Of a stretch of 64,000 bases of DNA, positions 1-64,000 are shown piece after piece. The stretch comes from Eledone cirrhosa (Eukaryota). The stretch covers positions 115,754,001 to 115,818,000 of the forward strand of contig OZ024742.1 of the NCBI GenBank assembly GCA_964016885.1, read 5' to 3'. The notes below the pieces were generated by a model, which had not been told where the DNA came from, did no database searches, and saw only the letters and a list, made by a program, of their open reading frames with translations. How positions within the stretch are numbered: position 1 is the first letter of the stretch; each line of letters opens with the position of its first letter. The translations under genes and the position numbers were made by a program.

Positions 1-794
1 GTTTAAATTCGTAAGTACATAGACATGTCAAAGTTTATGAACGTAATAATAGCAGTATTGATTATACCGATTTAAATTACTCTGGTCCATGAGATAGCTT
101 GATAGAAATAACAGTAAACTCACAGGCAAATCCCAACTAACAACTTGAAAAATATGCATGAACATAACTCAACAAGAGTTTATCGAGACAATACTTCGAC
201 TTGCTAAATATAACAAATAGTTCTTCCTCAAGAAACAAATAAAGAAAGGCGATGTACAAGACAAGTTTATGCACATGCATCTTCACCTTCATCAGCTCTC
301 AAACCAGCAAAACGGTTTCGCACAATAGCAAGAGACGATCAGGGAGCAAGTGGGAGTAAGAAAGGAAAGAAAAAAAATGGAAGAGGAAGAAAAAAATAAT
401 TTGCTATTTGTGACCGAGGGAAAAGAGAAATGAAATATCAGATACAGAGAGCGTGGGGGCAGCAACGAGAATGGGGGATACATAGATTTATAGATAGATC
501 GAATATAAATGGAAAGAAAACTAATTCAAGTAAGAAGGTAAAAAAGAAAGAATAACTAGATTTGATTCTGGGACGGGAGGCCGTCTTCGGGAAGAACAAC
601 AGATTTTGAGACAGGAGAAATACAAACCGTAGGCGATGGAGCAACACGAGAGATGGATTAATGCTACTTAATGGAGATTGCTTACCATGTTCAAGTAATG
701 GCTACAATATCTGAAATTCAGCAATGATTATACACTGATCGATATAATTCATTGCTAAGTGAAATAATCTGAAAAAAATGTTATATTACTATTA

Positions 795-975
<181 letters not shown>

Positions 976-2950
976 TCTCAATCGTATGCCACATTTTGTA
1001 TTTTCATTATATATGTATATATATATGTGTGTGTGTGTCTGTGTAGTGTGTGTTTATACGTATGTATATACAGAGGGAAAAAGAGAGATAATCAGAAGAT
1101 TTTGCAATTACTCTAGAAGCAAAAGAATTATTAATTGTTTTTATTTGCATTATTATCTACATATACGTGTTTGATTGTTTCTGTTGCATAACGATCCATG
1201 CATGAGACGAATAGAAATAGTAGAACAGTTCAATTTCTGTGCACTGGATATAATTTACTTATTCAAAACACCTTATCGGAGATAAAACACTTTAAAGCTC
1301 TGTATGTTTGTAAGTCTATCCATATCAAGAACACCAATAGCATTGCTAAATTGAAAAGAGGAACAACAATGACGGCATTGAACGTATTTAACTTATGAAT
1401 GAAAGGATTGATATGTCATATATACTAGAATTATTTCTTATGAACAATCATACAAAACTTTGAATTTTGTGTTTTGATGCGTTAATAAATAACATGGGGA
1501 AAATCTCGTAGTTTAATGTTGATTACTGAATCTAGGAAGAGATTAAACGTATGAAAGATATCATAATAATTGTTTCTAGAATATCATTGTACATGGAAAT
1601 TCTAAATATATGTGTAAATGACAACCAGCTTTAAATGTATGAGTAATTACAGGAAAAAATGTAGCTTAGAACCCAATAGATTTTGACTGGGAAGCAACAT
1701 TCTTATTATAGCAACATGGCTGAGATATGAAATGCATTCTATTTACATGTCTGAATTTTAAAGTGGTAAAGGCAAACATATACATAAATGAATATACAAA
1801 ACACATGGTGTGTTACTATAGTTGATAGAGATCGTCGTTTTTCATGTTCGTCCTTACGATTAAATAAGCCTGTCGTCAAAGCTGTTCCAATCATAAATAT
1901 CACCCACTTCACTCGAACATTCTGTATCACAGAATGCTATCCGTTATAGCTCTTTCTCTCTTTCTCTCTTCTCTGTCTTCTACCCACCTCTTTCAAATAA
2001 TAGTACGTAATGTGAAGGAAACCAGGCAGCTATTACTAGCATAACGTTATCCTGCTAATATATGTTATTGATTACTTGCCAATAATGAACTGAGAAAGTG
2101 AATATCGTAAAAAACAAAAAAGTTATCTCCAGCTAGGTTCCATAGGTTCTTTCAATAAAATTTAAATAGCAGTTTTATTCGACTGCAAATTATTGTACAA
2201 CATATTTCTCCCCGAAATTTTAAGCCCTGGGTTCTGTCACTACTGTGTGATATCATAGGCAAGTTTTTATTTTTGCCCATGGCTGTATATTGATCCAAGC
2301 CTTCAGGATGAAACTGCGTACACTGCAATTGAATGCTACTCTCAATCTCACAGAGGATTATGTGGCCACGATAATTTAATCTCAAAGCCTTTCCTTTGTC
2401 CGATCACTTCGAATATCATCGACTAAACCAACCGAGGACCAATGATATTTATTTTAATCTCCAATAACAAGTGAATAAACGCACGCAAACGTTATACACT
2501 AGTTTTTCGCTGTATCATAGGAAATCTTTATTTTCTTTCTTTTGTGTTTTCTTTACTTTTGTGTAAATATATTGAAATATTCCGTAAAGGGTCTTCAGTC
2601 AATACATCTGGTATTATATCCAGGGATTAAATATTGTCATAATGCGACTTGAACACATGCCAAACGACAAGGGAGAAGCCCCCAAAGCCAAAGTTCTGTT
2701 ATTGTTTCAAAGATATTGATCAATAGACAAGTCAAGTGTCAGATGTACACTTGACTGACGCTAGACATTTCTTTCTTTTTTGCCTTCCTCATGTCAGCGG
2801 ACTTGACATGCCATATCCTCCTCGCCAAATATATAAAAATACTTTCTCTATTATTCTTTCTCGCTCCTCTAGATTTTTACTCCCTCTCACACTCTTGCAT
2901 GCGTGAATGTGTGAACTGCCTCATGCATTTAACAGTATGTGATGTATGTG

Positions 2951-2951
2951 T

Positions 2952-3045
<94 letters not shown>

Positions 3046-3053
3046 TGGCGAAC

Positions 3054-3090
<37 letters not shown>
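2951..3090. repeat. (CA)n/(TA)n compound microsatellite (one of dozens of TA runs in the window)
   Basis: Direct sequence; explains the YIYIYI ORFs. Confidence 0.97.
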
Positions 3091-3092
<2 letters not shown>

Positions 3093-3760
3093 CACACACA
3101 AATTCATGCACACACATATAGACATTTATATCCAGGGGGATGGTATGCGTGTGTGTGAAATAACATAACATTTCCATACTCTTGTTTTATTCCTTTAGAT
3201 GTAAGACAGTGGTGACTGTTTTCTCTAATGGAGCACATGAGAGAGAAGTATAGCGGCAAATGTGTGTTAGATGCGTTTTGTAGCTCATCACGCACAATCC
3301 GATATGTTTAGTTAAACCACCTGTTGTCAGTTGACGTCTACGATGTTAAGTGTTGGCTAAGCTTTCAAATTTTGTTTAATTCCTAAGGGAAAAACATCAT
3401 GAAATAAGGTCGTATAATGTTGTTTTCTTATTTCATGTTAATTTCATTGGACAGATAAAAGAAATATGTTATTCTATACGACTTCACTTATGTTATAAAC
3501 ACTATGGCAGTTGTTCTTGAAAACAAGGGCAAGAATGACTCGTTGTATTTCTAACTCTAAATCTAACACTATTGGTTAGAAATTTGATTTCAATATTGAA
3601 AGTTATTGGTTTAGATAAGCGGATCAGTTGCCGCGTCGTTGCTTTAGTTTACTCTAAGTAAGTGATTCTAAACCAGTGTGCCTCAGCACACAGCTGTGTT
3701 GCGAGATCTTCCTAAGTGTGCCGCGAAATTGTGAATGGCACACTAAGAACAAAAATATTA

Positions 3761-4678
3761 TCTATATATATAAAACTGTGGTTGTCTGTCTGTCTATCGA
3801 TTTTTGGCACACATCTCCTCTTAGAATCTCTCACGGAATTGCACCCAAATTGCTATACTTGTACATTGAGCCCTAGCGAAGACATCGGAAAAAAAAATTT
3901 CAAATTGACCCACCCTATGTGACGAAATCGAATATAATGTATCGATTTTTGAGCGTAAGTTATCAGTTATTTCCCTTTGTTCTGTTTACATTGAGCGTCT
4001 TACGTAAAAAAGTACGCTGGCTTTAACAGTTGTCGAGCCAACAAAATATTGACCTGCAAAATTCATCAGTTCGAACACTAAGCTTCCGTTTTGCTTCATT
4101 TCCATTTAAAAGCATTTTAAAACAATATTTTTACTTGAAAACAAGTCTATTTAAAGACTACGTAAAACAAGCAAATATTTCGTCGTTAGGCGTGCAGACA
4201 GACAGTCGTGCAGAGAGGTGATATACGCGTGCAGAGAGGTGATATAGGCGTGCAGACAGACAGTCGTGCAGAGAGGTGATATAGGCGTGCAGACAGATAG
4301 TCATGCAGAGAGGTGATATAGGCGTGCAGACAGACAGTCGTGCCGAGAGGTGATATAGGCGTGCAGACAGACATAACTGATAATTTGGTTACGCTAATGT
4401 TTTTCTCTGCGTTACAGTGTTTACATTTTCGATCTTTGTTAATAAATAACCAGTGCAGTTTTTATCCCCAGCATCCTCTTTTGTTATAACATTCGGGTTA
4501 TCGTTATGTTTTCTTAACTTCATAAGGCATATTGTTGGTTGAGGGAATATTAATCAAAAACACCACATGCAAGTCTGCACAGTAGACACCACAGTTTTTA
4601 AGCCAAAAAAGAAACTTAACATTGTAACTTTAACACAGCTACTGAGCGACCCCGAGCAACGCCGGGCTTTACTGCTAG
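3761..4678 (+). mobile_element. Non-autonomous Helitron
   Basis: Starts TCTATATATATAAAA after an A; ends with GC-rich hairpin CCCGAGC-AAC-GCCGGG, 8 nt, then CTAG followed by T; inserted between A and T with no TSD. Confidence 0.85.
4188..4373 (+). repeat. 37-bp minisatellite (AGGCGTGCAGACAGACAGTCGTGCAGAGAGGTGATAT), about 5 units, inside the Helitron
   Basis: Direct tandem units, one shortened; no unique spacers. Confidence 0.92.
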
Positions 4679-5246
4679 TATATGATAAAGTTAAAAAATC
4701 TATATGAAAATTATTATTTTTCATATATATTTAGCCAGGTGTGCCGCTATTTTTTCATGTTTTCCAAGGTGTGCCGTTGGCAAAACAAGGTTGAGAACCA
4801 CTGCTCTAAGTGATTGACTAGAAGCAGCATTTGGGAGTGGGATCTTGTACATTCAGTCATTCAACATCACATAACACCGGGTGGCAGTCACTGGTATGAG
4901 AGATACTATAACCTTTTGTTTTAATTGCTGTATTTTTCAAGAAAAAATCAAAATAATAGATTGGCTTTCTAGCATCTAAACTTAGTGTAAAGCCTGTCCC
5001 TAAATCCATAATTCCTGCTTAAGTTTCAGAGTAAAATAATGCTATTGTTGTTTTAATTCGGATATGTCCTGTTTAAGTAGATATATAGTGAAAAATATAC
5101 TAATAGTAAGCGTATTGTCTTTTCTTGTATTTAACAATATAATCCCACTGCCAATCTTTTGGCGATGCTATGATCGGATTTCTACGATTTCTAACTGACC
5201 GATTAACCTCGACAAGACTTCCTCCTTCATTGGCGTATGTACTGAA

Positions 5247-5324
<78 letters not shown>

Positions 5325-5408
5325 CAGTAGCAGTAGCAGCAGTAGTAGTAGTAGTAGCAGTAGTAGTAATAGTAGTAGTAGTAGTTGTAGTAGTAGTGGT
5401 AGTAGTAG
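5247..5408. repeat. (AGT)n/(AGC)n trinucleotide microsatellite
   Basis: Direct sequence; explains the poly-S and poly-Y ORFs. Confidence 0.97.
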
Positions 5409-7232
5409 CTGTTATAGTTTTCGAAAAGGACGCTGATCAAATACATTATTCCAGCCCTAGTAAACTCGACGTTTCATATCTGCTTAAAATACACAATCCA
5501 ACGTAATTTTCGAAGCGGTAGAATACGAATTGTATGTGGATAGTTTCCAGGAGGAAGGTATTTACTGTAGATTTCTACAGCGAATAAAATAGTGTATATT
5601 TTTAATGTGATTCTATCGACAATAATTTGCTGTGTAACATGAAGTCTTAGCTTCGCCTTGGAACTTGAATAAAAACGAAATATGACAGGAGTTTCCTCCT
5701 GTAGTTGCTTAAAGAATCAAACTAACATTATGCAATTATTGATATAAATTCTCATTTCTGCATAATTATTTCTAGTTGAATTCTTAATAATCCATGCATA
5801 AAATATACAAACACAATTTTTAAAATCGGAACAATAAATGTTAACATAATGGATAATGTATATGAATATTATTCTATATTTTATATAAATATATCATATT
5901 AAATGTTATATTATATATATTAATATGTGACACATATATAATATACCATCTATAAATAATGTATTAAATATGTTAGCACTTACTTTGCTATTTTGCAACT
6001 AACATCGATAAATATCATTTCACAAGCAAAACAAGTTTCAATAGGAATAGAAAACATCTACCCATATTTGTTTACAATATACAGGGTGATTGAAAACTAT
6101 ATGTACATGTTCATCAGCCTAGTTAACAATGGGACGCAAATCTCACTCAAATCTTAAACGAAGGTTTATTATTTTTATTCTGTTTGTATGCGAGGATTTC
6201 AGAGGCTTATAAACAGATAGAAAATAATTAAAAATGTATTCCCAAACCAAGGACCTGGTCAAAATAACTGCCATAGATAAACTTCTCTGAAAGAAAGCAG
6301 GTCTGCCCGCAAAGACTTAAAATGTCATAGGAGACCTTTGATGATATAATCTTAGATTGATAGTAAATGCGAAACCATCATGACTGGACAGACTGAGCTG
6401 CTTGCTCATAATTTACCTTCGTTCCCAAACTAAATCTGTCAACAAACACAACATAGGATATTTAAAACAAATCAATTGAGAGGGCATCGTAATCGGCAGC
6501 TCTGGCACAAAGGCTGTTAGTAGATTCTACTATGATTTAATCTATATTCCGCGCATATCTCTTTCTTTACCTTCGACCGTAGTACCGTAAAAACAGAAAT
6601 CGTTATCATTGGGGAAAATAAACATTTGCTATATGTGATTTAAACTCTATACAGTTAAAATATGATGCTAAATATGCTAAATCGTTTTTGTGTATTGTTC
6701 CCTCAAACACACACACACAAACACACTTGTATATATATATATATATAGACATACATAAACGTATATATGTGTCAGTAATCAACACAAAATATAAGGTATG
6801 ATGGATACATATAAATATATATTAATTATATTTATGTTTCTGGGCATTGTTGCATTTTATCGGCTACGTCATTTCGAATTTTGTTAGGTAATATATTATG
6901 TTTTTTCATATTATTCCAGTATCGTGTGAGTTTTATAGCTCTAAAATCACATTGAAATTTTATGATAGAAAGATGAAGATAAGAGTTTATTAGTATTACT
7001 TGAGAAATTAGTATTTAAAAAATAGATTCTGTGTTCGTCATTGTTAATCGAAACAGAAGTGATATCAGGATATTCTTTAACAATGGGAGTAAAATAAAGA
7101 ATATGGAAATTAAAACTTTAAAATTATTAAGATAACACCATTAACTGGTATCGCAATTAGCCAACAAAACGTCTATCTGTGGTTCTTATAAATATAAATA
7201 TCCGTTAGACGAGATCTCCACTTGAAACTATT

Positions 7233-7265
<33 letters not shown>

Positions 7266-7270
7266 ATATT

Positions 7271-7349
<79 letters not shown>

Positions 7350-7422
7350 GTGGAAGGATATTATGAAAGCGTATATGTACACGCTGTGTTGGCTTTTTGC
7401 TACACAGTTTTCTATACCTTTC

Positions 7423-7458
<36 letters not shown>

Positions 7459-7503
7459 GTAAATATATACGTATAATATACGTATAATAAACACTTATAA
7501 ACG

Positions 7504-7545
<42 letters not shown>

Positions 7546-7562
7546 ATGTATATATATATATG

Positions 7563-7840
7563 TCAGGTCACCAGTTGGTGCTACTGGTAACATGTATTCC
7601 AGACAACCTCTCCCATGGTCGGGTCGTTGGCGACTAAACTGGTAACCCCACCAAGGTTTCTTGGTGACGAGAGTGACTTTGGACATCCTGCAGGACTAAA
7701 AACAAAACCTGTCAAAGGGCAAAGGAGCTCTTAAGAGTCTATGGACATCCAAAATCACCGGGAGAGATGACACCTTAGCCTTTGTCAAGGCATAATTCTA
7801 GAAGAAGGAAAACTCTGATATAATACCTGCAACCCTGATA
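7563..7840 (+). mobile_element. Probable 5' UTR fragment of an RTE-clade LINE or RTE-derived non-autonomous element
   Basis: GC-richer island after a TA run, containing TAGAAGAAGGAAAACTCTGA, which resembles a motif I recall from RTE 5' regions; not verified by search. Confidence 0.45.
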
Positions 7841-10159
7841 GTATCCAACGATGTTGACTCGTTCTTCTTTTTGGTAAATATCATCTTGGTTAAGAGAGTG
7901 GGACTGGCTTTGTGCAGTGCCTTTGCTCACTATAAAAGCTTCACGGCACAAGCATTGCTTTATATCTGGAGATCTCCCTTTACTTGTCGTCACATGGTAC
8001 CATGGGCCCAGCACTATGTGTCAATAATTGTCACAAGTGTAGTGATTGTACCAGAGTTTTCAAGTCAATGGCTGGACAAAACGTCACACTCGTAGGGGTT
8101 CGGTAGCGCTTCTCCTACATGGATATAAAGTAGTGGCCGTACTCGAAAACGAATTGGCAGTCCCCATATATATATATATATATATATATCTTAATATCTC
8201 CAGTGGGTGAATCCAGGATTGGGCATGTTCGATGAAAACATGATACTTAATGAATATACAGTCACATAAGCATACATAATTACACAAGCGTATATGTATA
8301 CACGCGCGTGTATATCCATGAACAAGGCACAATTTCCGCAGACAGAATCATGTATATACGGACAAGTCATATCTTTCATATCACACAAACTTAAAAGAAA
8401 ACATCGTATGCATACTAGTACATGTAATTCACACATAATATAGATATGAGCACATACCACACACCCATGCCAATAGTATTGCTGTTTCAAAAACATATAC
8501 GTGAGGATGTTATGAATTGTATTAATGGAAATAATAACCTATGTCACATAAGCACAAGATCAGAAATATTAGGTGATGGAAGCCTCGACATTATCAATCT
8601 CAGTACTTGTTTTATCAATCTCAGGTGGTTGAAAATCAATGATACATTTGGTAGGATTTGAATTTAGAATGTAGAGAAAGGTAATTAAATATCACAAGTA
8701 AGTTTGTCCGGTGCTATAAGAAATTCCGTCAAAACCATTGCAACGTACGTTTTTCTTAATATACGAATATCTTGCGATTGTATAGAATTTTTAAATCTTC
8801 GAATCGATATATTCTTGGAAGGTATTTTGAGCTGCATGTTGATGATATTCTTTTGGAAAATGCAGTAATTATAATTCTTGAAAAACGTTGGACATAAACA
8901 ATGCCGACTTTTGTAAACGTGTTTGATGGCCATCAACACTCTGGAGATTTAGTAATCGATGAATGCATGTGACTGATACATTGTTTGAATATAACTCTGG
9001 ATCTGGAAGCTGTGTAGGCACTTCACATCAGTTCAGCACCTTTGAAAATACCATCAGGTTATTGTATAGATTCCCTTTTCCATCATATTCCAGAATACAC
9101 GAAATCAAAATAAAAGTGATTAGTATATTACATTACAATGATTTTTATTTGTTTTTGTTGAACTTATATGACACTCATTTGTCAAGTCATTTTGACGTTC
9201 TGTAGTAATGTAAATGTCAAACAATGTATAGTTGTTCTCTAATACAATCTTCTGAGTGGTGGTGCAAGTGTCAGCGTTAAAAATATCTCTCATTTAGTCA
9301 CGTTCGATCGGTAAGCTTAGTCCATCATCTTCATCGTCTTTCTGTTGTCGCATTCATTGAGAAATATATGAAGGCAGTGTAGAGCAGAGTGTACACAAAT
9401 AATCACGAGTAATCTCTTGATTAAATGAGATTTGTGTTTAGCGCTTTTTTCATTTTAATCTCATTCATTAAAATAACTGTTTTGTAACTTTAATTAAACT
9501 GATGAAAATGAACATGAATGAAAAATGAGAACAGAAATATTAGAATATATCAGTAGAAAGAAATTTGCACTTCAGAACCGTGTACTAGCTGAACATACTT
9601 AGTTAAAAGTTCATTCCAAAATAAACATAATCATTTAAGATGACAAAAAAAAAAGACAGTTGTTTCTCTATAAAACTAATACATAATTCATAAGAATATA
9701 CATTCTTTTAAACATCGAGGTTATTTTTGTTTATTTTATTTTCAGCGATGAGTCTTGCAGTTATTCGATCAACGGAATAGTAGCTCCTGTAGTTACTGTG
9801 CAATAGAATAAGCATTCCATAGAAGTCTCTATAATTAACGAGAATCTTCAGCTGAATCAAGATATCAGTGTGCTGACCAGACTTGATGAGTGATTTACAA
9901 GAAGATTCCAAAGCCGACCATTAGTTTAAGTTAGATCTATTATTCCACTGTTGAGCTATGATAATCTGATGTCTGTCACATTTGCAACGAACATCAGACA
10001 ACGAAAGAGGAGTGGGATTATTCGTTATCCATTTTTAATGTCTTTCTATTCGTTTTTGTTTTTTGTTCATCTATCTCCTATGAATAATCATAGTAATTGA
10101 CACAGTCATATGCTCGTTGTTCTTTACACTGCTGTAAAATCTCCCCTTTCGTCTCTCTC

Positions 10160-10245
<86 letters not shown>

Positions 10246-10818
10246 GCTCATACCTTCAGATAATTCTAGTTCGTATCTCTTCTCCTCTATAGCCTATTGC
10301 TAGCTAGGCTATGTTTGTCTTTAAATAGTCCAATACCATACTAGGTACACGTATATCTCCTTCTCTCGACTTTCTCATTGACTTTGTTTCAAATAGCTAT
10401 CCTTCGAATGATCCGAATAATTTCATACTTATTCAAACCGGTTACATATCATTTTGTTTGGTGTTCTTGCATTATACTTTCGGCGCATCGTTCGATTTTT
10501 GTCTCGATATCTTACAAATCACTCAAAGGAATTACTGAACCTATTGTATTCTGTTGCTTGCCGGAATATGTTTCTGCCCAGTTGGTCCCTGTACTTGTGG
10601 GTTATTGGTACATTGATACGTGTGATACTAAACACAAGCGTGATACTAAACACAAGCGTTGAAATCACAAGTACACCAACCAACAGCAAGGGTGTAGTGT
10701 ATTACGTTGCCCATTTGATTCATGGCCTGATACTTTCGTTTCTTTATTTTCAAACCTTTCATGATTGTTGACATCTTTGATAATAACCGCCACAGAGATA
10801 CGGAATGGTCAGAACTTG

Positions 10819-10933
<115 letters not shown>

Positions 10934-11328
10934 CTATCTACACACACACACAAACACATGCTTACGCACGTGCTCAAGTATTGCTCCTTTTACAAAAGTG
11001 TTTTTTTTCCATTTCAGCTAGACGCGCGCCATCATCCACTTTTCTAGAAAGAAATCGCCAGCACCAGCCATTTTGCAAGAGATGTCAACGTCAATGGACC
11101 TAGTGTTTTTATCTAAAGAAATTTTGTTTCCGAATCCATCCCGCCCGTCCGCTTAACCTATTTTATTTCTCATTCTTTCTTCTGGTAATGGACTAGCGTC
11201 CGAAAAGTTAAGACCCTCTTCCTGATATATCAAGCGTTAATCTAATATATACCTTCCATATACTGTACCGATTGTGTTGTTATTTCTGTTTACCTTTTAC
11301 ATACATATATATATATATATACTGCATA

Positions 11329-11413
<85 letters not shown>

Positions 11414-11422
11414 GTATATTTA

Positions 11423-11496
<74 letters not shown>

Positions 11497-11559
11497 CGGC
11501 AAAAGGGACAAGATTTGTTATCAAGGCTTGCACTTTCCATTACACATTGTTTGCTAACA

Positions 11560-11635
11560 TAGTGGACTAGAGATATGTGAAGTTAAGTGTCTTCATCAAC
11601 GAAACGAAGTGCCGCGAGGAATTGAATTTCGAACT
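11560..11635 (-). mobile_element. Degenerate tRNA-derived (CORE-like) SINE fragment
   Basis: AGTGGACTAGAG...GTGAAGTTAAGTGTCTT...GGAATTGAA resembles the reverse complement of a B-box plus CORE-type segment. Confidence 0.4.
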
Positions 11636-11739
11636 TACTAAACACAGACATGCCTATAGATAAATATATATTTATATGTGTAACGCCATACTCACATTCT
11701 CACTATGTACACACATACACACATACGTACACACACATA

Positions 11740-11826
<87 letters not shown>

Positions 11827-11833
11827 GTATATA

Positions 11834-11994
11834 TACTCAATACTTAGGGTAGTAGAGTGTGTAATAGGAAAATGTTTGACGGCAATTTCTGGACCAGCCC
11901 TCAAACATGTTCCTATTACCCACTCTACTACCCTAAGTATTGAGTACTATGGTGCATTGTGGTCCATCTAGTTCTTACCACACCTCCTTTGTTA
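11834..11994. mobile_element. Short inverted-repeat (MITE-like) element within TA runs
   Basis: ~45-bp arms TACTCAATACTTAGGGTAGTAGAGTG..GTAATAGGAA..TGTTTGA and their reverse complement around a ~20-nt spacer; the same terminus recurs at 24963-25050. Confidence 0.7.
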
Positions 11995-12146
11995 TATATA
12001 TATATATATATATATATACACGGTCGGAATTTTACGTAACTTTACACACAAACTGCATCTCCCCATGCATTGAGTACTCCCATTATTAGTAGTCCCGCCG
12101 GTCTCAGCACTGCAACCCCCTTCTCTCTTTCTCTCTCCCTCTCTCT

Positions 12147-12193
<47 letters not shown>

Positions 12194-13437
12194 TAAATGT
12201 ATATAGTATACATACGTACATACAAGTTCTTATATACCTAACTACATATACAAATATACGGCAAGTATTATAAATTATAGGAATGAATCAGTAAAATGAA
12301 TTCTTACCCAAAGACAGTAATTTTAATGCAATTTTCTAAATTACTATTTTCTACCGATTTTGATAATCACTGAAAGGGGAGCATCAAACAAAATGCTAAA
12401 AACAGTAATTTTCTATCGATTTCCCTATTTCCGACAGCATATTGTGCCATGACATAGCTTGGAAGCAGACGTCCCTCTTGTTACAGGGGAGAATATATTC
12501 TATATGTTAAATCGGTGAAACGAAAGCCTATGTATAATATATATGTCCATGGAAATAATTGATTTGATAGAGTACATTCTGCAAGCATATTGATCATTGT
12601 TATTCCATTGGGGAATGCAGGACCAGTCTGTTGTAGTATGTATTTTATGTGACTTCCAATAGAATAGCAGCAATACTAAAACATTTTACGTAGTTCAGCA
12701 GTTGTGGTTGAGAATGCCCTAATCAAGGCTGATGTTACTGTTTGGCCATTGTTCAGCAGATAATAGTATAACATTATTATCGGTGATGCGAAGAAATACA
12801 TATATGCGTATAAGTGTGTGTGTATGTCTGCACAAACACACATACAACCACATGTGTATGTGCGTATTCGTAGATAACTATATACGTATGTAAACATATT
12901 CAAATATACATAGGTAACTTATGTTAGATTAATGTGCTATTTTGTATGGAAAGTATTTATTATATGACATTAGAATGTTATTGAGCTTATATATATTTAT
13001 ATATTTCCATTACCTGAAAATTCTAATCTGTTTGTGGGGTAGGGTAAATGTGTTAGTATGTTTGTGTATTGATGCTTGTGTAACTCAGTGTATAAGTATT
13101 TCCCCTATAGTATTTGCTAAGTCAATAATATACCCAATAAAATGTAAATGTCCAGCTGATAATATAATTGAATACAAAGCAAATGACATTTTCGAACTTT
13201 AGCATGGATTACAAGAATATTTCTTATATTATCGTCACTACATCTTTATAAGTACTAACATGTCATTTTAGAGGAAATGACTTGACACTTGTAATATCAC
13301 AGACATTGAAGTCACGTATATCTTGAAAGTACACAAAACCCTGTACTCCTGCAGAGCGATTATTTTAATTGTTTTTCTTCTGGGAATCTGGGAATGAAAC
13401 TGTATCAACATTGTATAGGAAAATGTATATAAATGTA

Positions 13438-13482
<45 letters not shown>

Positions 13483-13930
13483 GATATTAACAAATGGAAA
13501 CTATATTTATAAAACCATATTTATTTCATTATACATATTTCAAGGACACCAAGTTAAATTATGGATAAAATATAATATAGATCAGTTTTAAAAATAAATA
13601 TTGACATACCCTTAAAGAATGCAACCATTACTGTTGGAAGCTCCCGGATTGTGGAGGTGTAGCTTTAATTATATTATTAGTATTGGATATTTTTAAAATA
13701 AGCCGTTGGGTTACGGAGAAAGAGAAGTAAGCAGAACAACAGAGAGAGAAAGATACAGAAAAAAGGTAATATATACTTACCTATACGAATAAGTAATGGT
13801 ATTAACATAACATATACTTAGCTACCATATCAAGACGTAAAATATACGCGTATAGTTCGTACTATCCGTTAGGGTGAAGATACCGTTAAGGGTGAAAGCT
13901 GCGATTCTTTGCTTAAACTTTGATCTGTTA

Positions 13931-13980
<50 letters not shown>

Positions 13981-14214
13981 TACATTTAAAAAAAAAATAT
14001 ATTTTCACTAGCCCTGAGACTTGGCAGTTGAACAGTGACTGTACTGATGAAGGTTAATGCCCAGATACATTAGTATCTGCAGTTCTGTTTACATGCCAAC
14101 ACAAGAGCAAGAATGAGGGGATCATTCTACTGACATGGCTTTAAAAATGAGGCTTGTTTGCATAATTGTAAACGAATCGAATATTATTATTAATATTCGA
14201 AAAACGCAGATTAC

Positions 14215-14282
<68 letters not shown>

Positions 14283-14954
14283 GTTTATGTTTATCCAGGA
14301 TTCAATCGGGGTTAACCACAGTAAGTAAGTTACTCAATACATGTAAATATCTAATATAGAAATGGCTTCTACACTACTAGAACTGTTTCATAAGGTATCC
14401 ATTAGAAACTACCAAATCGTATATAAAATGGAACATAGCTAGATCAGAACACAATCATGAGAAGCAATGTAGCCTCTCCAATCAAATAGACTGTCACCTT
14501 AACACACAACATTGCGAAAAGAAAGTCGGAAACAAATCCAATGTTAAATAAAAAATTATAACAAATTAAACATAAGTCATACAGCTTCAGAATTCAAAGC
14601 TAGACTCTACCAGTTGCAACCTACCTATGTAATCCAGCCGGAAAATTCCCATATCCCTTTCAATACACACATGGTATTTACACGAAAAAAAATGCACCCT
14701 TCCAATTAATATTGAATATCATCAACACTACATTTTACATTAGAGATTACTATATGTGCTATATTTACTCCGACGAAACTCCATATATGATGTACGCCAA
14801 TGAACTGCTGTTAAACAAAATTGGTTACAGCATGTACAATCATGATCTACTTAACAAGCTTCAACTCCAAATTACTACATGACACCGGTGTGTGGCATAC
14901 TTTGTACCTATTATGCGCGCACATTTATAACATAACTACACTGCGACTAACACA

Positions 14955-15228
14955 GGTTCTGCTGTACGTCGGGCTGAGGAGGAGAAACTCTTTAAATACC
15001 GGTCGCTCTCTGTCAGGTTTGTGGTTGTAACCCTGGCAGTGGAGAATTCTGGTGTCCTCGGCCCTGGGGCTACCTCCCTACTCACCACCATAGGCACTAA
15101 GCTGGCCAGCCGCAGGTGTGAACCCCGCAAGTTGGAGTGGCTTTTCCAGCGCGTCTCCCTTGCCGTCCTCCGGGGAAATGCCTTCGCCATCCTGTCCGCC
15201 GGGGTTGAGTGTTTTAGCATCGCGTAAC
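14955..15228 (+). pseudogene. 3' fragment of a CRE-clade non-LTR retrotransposon (restriction-like endonuclease C-terminus)
   Basis: Open frame AEEEKLFKYRSL..FVVVTLAVENSGVLGPGA..WLFQRVSLAVLRGNA matches the AE..K..KY / AVE..G..G / QR.S.A..RGNA signature of CRE-type RLE domains. Confidence 0.75.
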
Positions 15229-15295
15229 ATTCCATATTTAAGTATGTGCATTATCATATACATGCATAATGTGTTTCTATATTATATATAGATAA

Positions 15296-15352
15296 TTGTT
15301 TCTACTTTTGGCACAAGGCCAGCAATTAACCAGTGCATTACTGGTACTTTAT
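15296..15352 (-). mobile_element. 3' fragment of the tRNA-SINE family seen at 25151
   Basis: TTGTTTCTACTTTTGGCACAAGGCCAGCAAT...CATTACTGGTACTT is shared with 25151 and 54682. Confidence 0.75.
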
Positions 15353-16041
15353 ATTATACATAGATAATACCAGAGAATTGTGCTATGTCAGGGAATGATG
15401 TTTTTTAAAGAATTTCTTTAAATATTTATCGATATTATTTCGTTTCCAAAATGTCTCAATTTTCTCAAATATAACAATGTATATAAAGAAAGTTCAAGCT
15501 TAACTACTCACATGCAAAACGTCACCAAAAACGTATAATTCATACCGGTTAAACACAATAGCACATATTCCTGAATTCATAACGCATACCTTGCATATTA
15601 TCTGAACATAAACTACGACAGTAAAGTTTCACATAAAGAATTAAAAAAAAGCATATTCTACTACAGGTCATTACTACATTACAAGTAAAATGCTAACATA
15701 TATAGTTAACAACCATTGCATTCATAAAACGAGATAGTTTGCTCTGTACAAGCTAGTGCACTTGAGTTATTGCCACCAAAATGTTTGAGACTAAATAATA
15801 CATAATGATAAATGTATTGATACCACATAACTAAACACAAATGCCTAAGCTCACAAATACTACCAAAGGAAATAACGGAAACACGCCTCCATGACGTACA
15901 CATTGTACCTAACACACGGAAATAAAACAGCGACAAACAAAAAATAAATATATAAACATCTGTTTCGAGCGAGAGACCTACATCAGAATCGACGCGGTAT
16001 GTTCAAGTCGTTCAATCAATGTAACAGTTTCTTCATGGAAT

Positions 16042-16275
16042 CAACGTGTACGTGGTTGAGCATTCTATAAATTCATATAACTTTAGCGTAATTCTCAGGG
16101 AAATTCAACGTGACACAATGAAGGACAAAGCTGGCTCATTGAATTACAGGTATAGTCTATTCAAATGTAATACACACAGTCTCTATCTACTGAACTTCAC
16201 TTAAAAGGGTCGAGTCGAGGCTCTGGAAAGTATCACATTCTCAAAATGCTACACGATGAGATTGAACCCATAAGC
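16042..16275 (-). mobile_element. Degenerate SINE (second family)
   Basis: CGTGGTTGAGCATTC...TTCTCAGGGAAATTCAACGTGACACA...GCTGGC..TTGAATTACAGGTA...GATTGAACCC (reverse B-box); resembles a cephalopod SINE from memory. Confidence 0.45.
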
Positions 16276-16834
16276 TATATTTTAAACCTTCTGCCCATCT
16301 ATACATAGTTTAAAAACTATTCCAATGATCCTTCGCTCCAATTTCCAGAACCAATTCGTGGATACAAACAAATCTTTGCTCAGATATAGTCATATATACA
16401 TTAGGACACAAAACAACTCAACGAACCAGATTCATAAAAACAGACTTCAAAAGGGTTCAAGCAAAAAAGTCCCATCCTCCTGTTTAATTTCCACTTTCAT
16501 AAAATCTATTAATCACACTATTATCTAAATGTAACTTTCTCATCCTAGACACTATCATTTTCTTTTTTATTTCATATTTCCCTTTTCGTTTATATTTATG
16601 TTTTATTTCATTTCTCATTTTGTCTTTCAAGTCTGAAATATATCCTCTCATTTTTTAATCACGTTATAGCTTCATATTTTGGAGATGATCAATGGCAGAA
16701 ATTAACACACAGTTCATGCTTGACCATAGTGCCAATTAATCCTACAATAATATTTTCATTTCATTTTCAGAAACATTTGGAGAATTACGTTGATTAGGAA
16801 AAGTACTAGTCTCAATTATTTATATATATAATTA

Positions 16835-16869
<35 letters not shown>

Positions 16870-19093
16870 CCATTTTAGTTGATCCAAGCAATCAACTACC
16901 TTTGGCTTAAGCATAAATAAGCACTCCATGCCATAGCTGTCCTAAATAAATTTCGTATATGGTATCAAGCAGAGTATCAATGTTAAGTACGAAGAAGATA
17001 GGTTTCACTTTAGATTATTGTCTTATTTTACACCCCGTAAGTACGTTTCAAGGGAATTTACATGACCAAATGTAATAGTTATTTAATGTGTTGTCTTGAG
17101 ACAGGCTGAAATAATAAACAATAATTATATTGTTTTTATACACGCCCGCTGTGGAAGGGTTGTTGCTCATTCGGGTTATAGCAAGCACATGTTATATCAC
17201 GCTAACGCTGCTTAGCTAGTGATAGAGGAGTGAAAGATGCCTTAGTGGTAGTAAGAGATGAATGTAGGTCAGTGTGCGCACGGACTCTGTGTGTTCCGTT
17301 TTAGACAGTTCATTATGACAATTAAAGAAGCTATGAAACACAATTCCCACGAGTTAATCTATCTAATTTCCTATCAGTATAGAGGCATCAGTTAATTCTC
17401 AGTAGGCTATTCGGATCATATTATTATTATTAGTAGTACTGGGGTAATTGCTGGCCTTGTGCCAATTATTATTAGCACTGTTATTATCACCATGCCGTTC
17501 ATACATTATTACAGGACATGTTCATGCAGTTCAACTATATATAACGTGATGTAAGATAATAAGCTGTCCTAAGCACTCTATGACGTGGGTTCAATGAAGA
17601 AATTACGCATATGATATCAGATGTATGTCAATATTATAAAAAAGGATGATAGATGGTATAACGGTATCAGATCTGTTATACACCATCCTGCTATACACAT
17701 TTAGAAGACGTCAATTCATTACGTAACAATTATTTGATGTGTTGACATGAGACAGGTGTTTAGGTGTAATGTTATTTTGATTTTAGTTTGGATATGTTCG
17801 CCATAGTATGGAACTCGGTGCAGGCAGTCCGGCTATAAATGGGTATTTAGCAATAGATGTGGATACAGCAAGTTATTACCGATGAAAGTACATACACATA
17901 TATACTGTTGCATACATCATTGCATATATCGCTTCAAGTCTACTCACAGCAGGGCTCCTGATAAACCCCTCACCATACCAGGTTTTCCTTTTATTGCTTT
18001 CTTTGTTTTCTCTCTCTCCTAAATTTACTCTATCTTGGAGAAGGATTAACGTCCAATAATTCATTTTATCTTTACTTTATTCACACAAGCGTGAAACCAA
18101 TAAGACTGTGCAACTACTCTTAGTGCTTGTCTTTTTTAACCTTGATGTCCATCTACCTCTCGCTCTCTGCATGTATGAGTGTATATGTGTATGTCTATAT
18201 GTGATTGTGTCAGAGACAGAGGGAGAGATAATGATATAGAGAGTGGGTGTGAGAGAATGTGTGTGTGTATGTGTGTCTGTGTTTACGTGCGTTTATATGA
18301 TTGATAAAAAGTGGCATATTTTAAATATTCAAAAGGTCAAAATAATCAACGAATGTTTATAACGGACGGACGATGTTATTTGTTATTTATGATCACGTGC
18401 AAAATCTGAAATAATACTGTCAGTCTCATGTTTATTATGTTCATCTGATGTATAGGTCATATACATAATAGCTTTCATAAATAGCATTTCAAAAAATTGC
18501 TTAACGTCCGCTGAAGTATTAAAAATTAATCGAAATCCTGAAAATACATGCAGGTAGGTATTTCCCAATATGTTTAATTCTATTTTATTGTATTTTACGG
18601 AAAAACGATTTTAACATTATGAGTAACAGCTGTTTTCATTGAAGTAAGAATATCATTTTCAGTAAAATAAATAAACGTTTATATCACCAGTAGCTCTGAT
18701 ATCATTATAGCACAAGAGTGGTTTGCATAAAGCGTAAGGGATTTTAAATTAATCATCACGATTTTCCTTAAAAACATTAGTGTAATTAGTAAACAAATTG
18801 TTTCCCAGGGAAGATATTATTGTATTTAAGCAAAAGTGATGAAAGTAACATACATCTTTCAATCACTTTAAATCTCCCAAGAGGATATTTTACACGGCAA
18901 AGTTAATGATTTCTATATGTCGGAATTAGGAAGCTGATAGAAATATGAATAAAGTTTGAGACTTATTTATCTCGAATACTAGAGACAAGAGGGGATTTCA
19001 AATGTTTTTGAAATATTCACTGACTTTAAAATGGCATATCTTGGAGCTGATACACTAGCCTAAACACAATATCAGTTACATCTACTTAATATA

Positions 19094-19157
<64 letters not shown>

Positions 19158-19399
19158 GATATTTTATTAATTATATATCTCATTAAAGTAATATCAATTA
19201 CATTTATCATAACGCGAACAGTGAGCCAGAATTAGAATACAAGAACAATTCCACAGTAGTTGAGGAATGTTAGTGGTCTATCAGATTGGCTTTCTCTGAA
19301 TATGATCTAAAAGAGTATTGTGTAATGCGTGATGTCTAATTATTTTTGTGTTAGAATGTCTTTCACAGAATCTCGGAAAGACATGTGTAGAACCAACAT

Positions 19400-19476
19400 A
19401 TATATATATATATACATATATTATATATATATATATGTATATTATATATATATTATATATTATATATATATATATG

Positions 19477-19565
<89 letters not shown>

Positions 19566-19663
19566 ATATTATATATATATATATGTATATTATATATATA
19601 TTATATATTATATATATATATATGTATATTATATATATATTATATATTATATATATATATATG

Positions 19664-19739
<76 letters not shown>

Positions 19740-19800
19740 TATATATATATTATATATTATATATATATATATATTATATATATATATATTATATATATAT
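19400..19800. repeat. Long interrupted (TA)n array with a higher-order ~38-bp periodicity
   Basis: The unit TATGTATATTATATATATATTATATATTATATATATA recurs about 4 times, plus partial copies. Confidence 0.9.
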
Positions 19801-19804
19801 ATGT

Positions 19805-20205
19805 ATATGTATACGTACATACATATATGTATACAGACGTACAGTAGTATGTACATATATACATACATGCACACATATATATATGCACGTATCGGTTTAC
19901 CGAACATGTATTATAATGCTCAGTTTGTTTGTTTGTAAACAAACAAACAGCCCGAATTACGCCGTACAGTGTTTACGCAACCACGTCAACTTTTTGTTCA
20001 ACACTGACACAGGAACGATGTACCGAGCATTATAATAAATGTTCGGTAAACCGATACATGCATATATATATATGTGTGGATGTATCTATATATATACATA
20101 CTACTGTACATCTGTATACATATATGTATGTACGTATACATACATACTTACTTACATTTAAGTAAGTGCCGTACTAAGAGTGAGAAATGAAGTTTCGTTT
20201 CATTC

Positions 20206-20210
<5 letters not shown>
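19805..20210. mobile_element. Foldback element (same family as 50142-50788)
   Basis: Inverted arms GTATACAGACGTACAGTAGTATGTA...CCGAACAT.TATTATAATGCTC and their reverse complement; the terminus CCGTACTAAGAGTG.GAAATGAA.TTTCGTTTCAT is shared with 50741-50775. Confidence 0.8.
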
Positions 20211-20292
<82 letters not shown>

Positions 20293-20319
20293 AATAACTT
20301 AACTTTCATAACTTTGAAA

Positions 20320-22330
20320 GGTGTCGGCCAGTATTAGCCCAAGCCATGTCTAACTTAATAGCACCACCTGGCGAAGTCTTACAAATCAGGGATTTGGCAT
20401 CATGGCCCACTCGACCAGAGAGTTATTGTTTACAGGGGCATATCGGGTTTTAGGAAGCTTATCCCGTATTATTTCTTGAAGGAATTTGTCCAAATATTTC
20501 TTGAACGTGATGTGATGGGATCTGTTTCTGTTTTGATGTGTTTTGGTGTAATGTTAAAAAGAGCAGGGCCAATTGAGGTGAAATAATTGTGCCGTATTGT
20601 TGTTATGAGATGCGAGTGAGACTTTTGTTGTGGGCGAATAGCACGGGGCCCAAGACTTGGGTGTACATTAAAGGTGATGCCAACATCATTTAGGCAAAGC
20701 TGATGGAATATTTTCCACATCATGCAGATAATGTAGCGCTCACGGCGACGTTGGAGAGAATAAAGGTTGAGATTTTCTAATCGAATCCAATAGTCAAGGC
20801 ATGTCATGCCATCTATCTTTTTTGTAATCGATCTTTGGGTGCTTCAACTGTCCTGATACTTTGTTTCGTGTCGGGAGACCACAGTGGACAACGGTATTCA
20901 AAGTGGGGTTGGGCAAAAGTGGAGAAGAGAAGGATAAAATGTGGATATGTCTCGATTGGAAGGTTCTGAGAATCCAGGAACACATTCTGCGGGCCATGTC
21001 AACTTTTCTGTGTATATGAGTGGCCCAGCTTATGTTGTTGGAAGCCACTAGAGTTTCACCCGAAGGAAGTGAGTATAGTAGTTTCAGGGCGTCCTTTTTT
21101 CCAAAGTGGATTAATTCAAACATATCCTCATTCAACAGCATATCATTCTTTTCTGCCCATTGGATAACAGCCAGTAGGTCTGACTGAAGGCAAGTCCTGT
21201 CACCCACCTCATTGATGACCCGACGATACTTATGTTGCTGTGCTTGATGATGTCAGTAATTTCATTAATGTAGATGATGAAAAGAAGTGGGTCCAACACA
21301 GTGCCTTGTAGGACGGCACTGCTGACTTTAGCAGGACTTGATTTTACTCCTTCGACTACAACATTTTGGGTTCTGTCTGTCAGAAAACATTTGATCCACT
21401 GTAATAACATTCCAGAGATACCCATATTGGATAGTTATTTTCAGTATAATCTTATGATCAACCCTGTCAAAGCCTTCCTGAAATCAAGGTAGATGACATC
21501 AGTCTTGGAGCCCTCTCTCAAGGCTCTCAAAACATCGTCAAATGGATGCAGGAACTGCGTTAGGCAGTCCCTTCCATTACGGAACCCATGTTGGTTGGAG
21601 TTCAGCAGGCCGTTGCTTTCAAGAAAGTGGGTTATTCGTGATCTCACCACCCTCTAAAATTCCCTGATAATATGGTAGGTGAGTGAGATCGGACGGTAGA
21701 TCACCGCTAGGAACTTATTTCCATTGTTGAAGACTGGGACAACAGACTGGCACAGAAAGTTTTCAGGAATATAGCCAGTGTCCAGTGAGTTCCTCCACAG
21801 ATTAGTAAGAGGAGATGCAAGTTGGTGTCGACATACCTTCTGGACACAAGCAGTGAACCTATTGAGGCCTACTGTTGAATTGTGTTTAATTTCGTTTATT
21901 GACGCTAAGACATGAGGGGCGCCAAACGTTATGCCCGATATAGTGTGTTGGGGATTAACATCCCTGAACAGCCAAATCGGCCATATCAGGATTGCAGGAA
22001 ACAGACCAGTATCGTTTCTGCAGTATCTCGCCCATGGTTTTGGCATTATCTTGGAGTGTGCCATTTTCAGCAACTAGAGGGCCAACAGTGGAGACAGTGA
22101 CCTTGTGTTTGTTAGCAAATGAAAAGAACACTTTGGAGTTGAGTTTGATTTTCTCAATGGCCCGCCTCTCTTCAGCTGCTCTCTGTTTATTGATGATGGT
22201 CTTCATGCATTGTTGGAGGTTATATTTGTTTTTATTCAAGCAGAGCGATAGAAGTCGAATGTGGGTGTTGCTGTTGGCATTATTTTAGTGTGTTAATTGT
22301 TTTGTTTGTTCATTTTATTTTTCTGATAAT
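20320..22330 (-). pseudogene. 5'-truncated, frameshifted CR1-group LINE reverse transcriptase
   Basis: YRPISLT, NSNQHGFRNGRDCLTQ, DVIYLDFRKA, SAVLQGTVLDPLLFIIYIN and NLYSLQRRRERY motifs across several ORF pieces. Confidence 0.88.
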
Positions 22331-22488
22331 TTTCTTTCTGATAATATATATATATATATATATATATAGGGGTGAGGTCCGTCCCTGAGTGCATGTCTTT
22401 GTGTAACAGTTCGTAATAGTTTGATGCAAATGACGTTTACTCGTCTTAATTTTCAGTGTGGTTCTTCATGATGTGTATGCATAATAAT

Positions 22489-22570
22489 TGTTTCTACTTT
22501 TTGGCACACGTACCTTTTGGAACTTTATTTTATCGACCCGGAAAGGATGACAGGCAAAGTTAACCTCGGC
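22489..22570 (-). mobile_element. tRNA-SINE fragment
   Basis: TTGTTTCTACTTTTTGGCAC...TTTATCGACCCGGAAAGGATGACAGGCAAAGTTAACCTCGGCG matches the other SINE copies. Confidence 0.75.
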
Positions 22571-22750
22571 GTATGTATGCATAAGTGTTGATGATTAAAT
22601 TTGATTAATGTCTCGATCGAATGTACGACTGTATTGTATGTGTTGCTGATACAATATTGCCGATATTGTCAACATGACGATCCCTAAATATAAAAATATT
22701 GGTTTCAGTAAATATCAAGAGTTAGCAGAATAAATATATGTGTGTGTGTA

Positions 22751-22806
<56 letters not shown>

Positions 22807-24962
22807 TAAAAGGAACAGAAAATGCTGACAATGTTTTCCCAGTGAAAAATAGTTTAATTAGCAATAAGTATAAATTAGTAATAAGTATTGGTTAGTATTC
22901 AGTTTTAGTTTAAAATGTTTACCGGTGTTGCGCATTTCTAATGCTTTTCAAAAATGATTTTGAGATAGAGCGCTCGTGATGTTAGCTTTAATCTGATCAG
23001 TTTAGGAAATTCTTCCTGTTTTATGTGAAAATAGTGGCTCCAGAGGTAATAAGATTTGGTTGGTTGTTGAATGTCACGTGAATGAGTACTATAAATATCG
23101 CGCCAATTCGTGTTGCAAAGATTCTTGTAGTCAAAACAATTTTGATTGGTCGGTAGAGGTCGCGTGAATGTTATAAATTGATTTTGCGCCAATTGTAGGT
23201 TTGTCGAAGAGTGTCCTTTTTTGCCTGATTTAGAAGTCACTGGAAAATATGTCTATTAAGACAAATATGTGTGTGTGTGTGTAGTAAAGACGTTCATTGT
23301 TGTTATAATGGTCAGTAGGGATGAGTGTGTGAATTGCAGTCATGTTGAAAGGTCAACAGTTCAGGTGTCTATTAACACAAATATGTGTGAGTATGCGTGT
23401 GTGTATGTGTGTGTATGTGCGGATGTGTGTGTGTTGGTGGTGTGTATGTAGCAGAGTGGTTCGTGGTAGAGGGAATAAATTCGGTCAGTAGGAATGTGTG
23501 TGTATGTGTGTGGGGGATATTTTAACATGTTGAAAGATATTTTTTAGCTCTTGTCTTATACGGAGAAGTGTGTGGGTGTATGTCAGTTTGTATGTTAGTG
23601 TACGCGTGTGTATGTGTGTGGGGGGGGGGGGGGGCAGTATTTTTGGGATACTGGTAAAAATGGTGTACATTATTGGATATTTTCAGTAATTTGCAAAAAC
23701 GTTTCTCTCAAAAGAACATCAAAAACATTAATAATAAAAGGCGTGAAATGATGTATAGTATTGTCATAACACGAAGGTGTGTGTGAGTGTCCAGATTGTA
23801 CGTACTGCAAGGGAAATCCATTACGCCCTGATCAAGGAATCCTTCCACCTCCACTCCTCCCTCCGTCTCAGTTTGTCACTCTACTTCCTAATTCTACCCC
23901 TTCCTCTCTCTCTATACTATTCCGTGTATCCCTCACCTTGTAATTCCTCTCTCTCTCTATACTAGTAAATACAATTCCAAATAAATGTGTTTCTCTATAT
24001 ATTAAGAACTATTTCAAGATTAACTTACTCACTATTTTGAAAATTTGGACTGTGAACAACAATTATAATTGAGTGGCTGGTATTTGCAGTATAGCAATAT
24101 AAGGTTGCACTTACCAATGAAACGGTCGTAAATACCTGGATAACATCCTTCTCTTAATGCTTACCTGTGTTTTCTCTTTTATATATCTATATATATATAT
24201 ATAAAATATAGGCATATTTATTAAACATAGAAATGAAACTGTTCCAATCAAGTAGACGTCATTTCTATATACTATATATATATATGTGTGTGTGTGTATG
24301 TGTGTGTGTGTGTGCGTTTGTGTGCGTGCGGGTGTGTGAGTATATACCCGTATGTGATTGTGAGAGTGTAAGTCTTATTTATTGAAGCATTATGGCATTT
24401 TCCCTTTAATGTGATCCATGGTATATGTGTATGTGCTAAGGTATGTTTGAACATTAAGTGTACCAAGCTTTCTTTTGAAATTTGTCCAGCTTATCTATGT
24501 TGGCGCATGTAAATTTGAAATGATGTATTTCAGAGCGTTTGTGTTTAAATGAAATAATGTATCAACTACTGAAATTTTCCTTTCGTTTCGTTTCAATTTG
24601 ATTCAAAAGGACGAATTGAACATTGATATTTATCTCTGATCACATCCTGAAGCATTCATCAAACACATAATTAATGATATATTCCACTGAAAAAGATATA
24701 GACTCCACAGGATAAACTTCTTGAAGGATCAAGGATACAACTTATATTCACTGTAAGCAATAACTACTGAGTCTTATGAAGGCTCTAGCTAACATGGTTC
24801 ATATAGACGGCTGAACATCATATTGTTGTACGGGGTTAATGTAAAAATACTTTATGTACAGACACACATACACACGAATATATACATACATTCATATATA
24901 TATACATAGAGAAATATATATATATGTACGCACACACACACACACACATATATATATAATAT

Positions 24963-25050
24963 AATAACGAAGGAAATGTGGTAAGGAACCAGATGGACCA
25001 TCACGCACCAAAGTACTCAATACTTAGGGTAGTAGAGTGGGTAATAGGAA
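24963..25050. mobile_element. Single terminus of the MITE-like family at 11834-11994
   Basis: Reverse-complement match to ~11905-11994 over ~88 bp. Confidence 0.7.
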
Positions 25051-25068
25051 CGAGTAGGACCCCGACCA

Positions 25069-25150
<82 letters not shown>

Positions 25151-25155
<5 letters not shown>

Positions 25156-25332
25156 TCTACTTTCGACACAAGGCCAGCAATTACCCCAGTGTATTACTGG
25201 TACTTTATTTCATCGACCCCGTAAGGATGAAAGGCAAAGTTAATCTCGGCGGGACTTGAACTCAGACCATAAAGGGCCATAACTCTTCGCTGCAAAGCAT
25301 GGCGTCCGACCTTATACCGATACTGCCAATCC
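25151..25332 (-). mobile_element. tRNA-derived SINE
   Basis: Minus strand: A-box-like TGGCAGTATCGG, B-box-like GAGTTCAAGTCC, then central CTTTGCCTTTCATCCTTACGGGGTCGATGAAATAAAGTACCAG; five copies or fragments in the window. Confidence 0.85.
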
Positions 25333-25495
25333 ATATATAATGGGATAGAAAGTGGGAAGAAGGAGAAATGTAGATGTATTTACATTAACATGCACATATT
25401 ATTTCTTGGTAAATTATCAATATTGTAATGGACTCCAGTAGGTGTGTATATGTATCTGTCTACCCATCTATATATCTTCATCAGTATATATATCT

Positions 25496-25564
<69 letters not shown>

Positions 25565-26514
25565 TATATATATAGATAGGGACAGAGATGGAGAGAGATA
25601 AAGATGGAGAGAGAGAGATAGAGAAAGGAAGAGAAAGAGACAGAGAGAGTACCAGAGAAAGGGATATGCGCGTATAATTATTGACTCAGACAATGTTCTA
25701 GTTTAGACGATATTACCGAAGAAATAATCTGAATATACATTTGTCTAGTGAAGCAGAATATTTCTAAATTAATTCTCATTTTCGTTATTAGTTTGTTGTA
25801 ATGAAGATTTGTCAAACTTAAATTGAATTAAAGATTCTAGTGTTCACAATTCCTATAAATGTTTATTCACAATGCTGCAATAAAAATGACATTATTTTGA
25901 TTTTTCGTCCAGAATTTAATTATTCGTAGTTTTTTTTCTTTTATTTTTTTGTTCGTTTTTATTTGATGATTTTTTTTCTTTTGTATTGCAGACAAAATTA
26001 TTTCGCAAAAGTTCAATTGGCGTTAGAATATATTTCTTAGTTACGGTTAACTAAAAAGTTTTTCAAGCAAAAATACTCTGATTAAAATTAGCTTAAGAAA
26101 ATCAATTGTAGCTTGTCTGACTCATCTATGATTCTCTCTTTATAATACGTCAATACATTGTTTTTATACTTTTATTTATATATGTATTGCGTGTGCGTGT
26201 ATTCTAATTAACATTTAGTTCATTACTATTCCTCATATATCAATAATCCGTAATAACTCTTTACTAATATCTAAATATCATGCTAAATAAAACGAACGTT
26301 CAGACAATTCATATTTGTTCCTCCAAATCCAGAATTAGGCTTAGTTATTGTATAAAGGAATACATTCGTAATATTTCTATACATTTGATAATTTGAAAGT
26401 AGACAACTTAAAATAATTAAACACAAAGTTTACAACCACAAACAACGTCCAGTTGAAAAACACAGCCTCAAAAAACATATCTATTTCAAAGCAGGCTGGA
26501 GAAGAAGACATCAA

Positions 26515-28560
26515 ATATGATGATACAGCTATGATGGACTCTGCCGTCGATTCGATGTATGAGGTTTCAACAGACTCTGTTCGTTGTTTTCTGTTTATGC
26601 CTCAAACGGCACTTCGATCCAGCTGCTGATTTAGACATCAATCTGCATTTCGAGCGGATGACATGATCATGTACAGTGCAGGCTGGAATGCGTGACTAAA
26701 CACTGGCGCCAGATTTTATATCACAGAGGTGGGCTGAATGATATTTCTTTAAGTCTTTTAAACATTCGTAGAAGACGGTTCTCCGTCATTTACGGTCAGC
26801 TGCTATGGCTTCAAACGAAGAAAGGGGTACGTTGACAGACTTAAGATTATACTTCAGTTTTTACATATATCAGAGGAATTACCTGCCCAAACTATGTACA
26901 CCATCCTGGAGCCTACTGTACAACAGTACCTTGTGTGTGAGGTCCTCAGACATTGGTTGGACCTTACCAGCCCAGCTGAGTTGGATTTGCATCCGAAATG
27001 TCTCAATCCCACCAATGTTGCATCTTGTGAACAGTTCGGCATTGGAGACTCTGTCAGAAAGTACATATCCACAGACGGAGATAAGACTACGTTTGTGGAA
27101 GACATCAAGCTTGTGTATGTGAGTGTGGTAAATTATCCATGACTCTGATTCATATACGAATGTTGTCAGTACCACTGCACGATTAGCTGCAACTTTGGTT
27201 TACAGGGATATACCTCAGTTACTGCATATGTTGTAATTTAGTTTGCCAAAAGGATCAGTTGCCTTGGAGATGCGATTAACAATCCCATCATTCTGCCATG
27301 CAGAGTGGTTCACATTGCTGCTAAGGTAAGTAAAGGAGCTCACATATTTCAGATACTTGCCATCAATAAGGAAGGGTACAAGAGGATGCCTTTGTTCTGA
27401 CCGCACCAGTTTATCGCCTCCTGCATGCCTGGATGTACCGCATCAGTCTTCTTGATATTGATTGTTAGACCAAAACCTCTACAGGCAAGCGAAAAGCGGT
27501 ACATCAATTCCTGTGCCTCTTTGAAGATTGTTGCATCAAGTGCAACATCATCAGCAAACAGTAAATCGCGAATGATACTTGTTCGTGTGCGTGATTTAGC
27601 CTAAAAACAATGATCGTTGAATAGCCCACCCGATGCACGGAACTCAAATCTGACACCAGTATCCAAATCGCTAAATGCTTGCTGGAGCATTACATGGAAA
27701 TACCAAGAGTGGCGGACGGGAGCCATAACACAACCCTTCTCAGCACCATCTGTAACACAAAAGGGTTCAAATTATTCACCATCTGAAATAACTGATGCTT
27801 CTATGCCCTAATGGAAGGATATGATGTTATGTAGGATATTATCAAGTGTGCCAAGCTTTTTCAAGATTTTCCAAAGAGCTATACGATTGATAGTGGCAAA
27901 GGCCTTAGTCAGGTTAACAAAATCATAAACAGCTCATGGTGCCGTTCATGAACCAACACTTCAATCCAGTGAATAGAGAAAATCATTTAAATAGTACCCC
28001 GATCAGAGCGGAAAAAAACATTGATTTTCAGGGTAGATATCGTCAACAAATATGTATGTAATTCTAGTGAGGCTAACACAGGATAGTATTTTACCAGCGA
28101 TACAGAGAAGGGAGATGCTGCGAGAGGAGTCCCAGATAGACGTTTTACATTTATTTTTAACATGTTCATCATCTATGCATCTCTGAAGTCCCGGTGGACG
28201 TTCCCAACATTTCAGATACCTAGAAATAGCTGAAGAAGCCAACGAACCAGTTTTTTACCACCATATTTGAAGATTTCAGGTGGAATGCCATCTTTACCGG
28301 GAGCTTTATTGGATGTTAGCCGCCTGAGAACAGCTTTGATTTCATTCAACGTTGGGTTTAATGTTAATGTTTATCATCACCCAAACCCTATGTAGGTTAT
28401 GCATTCCGTTGATAAGATTCTTGACATCCGAGTTGCTTTCATGAAACCCGTCCTGTTGTTTTCTCATAGAGAATCTTAAGATCTCCTCACAGGCTACATA
28501 GGTGACATCTTTAGGCACTTTCCAGGAAGCCTCAATGTAATCAGAAATGTTGACAGTCAC
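26515..28560 (-). pseudogene. Degenerate RTE-clade LINE (RT and C-terminal region)
   Basis: RKQQDGFHE (RKHQDWFDE-like), ISLLCIAGKIL, PENQCFF, IIRDLLFADDVAL (27540-27578), FTYLSS, YESESW, KLDVFHKRSL...RVSNAE...QLSWAG motifs. Confidence 0.88.
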
Positions 28561-28564
28561 ACAG

Positions 28565-29650
28565 ACGAGGTGTAGGAAAGAACCGCAATGACCCCGCCAC
28601 CGCCTCTGAAAAGCCTCATACATCTGCTTGGGTTCGAGTAACATGCGCCCATTTTGGTCAGGCAAATATTGAATTGTGGCTTTCTGGCCACGTCGCGCCT
28701 CCACCACACGGGGCCCATTGGACGGCTTCTGTCCCTTCGTGTCTCAGAGCACGCGTTCTAGCTCTGACAATGCAGCCTTCGTGCTTTGCGTTAAAGAATT
28801 GGTTGGGTGCCAATCTCGCTGCAATCACGTTGGTTGCGTTGTCTGTCCTAAACTTTTCTTCTAACTTTCTAACTAGCTCTCCCTCTACTCTATTTTCTTC
28901 TATCGCCAATCCTTTGCTAAACCTTATCGATTCTACTCTAATTGCCCTTTTCAGATCGCACCCGCCAACGCAATCTTAACTAATTCGCTTATCCAGTATC
29001 TGTAAACTTTGCGCGCCGGGAAAGACGCGTTCAGCTTCCAGTAACCGCGTCCTTGCCTATCAAATCTATCTAAGTTGACACCACAGATGATAAATTCGTG
29101 GTCCATGTATTCGACTACTTTAAATTGTAGACAACCTACACTAGCCTTATCTGTTTCCCTACAGAATACACTATCTAGATACGATCTGGATAACCCGATG
29201 CGGTTTGCCCATGTCTTCATAGGCATATTCAGATAATCCATTCGATACTTGTCAACAGTTGAAATCGTCGGAACAGGCTGTTGATACGTTTACACACTTC
29301 CGCTCCTATCTACTATACCCACATGATCCCATCATGCATCTAAGATAGCGTTCCAATCACCCACTAACACTAAAGTGCGGGACGTTCCCAGAAATGTTTC
29401 TAGACATCTGAAGAAATCTGGCTACTAGCCTGAAAGCATTGCCTTTACTGCGGGTCACGTCCAGAACCACTGACTTACCTTCTGGGTCCCGGAACATAGC
29501 CCGTATGGCGAGATCCAAGCCTCTCCGAAAAAGCACAGCAACTGCTCCACACCGCTCCCTGACGGCTGGGTGATGCCTATACATCGTAGCCGCTGTTGAT
29601 CGGTGCGAAGTTTCGTGCTTTGGAGATTCTGGTCTCGCCGATGGACACAA
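28565..29650 (-). pseudogene. Tx1-clade ORF2 fragment (AP endonuclease and linker) abutting the RTE copy
   Basis: VAVLFRRGLDL, RSYLDSVF, DHEFIIC, GYWKLNAS, AKHEGCIVRAR; homologous to the full-length copies below. Confidence 0.88.
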
Positions 29651-30383
29651 GCGTCGTATAATGAGAAAGATCGTACGTTGTTACCGGTTAATGGAGCTCT
29701 GGTGCTGCATTGCCACTTCAATGAAACTACTAACAAGCTTTTGCATCAACAATGTCAATTCTTTTCTGAAAGCAACTAAAATATTAATACATTTTATGAT
29801 GAATAAAATACATCTGTTTTCAGTTTCTTTTGTTTTAAAAGTCTAATAAATATTTCACATAAATACGATGTACAGAAAGTAGTAAATTTATCTTCACACT
29901 TCCGTAGGTGCCAAATATATACTAACATATTACAACGAGAATTAAGCTGTAGAATGATACATATAATAATACATAAAACTAATACATTTAATTAAATACA
30001 TGTATATATGTGTGATACACAAACACACAACACACAAACACACACAAACACACACACACATACACACATACACAGATGTATATAGCGTTGATATCATCCA
30101 CTACCCGGAATACCATAACTGGACTACACCTAAGGGGACTGGATATAACTATTATTTGTTACCCCGTATATATATATATAAATATCGCTCGTTCACCCTA
30201 TTTACGTGTCTCAACGACTTTTTTTAGCCGTTGCTCGCACCAACCAGACCTATATGGTCTTTAAAGCGATGAAATACCAATGAAGGCTGGAAGATCACTG
30301 ATGAAGGACTAAATTTATTCATATATATATATATAGAAAGATAGATAAATATACACGGGTGTGTATGATTGTGTATAGAAGAT

Positions 30384-30774
30384 TATATTAATAAAAGGAA
30401 TTCCAACTTTGTCTGATTTAGTCGTTTTATTTACAATCCTTTAAAATTCATAATGGTATTAGAATGAAATAGTATGGTAGAATATTAAATGTTAAGTGTT
30501 AATTGAACAACTACTTTCATGCTTTCGCAATCTTCAGGTTCATAATGTGTGGTGACAGTCAAGTTTGCAATTTTCAACTGTTGAAAATTGCAAACTTGAT
30601 TGTCACCACACATTATGAACCTGAAGATTACGAAAGCATGAAAGTACTTGTTCAATTAACACTTAACATTTAATATTCTACCATACTATTTCATTCTAAT
30701 ACCATTATAAGTTTTAAAGGATTGTAAATAAAACGAGTAAATCAGACAAAGATGGAATTCCTTTTATTAATATA
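30384..30774. repeat. Near-perfect palindrome (195-bp arms, 1-nt spacer at 30579), probably inverted Penelope-like 3' ends
   Basis: Arms are reverse complements with roughly 7 mismatches; each carries a CTGAAGA..GAAA hammerhead-like motif and an outward-facing AATAAA. Confidence 0.9.
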
Positions 30775-30907
30775 TATATATATATTCATATATTTGATAT
30801 TGGTCGTTTATTGAAATGGAACACTCCTTAATCACCGCAACACCTCCCAACTCCACTCCCAATCACTTACATTGCTCTTACCATTCACTATTTTCTGTGA
30901 AAACAAA

Positions 30908-30944
<37 letters not shown>

Positions 30945-30948
<4 letters not shown>

Positions 30949-32116
30949 CATAGCATCATAATTTTGAAATATCTATAAAACCGTCAAAAACTTGTTTATT
31001 TTTATGATTTTTTGGTTTAATATTAGTGTTGCTTAATATGTTTTGTTACAATTGCTAGTTCTTTTTATCAGAAAAAGGTAATTAAAATTCATTAAAATGA
31101 CAGATCTATCGGACTTTCAAAGAGGTCAAATTGTTGGTGCTCGTATGGCAGGCGATAGCGTAAAGAAACAGTCGAAATATTTGGTGTATCAAGAAGTACT
31201 GTCTCGAAAGTAATGACAGCCTTTGAGAAAGAGGGAAAACCTCCTCGTCGAAACATAACTCCGGAAGAAAACCAAAACTTTCAGATAGGGGCCGTCGGAC
31301 TCTTACGCGAATTGTTAGAAAGGATCATAAAAGTACAGCTCCCACAATTACTGCAGAGGTTAATGACCACCTCGATAATTCAGTTTCCACAAAAACTGTT
31401 CGCCGGGGGTTGCACAAAGCCGAATTTCATGGGAGGGCTGCTATCAGAAAACCACTACTTTCAAAACCAAAGGGTTTAGAGTGAAGTAAAAACTTACAGA
31501 ATTGGTCCCTAGAATGTTATTTTCTCGGATGAGTCATCCTTTACCTTATTTCCCACCACCGGCCGAGTATACGTGTGGAGACAGCCAAAAGAAGCATTAG
31601 ACCCAGACTGCCTTCTTCCAACTGTTAAAAGGAAATCCGCCGGCCCAATGGTTTTCCTTCATGGCAGAATTAATAGTCAAGGCTATTTAAGCATTTTATC
31701 TGATCAAATTCATCCTATGGTTGCGGAACTATTTCCGGAGGGAAACGCAATCTTTCAGGAGGATAATGCACCAATTCACACAGTTAAAATTGTTACTAAA
31801 CGGCACGAGGAACATTCTAGTGAAGTTGAACATCTTCTCTGGCCACCACAGTCCCCAGATCTCAATATTATTGAACATTTATGGTGAATTTTAGAAAAAA
31901 CAAGTAAGGAGTCGATATCCTCCACCATCATCACTACAAGAACTGGAGACTGTTTTAGCTGAAAAATGGACAAAAATTCCTTTGGAAACAATTCAACCTT
32001 TGTACGAGTCCATACCTCGTAGAATTCAAGTTGTATTTACTGCCAAAGGCGGTCCTACCCCATATTAAAATATATTTGTTTGAAATTTTAAGGTGTTTCC
32101 ATTATTTTGTCCAACC

Positions 32117-32119
<3 letters not shown>
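30945..32119 (+). mobile_element. Tc1/mariner DNA transposon (left TIR lost)
   Basis: Right end GGTGTTTCCATTATTTTGTCCAACCCTG followed by TA; the left end runs into a TA microsatellite with no matching TIR. Confidence 0.88.
31097..32068 (+). pseudogene. Tc1-like transposase pseudogene with DD36E spacing
   Basis: MTDLSDFQRGQIVGARMAG start, VIFSDESSF, FQEDNAPIH, WPPQSPDLNIIEHLW, AKGGPTPY* end; frameshifts and stops present. Confidence 0.92.
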
Positions 32120-32164
<45 letters not shown>

Positions 32165-32799
32165 AGAAATTGCCGAGAGAAATATAAACCGTGGAGATCC
32201 GCTCAGAGTGATTAAATCGCTCTGAACACACGCGTCAAGTGTCCATGCAGTACTGACTCATGGACCTCTTAGTTTTGTCGAACTGCTATTTCTGTTTATA
32301 GCATGTATCCAGCTCCGTTATGAAAACCCCATTTTCATCTTCCTTACGACAAAAAGGAGTGGCACTATTCCAGTCTGGTGCCTCTAACGAAATAAGCTGT
32401 GTGCTGAACGTAACTGAAAAGACTGAATACATGCACGTTCCCCTTCGGCCAAGCCTTCATCAATTTCTTCGGGTTCTTCTTGGAAAGGAAAATGTAGATG
32501 CAGAGGAACGTACTACTGTCCAGTACGTGTTAAATTTTGGGTGAATATACCATAGAAGGTCCGTGTGAGTGGACCTTTTCTGAGCAAGCGCTTATGGGCT
32601 GGAAAGTGCGTAGAAGTGGATGGTTACTTCCTTATATTATCTTGCGATTTAAGGTGGTTGCGGATCTTTGGAGTCCGGAAACTACCATTGAGCATGGTCC
32701 CTACTGTTCGGGCATTCGATTGTTATGTATTGATTGCATTCCTCATTTTCCTTTCTTTACGCGTTTTACGTAAATTTCCACTTGATTTGAAAAACTTCC

Positions 32800-35700
32800 C
32801 TGTTGAAGTGTTTGTTACGAATTGTAAATATGGTGTCATTCATTGCCACATCCACCCCCAAAAGTACTATTACAAACAACAGCACCCACACTACGGCAAC
32901 AACAAAAATTGCAACGGAAGACGAAACAAATTCGGCTTAAATATTACAAATTGTAAACACATTATGCTAAAAAACATTAGAAAACAAATATGCAGGTGAC
33001 ACTCCCCTCCACACACAAACATATTTTGCAAGTGCAAACAATGACTCATGATTTCGGCAAATGCCAAAAGAAGTACAACAACGCCAATGTTAGTACTAAC
33101 CCAGTCCATACACTCACTACAGAAACAAATATCAACAGCAGCACCACCAACAACAATAACAGCATCAACAACAGTAGCACCAACAGTAACAACACAACAT
33201 CTCTTCACAAGATTTTTATGATGTAAATGTTCTGAAATTTAAACAATTTAACTCCACCGTCATCTTCACACGAGCTACAAAATAAAGTGAACACAAGTAA
33301 AAACAACACAATACTTACTTTCACTATCACTACCAACACCATTTTCACCGCTAACACTAGGGAAACAATGAAATATACCTCAGAAGCAGAAAAAAGAAAT
33401 AACAGTAACGTTGACAATAGTGACAACAGAAACCACGACAGCAACCCAAATAACAATAGCAACAATAATAACAATACTTTCGCAGCAACAGCTGGCAGAG
33501 GAACCAAAAACACACACACACATGTTAACACATGCCCAATACATCGAACTGCCAGAGGCATCGAAGCAGACTGACGTAGAAAGCGCATTGAAAAATGTAA
33601 GGCCCCATATATAGCCCATCGCGAGAGCCATGTATTATGTGGGTATTTCAAAGCGCTTGCCGTTAAACACATAAATACCCAGTCGTATCGACACGTATGT
33701 TCTTTAAACATTTCATGTAGGTAGAACGTCTGTAAGGGTCAAGAATTCCGGGCATTCACCAGAGGAAATCTGGTGGATGTCGGCCCGCATCTTCCTAGAA
33801 GAAAGAAACTCGTGGAGACTTCATTAATCTTCTACGGGGAATGGCATGGCATGCTATTCTTTCAAGCAAACAAACGCATTTTCATTTGTGTGGGGATTCT
33901 AACCTCTTGAGAAGCACAAGTTATTATTGTTATCAACCCAAAAAAGGACCCGAAACGCCACAACATAAACAGCGAACAACTAAGAGAACAGAACGAACCC
34001 CGGTAACAGCAGTAACATCAACTGCAAAGCGAAGAGTTCCAGTAGGAGCCACAGCAGCAGCAACACCAGAACCACCATCAACGCAAGGGACAGCATCAGT
34101 AGAAGCATCACCAAAAGCACAATCAGCAGAAAGTAAGAAAACATATGACGTGAAAAGCTCCTACGGGTTTCTCCTAGTGCAGTTCTCCCTTTCCGTTTTC
34201 CTCTCCATCTCCCTCACTATGTCCACTGAAAAAATACTGGTTTATGCACTCAAACACAGACACCCACCCACCCGTATCTGCGATAGATTCTGCAGATAAC
34301 GGTACCTTCTTATCTTTAAGATATGATGAGTGGAGCACAACCCTCCACCACAACAAAAAGATGAATAAATCATCTCCACTCACACCAAAACACACACCAG
34401 AAAACAGCGAGAACACACACGCAAAAATACAGGCATTTTTACAAAAACAAACCCAACGCTACAACCGACAAAACAGCCACCGCCACAAACAGCAATACTA
34501 CTACAACGACTACAACCCACAAAAAGAAAGCACACGTAAAATTAACAACCAGCCACACAGACAACAAAAGTGGTGGTAATGTGGAAGGCCAACACAATAA
34601 AGATATAGTGAGATGGAGAGATTTTAGGTGGCAAAACTATTGCACAGCAAGAAACCTTAATGAAGTTGAGCAAAAAACATTAGGGAGAGATTTCCCCAAA
34701 AGATGGATACACACCAATGTAAAAGACCTGAGAAGGTTTTTCAAGGGATACTCGAAGGAACCGGAACAAGATCTGCAGGTCGAACCACCCGATCTCTAAA
34801 AGCACACCGGGTTTATGTAGTGGACTTTTTCTTTTAAATATTTCTAGACAAAGCAATTTTTAGAGAAAGTTTATAAATGTAGTGAACTAGGGTTGCTTAG
34901 AAACAATGTCACTTGTTCGACGAACACAGATCAGACACTAAAGATATGATCTCCGTCAGGAAGTCCACATTTTAGAATTTCAGATCTACATAACGTTTGG
35001 TTGGGCTAGAATAAGAGGCAATATGGCTGTGTTGTTTAAGAATGGCCTGAATCTCGAGGAAAGGACAGTACGTTGTTGGCTCTGGATGTGAGCAATAGCA
35101 ACAATGATGGTTTCAGTCTGGAAGCCACGATTGGAGCAAGAAGATTTAATCTTTTCAGGGACAGGAATCTTTTCTTGGGACCTCATGCAATTTACTGGCG
35201 GGGCATTGTAAGGCATAGTATATGCTCACGGAGTTTAACCGATAGGAGCGGGATTTGCAAAAGCCTAAAACAATGGATTAGATAATACCAACTGTCTTAC
35301 AGCTTACGATTAGATATCACGAATGCGCCAATGTAGACATGGGGTGATCTAGATCATATATAGATAGGTTTTTCCATTAGGTTAGTAAAGAGTGATAGAG
35401 GAAGGTGTCAGATCTCAACCGATCACCTATCCATACACAAATTTGTAATATGAATTGTAAACGTAGGTAGAACATATTCAGATGTATCCGGTTACTGGAA
35501 AGTTAGCGTTTCGTTTACGGCGAGTAAAATCTATAGTAACCGGATTAGAACATTGGTTTACGACTTTTGTGAGGAATATACCCGACTTCGGTGGAGTCCA
35601 ATCCTCATAGATGAATCGAAAGCTTTCGATAGGTTCGTCCATCTATAACTGGAATTGGTCATCAAGGCAGCCCGCTTCGTTCACAACTTAAGAAGCTGGT

Positions 35701-36680
35701 CTTACAGTGGATTCTGCTCTGTTTACATACTAAAAGGCCGCCTATCAGAACCATTTCAGATCATGGGTCCGCTCTATCAGACAAGCCCCCTTTCCTCCAT
35801 TAATCACTCGTGCCATTAATTTGGAAGCTGGGGTTATTGCAGAACATCCTGTTTGAACCGAGACGGGGAAGGGCTCTGTCTCCATATGCAGGCGACTGCG
35901 ACCTGACTTTGTCGAACAATTTGGCAATCGAAGTGGTGGTCAATTTTCTTACAGGAATATTAAAGATAGACAGCAAGACAAATCATCACGGACACGTCAG
36001 TGAATTTCAATCTTAGCATATCAAGAAGCAAAACCTTGCCGTTCAACAGCGTCGTTGGAGCTGGACTATCGGACCCTCACGTTTCATGGACTCTAATTCG
36101 GTCCAGATCTCCAGATGGATAAGAACAGAGACGAAGCAACCATCAGAGTGGTCACTCAAATTTACCCAGAAATTGGTCGATAGGAAGTTATCCCGAAGAT
36201 GATGGCCAGAGGTAACGAGCGCGTTTATCGTTTCCGTCATATATTAACATTTTACCCTCGTTCTATGACCCGGTTGGCGCCGAAAAGAAATTGTGTACTA
36301 ACTCTTTAACTTCTTTTACAAGGGACAAGTTCAATTTGGGAGTTCAACTGCTGAGAGTTGCTTTTGCACAATGGCCCAGGGCATGTGCATAAATATGCTG
36401 AGTCTACAGCATTTGCAGATATTCTCAAACGGTGGATAGGTATGCCAACTGTTTGGAAGGCATACATTTCCGCTGTTTGTCTCTTTGAATGAGCTGCTGT
36501 CGTGGGTCAAGCGAAGATCAAGACCGGGAGCCTGGCATCTATAATATTGTCAGCTGCTCACCATCTACCAATCAAGCAATGCAATCAGTATTAACGTTTT
36601 AGAGAAGAGTAGAGTAAGTCAAGTGCGACGACATACTCAGTACAAATGGCTACTTTCCAGAAATCTCTGGCATGGTAGCC
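32800..36680 (+). mobile_element. Old, highly degenerate Tx1-clade copy (E0), tail-to-tail with E1; boundaries approximate
   Basis: Thr/Asn-rich ORF1-like region, then ORF2 remnants ESKAFDR (~35613), FGPDLQMDKN (~36098) and FQKSLAW (~36655), homologous to E1/E2. Confidence 0.75.
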
Positions 36681-36835
36681 CAAGCCGTTCGTGATAAATT
36701 GTTGATGTGTTTGTATTGGTTCCGATCTTTGGTAACCTAACCTTCCCTTTGATAAAGATCCCTCTTTTGTGGAATTAAATAGTTTTTCCCAGTTTTCTTC
36801 GGCTCTAGTGATAAATAAACTGAAACCCATTATTG

Positions 36836-37046
<211 letters not shown>

Positions 37047-37289
37047 TATGCTTTATTTATTAACCACAAGGGTTTAGATAAAGTTGACATTAAGGACAGT
37101 ACATGACAATACAGGGCGGTACAAATGGGCATTTCTGTGTGTAAAAAAAACAGAGGTGTAACAAATAAAATAACAATGAAAAATTCCCCAATAGTGGGGA
37201 GACTTCCGATGGACATTTGTGGAGAAAGCCCATTAAAGGGCCACAGTGACCCTGACCAGCAGGGCATGTGCCCTCTCCAAGTTTTCGAC

Positions 37290-40200
37290 CTTTAATTTAC
37301 AGACACATACTCAGATTCATACTTGCTTCTCTCATCCATCTCTCAACAAAATGCTGGGAAGAGAGCACTTCCCTCTGCACCCTGATTTTCCTTTTCAAAT
37401 GAAATTTGAAAATGTTAATCAGGGCATCACAGGAGAGGTAAGTGCTCGTTTTCAGCCCTTTCAAACGGGTCCAGCATACTATCTATTTCGCCATGGCCAC
37501 CAGACAGATAAAAACTGGCTGCCATTCCCGGCTAAAGGAAGAGGGTGGGGAAATCCTCACGATGGACTCAGCTGATAGCTGGATCCGTCCTACACGTGAC
37601 AGCAGGTGTTCGACATAAACCCACAAGTCAGCAATGATCGGACACTGGACGAGTGCGTGCAGGACGGTTTCGTAACCCTGCGCGCATTTCGGAAATGCAA
37701 GGCTGACGGCACCTCCATGCCTGTAGAGTTTATCCCGAACTGGCAAAGCTCCCCGGTAGCACTGCCAGGTCAGGGATTTCTGGAAGTTGTCCATAGGCCC
37801 CGGCCTGAAAGTCCTTCCGAAGAGATTGGCTAGTTGATTTTCGTCGACGCCTAGAGTTTCTCCAAGTACGTCGTCGCTCTTCCCTCCACTAATGCTCTAT
37901 AGAACGCCAAGCTGGAGTTTCCACCGATCACATTGCCCGATTGGTCGGATGCTGTGAGCGCCTGAAGACATTCCAGTCTCCAAGCGCTCCCTCTCGGTCT
38001 TCGCTTGACCCAGAACTGCAGCTCCATCAAGGAGACTAGCTGGGGAAAGACGTGTCTAGAAAAAGGCGACCACACCTGATCACCGTCGAGGAAGAGGTGG
38101 AGATGTCGTAGCCTGAGCGCGTGTCTGCGCATCATCAGCCACGGCATGCCCAGCTCTCTACGTGGGGTGTGTTGACAGCAGAGGACCGCCTGACCATCGG
38201 AGCGCGTCCCTTCCACAAAAAGCGAATAAGTAAACGCTCCAGCGCAGTCAGGCGGGGCTGCTTAGGATAAGGTACGACGGTAAGGCGGTAGTAGATGACG
38301 GACGCGATGTACGCGTTAGCCACCTCCGCTCGACCTTTCAGGGATAGCTTCCTCTCGGCCCATTTCTGGGTGAGAGAAGCCACCCTGCACGACAGCTCGT
38401 CCCAGTTTTTGTCCATCTGGAGGTCCGGACCGAACCAGACCCCTAGCAATTTAACCGGTCCGTCCGTCAAGCGCCCGACAACGTTGTTGGACGGCATGGA
38501 TCTGCCTCTCCAGGTGCCGACCTGCAGGCCCACTGACTTTTCCTGGTTGATCATTGCTCCTGTCACCGCTTCGTATTCTCTTAGTGTAGTGCCGATCGCC
38601 TCGATGTGTTTGGCGTTCGACACCACTACGGTGACATCGTCCGCATATGCTGACACGGATCTTCCGCATCCTAGTTCGCGCGGGACCCTGCTCAACTTCT
38701 CCAGTTTGTGCAGTAATAGCTTGAGAGTCAATACGTACAAGAGGTACGAGAGTGGACATCCTTGACGGACCGAGCGCATGAATTTGAACGGTTCCGAAAG
38801 GTAACCGTTCACTCTCACCACAGAGCAGATGTCGCTGTGCATGGCAGCGATCCAGCCTTTGAAGACGGGCCCAAAGCCAGCCGCCCACAGGACTGCCGCT
38901 AGTTAACGATGGTCAACCCTATCGAAAGCTTTCGACTGATCTAAATTGATCAAGGACTCGCCCGTGCCAGGTTCTCTAGCTACCCTCTCTACGATGTATC
39001 GCATGAGGTGGAGGTTGTCGTGGATGGATCTGTCGGGAATGGGGCACGTCTGCGCCTCTCCCACCAGACCACAAACGCAAGCACCAACCTCTTTGCTAGC
39101 ACCTTGCCCAAAATCTTGAACTCTGTGTTTAGCAGAGTTATGGGCCTGAAATTATCTATGTTATCCCCCTTGTTCGGATACATTCTCAGCAGCGCCACAG
39201 CTCCTCGGCTCACAATGCTGGGAATTCTCCCGTTCTCTTGCCAGTTGCAGTAGACGTCCGCCAAGAGGCCTCCGACAAGTCTGGCATCTGTACGTGAAGT
39301 TCATAGGGCAGAACATCCAAACCTGTCGATTTACCCCTTTGGCAGCCAGTCATCGCCTCCCGTACTTCAGCGGCTGTTATCGGCTTTTCGCAACACTCTG
39401 CCTCAGCGGCCGAGAGCCGCGGCAGTCCGTCGAGGTAGACACTAAAGTCCATCCCTCGATCCGGCCCGCCGCTGGCCCCGAACAGCTGTGCGAAGTGTCG
39501 CTGAAAAGCTTCACACATTTGCCCGGGATCGAGTAGAATGCGCCCGTCGTGGTCCGCCAAAGACGGATCGCGGTTTTGTTGCCACGACGCGCCTCCTCTA
39601 CTCGGACCCATTGAACGGCTTTCGTCCCCTCGTGTCTGAGAGCACGCACCCTAGCTCTGACAACGCAGCCTTCGTGCTTTGCATTGAAGAATTGGTAAAG
39701 GGCCAATTTCGCCACAAGTACGTCGGTCGCGTTGCGTTTGCTAGCGCCTCGACTAATTTTCTAACTAATTCTCCCTCTGCTCTATTTTTCGCTATTGCTA
39801 AAGCCTTACTAAAACTAATGGACTCTATTTTAATTGCTCTTTTCAGAGCAAACCACCACTTGTTGTTGATGATGGACCCCTCAACGGCCGCTTAACTAGT
39901 TCGCTAATCCCGTTTCTGTAGGCCTTGCGCACTGGTAAGGACGCGTTTAGCTTCCAGTAGGTCCTCGTCTAAGAAGTCTATCTAAATCAAGCACACATAT
40001 CACGAATTTGTGGTCCGTGTAGCTGACTATCTTGAATTGTTGACAGCCTTTGCTAGACCTATCTATTTCCATACAAAATACTCTATCTAGATATGATCTT
40101 GATGACCCTATGCAAATTGTCCAAGTCCACATTGGCACATTCGGGAAATCCAATCGGTACCTGTCAGACAGTTCAAAACGCTTGAGCAGGTTGGTGAGAC

Positions 40201-40690
40201 TCTTGCACCCTCCTCCCCTATCCACTAATCCCACACAGTCCCAGCGTGCATCTAAGATCCCGTTCCAGTCGCCCACTAACACTAAAGAGCGAGATGTTCC
40301 AAGAAAGGTCTCCAGACGCCGGAATAAATCAGGCCGCTCTGCTCCTGTCGGGGCATAGACGGCCACTAAACTGAAAGGTTGCCCGTCTCCGCTGGTTACG
40401 TCCAGCACCACCAACTTACCTTCTGGGTCCAGGAAGATGGCCCGTATGGCAAGATCCAAACCTCTCCGTAAAAGCACAGCAACTCCTCCCCCGATCCCGG
40501 ACGGCTGGGAGATGCGTACACACTGTAGCCGCCGAATATCGGTCCGAAGACCCGTGCTTCGGAGATTCTGGTCTCGCTGATGGCCACTACATATATGTTT
40601 AGTGAACTGAGGTCATTGAGCAGGTAGCCCTGCTTCCAATACGACCCCAAGCCGCGCGCGTTTATGCTGCCTATTCTGAGTGAGGTTATG
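37290..40690 (-). pseudogene. E1 ORF2: AP endonuclease plus reverse transcriptase, frameshifted
   Basis: LRIGSINARG, ISET, LVAVYAPT, GDWN, SYLDRVF, TDHK, NFRPITLLNTEFKIL, DQSKAFDRV, SVRQGCPLS, AYADDVT, LLGVWFG, PKCAQGYETVLHALVQC. Confidence 0.93.
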
Positions 40691-40723
40691 TTGAAATGGA
40701 GTAGAGAAGATGGGAAAGACCAC

Positions 40724-42622
40724 TTACCTTACTTCTCGTTGAGGAAGGACGGTTTATCCATCCTTTTCACTGCTTGTGGCCTCCTCAGGAAGGATGTCCT
40801 TATAAATCCTCCTGGAGAGTGCTTGTCGGAAGTCTCCGATGTCTTTGGGGAATTTTTGTTTTAGTGTCATGTACGTTTTCTGTGTGATGAGAGTGATTTG
40901 TATGTGTGGAGGTGGTGTGAACTTTTGGGTTGTTGTGTAGTCTTGTTCTGTGATGTTAGTCTTCAGTTGGATGTAGTGTAATAATTGGTTGTTGTTCAAA
41001 ATTAATGCTGTGTAGTGTGGTTGTTTTGTTTTGTTTGCGTTTGTTGTGGGTTCGTTTCTGTTTCGGCTTTTGGTGACTTTGTGGTGTAGGTGATGATGAT
41101 GCTGTTGGTGTTTGGGGTGATGGGGTTGGTGATGCTCGTGTGGATCGTGGCATATCTGTCCTAACTTTTTTGTTTGATACTTTATTTGTTTCCCTCTGTA
41201 TTTTGTTTTTGGAGGGGGAAGGAAGAGAATTGTTTTCTTTTTTCCTGATACCGTTTCCCACTCCTCGCGTCACAATCTGACTCCAGTTCTGTTAGGCCGG
41301 GGAGGCGAAAATCCTCGACAGGTGTTAGTTTTGGTTGTGGCGTGGTGTATGGTGTAGGCGCTGGTGCTAGTTCTGAAGCGTTGGGTGGTGGTGGTGTTGG
41401 TTTTGCTACTGTTGCTGGGGTTGTTGCTGTTACAGTTGCTTCTGTTGTTGCTGCTACAGTTGTTGCTGCCATCTCTGCTGCTGGTGGTGTTGATGGTTGA
41501 GTCACTGGGATGGGTAGGAGAGGTGGCCTCAATCTTTTAGCCTGAGGGCAGAAAGCCCTTAGGTGGCTTCCTTCACCACAAACGACACACCTAGGCCTTC
41601 TGCCCTCGACAATTACGGTGAGGTGGCTGCAGTCAGTGAGGTCTATTACCTCTGGGATCTCCTCAATGCTTTTTTTTGTCCGCTTGAGATCAGGAGCTCC
41701 ATCCCAGATCCGGACCAGTTCTTCTGCTTTTCTTTCGCTATTTCGATTATCTTGGTGTTGGCTTCGATGCCGGCGAGGACGGCCGCTATTAGCCAGGGAA
41801 TTTCGATGGCCGGTGGAACGTAGGTGACCATGATTTTTATGAGTCTCTGGTCACAATAGCTTGGGACGAGTGTGAAGTCGTCACTTCTTAATGGGGCCAT
41901 GGAGTGTTCTCTAGCCTCCTGTGGTGTTTCAAAAAACACGTCCGCGGTTCAATCCTTCTGCCCACGTTTAATGTGGGACTTTTTAGCCCACACATGTCCC
42001 AAAGCTTTTTGGATTTGAGACTCGGATCCTCTTTCCACTCTGCGCGATTTTAAATTAATTGTTCGATAAGACACGGTGCATAGGCGCCGATGCTCCATGT
42101 TATTAGGTGGGGGTGAGGCTGACCCTGTACCCATCTTTCTTTACCATTTTGTTTGCCTTCTTCCTGAGTTACCGTAAATGCTTCGCACTGTTTTGCTACT
42201 CTGGCAAAATCGGGATGGTTTTCTTAATGTCATTGTTGCTGTTGTTGTTATCGTTATTTTTGTTATTATTAATTTTAGTTTCAGTTGTGGTGGTGGTGGC
42301 GTCAGTGGTGTTCGGTGTGGAAGAGTTCATTTTGGTTGAATTCATTTCGATATCACGAGTTAATTTATTTTTTCTTTTATTTCTGTTGTCACGATGGTGG
42401 TGGAGGTGGGGGTTGTCGCGGTGGTGGTGGTGGTTTGGCTTTAACACCTGCAGTCATTGGTAATGGCGGGAAATGAATGTGTGCCTGAGAAAAATTTAAA
42501 ATATTGCTACTGCTTATATTTTTAGTGATGGCAAACGTAGTAATATTTACAATGGTGTTGTCGGTGTTAGGTGTTAGTTCGTGAGGAAGGCTGTCAGCTT
42601 CGTGTGGCTGTGAGTCATCCAT
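40724..42622 (-). pseudogene. E1 ORF1: gag-like nucleic-acid-binding protein with CCHC zinc knuckle, frameshifted
   Basis: Low-complexity T/N/P N-terminus, core homologous to E2/E4 ORF1, CVVCGEGSHLRAFC at ~41548-41589, terminus ...REVR-TAA. Confidence 0.8.
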
Positions 42623-43146
42623 ATTTTTTTCAAAGAAAGTTTTTTTTAATAATTATAAAAGTTAAAATGTTGGGCTCAAAGCCCCACTTTTTGAGTGTCC
42701 TTTTCGGAAAACAATGTATGTGCACTTATATACAGTTAACAATAACAATTTTACGTAAATGGCAATTTTAAACAAACGAAAACTACAAACCTTTGCGGAG
42801 CTCACGATGATACGATTTACTACGTAGGTCGCCAATAATAATGATAATAATAATAATAATAATAATAATGATTTTATTTATTAGCCACAAGGGCCGACAT
42901 GTAGGGGACAATACAAAAACAGGGACAGTGGGGATTACAATAAGGTCGAGTAAAAGTGCACAATGGCAAGACTGATTTAACAATGAATATATAAAATATA
43001 AAATAAACTATGCATAAATATAACAAAATAAATTCCCCGTTAGGGTGTGGACGACCCTGGGGTGACTCGGGTACCCCACCAATCCTGAACCACCCTTCAC
43101 TTCTAGGGAACCCAGGGAGAGCACCCCTCTACTCAAATTAGCTAGC

Positions 43147-45985
43147 CTATAGGCGCATGGTCAGAGTAGGCCCATTCACACGAGCCATTCTCGCCACATT
43201 CACCCACCTTTTAGCAAATGTACTGGGGGGCAGCACCTCTCTCTCCACCATCACATTCCTTTCCATGTGAAACTTGAAGAAGTTGATGAGGGATTGGCCG
43301 AAGAGAAAAGTGTCTGTCTTCACTCCTTTTAACCTGGTCCACCATATAATCTCTTTCCCAACTGCCACCAGTCAGAGGAAAATTTCCTGAACTAAGGAAG
43401 GTGGTGGGATGATCTTCACTATGGAATCAGCCGATAGCCGGATTCGTTCCACACGCGACAGTAGCTGTTCCACATAACTCCACAAGCCAGTAATGCACAG
43501 ACATTGGACAAGTGCGTGCAGAACGGTTTCGTCAGTCTGTGCGTATCTTGGGCAGGTCCGTCTGTCAGCACTTCCCTACCTGTAGAGTTTATCCCGAACC
43601 GGCAGAGTCCCCCGGTAGCACTGCCAAGCGAGGGATTTCTGGAAATTGTCCATCGTCCCCGGCTCAAAAGTCCTCCGGTACAGACAGGTCAGTTCGACTT
43701 CGTCGAGTCCCAAAGATTCTCCGAGTGCGTCATCGCACTTGCCCACCACTGATCCTTAATAGAACTCGAGAGTGGAAGTTCCACTGATTGCATTGCCCGC
43801 TTAACGCATGTCTGCGCATCATTAGCTACGGCATGCCCAGCCCTCCGCGTAGAGGGTGCTGGCAGCAGATGGAACGCCTTACCAACGAAACTTGTCCCCT
43901 CCACAAGATTTTGAAGAGGAGCCGTTCTAACTTGACGAGGCGCGGACGGGGTCAAGGCACGACGGTCAGGCGGTAGTAGATGACGAACGTGATGTACGCA
44001 TTCGCCACCTCCACGCGACCTTTCAGTGATAACTTCCTCTCAGCCCATTTTTGGGTGAGACTGGCTACTCTGCTCGTTACCTCGTCCCAATTCTTTTCCA
44101 CCTGGAGGTCTGGTCCGAACCAAACCCCGAGCAACTTTACCGGTCCGTCCGTCCAGCGCCCCACGACGCTGTTGGACGACATGGGATTGCCTCTCCAGGT
44201 TCCGAGCTGCAAGCCCACCGACTTTTCCGGGTTAAGTTTGACTCCTGTCAACCTTTCATATTCCTTCAATAGGGTGCCGACAAGCTCGATTTCTGAGGTG
44301 TTCGACACCGTCATGGTGATGTGGTCCGAATAAGCCGGCACCGCCTTTCCACGTCCCGGTTAGAGCGGGATGCCCTGAAACAGCTCCAGCTTCTGCAGTA
44401 AAGGCTCGAGAGTAAATACGTACAGAAGGGAAGAGAGAGGGCACCCTTGACGTACCGATCGGGAGAGCCGAAATGGTTCCGGGAGGTGGCCATTAACCTT
44501 GACCACCGAGCGTGTGCCGCTGTGCATTGCAGCGATCCAGCTTCTGAAGACTGGGCCGAAGTCAGCTGCTTTGAGGACAAACTCCAGATACCGATGGTCG
44601 ACCCTATCGAATGCTTTCGAATGATCTAAATTGATCAGTGCCCCACCGAAGCCAGGTTTACACCCTGGCCTCTCTATGATGTATCGCATGAGGTGGAGAT
44701 TGTCATTTACGGACCTGGCTGCGATTGCGCCTTCCCAACGAGATCCTCAACGACAAGTGCCAATCTCTTTGCTAACACCTTGGCCAAAATGTTAAACTCA
44801 CACATCCGCTTGGAATCGCTTATCTCGTGTCCGTCACGGTTCGCCAAAGACCGAATTTTGGTTTTATTACCACGCTGCGCCTCCGCCACGCGGGCCCATC
44901 GAACAGCTTTGTTTCCCTCGTTTCTCAGCGCACGCGCCTTAGCTCTGACAATGCAACCTTCGTGTTTCGCATTGAAGAAATGGTCTAATGCCATTCTCGC
45001 CGCTAGCACGTCAGTTGCAATGCCACTACAAATAGCCTCGTCTAACTTATATACCAGCTCCCCCTCCTTTCTATTTTTCTCTATTGCTAGTTCTTTGCTG
45101 AAATCTATCGAAGTTACTCTAATCTCTCTTTTGAGAGCCTCCCACCATCTGTCGTTGATGATCCCCCCCTGTCAACTTTTGCTTAACTAAATTGTTGACG
45201 CTGTCCCTGTAAGCCTTACGTGCCGGAAATGACATGTTCAGCTTCCAGTAACACGGTCCTTACCTACGCGTTTTATCTAGGTCAACCGTACAGATCATAA
45301 ATTTGTGAACTGAATAGGCGACCGTTTTGAAAGGTGGGCAGCCCACACTATTTCCATCTATTTTCCTAATGAAGACCCTGTCGATATACGATCGAGATGA
45401 CACCATTCGGTTGGTTCTTGTCCATACTGGCACATTGGGGAAATCTAGTCGATACTCGTCAGACAGTTGGAACTGGCTGAGTAGGTACTTGAGGCTTTTG
45501 CACCACCCTCTCCTATCTGCTACTCCCACACAATCCCAGCGTGCGTCTAAGATGCCATTCCAATCCACGGCTAAGAGTAAAGGGCGAGACGTACCCAGAA
45601 AGTTCTCCAGGCGCCTAAAGAAATCCAGTCGTCCGGCATCTGTAGGGGCGTAGACGACCAGCTGTCTAAAGGCACCACCTTCGCTACTCCTCACATCCAA
45701 GACCACCAACTTACCGTCCGGGTCCCGGAAGATCGACCTTACCTCGAGATCCAGTCCTTTCCTAAACAGCACTGCCACCCCACCCCACATTCCCAGCCTG
45801 CTAACAGATGTGAAGATGTGATACTCGTCGAATATGGGGGCTAGTGCGCGCGTGTCGGAAATTCTGGTCTCGCTGACGGCAATCACTTTCATTTTTAACG
45901 ACCTGTCGTCGTTGAGCAGGCGATCCTGCTTCCAGGGTGACCCCAGGCCGCAAACATTTAAACTTCCTACTCTTAATATGGCCAT
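43147..45985 (-). pseudogene. E2 ORF2: AP endonuclease plus reverse transcriptase
   Basis: MAILRVGSLNVCG, VSET, VYAPT, SYIDRVF, DHSKAFDRVDH, VRQGCPLS; an internal deletion near 44800 joins KRMCE to FNILAKVLA. Confidence 0.9.
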
Positions 45986-46018
45986 TTTGGTAAGCTAAGA
46001 GAGATAGGGAAGGTTTAC

Positions 46019-47900
46019 TTACCTCCCGGGGTCTTGTGAAGGTCGGGTGATTCGACCTCTATGTTTGGTGCGATTTATTTTGGGAACCTCTTTAAAAGTC
46101 TCGATGTGGGTTCCCACGCCTTCAGGAAAGCTCTCTCGAATTTCTTTGAAGGAATTGAGTGATATTCGGACTAGAAGCAAATCTTCTGGCACGCAAAATG
46201 TGCTCATTTCAAAAATCTCCCCCTCTGTTTGAATGTCCTCACTTCGTTCTAAGGGGACCATCAGTTTATCGTTGGCCCTTCTGACAAGCACGAAGTTTTT
46301 AACATTTTGTTGGTGTGCTTTTATTTGTTTTCGTTTTGGTGACCGTGGTGGTGATTGTTTTGGTGGTCTTGTTTCGGGTATGTCTGTGTTTGCTGTAGGT
46401 GTGGTGTCTGCAATTTTAGGTATTTGTGTGTTTATTTGTACTTGTGTTTGTTTAGGTTGTTTGCGTATCGGGGATTGTGGAGGTGGTGTCTATGTTGCTG
46501 TTGGTGCTGATGTTATTGGGGAAGTGTTTGCTGTATTTTTTGTTGTGTATATGTTTGTGTATTATGGGGCTTTTTTTTTGTGAGTTTTCTCTGTTTTTTT
46601 GGCACTTTTGGGTTTTCCTTCATCTTCGCTGCTGGAAGACAAAGGGTCTGTGGCTATGAGTGTCTCTGTGTCTGTCTGTGCGTTTAGTGTTTTGTCTATG
46701 TGTATAATTAGGGTGATAGGGGGAGTGGGAGAGCTTTCCCCTTGGATTGGTTTTGGTGTTGGTGGTGATCCGGCTGTTTTAGATGTTGTTGTCCGTGGCT
46801 TTGTTGGTGTTGTTTTTGGTGGTGCTGGTGATGCAGCTTTCCGTGCTGACACTGGCGTTGGCAACAAAGGAGGTTTGCGACCCCTGCATGTTTGCGCTGA
46901 GGGCAGAAGGCTTGAAGATGCGTTGCTTCCCCGCAGACGAAGCAGCGTGGCCTTCTTCCGTCAATGATTAGTTGGATTGTTGTCCCGTCCTGCAGGCGGA
47001 CAAAATCAGGGATGTTGTTCATGTCCTCCGGTTTCATTTGGAGAAGCATGTCCAAATCCATTCCGGACCAGTCCTCTCTCTCTGTCCTTTTGATATCCAA
47101 GAGGTTAGTGTCTGCCACCTCCTCGATTACGCATCCTAGCAGCCACCATATGTTCATTCCTGGTGGGATGCTGGGAATGTGGACCTTTACTGTCCTTTTA
47201 CCCATGTAGGACGGATGCATGATAATGCGTTCCGTTCTGCAGGGGGTCACCGATTTCTGAATAGCGAGGGCCTCGGTTTTGAACATTACCAAGATGGTAC
47301 CGAACTGTTTGCCTCTTGCTTTATACTCTATGTTACTTCCGATGTACTCCAAAGCAGCCTCGACCTCTGCTTGGTTGGCAAGTTCCACTTTTCGTGTCTG
47401 CACCGAAATGCATCGAAAGTACACCGTCCTCCTTTGCATGGCCGCTATTGCCTCGTCCGGATGGTCAGGTTTGCCCAGGACTTCTCCCGTTTAATTAGCC
47501 TCCACGCTTGGGCTAACTGTTCGTCTTTATCGCTAATATCAATATCAATATTCAATAAGCGCTTTGTTTTTGCTGCTGCTGAAGCAAATATGGTGCTTCC
47601 GATGCTCTTGTTGTTGGTGTTGTCATTCTTGCTGTTGTTATTGGTGTTGTTGTTGTTGATGCTGTTGCCACCGCCATCCGTGTTTACATTGAAACTGTCG
47701 GTGTAATTGTCGTTATTGCTCTGAGTTATTGTTGTTGTGGTGGTGGTGGTGTTGGTGGTGGCGGTGGTGGTGGTGATGTCGTTTTCAGATGATACTGCTG
47801 CTATCATAGAAGGTTGTGATGGTAGCTTTTGAGCTTTGTCTTCACATTCAGTAGAGTGGACGACAGGCATGACTGTAGCCGACAGTCGTGGTGAAACCAA
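46019..47900 (-). pseudogene. E2 ORF1 with CCHC zinc knuckle
   Basis: IIDGRRPRCFVCGEATHLQAFC (CX2CX4HX4C); T/N-rich N-terminus; terminates QDPGR-TAA. Confidence 0.85.
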
Positions 47901-48371
47901 CAGTGGCTGCCGTTAATCTTTTGACCTGAACGTTGTTTACCGTTTCAAGATCGAACATTTCCATATTTTGTTTTGGTGGGGAAGCGATATTTTTTCGAAT
48001 TTTTTTTTAAATAAATCTGAATATTCGGGCTTAAAGCCCGAATATTGAGAGGTATCCCTTTCTTTAAATCAAGATGTGTACCTTAAGTTTCGTTAACGAC
48101 AAGAAAATACGAAAAATGACACTTTAAAACATCTTAAAGTTACGAACCTTTTTCCCCCGCAGATTTCTACTGTCTTCACACATGTGCGTCCTTAATAATA
48201 ATAATAATAATAATATTACTACTACTACTACTAGCCGGTATCTGGAAAATATAGGATTTAATACCTCTGAGCGGTCGTTGGAAAATTATTTTCTCGTCTT
48301 TCAAGGATTTTCGTCATATTTTATAAGCTGTTTTTATAGTACTTCTGCGCTTCAGCGCTTTCGTTATATTC

Positions 48372-48545
48372 AAATGAAGCTACGGAGTAAAGGATTCGCG
48401 TTAATCTCTGTGATTTAATGAGCTAAAGGAAATGTTCCGGGCTCTTCAGAATATAATATAGAGAGGTGAGAATACACGAAACGAATGTGGTGGGCTCATT
48501 AAATTACAGGGATTAACGCGAGTCCTTTACTCCGTTGCTTCATTT
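48372..48545. repeat. Inverted repeat with 52-bp arms and 70-nt spacer (MITE-like)
   Basis: 48372-48423 is the reverse complement of 48494-48545 with about 4 mismatches. Confidence 0.85.
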
Positions 48546-49686
48546 CATAATTTAGCTCATTACAAATTTCTCTGTTTGTAGAGCCCAATTCAATTTGAAT
48601 GGTCATACGCTGCAATTTCTAGCTGTCTTATTTTCCCATTCAGACCACTGGCTGCGGTCTGAAGCACGTATTTTTCCTTTTCTCCCCCCACGTGCTGGCG
48701 ACTAGATACCTAATTTCTATTGGAAGTGCAAGACATATTTTCTGAAATACCTGCTGATGAATTATGACAAATGCCACTCTCTATTTTAATAAAAGAGTCC
48801 CACATGGAACTGTACAGGTGTGATAGTTATAAATGTACGTTTTCCATTTTAATTAATCTGTTTGATTACAATGTATTTCCTGTACGTCTCGCAGTTGTTA
48901 AGTGTTTCCCTCTGATGGCAATACACCCCTGTAATGAAACATTACACATTCCTTTCGCGTATTCTCGCCTCTGTATATTATATATATTTTTGTTTTTCAT
49001 TATTTTATTTTATTTTTTCTCTAGGAATTCCGATAATTTCTTTGTAAGCAAATGTTTTGCATTGGCACATAACGGACTGCCCTGTGTCACCAAATTGACC
49101 ACTTGCCCTCAGGCAAGCTCACGACCTGGCCAGTCAACCACTGACCACTACACTACGCTTTTTACTGATATTGCCAAAACAGCCAGTTTTACCATTAATA
49201 CCAACACAACTATTAATTTTCTTACTACGTTTGCTACACATGGTGGTATGGCTGATGAGATCGATGTTTCTCTTGTCTGCACCTACTTCTATAACATATG
49301 ATTTTTGTTTTATTATAATTACTAGATTCAACTCAGTTTATTCTATGACGCAATCGAACTTGAATTGTACGTTTAGGATTTCGATATATAATAGTTCCTG
49401 AAATTTGACATTACATAACGATCTACAAAAACATAGAAGGCAAGAGTTATTTTTTCCAAACATCGCATTCGTATGATTTCAATAGATATATTATATGAAT
49501 TGTTTACTTATCGGTGAAAGAATCTATAAACATAACGAAAGCCGAGATGGGTGTCTTTCAATATTTTCCATTCTCTAAGTGTATGCAAAAAAAGCAAAAA
49601 TAAACCAGTCCACTTTGTCCGACACATCTGCTGGAAATATTAAATATATTGATCACACATGAACAGATTAGATAGAAAACAAACCC

Positions 49687-49747
<61 letters not shown>

Positions 49748-49813
49748 TGTGTGGGTGTGTATTAAATATATAGATCATACATAAATGTATTAGATAGCTA
49801 TCACCCTACCCAC

Positions 49814-49864
<51 letters not shown>

Positions 49865-49869
<5 letters not shown>

Positions 49870-50076
49870 ACGTATGGATACACCGAACATTTATTATAGT
49901 GCTCGGTGTGTTTGTAAACAAACATCCCGTATTAAGCCGTAGTGTCCAGTAACCATCGTTGCTCGTTTGTTCAACACTGACAAAAGAACGATGTATTCGT
50001 TTCAAGCCTATTAGCTATCGTAAGCAACGTATACCTTCCTGCCAAATTGTTGAACATATATACTTACCTTATGCAT
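49865..50076 (+). repeat. Extra direct copy of the internal part of the adjacent foldback
   Basis: Close match to 50288-50500. Confidence 0.85.
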
Positions 50077-50141
50077 ATTAACGGCTGAGTAGCCCGATTT
50101 GCATATCGAGTGGGTTAATCGTTCGGGCGCACCGAAAACGA

Positions 50142-50788
50142 TAAACGGAAAAATGAAATGAAATTTCATTTCCCACTCTTAGTACGGCTGTTACTTAAAT
50201 ATAAGTATGTACACGTACATACATTTATGTATACAGACGTACAGTAGTATGTATATATTTATATACATATATACACACATATATATATATGTACGTATGG
50301 ATTCACCGAACATTTATTATAATGCTCGGTGTGTTTGTAAACAAACATCCCGTATTAAGCCGTAGTGTCCAGCAACCAACGCTGCTCGTTTGTTCAACAC
50401 TGACAAAAGAACGCTGTACTAGTTTCAAGCTTATTAGCTATCATCAGCAACGTATACCTTCCAGCCAGATTGTTGAACGTATATACTTACCTTATGCATA
50501 AGCTTGAAACTAGTACAGCGTTCCGTTGTCAGTGTTGAAAAAACGAGCAACGATGGTTGCTGGACACTACGGCTTAATACGGTATGTTTGTTTACAAACA
50601 CACCGAGCATTATAATACATGTTCGGTGAATCAATACGTATATATATATGTGTGTGCATGTATGTATATATTTATACATACTACTGTACGTCTGTATACA
50701 TATATGTATGTACGTGTACATACTTATATTTAAGTAACAGCCGTACTAAGAGTGGGAAATGAAATTTCGTTTCATATTCTTCCGTTTA
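50142..50788. mobile_element. Foldback element with ~290-bp inverted arms and ~63-nt spacer
   Basis: 50142-50434 is the reverse complement of 50498-50788; same family as 19805-20210. Confidence 0.88.
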
Positions 50789-50792
50789 AATA

Positions 50793-50866
<74 letters not shown>

Positions 50867-53800
50867 AGTGTGTGTGTTCTCGTTACTACATTGTACTTTT
50901 ATTGCGTCAAATCTGTTCATGATAAAGTGCATTAGGGCAAGACCACACGCCATATTGCAACGCAATGTATTTGCTGAGATGTGAATGAGTGGCTTATTCT
51001 CTGGTTTTAATGTTGTTTACTTACATAACGTAGACATGCAGCAAATTTGTAAAACATGAATTAGAACAACACGATAGGAAACATTTTTCTAACATGATAC
51101 AACTTCCCTATTCTGTCATGTCTGATTTTCAGAACGGATGCCACAGTATTGAGGCAGGAAAATGAAACGTTTTAATCTGATATGTAACGTGTACCATTAA
51201 ATGACAAAGGTCACTGGTGAATGTATATGAAAACATTGTTTATAGAGTCATTATACAATGCTTCTGTTAGGAATATGAGCGCACGATGTCATTCAACATG
51301 TGTGGAGTTATTTATCGTCGACCGTATTAACTGTCTCTTCCATGAAAATATCTTCAACGAAATTGAGTCCAGGTATTTATTCGACAACTGAAGATGATCC
51401 TGTATTTGTCTTCCAGATAAAGCATTTGTTGATAATTGATTTTTATAACTTAATCAGAATTCCTTCTGTGGTAATTGGATTCGGGACAATCGTTCTCATA
51501 TAAAAAAAAAAATATATATATATATATATCACTTCGTGATAGCATCAGCAGGGAACCCAATAAAGGCACATATGAACGATATGAGGAAAATCATCCCTGT
51601 GAGTAATTACGTTTACCACTAAAATGCAGATAGATTTCCTTTGACCTGTTTTCGCACAATTTCCAGGATGAGGCTTCGATTATCACCGTGCAATGGTAAA
51701 ATACATATTAGCAATGTGAATTACAGTGTAGTCGATCCTGTAACCATTTGAAAATGACGAAAACGTTAACCTAACCTCAAAGATTTGCATACGCTCGTGT
51801 TATGCTCTACTCAACCATTATGTTTTCGAGAAGTACATATGTCAAAATATTCACATAAAAGTGGTATCACTACTCTCCTCCATGCTATATCCATTAACAA
51901 TACGAAAACTACTATCTCAGGAAACAAGGATGCTATGAATAATGCTATTATTGTTATTGGTACGAGGTCTCCTCTTTAGTATGTATATATTTGATTTACA
52001 TATTTCTATCAGTTTATCGAATCGTTTGATTTTCTTGCTATCATCATGTGACTTATTCCTAGATATTTAACTTATTTCTAAATCAATAGCAAAATCATGT
52101 TCAGACACTAATCCATATAGACCCACTAGTAGCTTACTGGATAATTATAGCCCAGGAATATATAAGTGTATTAACAATAACTCATGCTGGACATATTGAG
52201 CTGTAATCAAAGATGACCTTGTCTATTAGTTTTCATACATATTCACCATTATTTAAATATTTATCATAACAGTGACAATAAAACTGAGCTAACTCTGATT
52301 GACGCATCTACTGCCTTGAATGGAAGATTTCATTTATGTTTATTAAACATAATTGATGATCTCTTGGCCACAGAGAAATATAAGACATATTACATTTCCT
52401 TATATTACACTCACATGTATTAATAAAACCTAAATATTGAATAAATGATTAATGTATCCTAAAACAAAATATAAAATCGTCATCGCTCGTCCATCCACCA
52501 TCATTTGGCTCCAGGATCAGGTGTGGTCTTGTAGCTAAAGCTAAATAAGAACAACAATAATTGGCACCTTGCATCTCTTTTTTGTTGTACCAATGTAAAT
52601 TACCAGACTTGAAAGCACTTCAGTAAAATGCTCTCCGCGGTTTTACAGGATTTGTTTGGGATATTGGATCCTGTCATTTTTGTAGACCTCATGAAAACAT
52701 TGCACGTAATGCATTATCTGTAACAATTTTTGGCCGCATTCAGCCAACTTTATTTCTAACTGTACAATAACCATGGTTGGGATTGAATAACTGATGCAAT
52801 GCAGGTAGTACTACTCGAGATATATTTCTATTGTATTTAGTTCTAAATTAATAGTCGTTTCTAGTTCATTGTCAACGCTGGAGATGTAATCATTGATGCC
52901 CTGGCAACCGAGATGAAGATTAATCATGGGTCATCCTAGGAAACCAAGCATATCAGACAAGGCAAAGTTTAACGTAATACCAACGGCTACTTACTTGAAG
53001 ATGCAAAGTGTAGATGCTTGGGACAATTGGTAGATCTGTACAAAACTATATTTTGTTTTACTTAGTTTCATTCAGTTGCACTCTCATTTCAAAACTCTGC
53101 AGACGTTATCGCTGAGATAGATTTCTAAGCGATGGATCTAAAGGGGATGCAGTGAAATATTCAATAGTATAGCTAGAAAATTTGAAGAACGCAAGATTTC
53201 ATCAATCCATTTCAACTCAACAAATTCAAAGACGTCTGGATATTTCATATACAAATATAATTCTTTTATTTCCAAAAGATAGATAAATATTAGAAAGAAA
53301 GACAAAAGCAAAATCAAGAAATGAGAACATGGTGAAGGGATAAGAAAGGGCAGATCTGTCTGTATGGGAAAGTAGAGAAAATGGCTATGAAACCGATAAA
53401 TGAGTACAAGGTGGATTAACAAGGACTCTGGGGCTACAGAAGGACGGAAGGAGAAATAGGGGAGGGTGATGGCCTATGGGCCTTGCGAGTCGTAGTATTG
53501 GGGCTGCGAGCTCATTGTAAAGTGTTCCGTGGTGTAATGGGTCCACTATTGCTTTTGTGAAACATATTAGTGATGATAACGGATGGAGGGGGGGGGGGGG
53601 GTAATCATCGTTGTCGTTGCCATCGTAATGATGACGGGAACACATACCAATTGGTTAAATATATACATTCTTTTTCCGAGACTTAACTGAATAAAATAAA
53701 AATTTACAAACCCTCTTGTCTATCATTTCAGTTATCCCTTCCTTCCCTTGGGACGTCTTTCATTATGTTATACGATATCTTGACTATATGGTGAGCGGCT

Positions 53801-54440
53801 TTGTAGATATAAGTGTGTGTTAATGTCATTTGTAATCACATAAAACGAAATGTATCAATTACAAGAACAACTTTGTTGTTAATATACTGTCAGATTTACA
53901 CTTCATATACCATATTTTTTTAGCTGTTCCAGTCACTTCATTTTCCTTATCTATTTTGCCTCTTTCACATAGACTATGGTTGCATTTTCCAACATATATT
54001 CAGCTTTTAATATTTCATTGCTATCGGCAGCCGTCAGTTAAACAAAGGAGACTAGTGTTGACATTTCTTGGCCTTGGGTTACCGCCATCTTGTCAGAAGC
54101 ACGTCCATCTTAACCGACCTTCAAGGAATACATCTATTGTGATTTACGTTCTAAAATAAATTATAGTGTTATCTTCATGAATAGAGTTTCCTTTTTCCTT
54201 GTGATATGTTTTATAGACTATACTACCTTCAGCTTTTGAGAGACAATGTCTTTCAAAATTAATACTATCTGTAATCGCATCATTTCGCAAGAATAACGTG
54301 TTTGTTGGGATTCATAGATTCATCTCATTTTAAAGCGTAAGCAATACTAAGAGGATACATATGGGATTCTCGACCGCAGTCCATTCCCAAAAGAGGCAAA
54401 TGGACATATCCTAGAATTTAATATTAATAATAATAATAAT

Positions 54441-54660
54441 GGTGTCTACTATAGGCGCAGGGTCAGCAATTTGGAGAGAGCTGAAACTCGATTAAATCGA
54501 CCCCAGTGCATTCCTGGTACTTTATTATATCTACCCCGTAAGGGTGAAAGGCAAGCCAACCTCACAGGAATTTGAACTCAGAACGTAAAAGGCCATCACT
54601 CTATGTCACAAAGCATATCGTATTGTCCGACGCTCTACAGATACTTTCAATCCACCACCA
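54441..54660 (-). mobile_element. tRNA-SINE copy with (AAT)n at its 3' flank
   Basis: ATCGACCCCAGTGCATTCCTGGTACTT...GGAATTTGAACTCAGAACG; (AAT)n at 54426-54440. Confidence 0.8.
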
Positions 54661-54681
54661 TATAGATAACAATAAAAATAA

Positions 54682-54850
54682 TTGTTTCTACTTTTGGCAC
54701 AAGGCCAGCAAATACCCAGTGCATTACTGGTACTTAATTTTATTGAACCCGTAAGGATGAAAGGCAAAGTTAACCTCGGCGGGATTTGAACTCAGAATGG
54801 CAAGGCTCTAACTCTATGCGTCAAAGCATGGTGTCCGATCCTCTACCGAT
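54682..54850 (-). mobile_element. tRNA-SINE copy
   Basis: Collinear with 25151-25332. Confidence 0.85.
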
Positions 54851-54879
54851 TATATAATAATAATAATAATAATAATAAT

Positions 54880-55542
54880 TTCTTTATTAACCACAAGGGT
54901 TTACATAAAGTAGACATTAAGGACAATACAGGACAATGCAGGGCAATACATTGTTGTTGTTGTTGTTATCGTTATTTTACTTATTATTAATTTTAGTTTC
55001 AGTTGTGGTGGTGGTGGCGTCAGTGGTGTTCGGTGTGGAAGAGTTCATTTCGACATCACGAGTTAATTTATTTTTTTCTTTTGTTTCTGTTGTTGCGGTG
55101 GTGGTTGGGGTGGTGGTTGTCGCGGTGGTGGTGGTGGTGGTGGCGGCTTTAACACCTGCAGTCATTGGTAATGGCGGGAAATGAATGTCTGCCTGAGACA
55201 AATTTAAAATATTGCTACTGCTTAAATGTTTAGTGTTGGCAAACGTTGTAATATTTACAATGGTAGTGTCGGTGTGAGATGTTAGTTTGTGAGGAAGTCT
55301 CTCAGCTGCTTGGTGCAGAGGTGAATCAGCCATGATTTGTGCAAAAACATTTTTTGATAATCATAAAAGTTAAAATTTTGGGTACAAGGCCCCATTTTTT
55401 TTGGATGTCCTTTTCGAAAAACAATGTATGTGCGCTTATATACAGTTAACAATAAAATTTTCCATAAATGGCATTTTTTAACAAACAGAAACAACAAACC
55501 TTTGCGGAGCTCACGATGATACGATTTACTACGTAGGTCGCC
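54880..55542 (-). mobile_element. Mini-Tx1 (E3): intact 5' ~590 bp joined to intact 3' ~70 bp
   Basis: 54951-55542 matches the E1 5' end (~42233-42833); 54880-54950 matches the E1/E4 3' terminus; (AAT)n at 54855-54879 and 55543-55566. Confidence 0.9.
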
Positions 55543-55812
55543 AATAATAATAATAATAATAATAATGTTTTCTTTATTAACCACAAGGGTTTACATAAAG
55601 TAGTAATTAAGGACAGTACAGGACAATACAGGATAGTACAAATGGGCATTTCTGCGTGTAAAAAAACAGATGATGTGATAAAAAAATAACAATGTAAAAT
55701 TCCCCAATAGCGGGGAGACTTCCGAAGGACATTTGTGGAGAAAGCCCATTAAAAGGCCACAGTGACCCTAACCACCAGGGCAAGTGAGCTCTCTCAATTT
55801 TCGACCTTTAAT

Positions 55813-58800
55813 TTACAGACACATACTCAGAGTAGGCCCATTCACTTGGGCCATACTTGCTTCTCTCACCCATCTTTCAATAAAATGCTGGGAAGAGAGC
55901 ACTTCCCTCTCTACCCTGATTTTCCTTTCCAAATGAAATTTGAAAACGTTAATCAAGGCATCACCGAAGAGGTAAATGCTCGTCTTCAGCCCTTTCAAAC
56001 GTGTCCACCATACTATCTCTTTCGCCATGGCCACCAGACAGATAAATACTACCTGCCCTTCCCGGCTAAAGGAAGAGGGCGGGGCAATCCTCACGATGGA
56101 CTCCGTCACAGATGGATCCGTCCTACACGTGACTGCAGGTGTTCGACATAAACCCACCAGTGAGCAATGCTCGGACAGTGGACGAGTGCGTGCAGGACGG
56201 TTTCGTCTCTCTGCGCGCATCTCGGACATGCTCGGCTGACGGCACCTCCGTGCCTGTAGAGTTTATCCCGAACTGGCAAAGCTCCCCGGTAGCACTGCCA
56301 GGCCAGGGATTTCTGGAAGTTGTCCATAGGCCCCGGCCCGAAAGTCCTTCCGAAGAGATTGGCTAGTTGATTTTCGTCGACGCCTAGAGTTTCTCCAAGT
56401 ACGTCGTCGTTCTTCCCCTACACTAATCCTCTATAGAACGCCAAGGTGGAGTTTCCACCGATCACATTGCCCGATTGGTCGAGGGCTGTGAGCGCCTGAA
56501 GACATTCTAGTCTCCAAGCGCTCCCTCTCGGTTTTTGATTGACCCAGGTATGCAGCTGCGTCAAGGAGACGAGCTGGGGAAAGACGTGTCTAGCAAAGGC
56601 GACCACACCTGATCACCGTCGAGGAAGAGGTGAAGAAGTCGTAGCCTGAGCGCGTGTCTGCGCATCATCAGCCACGGCCTGTCCAGCCCTCCACGTAGGG
56701 TGTGTTGAAAGCAGAGGACCGCCTGACGATCGGAGCGCGTCCCTTCCACAAAAAGGGAAAGAGCAAACGCTCCAGCGCAGTTAGGCCTGGCTTAGGACAA
56801 GGTACGACGGTCAGGCGGTAGTAGATGACGGACGCGATGTACGCGTTAGCCACCTCCTATCGACCTTTCAAGGATAGCTTCCTCTCCGCCCTTTTCTGGG
56901 TGAGAGAAGCCACCCTGCTCGTCACCTCGTCCCAGTTTTTGTCCGTCTGGACGCTTTCAACGTCTCCACTTTGTGCAGTAATGGCTCGAGAGTCAATACG
57001 TACAAGAGGGACGAGAGGGGACATCCTTGGCGGACCGAGCGCATGATGTTGAACGGTTCCGAAAGGTGACCGTTCACTCTCACCACGGAGCAGATGTCGC
57101 AGTGCATGGCAGCGATCCAGCCTCTTAAGACGGGCCCAAAGCCAGCCGCCCCCAGGACTGCCGCTAGGTAACGATGGTCGACCCTATCGTATGCTTTCGG
57201 CTGATCTAAATTGATCAAGGACCCACCCGTGCCAGGTTCCCTAGTTACCCTCTCTACGATGTATCGCATGAGGTAGAGGTTGTCGTGGATGGATCTGTCG
57301 GGAATGGCGCATGTCTGCGCCTCTCCCACCTGACCACCAATGACAAGCACCAATCTCTTTGCTAGCACCTTGGCCAAAATCTTAAACTCTGTGTTTAGCA
57401 GGCTTATGGGCCTGAACTTATCTATATTACCTCCTTGTTCGGATCCTTTCTCAGCAGCGCCACAGCTCCTCGTTCTGTTTCCAGTTTCAGTAGACGTCCG
57501 CCAAGAGGCCTCCGAACAAGTCTGGCATCTGTACGTAAAGTTCATAGGGCAGACCATCCAAACCAGGCGATTTACCCCTTTTGCAGCCAGTCATTGCATC
57601 CCGTACTTCAGCGGCTGTTATCGGCTTTTCGTAACACTCCGCCTCAGTGGTCGAGAGCCGCAGCAGTCCGTCGAGGTAGACACTAAAGTCCATCCCTCGA
57701 CCCGGCCCGCCCATGCGCCCGAACAGCTGTGCGAAGTGTCGCTGAAAAGCTTCACACATTTGCCCGGGAACGAGTAGCATGTGCCCGTCCTGGTCCACCG
57801 AAGACCAGATCGTGGATTTGTTGCTACGACCCACCTCCTCCACTCGGACCCATTGAACGGCTTTCGTCCCCTCGTGTCTGAGAGCAGGCACCCTAGCTCT
57901 GACAACGCAGCCTTCGTGCTTTGAATTGAAGAATTGGTCAAGGGCCAATTTCGCCGCAAGTACGTCGGTCGCGATGCCTTTGCTAAGCGCTTCGACTAAT
58001 TTTCTAACTAATTCTCCCTCTGCTCTAATTTTCTCTACTGCTAAAGCCTTACTAAACCTAATGGATTCTAGTCTAATTGCTCTTTTCAGAACAAACCACC
58101 ACTTGTTTTTGACGATAGCCCCCGTCAACGCTCGCTTAACTAGTTCACTAATCCGGTCTCTGTAGGCCTTGCGTGCTGGTAAGGACGCGTTTAGCTTCCA
58201 GTAGCCGGGTCCTCGTCTATGAAGCCTATCTAATCAAGCACACAGATCACGAATTTGTAGTCCGTGTAGCTGACTAACTTGAATTGGGGACAGCCTATGC
58301 TAGACCTATCTTTTTCCCTACAAAATACTCTATCTAGATATGATCTGGATGACCCTATGCGATTTGTCCAAGTCCACATTGGCACATTCGGGAAATCCAA
58401 TCGGTACCTGTCAGAGAGTTCAAAACACCTGAGCAGATCGGTGTGACTCTTGCACCCTCCTCCCACACAGTCGCAGCGTGCATCTAAGATCCCGTTCCAG
58501 TCGCCCACTAACACTAAAGAGCGGGACGTTCCAAGAAAGGTCTTCAGACGCCGGACGAAATCAGGCCGCTTGTCACGTCCAGCACCACCAACTTACCTTC
58601 TGGATCCAGGAAGATGGCCCGTATGGCGAGATCCAAACCTCTCAAAAAAAGCACATATACTCCTCCCCCCGATCCCGGACGGCTGGGAGATGTATACATC
58701 GTAGCCGCCGAAGATCGGTGCGAAGTCCCGTGCTTCGGAGATTCTGGTCTCGCTGATGGCCACTACATCTATGTTTAGTGACCTGAGGTCGTTCAACAGG

Positions 58801-58865
58801 TGCCCCTGCTTCCATGACGACCCCAAGCCACGCGCATTTATGCTGCCTATTCTGAGTGACGTCAT
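55813..58865 (-). pseudogene. E4 ORF2: AP endonuclease plus reverse transcriptase, frameshifted, with a deletion near 56950 removing the YADD region
   Basis: MTSLRIGSINARG, ISET, GDWN, KSPGLDGLPYELY, FRPISLLNTEFKIL, DQPKAYDRVDH, VRQGCPLS, CPRCAQRDETVLHALVHC. Confidence 0.92.
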
Positions 58866-59529
58866 GTTGAAATGGAGTGGAAAAGATGGGAAGGACCACT
58901 TACCTTACTTCTCGTAGATGAAGGACGGTTTCTCCATCCCTTTTCACTTGATCGTCTGGTGAAGGTACCGTTGAATCGTCCCTTCGGCTGGTCGTCGGCT
59001 CTTCTATGAGGATGTCCAAATATACTCTCCGGTTGAGAGTCCCTCCTAGGTCTCTGAAATCACTATCTGCGTTGGGGAATTTCGCTTTAATGTGTGTGTG
59101 TTGTTTCTATGCTATTCTTACCAGTCTTATGTTCGTTGGTGTTTTCATTGGTGCTGGTATTATGTAGACGTGCTGTGAAATGTCTGTGTGTATTTATTGC
59201 CGTGCATTTGTTTTTCTTTGGGGTGGGGTGTGGTTCTACTAGTTTCTTGTCGTTGTTGTTGGGTGTGTGTGTTTTGTTGTTGTGTTGGTGCTTGTGGTGG
59301 TGGTGTTGAAGGTGTTGTTGTTTGCGGTGGGGTTGTCGCCGGTGGTGATGGTGGTGCTAGTGTGAGTGGTGATGGTGTTGGTGGTGTTGCTGCTGTAAGT
59401 CTCTTTGCAGTAGCCTTTACCCTTTTTTTCATTTCTTTCCTCCATTTTCGAAGGCGACGATGCGCTGCTTCTGCGTTTGTGCCTTCTTACAACCTTTTGC
59501 CATCCCTCTCCCACATCACACTTCATGTC

Positions 59530-60399
59530 CTATTCTGCGAGACCGGGGAGGGGCATCAGATCCACTCTTTCACTTGTTGTTGTCGGTGATGTTTGCAGTG
59601 GAGTCTCTGTTGCAGCTGCATTTGGTATTACTGTTGTTGTTGTTAATACTTCCACTGCTGCTGCTGTTCTTGATTTCCCTGGTGTGGGTATGGGTGCCAC
59701 GGACCTATCGTTCCCGGTTGTCGCTTGTCCTGTTGCTGGTAGCAGTGGAGCCGGTTTCGGAAGGAGGTGGGTTTTCTCCTTTCTCAGGGTCTTCACATTG
59801 CAGAAGGCCCTGAGGTGAGTCTTCGATCCACAGCGAAAGCATTTCGGACGTTTGCCCTCAATAATTATGGGCAGTTGAGTGCCGTTATCGAAGTCTATCA
59901 CATCCGGGATAGTTTCGATGCACTCCTGGTTGGTTTGGATTAACATCTCAATGGAGGTGCCGACCCAATCTTCTCTTACATTTTTCTGTACTTGCAGTAC
60001 AGTTGTTTTGTCCTCGATTCCGACGAGGACAGACGCGACCAGCAATGAATGGGCCATCCCTGGGTGGACGTGGGTCAGTTTGACCCTCACAATTTTTTGC
60101 CCGCAGTAGGAGAGCACCAACACCATTTCCTCGCTCCTTAGGGTCACTAAGGATTGAGCCTTTGCCTCCAGGGGTGTGGCAAAAAGCACGTCTACGGTGG
60201 CATATTTCTTGCCTCGGATGATATGTGTTTTCCGCTGCCACACAGACCCTAAGGCGTTTTGTATTTCAGCCTCTGTGGCTCTTTCAACCCTACGGGATTT
60301 TTTGCTTACTGTACGGTATGTGACCGTACAGTGCTGTTGGGTTTCGAAAAATGTTTCGGCTGCCTTGCAGATTGCTGGGTGTCCGGTTTTCGTCACCAT
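59530..60399 (-). pseudogene. E4 ORF1 core with CCHC zinc knuckle (full ORF1 extends ~58900-60750)
   Basis: IIIEGKRPKCFRCGSKTHLRAFC; homologous to the E1/E2 ORF1 core. Confidence 0.85.
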
Positions 60400-61243
60400 C
60401 TTCTTTGCTTCCTGTAATTCCTCATTTGTTATGAGGATGGTTTCCAGGTTCTTTGCGATACCTGCAAACGAAATTTGTTTTTCTTTGCTGTTGTTGTTGT
60501 TATTGTTGTTGTCGTCAGAGCTGCTGTTACTTTTGTTGTTGCTACTGGTACTACGACTACTGCCGCCGCCGTTGTTGCTGTGGTTGTTGCTGTTGTTGCT
60601 ACTGGCGATTCTGTTGTTGCTGCTAATGCTGTTGTTGTTTATGCTGCTGCTGATGCTGTTGCGGCTGCTACTGTTGATTTCCTTGTCACTGTTGCTGCTG
60701 CTGCTGTTATTATGGCTGCTACTGCATGACGTCAGACGAATGAAATGGGTTTCTCTATTTACCGCACATATTATTCGTCGTTGTTGTCGTCGTCGTGAAA
60801 TGTTCCTCGGTTTGCACGTGCTCGAGGAAACTATCAGAAACTATATTTTTCTTTTTCTTTACTGGCGTCGCTTGCGAAAGAGAAGGGAGGGAGAGATACA
60901 CATTTATAGAAGGGAGGGAGCGAGAGAATCTTCTCTCTGGTGTAGTGACGATTGAGGAAGAGAGGACGGAATGAGTGGGAGTGACTTGTGAAAATTCTCT
61001 TTTGTAGCCATGTTTTTTTTGGTTTAAAATACATATTGAGCACCAAACCCCAATAAGCGGTTATTTAAACCCGAAGGGCCAACTAACGGGCAGAAAGACC
61101 CCTCTCGCGAGAAGGAGGGTGTTTTTGTCTACAATCTAGTTGAAGTTTTAAACAATTTACAATTGGTATTGCGCTTAAAATTTACAATACCTTACAGAGC
61201 CGAGCCTCCGTCAACCATGGCATTCAATAATAATAATAATAAT

Positions 61244-63040
61244 GTTTCCATGTGACTCTTTATCACCGCTTTTATTCTGCATCGCACGTATACCATTAAG
61301 TAAAATGCTCAATGAAATAAAACATGGATATAAAGTCTATGACAAAACCATTAATCACTTGTTCTACATGGATGACCTGAAACTATTTGCAAAAGCTGAT
61401 GAACAATTGGAAGGTCTATTATCCATTGTGAAACAGTTCATTGATGACATTAAAATGGAGTTTTGACTAGATAAATGCGCCAAAGCAACGTTCACCAGAG
61501 GAAAGCTGCTGAAGAGTTCAGACATTAATCTTGATCGGGGGAATGTGATAAGAGAACTTGATCAAGAAAAGACTTACAAATATCTAGGTGTTTGGGGAGG
61601 AGACGGAATCAAGCACTCGACAATGAGGGAAAGGATAAGGAATGAATGTTCCCGCATAGTAAGAGCAATCTAAAGAACGGAATTGAATGCAAGGAATATG
61701 ATCGATGCCATAAACACGCTTGCCATACCAGTAGTAACCTACAGTTACAATGTCATCAACTGGTCAAGCACAGAGAACCGTAGGCTCGATACAAAAATTC
61801 GAAAATTCTTAACCATGCACCCAATTCATCACCCTAAGGCAGATACAGATAGAATATATCTCCCTAGGAAAGAAGGAGGACGGGGGTTAAAAGATATTGC
61901 GTTGAAAACTGCAACAATTGGATTATCTACATATCTAACGGAATCACATGATTAGATGATCAAACTCGTTTTGAAACACGAAAGCATCAACAGATCATAT
62001 TCCATTACAAAAGATGCACAAAGATACAGTAATGGACTACACATTTCAGAAGTTCCATTTACTGCTGAAATGAAATACACAGAAAAAGCAAAGCAGGTAA
62101 AAGTAACTGCAAAGAAATAACTGCTACAGAAACTGGCTAAGAAATGGCAAGGAAAGCCTCTGTATGGAAAATACTCAGAAAGATCTAACAACCCTGATGT
62201 TGATAAAACCAATCAGTGGTTGGCATCATCTGGACTGAAATCGGAGACTGAAGGACTAATTATATCAGCACAAGATCAGTGTCTACCAAGAAAATAATTA
62301 CCAACACAAAATTACCAAGCCAACATAATAAAAAATGGATGCAACCCATTATGCCGTCTATGTAAAAAACAACCAGAGACCATTGATCATATAATTTCAA
62401 TGTGCAGTCCTATACAGGCGTGACAGAGCTGCACAATATATACATTGGATAATGTGTAAGCATTTTGACCTGCCCCATCAAAAGAATTGGAGGGAGCGTC
62501 AACCACCTCCAGTACTTGAAAAAGATCACATCTCAATCTTGTGGTACTTTAGCATCCAAACAGACCGAAAAATAGATGCAAATCGACCTGATATAATACT
62601 GAAGCACTTTAAAAAGAGGGTATGCCTGCTAATTGATATGTCCGTTCCAATAGACAAGAATGTATCTACCAAAATATTTGAAAAATTGAGTAAGTATAAG
62701 TTCTATCTCCAAGAGATAGAAATTGGAAAAAATGTGAGAACTAAAACGATACCAGTGGTTGTAGGCGCTCTAGGAATGATACCTAAGGGGTCTAATGATT
62801 ACTTATCACAAATCCCAGGGAGCCCGCGTATAGGAGAAATACAAAAGATAGTACTAATGGGAACTGCCCATATACTATGGAAGATTCTGTCAATAAAAGT
62901 ACATGACAAGTCTAGGCCCCTAAAGATGCATATGTGTGTATGTATGTTCTTTCTTGAACATGGCGGACCTTGTTGTGTCTTGAGGTCACTGGTTGTGACT
63001 TGGTGATAACTCGTATGAACATTAAGCAAGATAAATGCAA
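61244..63040 (+). mobile_element. 5'-truncated R4-clade (Dong-like) non-LTR retrotransposon: RT, CCHC and restriction-like endonuclease
   Basis: DSLSPLLFCIA, INHLFYMDDLKLFAK, YKYLG, RIYLPRKEGGRGL, LKSETEGLIISAQDQ, CRLCKKQPETIDHIISMC, RPDII..LLIDMSVP..KLSKY; begins directly after (AAT)6. Confidence 0.9.
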
Positions 63041-63042
63041 CT

Positions 63043-64000
63043 CCATCCCGAACCGGCAGTCCCCCGTGGTAGCACTGTCAAGCGAGGGATTTTTTGGAAA
63101 TGATCCATCGTCCCCGGCTCCTAGATTCTCTGGAACAGACTGATTAGTTCGACTTCGTCGACTCCCAGAGCCTGTCCGAGTGCATCGTCTCACTTACCCA
63201 CCACTAGTCCTCTATAGAACTCGAGAGTGGAAGTTCCACTGACCGCATTGCCCGCCTGGTAGAGGGCAGTGAGTACCTGGCAACATTCCAGATGCCAGTC
63301 ACCCAGTGTCGGTCTCTTATTGACTCAGGACTGCAGCTCAGTCAAAGAATGGAGCTGCGGAAAGGCCCGTCTGACAAACGGCGACCACACCCGTTTCACT
63401 GTTTAGGCAGAATACTTGGAGATGCCGCAGCCTCAGCTCGTGTCTGCGCATCATTATCCACATAATGCCCAGCCCTCCACGTAGAGGGTGCTGGCAGCTA
63501 TGGACCGTCTCACCAGCGGAACCTGACCCCACCACAAGAATTTGAAGAGGATCAGCTCGAAGATGGCGAGTCGAGAACGATGGCATGGGACGACGGTCAG
63601 ACGGTAGTAGATGACGGACGCGATGTATGCGTTCGCCACCTCCGCCCGACCTTTCAGTGATATCTTTCTCGCAGCCCATTTCTGGGTGAGACTGGCTACC
63701 CTGCCTATCACATCGTCCCAATTCGAATCCACTCGAATCAAACCCCGAGGAACTTTACCGGCCCGTCCGTCCACATCCTAACGACGCTGTTGGATGGCAT
63801 GGACTTTCCTCTCCATGTGCCGAGTTGCAAGCCCACCAACTTTTCCGGATTAAATTTTGCTCCCGTCAACTTTTCAGATTCCTCCAATAAGTTGCCGACC
63901 ACCTCGATTTCTGAGGGGTCCGACACAATCACGGTTATATCGTCCACATAAGCCGACACAGGCTTTCCGCGTCCCGGTTCCAGTGGAATGCCCTGCAACA
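63043..64000 (-). mobile_element. Tx1-clade ORF2 segment E5 (E2-like), 3' end missing, continues beyond the window
   Basis: AYVDDITV, GLQLGTWRG, ISLKGRAEVANAYIASVIYYRL; collinear with ~43590-44380. Confidence 0.9.

Follow-up and report, generated by a model that had tools for sequence, protein, structure and literature searches.

An octopod LINE superfamily with a conserved splice-donor signal where ORF1 ends and an ORF2 that may be carried as a retained intron

Across an octopod superfamily of LINE retrotransposons, the end of ORF1 carries a conserved splice-donor signal, which is kept in all 15 lineages that we compared, even where silent sites have drifted down to about 50% identity. Three things are seen directly, namely that this donor is maintained in all three reading frames of ORF1, that it matches the host U1 RNA and that ORF2 ends in TAG|G. 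We lean slightly towards an interpretation in which the donor is spliced to an acceptor that coincides with the ORF2 stop codon or follows it closely, so that the whole of ORF2 would be removed and an ORF1-only mRNA would remain. The wider proposal, that the superfamily carries its reverse transcriptase (RT) gene as a retained intron, with host splicing setting the ratio of ORF1p to ORF2p and with the arrangement kept through frame changes and acceptor turnover across octopods, is one that we regard as evenly poised.

The signal came to light in a 64,000-nt stretch of Eledone cirrhosa DNA (the window), where several decayed LINEs lie on the minus strand. In the element E1, the decayed ORF1 (40724..42622, minus strand, its start taken from a three-frame translation) contains a CCHC knuckle and a low-complexity linker, and its stop codon TAA (40726-40724) overlaps the conserved donor motif AG|GTAAGT (40722..40729, with the GT at 40727-40726). 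A pyrimidine-rich spacer (40690..40721) follows, with CAAC at its end before the ORF2 start codon (40687..40689); in nine lineages this spacer measures 19-39 nt and is 72-81% pyrimidine. The equally decayed ORF2 (37297..40689, stop codon TAA at 37299-37297) encodes APE endonuclease, RT and zf-RVT domains, and downstream of it lie a poly(A) signal, AATAAA (37056..37061), and a TAA/TAG repeat tail. While ORF1 of E1 is broken, the frame ending AGG-TAA is the true ORF1 frame of E1's family, with open stretches of as many as 526 codons (22 of 23 copies with 150 or more open codons). Further donor motifs on the minus strand belong to E4, a member of E1's family (58898..58905), and to E2 of lineage C2 (46017..46024).

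These elements are an octopod superfamily of L1-like, two-ORF APE-RT LINEs, which we take to be Tx1-like. Intact ORF2s measure 1139-1148 aa and have APE, RT and zf-RVT domains (PF03372, PF00078 and PF13966 are matched in intact family copies), and their best solved relative is human L1 ORF2p (E 5e-50). In ORF1 the CCHC motif is visible, with a PF00098 match (E 0.067) that misses the cut-off. Argonauta hians and two Octopus species supply the closest named relatives, and metagenome scans for the element gave nothing at first and then two distant partial loci. Two ORFs, a poly(A) signal and a repeat tail were found, rather than the single gag-pol ORF of an LTR element.

Our searches covered 3.0 Gb of genome. 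A pattern placed on the ORF2 start, blind to the donor, gave 6070 matches and a second pattern of this kind 663; together with 2362 exact unspliced junctions, these pattern matches put the family at no fewer than 9,000 near-full-length copies. From 65 elements with both ends (some loci overlap) we chose 15 natural representatives, one for each of 15 lineages, whose fourfold sites are 49-86% identical and whose tree length is 3.1 changes per site. Splice sites were scored with generic weights rather than host-trained ones.

After AG (GG in one lineage), the donor motif takes the form GTAAGT, GTAGGT or GTGAGT. Among the 211-247 GT sites of spacer, ORF2 and 3' UTR (ORF1 was left out of the ranking), it scores first in 12 lineages, ties for first place in two and comes third in one, whose representative copy has a private change. 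Positions -1G, +1G, +2T, +5G and +6T are kept at family level in 15 of 15 lineages, one representative copy having a private change at +5; for comparison, invariant fourfold sites number 26 of 148 with a G majority and 6 of 54 with a T majority. Based on fourfold-site rates, neutral retention of the five positions would have a probability of about 1e-4, a rough estimate that ignores coding constraint. At +3 and +4 we see A or G only, consistent with U1 wobble, and the positions adjoining the donor vary freely, as does spacer length. Among rarer copies, some depart from the motif at +5 or +6, and the GT itself is lost from several single, decayed copies. U1 of the host has a canonical 5' end, complementary to the E1 site over 8 nt.

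With ORF1 phase set from long open frames and a shared M-E motif, ten lineages have the donor in phase 2, three (C1, C3 and H, where ORF1 ends G-K-stop) have it in phase 1 and two (B and C2, where ORF1 reads through) in phase 0, the phases of small families resting on 1-10 copies each. Its presence in all three frames argues that nucleotides are kept rather than a codon or stop context, and that the frame beyond the joint is of no importance. Stop-codon context or a required C-terminal Arg was rejected as an explanation because the donor persists off the stop. An Argonauta ORF1 ends in P-E-G-K-S, which equals the phase-1 translation of the donor region (judged from the protein only). In family B (L097 and L142-L171; about 600 pattern matches), ORF1 reads through the donor and its TAG overlaps the ATA (A-TAG) that stands in place of the absent ORF2 AUG in 29 of 29 copies; this resembles a stop-start with a non-AUG start, and one family B copy has 1040 open ORF2 codons. 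By eye, the end of E4 ORF1 (window ~58960-58900) shows an H-type ending and then a similar second segment, which suggests that E1's family arose by a short duplication and a frameshift that took the donor from phase 1 to phase 2.

The candidate acceptor lies at the far end of ORF2. Here, 14 of the 15 lineages have TAG as their stop codon, and in 13 of them the next base is G; a run of pyrimidines usually precedes the TAG and a purine-rich stretch often follows. E2 shows this acceptor-like form, common to most lineages, at 43147..43172 (minus strand). Ranked by score, the TAG acceptors come 1, 1, 2, 3, 4, 5, 5, 5, 6, 11, 18, 22, 23 and 42, so the stop-codon AG is within the top 6 of about 265 in nine lineages. 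If the donor is joined to TAG|G, ORF1 stops within three residues in 9 of 15 true frames, as against a short tail in 5 of 30 wrong frames and a background of 0.09 (Fisher p 0.006, from lineages that are not independent and in a test devised post hoc, with the data already seen). These nine short-tail lineages include all three phases and about four separate clades, and between C2 and its sister C1 a one-base phase shift at the donor is matched by a one-base shift of the stop 3.4 kb away. Lineages E and I have the stop in phase 1 and ORF1 now in phase 2, and we read this phase-1 stop as a relic. Long tails (27 to over 70 residues) are predicted in six lineages (A at +7, D1, D2, D4, E and I), and some copies have no stop ahead of the poly(A) site after the distal joint.

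E1's family has changed its ORF2 stop from TAG to TAA, and its top acceptor (rank 1 of 263) is a U-tract plus CAG in the 3' UTR (37135..37160 in E1, minus strand), about 158 nt beyond the stop. This candidate, which is present in both E1 and E4 (where it ends at 55652), would add 20 residues and stop before AATAAA. It could be due to chance, since YAG is also found in the corresponding 3' UTR zone of 5 of the other 14 representatives (one more was not delimited). A weak AG 7 nt past the E1 ORF2 stop (37290..37296, minus strand; rank 31 of 263) is a further candidate acceptor of the family. Against a unique acceptor at the ORF2 stop, two AG columns inside ORF2 score 2.7 and 1.9 versus 1.8. Silent sites at the ORF2 end are conserved to an unexceptional degree (rank 85 of 1136 and 524 of 1140), and retention of TAG is by itself a weak argument, with 25 of 51 twofold G columns doing equally well.

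If the distal joint is used, part of the transcripts would be spliced from the end of ORF1 to the end of ORF2 with removal of ~3.46 kb, in E1's family presumably to the CAG 158 nt downstream or to the AG at +7. The predicted product is an ORF1-only mRNA of ~2.4 kb with the normal poly(A) site, which would supply ORF1p in excess. The unspliced RNA would give rise to ORF2p by reinitiation at its own start and would, by cis preference, be the only RNA copied back.

Genomic copies bearing a donor joint did not emerge. Precise intron removal (SpIRE-like copies) was absent from every pattern searched, and patterns for distal joints gave no match in E1's family, none in six lineages together and none in B, while the four matches in lineage C are point mutants (H was left out of this search). 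Nor did the patterns tried yield an ORF1-only genomic copy. In E1's family, we read all 47 copies with an altered continuation past the donor: 45 have local mutations, one has a ~350-nt deletion not ending at AG and one an apparent inversion. The absence of spliced copies weighs against splicing, given that a spliced RNA would retain the 3' tail and might be copied in trans; it fits strict cis preference and also no splicing at all. At the protein level, a tail derived from the 3' UTR occurs in 0 of 104 ORF1 homologues, and one homologue (P0108) has mid-ORF1 joined to late ORF2, away from the donor. Contigs of unspecified type from four runs were compared with a stretch in which two lineages occur: none of the 15 joints listed, out of 2440, starts at a donor, and some contigs cross donors unspliced. 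Neither observation counts for or against splicing.

The main rival sees the site as bound by U1 snRNP and left unspliced, shielding the RNA from premature poly(A) cleavage in the A-rich ORF1 linker or aiding transcription or export. Suppression of nearby poly(A) sites by U1 is known from HIV-1 and from telescripting, and a role of this kind would account for conservation irrespective of frame, for the perfect pairing with U1 and for spliced copies being wholly absent. AATAAA or ATTAAA does occur within 700 nt upstream of the ORF2 start in 8 of 9 representatives by raw count, and AATAAA arises by chance in A-rich sequence. What binding by U1 leaves unexplained are the in-frame stops just past TAG|G and the matched phase shift of C2, and to our minds it is an unlikely explanation.

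Another rival keeps splicing and moves the acceptor to an AG inside ORF2, for instance TTC-TAT-AG (F-Y-R, codon 936), which would append the C-terminal zinc domain to ORF1 or give a regulatory dead-end RNA. This AG has the highest mean acceptor score, is present in 15 of 15 lineages and shows mild silent-site conservation (rank 34 of 1136). However, it is in frame for phase-2 lineages only, its sequence is explained by conserved residues and E1's family has no such genomic copy, which makes for an improbable scenario.

We are similarly doubtful that the motif is a translation signal for termination and reinitiation, or an inherited accident that merely resembles a donor. It does lie 25-52 nt ahead of the ORF2 start, a place from which SART1 and viruses exert translational coupling (PMC3894237 section 5; PMC10275272), a single ancestor of all lineages could have passed on an accident, and no spliced product came to light. 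Yet the motif persists off the stop codon in five lineages, host 18S rRNA contains no perfect complement to it (G-U-rich matches only), the conserved window is the U1 pairing window, and the rough estimate given above for neutral retention of the five positions speaks against an accident.

The headline of the sequence-only reading was a 52-nt intron fusing ORF1 to ORF2, and what it described in E1 is correct: between the GT start at 40727 and the end of CTCAG at 40676 (minus strand; CTCAG occupies 40676..40680, ORF2 codons 4-5) there are 52 nt, and joining AG to A rebuilds AGA-ATA-GGC in frame with ORF2. The site recurs in E4, and the GT is conserved as reported above. An ORF2 start reading ATA holds for E1 and is a private mutation, ATG being found in 27 of 30 family copies, and the 51-nt version assigned to E2 does have the donor motif, though its in-frame arrangement is no family trait: in five sibling copies of E2 the donor is read in phase 0 of ORF1, and the M/I-E-V-E motif of E2 itself is in phase 1. 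More generally, a mini-intron of 39-66 nt would start with GT, end with AG and, once removed, leave the ORFs joined in frame in E1, in E4 and in 9 of 15 lineages; family B, with its missing AUG, has need of such a fusion, and the length alone is no bar to it as animal introns down to ~30 nt exist (PMC13644364). At ORF2 codon 5, AGR is present in all but one of the 15 lineages (AGR makes up ~55% of Arg codons); as an acceptor this AG scores poorly and is not conserved, ranking 14 of 263 in E1's family and 27 in lineage H, with ranks of 78-214 among ~265 AGs in the other 12 of the 14 lineages.

The fusion is out of frame in five lineages (B, C1, C2, C3 and H), including family B, which would need it most, and a sixth, lineage E, has CGA at codon 5 and no AG; moreover, the CAAC-ATG start is kept inside the supposed intron in most lineages. 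Because an RT shows cis preference by copying its own RNA (PMC5860796), RNA encoding a fused RT would lose the intron on being copied in cis, and intron-less copies would be expected. Their count is 0 against the 2362 exact unspliced junctions (95% bound 0.13%), compared with ~1.8% spliced copies for human L1 (PMC5860796). A longer fused ORF1-ORF2 protein was not seen among 952 candidates, a weak test, nor among 9 matches of near length. As a general mechanism, then, the fusion is largely refuted and we consider it very improbable; the readings favoured by the evidence are those that had been mentioned as its alternatives, a donor for ORF1-only mRNA and a U1 site. An ORF2-only mRNA made through a spacer acceptor was rejected as general, with AG in some lineages only (I, C2).

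Removal of ORF2 by splicing would have its nearest parallel in Ty1/copia elements (Drosophila copia, Arabidopsis EVADE), where a spliced short RNA gives excess structural protein and the unspliced RNA provides enzymes and template (PMC7197481). Alike is the conserved donor at the end of the structural gene; for an acceptor that would remove the enzyme region there is a candidate at the ORF2 stop, which is not the only such AG. In contrast, those are LTR elements with one gag-pol ORF, whereas ours is a two-ORF LINE, whose predicted intron is the whole of ORF2 with its stop as acceptor. The resemblance is a likeness of mechanism, by analogy, and not one of membership.

Among L1-clade elements, human L1 has functional sense-strand splice sites, as seen in SpORF2 and SpIREs, but these splices start in the 5' UTR and remove ORF1 or promoter sequence (PMC2896524, PMC5860796); they leave spliced genomic copies (~1.8%) and are judged harmful to L1 (PMC5860796). 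The octopod LINE differs in having its donor at the ORF1 end, in the predicted removal of ORF2 and in that no spliced copies were found. HAL1 (half-L1) elements are ORF1-only relatives of L1 and exist as genomic non-autonomous elements, whereas for the octopod LINE no ORF1-only genomic copy was found. As in SART1 and L1, whose ORF2 is translated by coupling or reinitiation, ORF2 keeps its own start close behind ORF1, and the A-TAG overlap of family B is akin to UAAUG of SART1 (PMC3894237 section 5), though with ATA as the start; the account of SART1 and L1 ORF junctions in that review describes no splice donor (PMC3894237). Introns in transcripts have been reported for the Neurospora Tad LINE, as cited in PMC1636488, and Tad could be a closer precedent, depending on where its intron lies; in TART the introns are on the antisense strand (PMC1636488). 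In the freely accessible literature covered, no LINE whose ORF2 is removed by a conserved splice turned up, and the main text of an octopus LINE paper (PMC9115989) contains neither 'splic' nor 'intron'.

LINEs produce ORF1p in abundance and ORF2p sparingly, an open problem for which a review section gives translational answers only (PMC3894237). A conserved and selected splice that drops ORF2 would, if true, be a new answer, contrast with human L1, where splicing counts as harmful to the element, and put 9,000 or more near-full-length copies under one host switch. A strong donor could also capture host exons.

ORF2 itself holds further features. Lineages A and H alone have a second perfect AG|GTAAGT, at codon 90 (window 40421-40414 and 58598, minus strand), and in a tectonic-3-like gene model of Octopus sinensis (P0007) a LINE-derived exon ends exactly at this site, which bears on the possible capture of host exons. 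The strongest silent-site conservation of ORF2 is at codons 522-532 and 562-572 (L078 numbering), the arms of a long hairpin predicted within the RT region (codons ~530-572, by estimate roughly window 39100-38975 in E1); its arms show a few one-sided and compensatory changes, and it is possibly a cis element of the unspliced RNA. The lowest folding energy of the ORF2 alignment, -56 kcal/mol, is found elsewhere, at codons ~722-765 (L078 numbering).

Elements of different families stand head to tail with 5.7-5.9 kb spacing and TAA or TATC repeat joints (window 36999-48000 and 54850-64000; also L108-L122), which suggests insertion into each other's tails. The window also contains two long inverted repeats, one with 195-nt arms 1 nt apart (30384-30774) and one with 184-nt arms 63 nt apart (49829-50778), both probably fold-back or MITE-like elements.

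Follow-up and report, generated by a model that had tools for sequence, protein, structure and literature searches.

Does the donor-like motif at the end of a LINE's first gene work as a splice site, and if so, what for? The window, i.e., the whole stretch of 64,000 nucleotides analysed here (G000:C3:115754001-115818000), is taken from the 3.0-Gb genome of Eledone cirrhosa, and from about position 37,000 onward it carries the aged LINEs E1, E2, E4 and E5, which form a head-to-tail array on the minus strand. ORF1 of E2 ends at the sequence AG|GTAAGT, the 5' splice-donor consensus. LINEs are usually seen as intronless two-gene messages, in which splice sites are harmful accidents.

Element class and the end of ORF1 in E2

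By their sequence features, the elements are L1/Tx1-type LINEs. They have two ORFs, and ORF2 of intact sister copies features an APE endonuclease (PF03372), a reverse transcriptase (PF00078) and a C-terminal zinc domain (PF13966). Compared with solved structures, ORF2 is nearer to L1 than to R2 (human L1 ORF2p is the best match, E 5e-57; R2, E 3e-22). Its nearest named relative is from Argonauta hians (70% identity), and one distant match carries the name Transposon TX1 protein. The separate ORF1 (636 aa) contains a CCHC zinc knuckle (C-x2-C-x4-H-x4-C) and has no Pfam match. Tandem arrays occur, and (ATT)n or (TATC)n repeats are found behind the 3' ends, tail and target being indistinguishable. 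The L1-Tx1 elements of Octopus vulgaris (PMC13282606) and the Kibi and Koshi elements (PMC4494074) likewise have two ORFs and an ORF2 with endonuclease, reverse transcriptase and zinc domains, and share the microsatellite-like tails and head-to-tail arrays. In contrast, neither an ORF1-end donor nor a helix between spacer and 3'UTR is described in the main-text portions of these two reports, which make no mention of ORF1.

The features of the E2 copy, and the donors of E1 and E4, are listed in Table 1. The ATG of E2 ORF2 (45985), 37 nt downstream of the G of the donor GT, is intact, and the body of the ORF carries stops, frameshifts and deletions.

Table 1. Coordinates of the E2 copy and of neighbouring donors, counted from the first letter of the window.
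Feature	Position	Strand	Remarks
5' splice-donor consensus AG|GTAAGT of E2	46017..46024	-	G of GT at 46022
E2 family ORF1 stop TAA, Gly-Lys-stop register	46015..46017	-	Family frame, intact sister copies
14-nt deletion unique to the window E2 copy	46112..46113	-	Moves ORF1 into the Arg-stop frame
E2 inter-ORF spacer	45986..46016	-	Pyrimidine-rich, predicted 5' arm of 3'UTR helix
TAG inside E2 spacer	45997-45995	-	
E2 ORF2	43147..45985	-	Endonuclease, reverse transcriptase, zinc domain
E2 ORF2 stop TAG	43149-43147	-	Top acceptor candidate, unproven
E2 3'UTR start	43116..43146	-	Purine-rich, predicted 3' helix arm
E2 AATAAA signal and (ATT)n tail	42815..42882	-	
E2 ORF1 remnant	46015..47964	-	Probable start, several frameshifts; zinc knuckle near 46950
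Donor of E1	40722..40729	-	Arg-stop register
Donor of E4	58898..58905	-	Arg-stop register

The first-pass annotation of the window read the donor letters correctly (minus strand, 46024-46017), and both the TAG closing a 28-nt stretch and the AAG closing a 51-nt stretch (45972) are present as it described them. It also took E2 ORF1 to end in an Arg-stop codon pair, as ORF1 of E1 and E4 indeed does, and this is not so: the family and its intact young sisters end in Gly-Lys-stop. The frame leading to ...DPGR-stop is open for 156 codons in the window copy only. Between 46113 and 46112, 90 nt upstream, this copy has lost 14 nt that are present in all of the other aligned copies (29/29), and its Arg-stop frame is an artefact of this private deletion. 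In the 21 of 30 loci featuring both anchors (the other nine have no upstream anchor), the frame set by the zinc knuckle encounters one stop only, after ...PGGK, against nine in the Arg-stop frame. Intact sister copies (L115, L118, L119 and L120) run for about 630 codons to ...PEGK-stop. The deletion, the frame count and the intact sisters thus place the end of E2 ORF1 in another frame, the very outcome that the annotation had named as counting against its reading. The donor itself is retained in 29 of 30 copies of the family. E5, an aged E2-type copy continuing beyond the window, ends in Ser-Lys-stop with AA|GTAAGT. The young sister family of E2, F3, gave 335 hits, some of them intact copies.

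Some observations concern the surroundings of these elements. F3 copies, many of them intact, are arrayed head to tail at intervals of 5.84 kb (10 consecutive hits at G000:C1:423365915-423418457; L111-L116), and one locus (L207) features an F12-type junction followed 3.2 kb on by an E4-type 3' end, as in a recombinant or nested copy. The window also contains long, MITE-like inverted repeats at 30384-30774 and 49829-50778, with arms of 144-195 nt that are 87-96% complementary, and decayed pieces of a different reverse-transcriptase element on the minus strand at 27200-28300. An Rfam search of positions 36000-64000 gave no match.

Donor motif across families and in a distant relative

Additional families were retrieved with degenerate ORF2-start patterns (17 hits, all examined, and 4,275 hits, 30 examined) and among neighbours in the fetched stretches; family labels are our own groupings, based on the junction sequence. 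All 14 family representatives of the genome carry GTARGT at the end of ORF1, as do two older families in their majority sequence. Donor columns +1, +2, +3, +5 and +6 are invariant among the 14 representatives, +4 is either A or G, and +7 to +11 vary; because the donor was located by a pattern confined to 75 nt from the ORF2 start, these columns are partly selected, and it is the ORF1 stop that anchors the motif independently. As a baseline, 23 of 125 fourfold sites (18%) are invariant, and fourfold identity between the main groups is about 50%.

The codon register in which the motif is embedded varies. Arg-TAA/TAG is found in E4, F4, F6, F9, F10, F10b, F10c and F11, Gly-Lys-TAA/TGA in E2, F3, F12, F8 and F14, and F7 reads through. 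F5 and F13 are each represented by one aged copy; F5 carries AA|GT, and the register of F13 was assigned from kinship. The motif is intact in 17 of 18 copies of F14 and in 4 of 12 aged copies of F8, where it otherwise stands by column majority. In 13 of the 14 elements, the ORF1-end donor is one of only 1-3 donor-like sites among 236-306 GT dinucleotides. A donor-like site within the endonuclease motif D-P-x-G-K/R, which serves as a built-in control, is retained by 2 of 14. The E2 donor matches the general U1-pairing consensus at 8 of 9 positions.

The comparison of ORF1 ends across subfamilies, which the first-pass annotation had proposed beforehand as a test, came out in favour of a conserved and probably functional donor. 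The same annotation called this conservation independent; the conservation stands and the independence does not, as the junctions of E2 and E1/E4 share a common origin and did not converge.

A distant relative, with 44% identity in ORF2 and 26% in the ORF1 core, carries the motif in yet another position. Its ORF1 stop precedes G|GTAAGT, so that the donor is wholly noncoding and lies 13 nt upstream of the ORF2 ATG, in 39/39 loci, which resemble one another closely and represent a single lineage or a few. Position +7 is occupied by three different bases. By sequence, the 13 nt between GT and ATG leave no room for an intron. The loci (L241-L279) are tandem arrays of an intact LINE on contigs that are presumably misbinned eukaryote DNA, filed in a record whose title names a bacterial genome (Arenicella). 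Two matches from a metagenome scan were both false, falling in a bacterial gene, and neither a viral scan nor a search for ORF1 homologues returned a match.

Because the donor is kept through different codon registers and lies wholly after the stop in the relative, the motif is explained neither by the protein nor by the stop codon, and selection for pairing with U1 snRNA, whose consensus is generally known, is the simplest account.

Other peculiarities of these junctions were noted. F7 elements (L187, G000:C1:19465001-19475000, minus strand, and others) are intact, with an ORF1 of 625 codons that continues 10 codons beyond the donor and an ORF2 of 1,142 codons in which ATA replaces ATG and overlaps the ORF1 stop. 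E4-type copies have a second AG|GTAAGT within the endonuclease (window 40421, 58598 and 29480, minus strand), which most families lost. By eye, the ORF1 end of E4 (window 58898-58950), compared with L222-L240, resembles a duplicated, frame-shifted F8/F14 end in which the donor survives in the second copy only. About 17 nt past its ORF2 stop, the relative carries a second donor-like site (GTAAGT or GTGAGT, according to subfamily) followed by a pyrimidine tract; in five of its loci (L241-L279), this site makes up the ORF2 stop in the Arg-stop register.

Acceptor candidates and predicted pairing with the 3'UTR

The partner of the donor is less evident. According to the first-pass annotation, a short intron of 51 nt would join ORF1 to ORF2 in frame in E2; however, the family frame gives Glu-stop at this join in 30/30 copies. 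The general form of the proposal, in which an intron of 51-52 nt takes out the ORF1 stop and fuses the two ORFs, draws on the E1/E4 family, where an in-frame CAG occurs at 52 nt, and on the Arg codon of the L-R-V/I-G motif, which supplies an in-frame AG in most Arg-stop families. Against it, the fusion is out of frame in E2, F3 and F12, F4 has no nearby in-frame AG, acceptors are mostly AAG or GAG, and the spacer of the relative measures only 13 nt. In-frame AGs of E2 at 53 and 56 nt lie within purine-rich sequence, and an in-frame acceptor shared across families is absent. A fusion RNA would encode ORF2p and copy itself, so spliced genomic copies would be expected, as with spliced L1 RNAs, which leave such copies according to the sections consulted of PMC5860796. 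A gapped pattern found no copy missing 28, 51, 53 or 56 nt versus 190 unspliced copies with the same words, and the E4 family gave 0 spliced copies in a search with no matched positive count. Genome patterns in which the donor exon runs into different sequence returned 0 and 2 hits, both point mutants. The fusion intron is thus largely refuted, and we consider it very improbable.

No strong acceptor conserved across families was found among the elements compared. Judging from sequence, the best candidate, and a mediocre one, would be the ORF2 stop itself, which reads TAG|G in 13 of 14 representatives (E4 lacks it) and, in the relative, at 33 of 38 full-length loci. Scored crudely, with hand-set weights, it is third among 113 conserved AG columns and ranks 1-36 among about 260 AG within individual elements. 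Phase-matched stops after this acceptor looked good in the first nine families, but a stop within three codons was present in only 8 of 13, and the idea was dropped. Also rejected was an AG located about 1,590 nt upstream of the ORF2 stop, which is present in 14/14 representatives and tops the 113 columns; it belongs to an Arg/Ser codon and is missing from the relative.

Genome patterns detected no copy joining ORF1 to the 3'UTR, part of these searches having no matched positive count; cis preference could hide such copies and would excuse their absence. Four runs of unrecorded kind were compared with the elements as contigs. Those of run X4 include two that span the E2-type junction and one that spans the E4 junction, all unspliced. 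In this run, no joint was found on an 821-nt stretch, and none of 6 loose ends examined, out of 15, lies at the donor; these contigs are compatible with splicing as well as with its absence. An F3-type contig of depth 191 stops 15 nt short of the donor, where an overlapping contig has a depth of 21; contig depth cannot rank parts, and the difference is given no weight here.

The pyrimidine tract and the donor together comprise 25-47 nt, and a YAG precedes the ATG only in E2, F3 and F7. For the pairing of spacers with the initial 48 nt of their own 3'UTR, the predicted mean is -21.9 kcal/mol (-27.9 including the donor), as opposed to a mean of -12.1 (best -19.0), or -14.8 including the donor, in 68 homologous ORF2 windows used as controls. 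The excess of cognate pairing is -2.7 for the spacer, versus 0.14 +/- 0.52 in controls, and -4.0 with the donor; for the two measures together, controls give about 0.2 +/- 0.5. Free permutation reached these values in 44 and 1 of 100,000 trials, in which kin share sequence, and permutation within clades in 67 and 49 of 1,152, which is borderline. Helix geometry is uniform across families: the last bases of the spacer are matched with the first of the 3'UTR, which puts the donor at the opposite end of the helix. Even in the aged E2 copy of the window, donor and spacer pair with the 3'UTR at -20.3 kcal/mol, and the acceptor-like TTAG is predicted to pair with a CTAA of the 3'UTR. Given its predicted partner in the 3'UTR of the same element, the pyrimidine tract is likely not an acceptor tract. 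Counted against the helix are better partner windows within ORF2, which exist for the spacer by itself in 9 of 14 families and, once the donor is included, in 6 of 14. Donor pairing is predicted to rise little in the E2 group (0.49 to 0.61), and in F4 the change goes the other way. The donor bases themselves are predicted to pair with the 3'UTR in E4, F5, F6 and F9. The relative has no pyrimidine tract in the spacer, and its 3'UTR pairing is weak and inconsistent.

By eye, most 3'UTRs carry a hairpin-like inverted repeat about 25-55 nt past the ORF2 stop. Its 5' arm is also a predicted partner of bases downstream of the donor, which may represent a competing fold.

Possible functions of the donor

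U1 snRNP would very probably bind the ORF1-end donor, a consensus 5' splice site. Splicing would then remove ORF2 from part of the transcripts and yield an ORF1-only message; productive splicing as such has, in our estimate, slightly less than an even chance. LINEs require much more ORF1p than ORF2p. A donor only a few codons from the ORF1 stop would leave ORF1p almost whole and, by the 50-nt rule of nonsense-mediated decay, would spare the message from degradation. The helix formed by donor and spacer with the start of the 3'UTR may mask the donor in the full-length RNA that retrotransposes.

The nearest parallel is provided by Ty1/Copia elements, in which, according to the parts of the EVD study of Arabidopsis consulted (PMC5580714), a conserved U1 site sets the ratio of structural to catalytic proteins, yields a gag-only RNA and protects the full-length RNA. 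The Copia-type feature, a U1-type donor conserved at the end of the structural gene, is present in these LINEs. By analogy, the donor may be spliced to balance ORF1-only and full-length RNA, a reading that we favour tentatively. The two systems differ in that Ty1/Copia elements have LTRs and a single ORF, and their short intron and premature termination are proven at the RNA level (PMC5580714), whereas the LINEs have two ORFs and are known from sequence. Functional splice sites within a LINE have likewise been described in human L1 (SpIREs); in the sections consulted of that report, L1 splicing occurs in the 5'UTR and ORF1 and is judged harmful to the element (PMC5860796), whereas here the donor is retained where ORF1 ends, and the genome patterns yielded no spliced copy. 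A more elaborate form, which we regard as rather doubtful, would make the whole ORF2 a facultative intron under an RNA switch: U1 would occupy the donor co-transcriptionally, and the 3'UTR, transcribed 3.4 kb later, would zip onto donor and spacer, thereby choosing between an ORF1-only message and a full-length template.

The same conservation would fit a donor that binds U1 and is never spliced, blocking premature polyadenylation over the 3.4-kb ORF2 until the 3'UTR helix displaces U1 for export. The absence of a conserved acceptor and of spliced genomic copies agrees with this alternative, as does the block to premature termination by U1 reported for EVD in the parts consulted (PMC5580714). 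Moreover, an unspliced 5' splice site keeps RNA in the nucleus, in the portions consulted of PMC4380460, and this retention would supply a reason for a masking helix. Such a role leaves unexplained why the donor stays close to the ORF1 stop in four registers while the site in ORF2 was freely lost, and because the donor tracks the ORF1 stop, we prefer splicing to an ORF1-only message and hold binding of U1 alone to be the less probable of the two. They are not mutually exclusive, since one U1 site appears to do both in EVD, as far as the consulted text goes (PMC5580714).

The motif could also be a signal for translation or structure that merely looks like a donor, acting as termination context, in reinitiation at ORF2 or as one end of the helix. 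It lies 13-47 nt upstream of the ORF2 start, its bases are predicted to pair with the 3'UTR in the four families mentioned above, and termination is favoured by a purine behind the stop. However, other positions of the helix covary and those of the donor do not, the sole change being A/G at +4, which a donor tolerates; the frame offset from ORF1 to ORF2 varies by family, and the F4 spacer has a stop in the ORF2 frame. We therefore find such a signal improbable. Frameshifting or read-through at the ORF1 stop was rejected, as no frame offset is common to the families. Still less probable is an account by shared ancestry and chance, in which the families have diverged too little for the motif to be lost. 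Fourfold identity is indeed still about 50% between groups, with 18% of sites invariant, and the sample consists of one genome plus one relative whose 39 loci are close copies. Nevertheless, three unconstrained invariant positions would arise by chance at about 0.18^3 = 0.006, and the motif outlasts both the register shifts and the divergence of the relative.

A search of the open literature, judged by the listings of the papers, returned no description of an ORF1-end donor in LINEs. Although the original reading of E2 rests on a deletion artefact, the comparison of sequences indicates that the signal at the end of ORF1 is real and deeply conserved. That the donor has been kept in four different codon registers suggests that a LINE makes selected use of the spliceosome, in parallel to Ty1/Copia. 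A strong donor present in thousands of genomic copies (4,275 ORF2 starts from one pattern alone) could also capture host transcripts, and the young intact families make the function of the donor directly testable.
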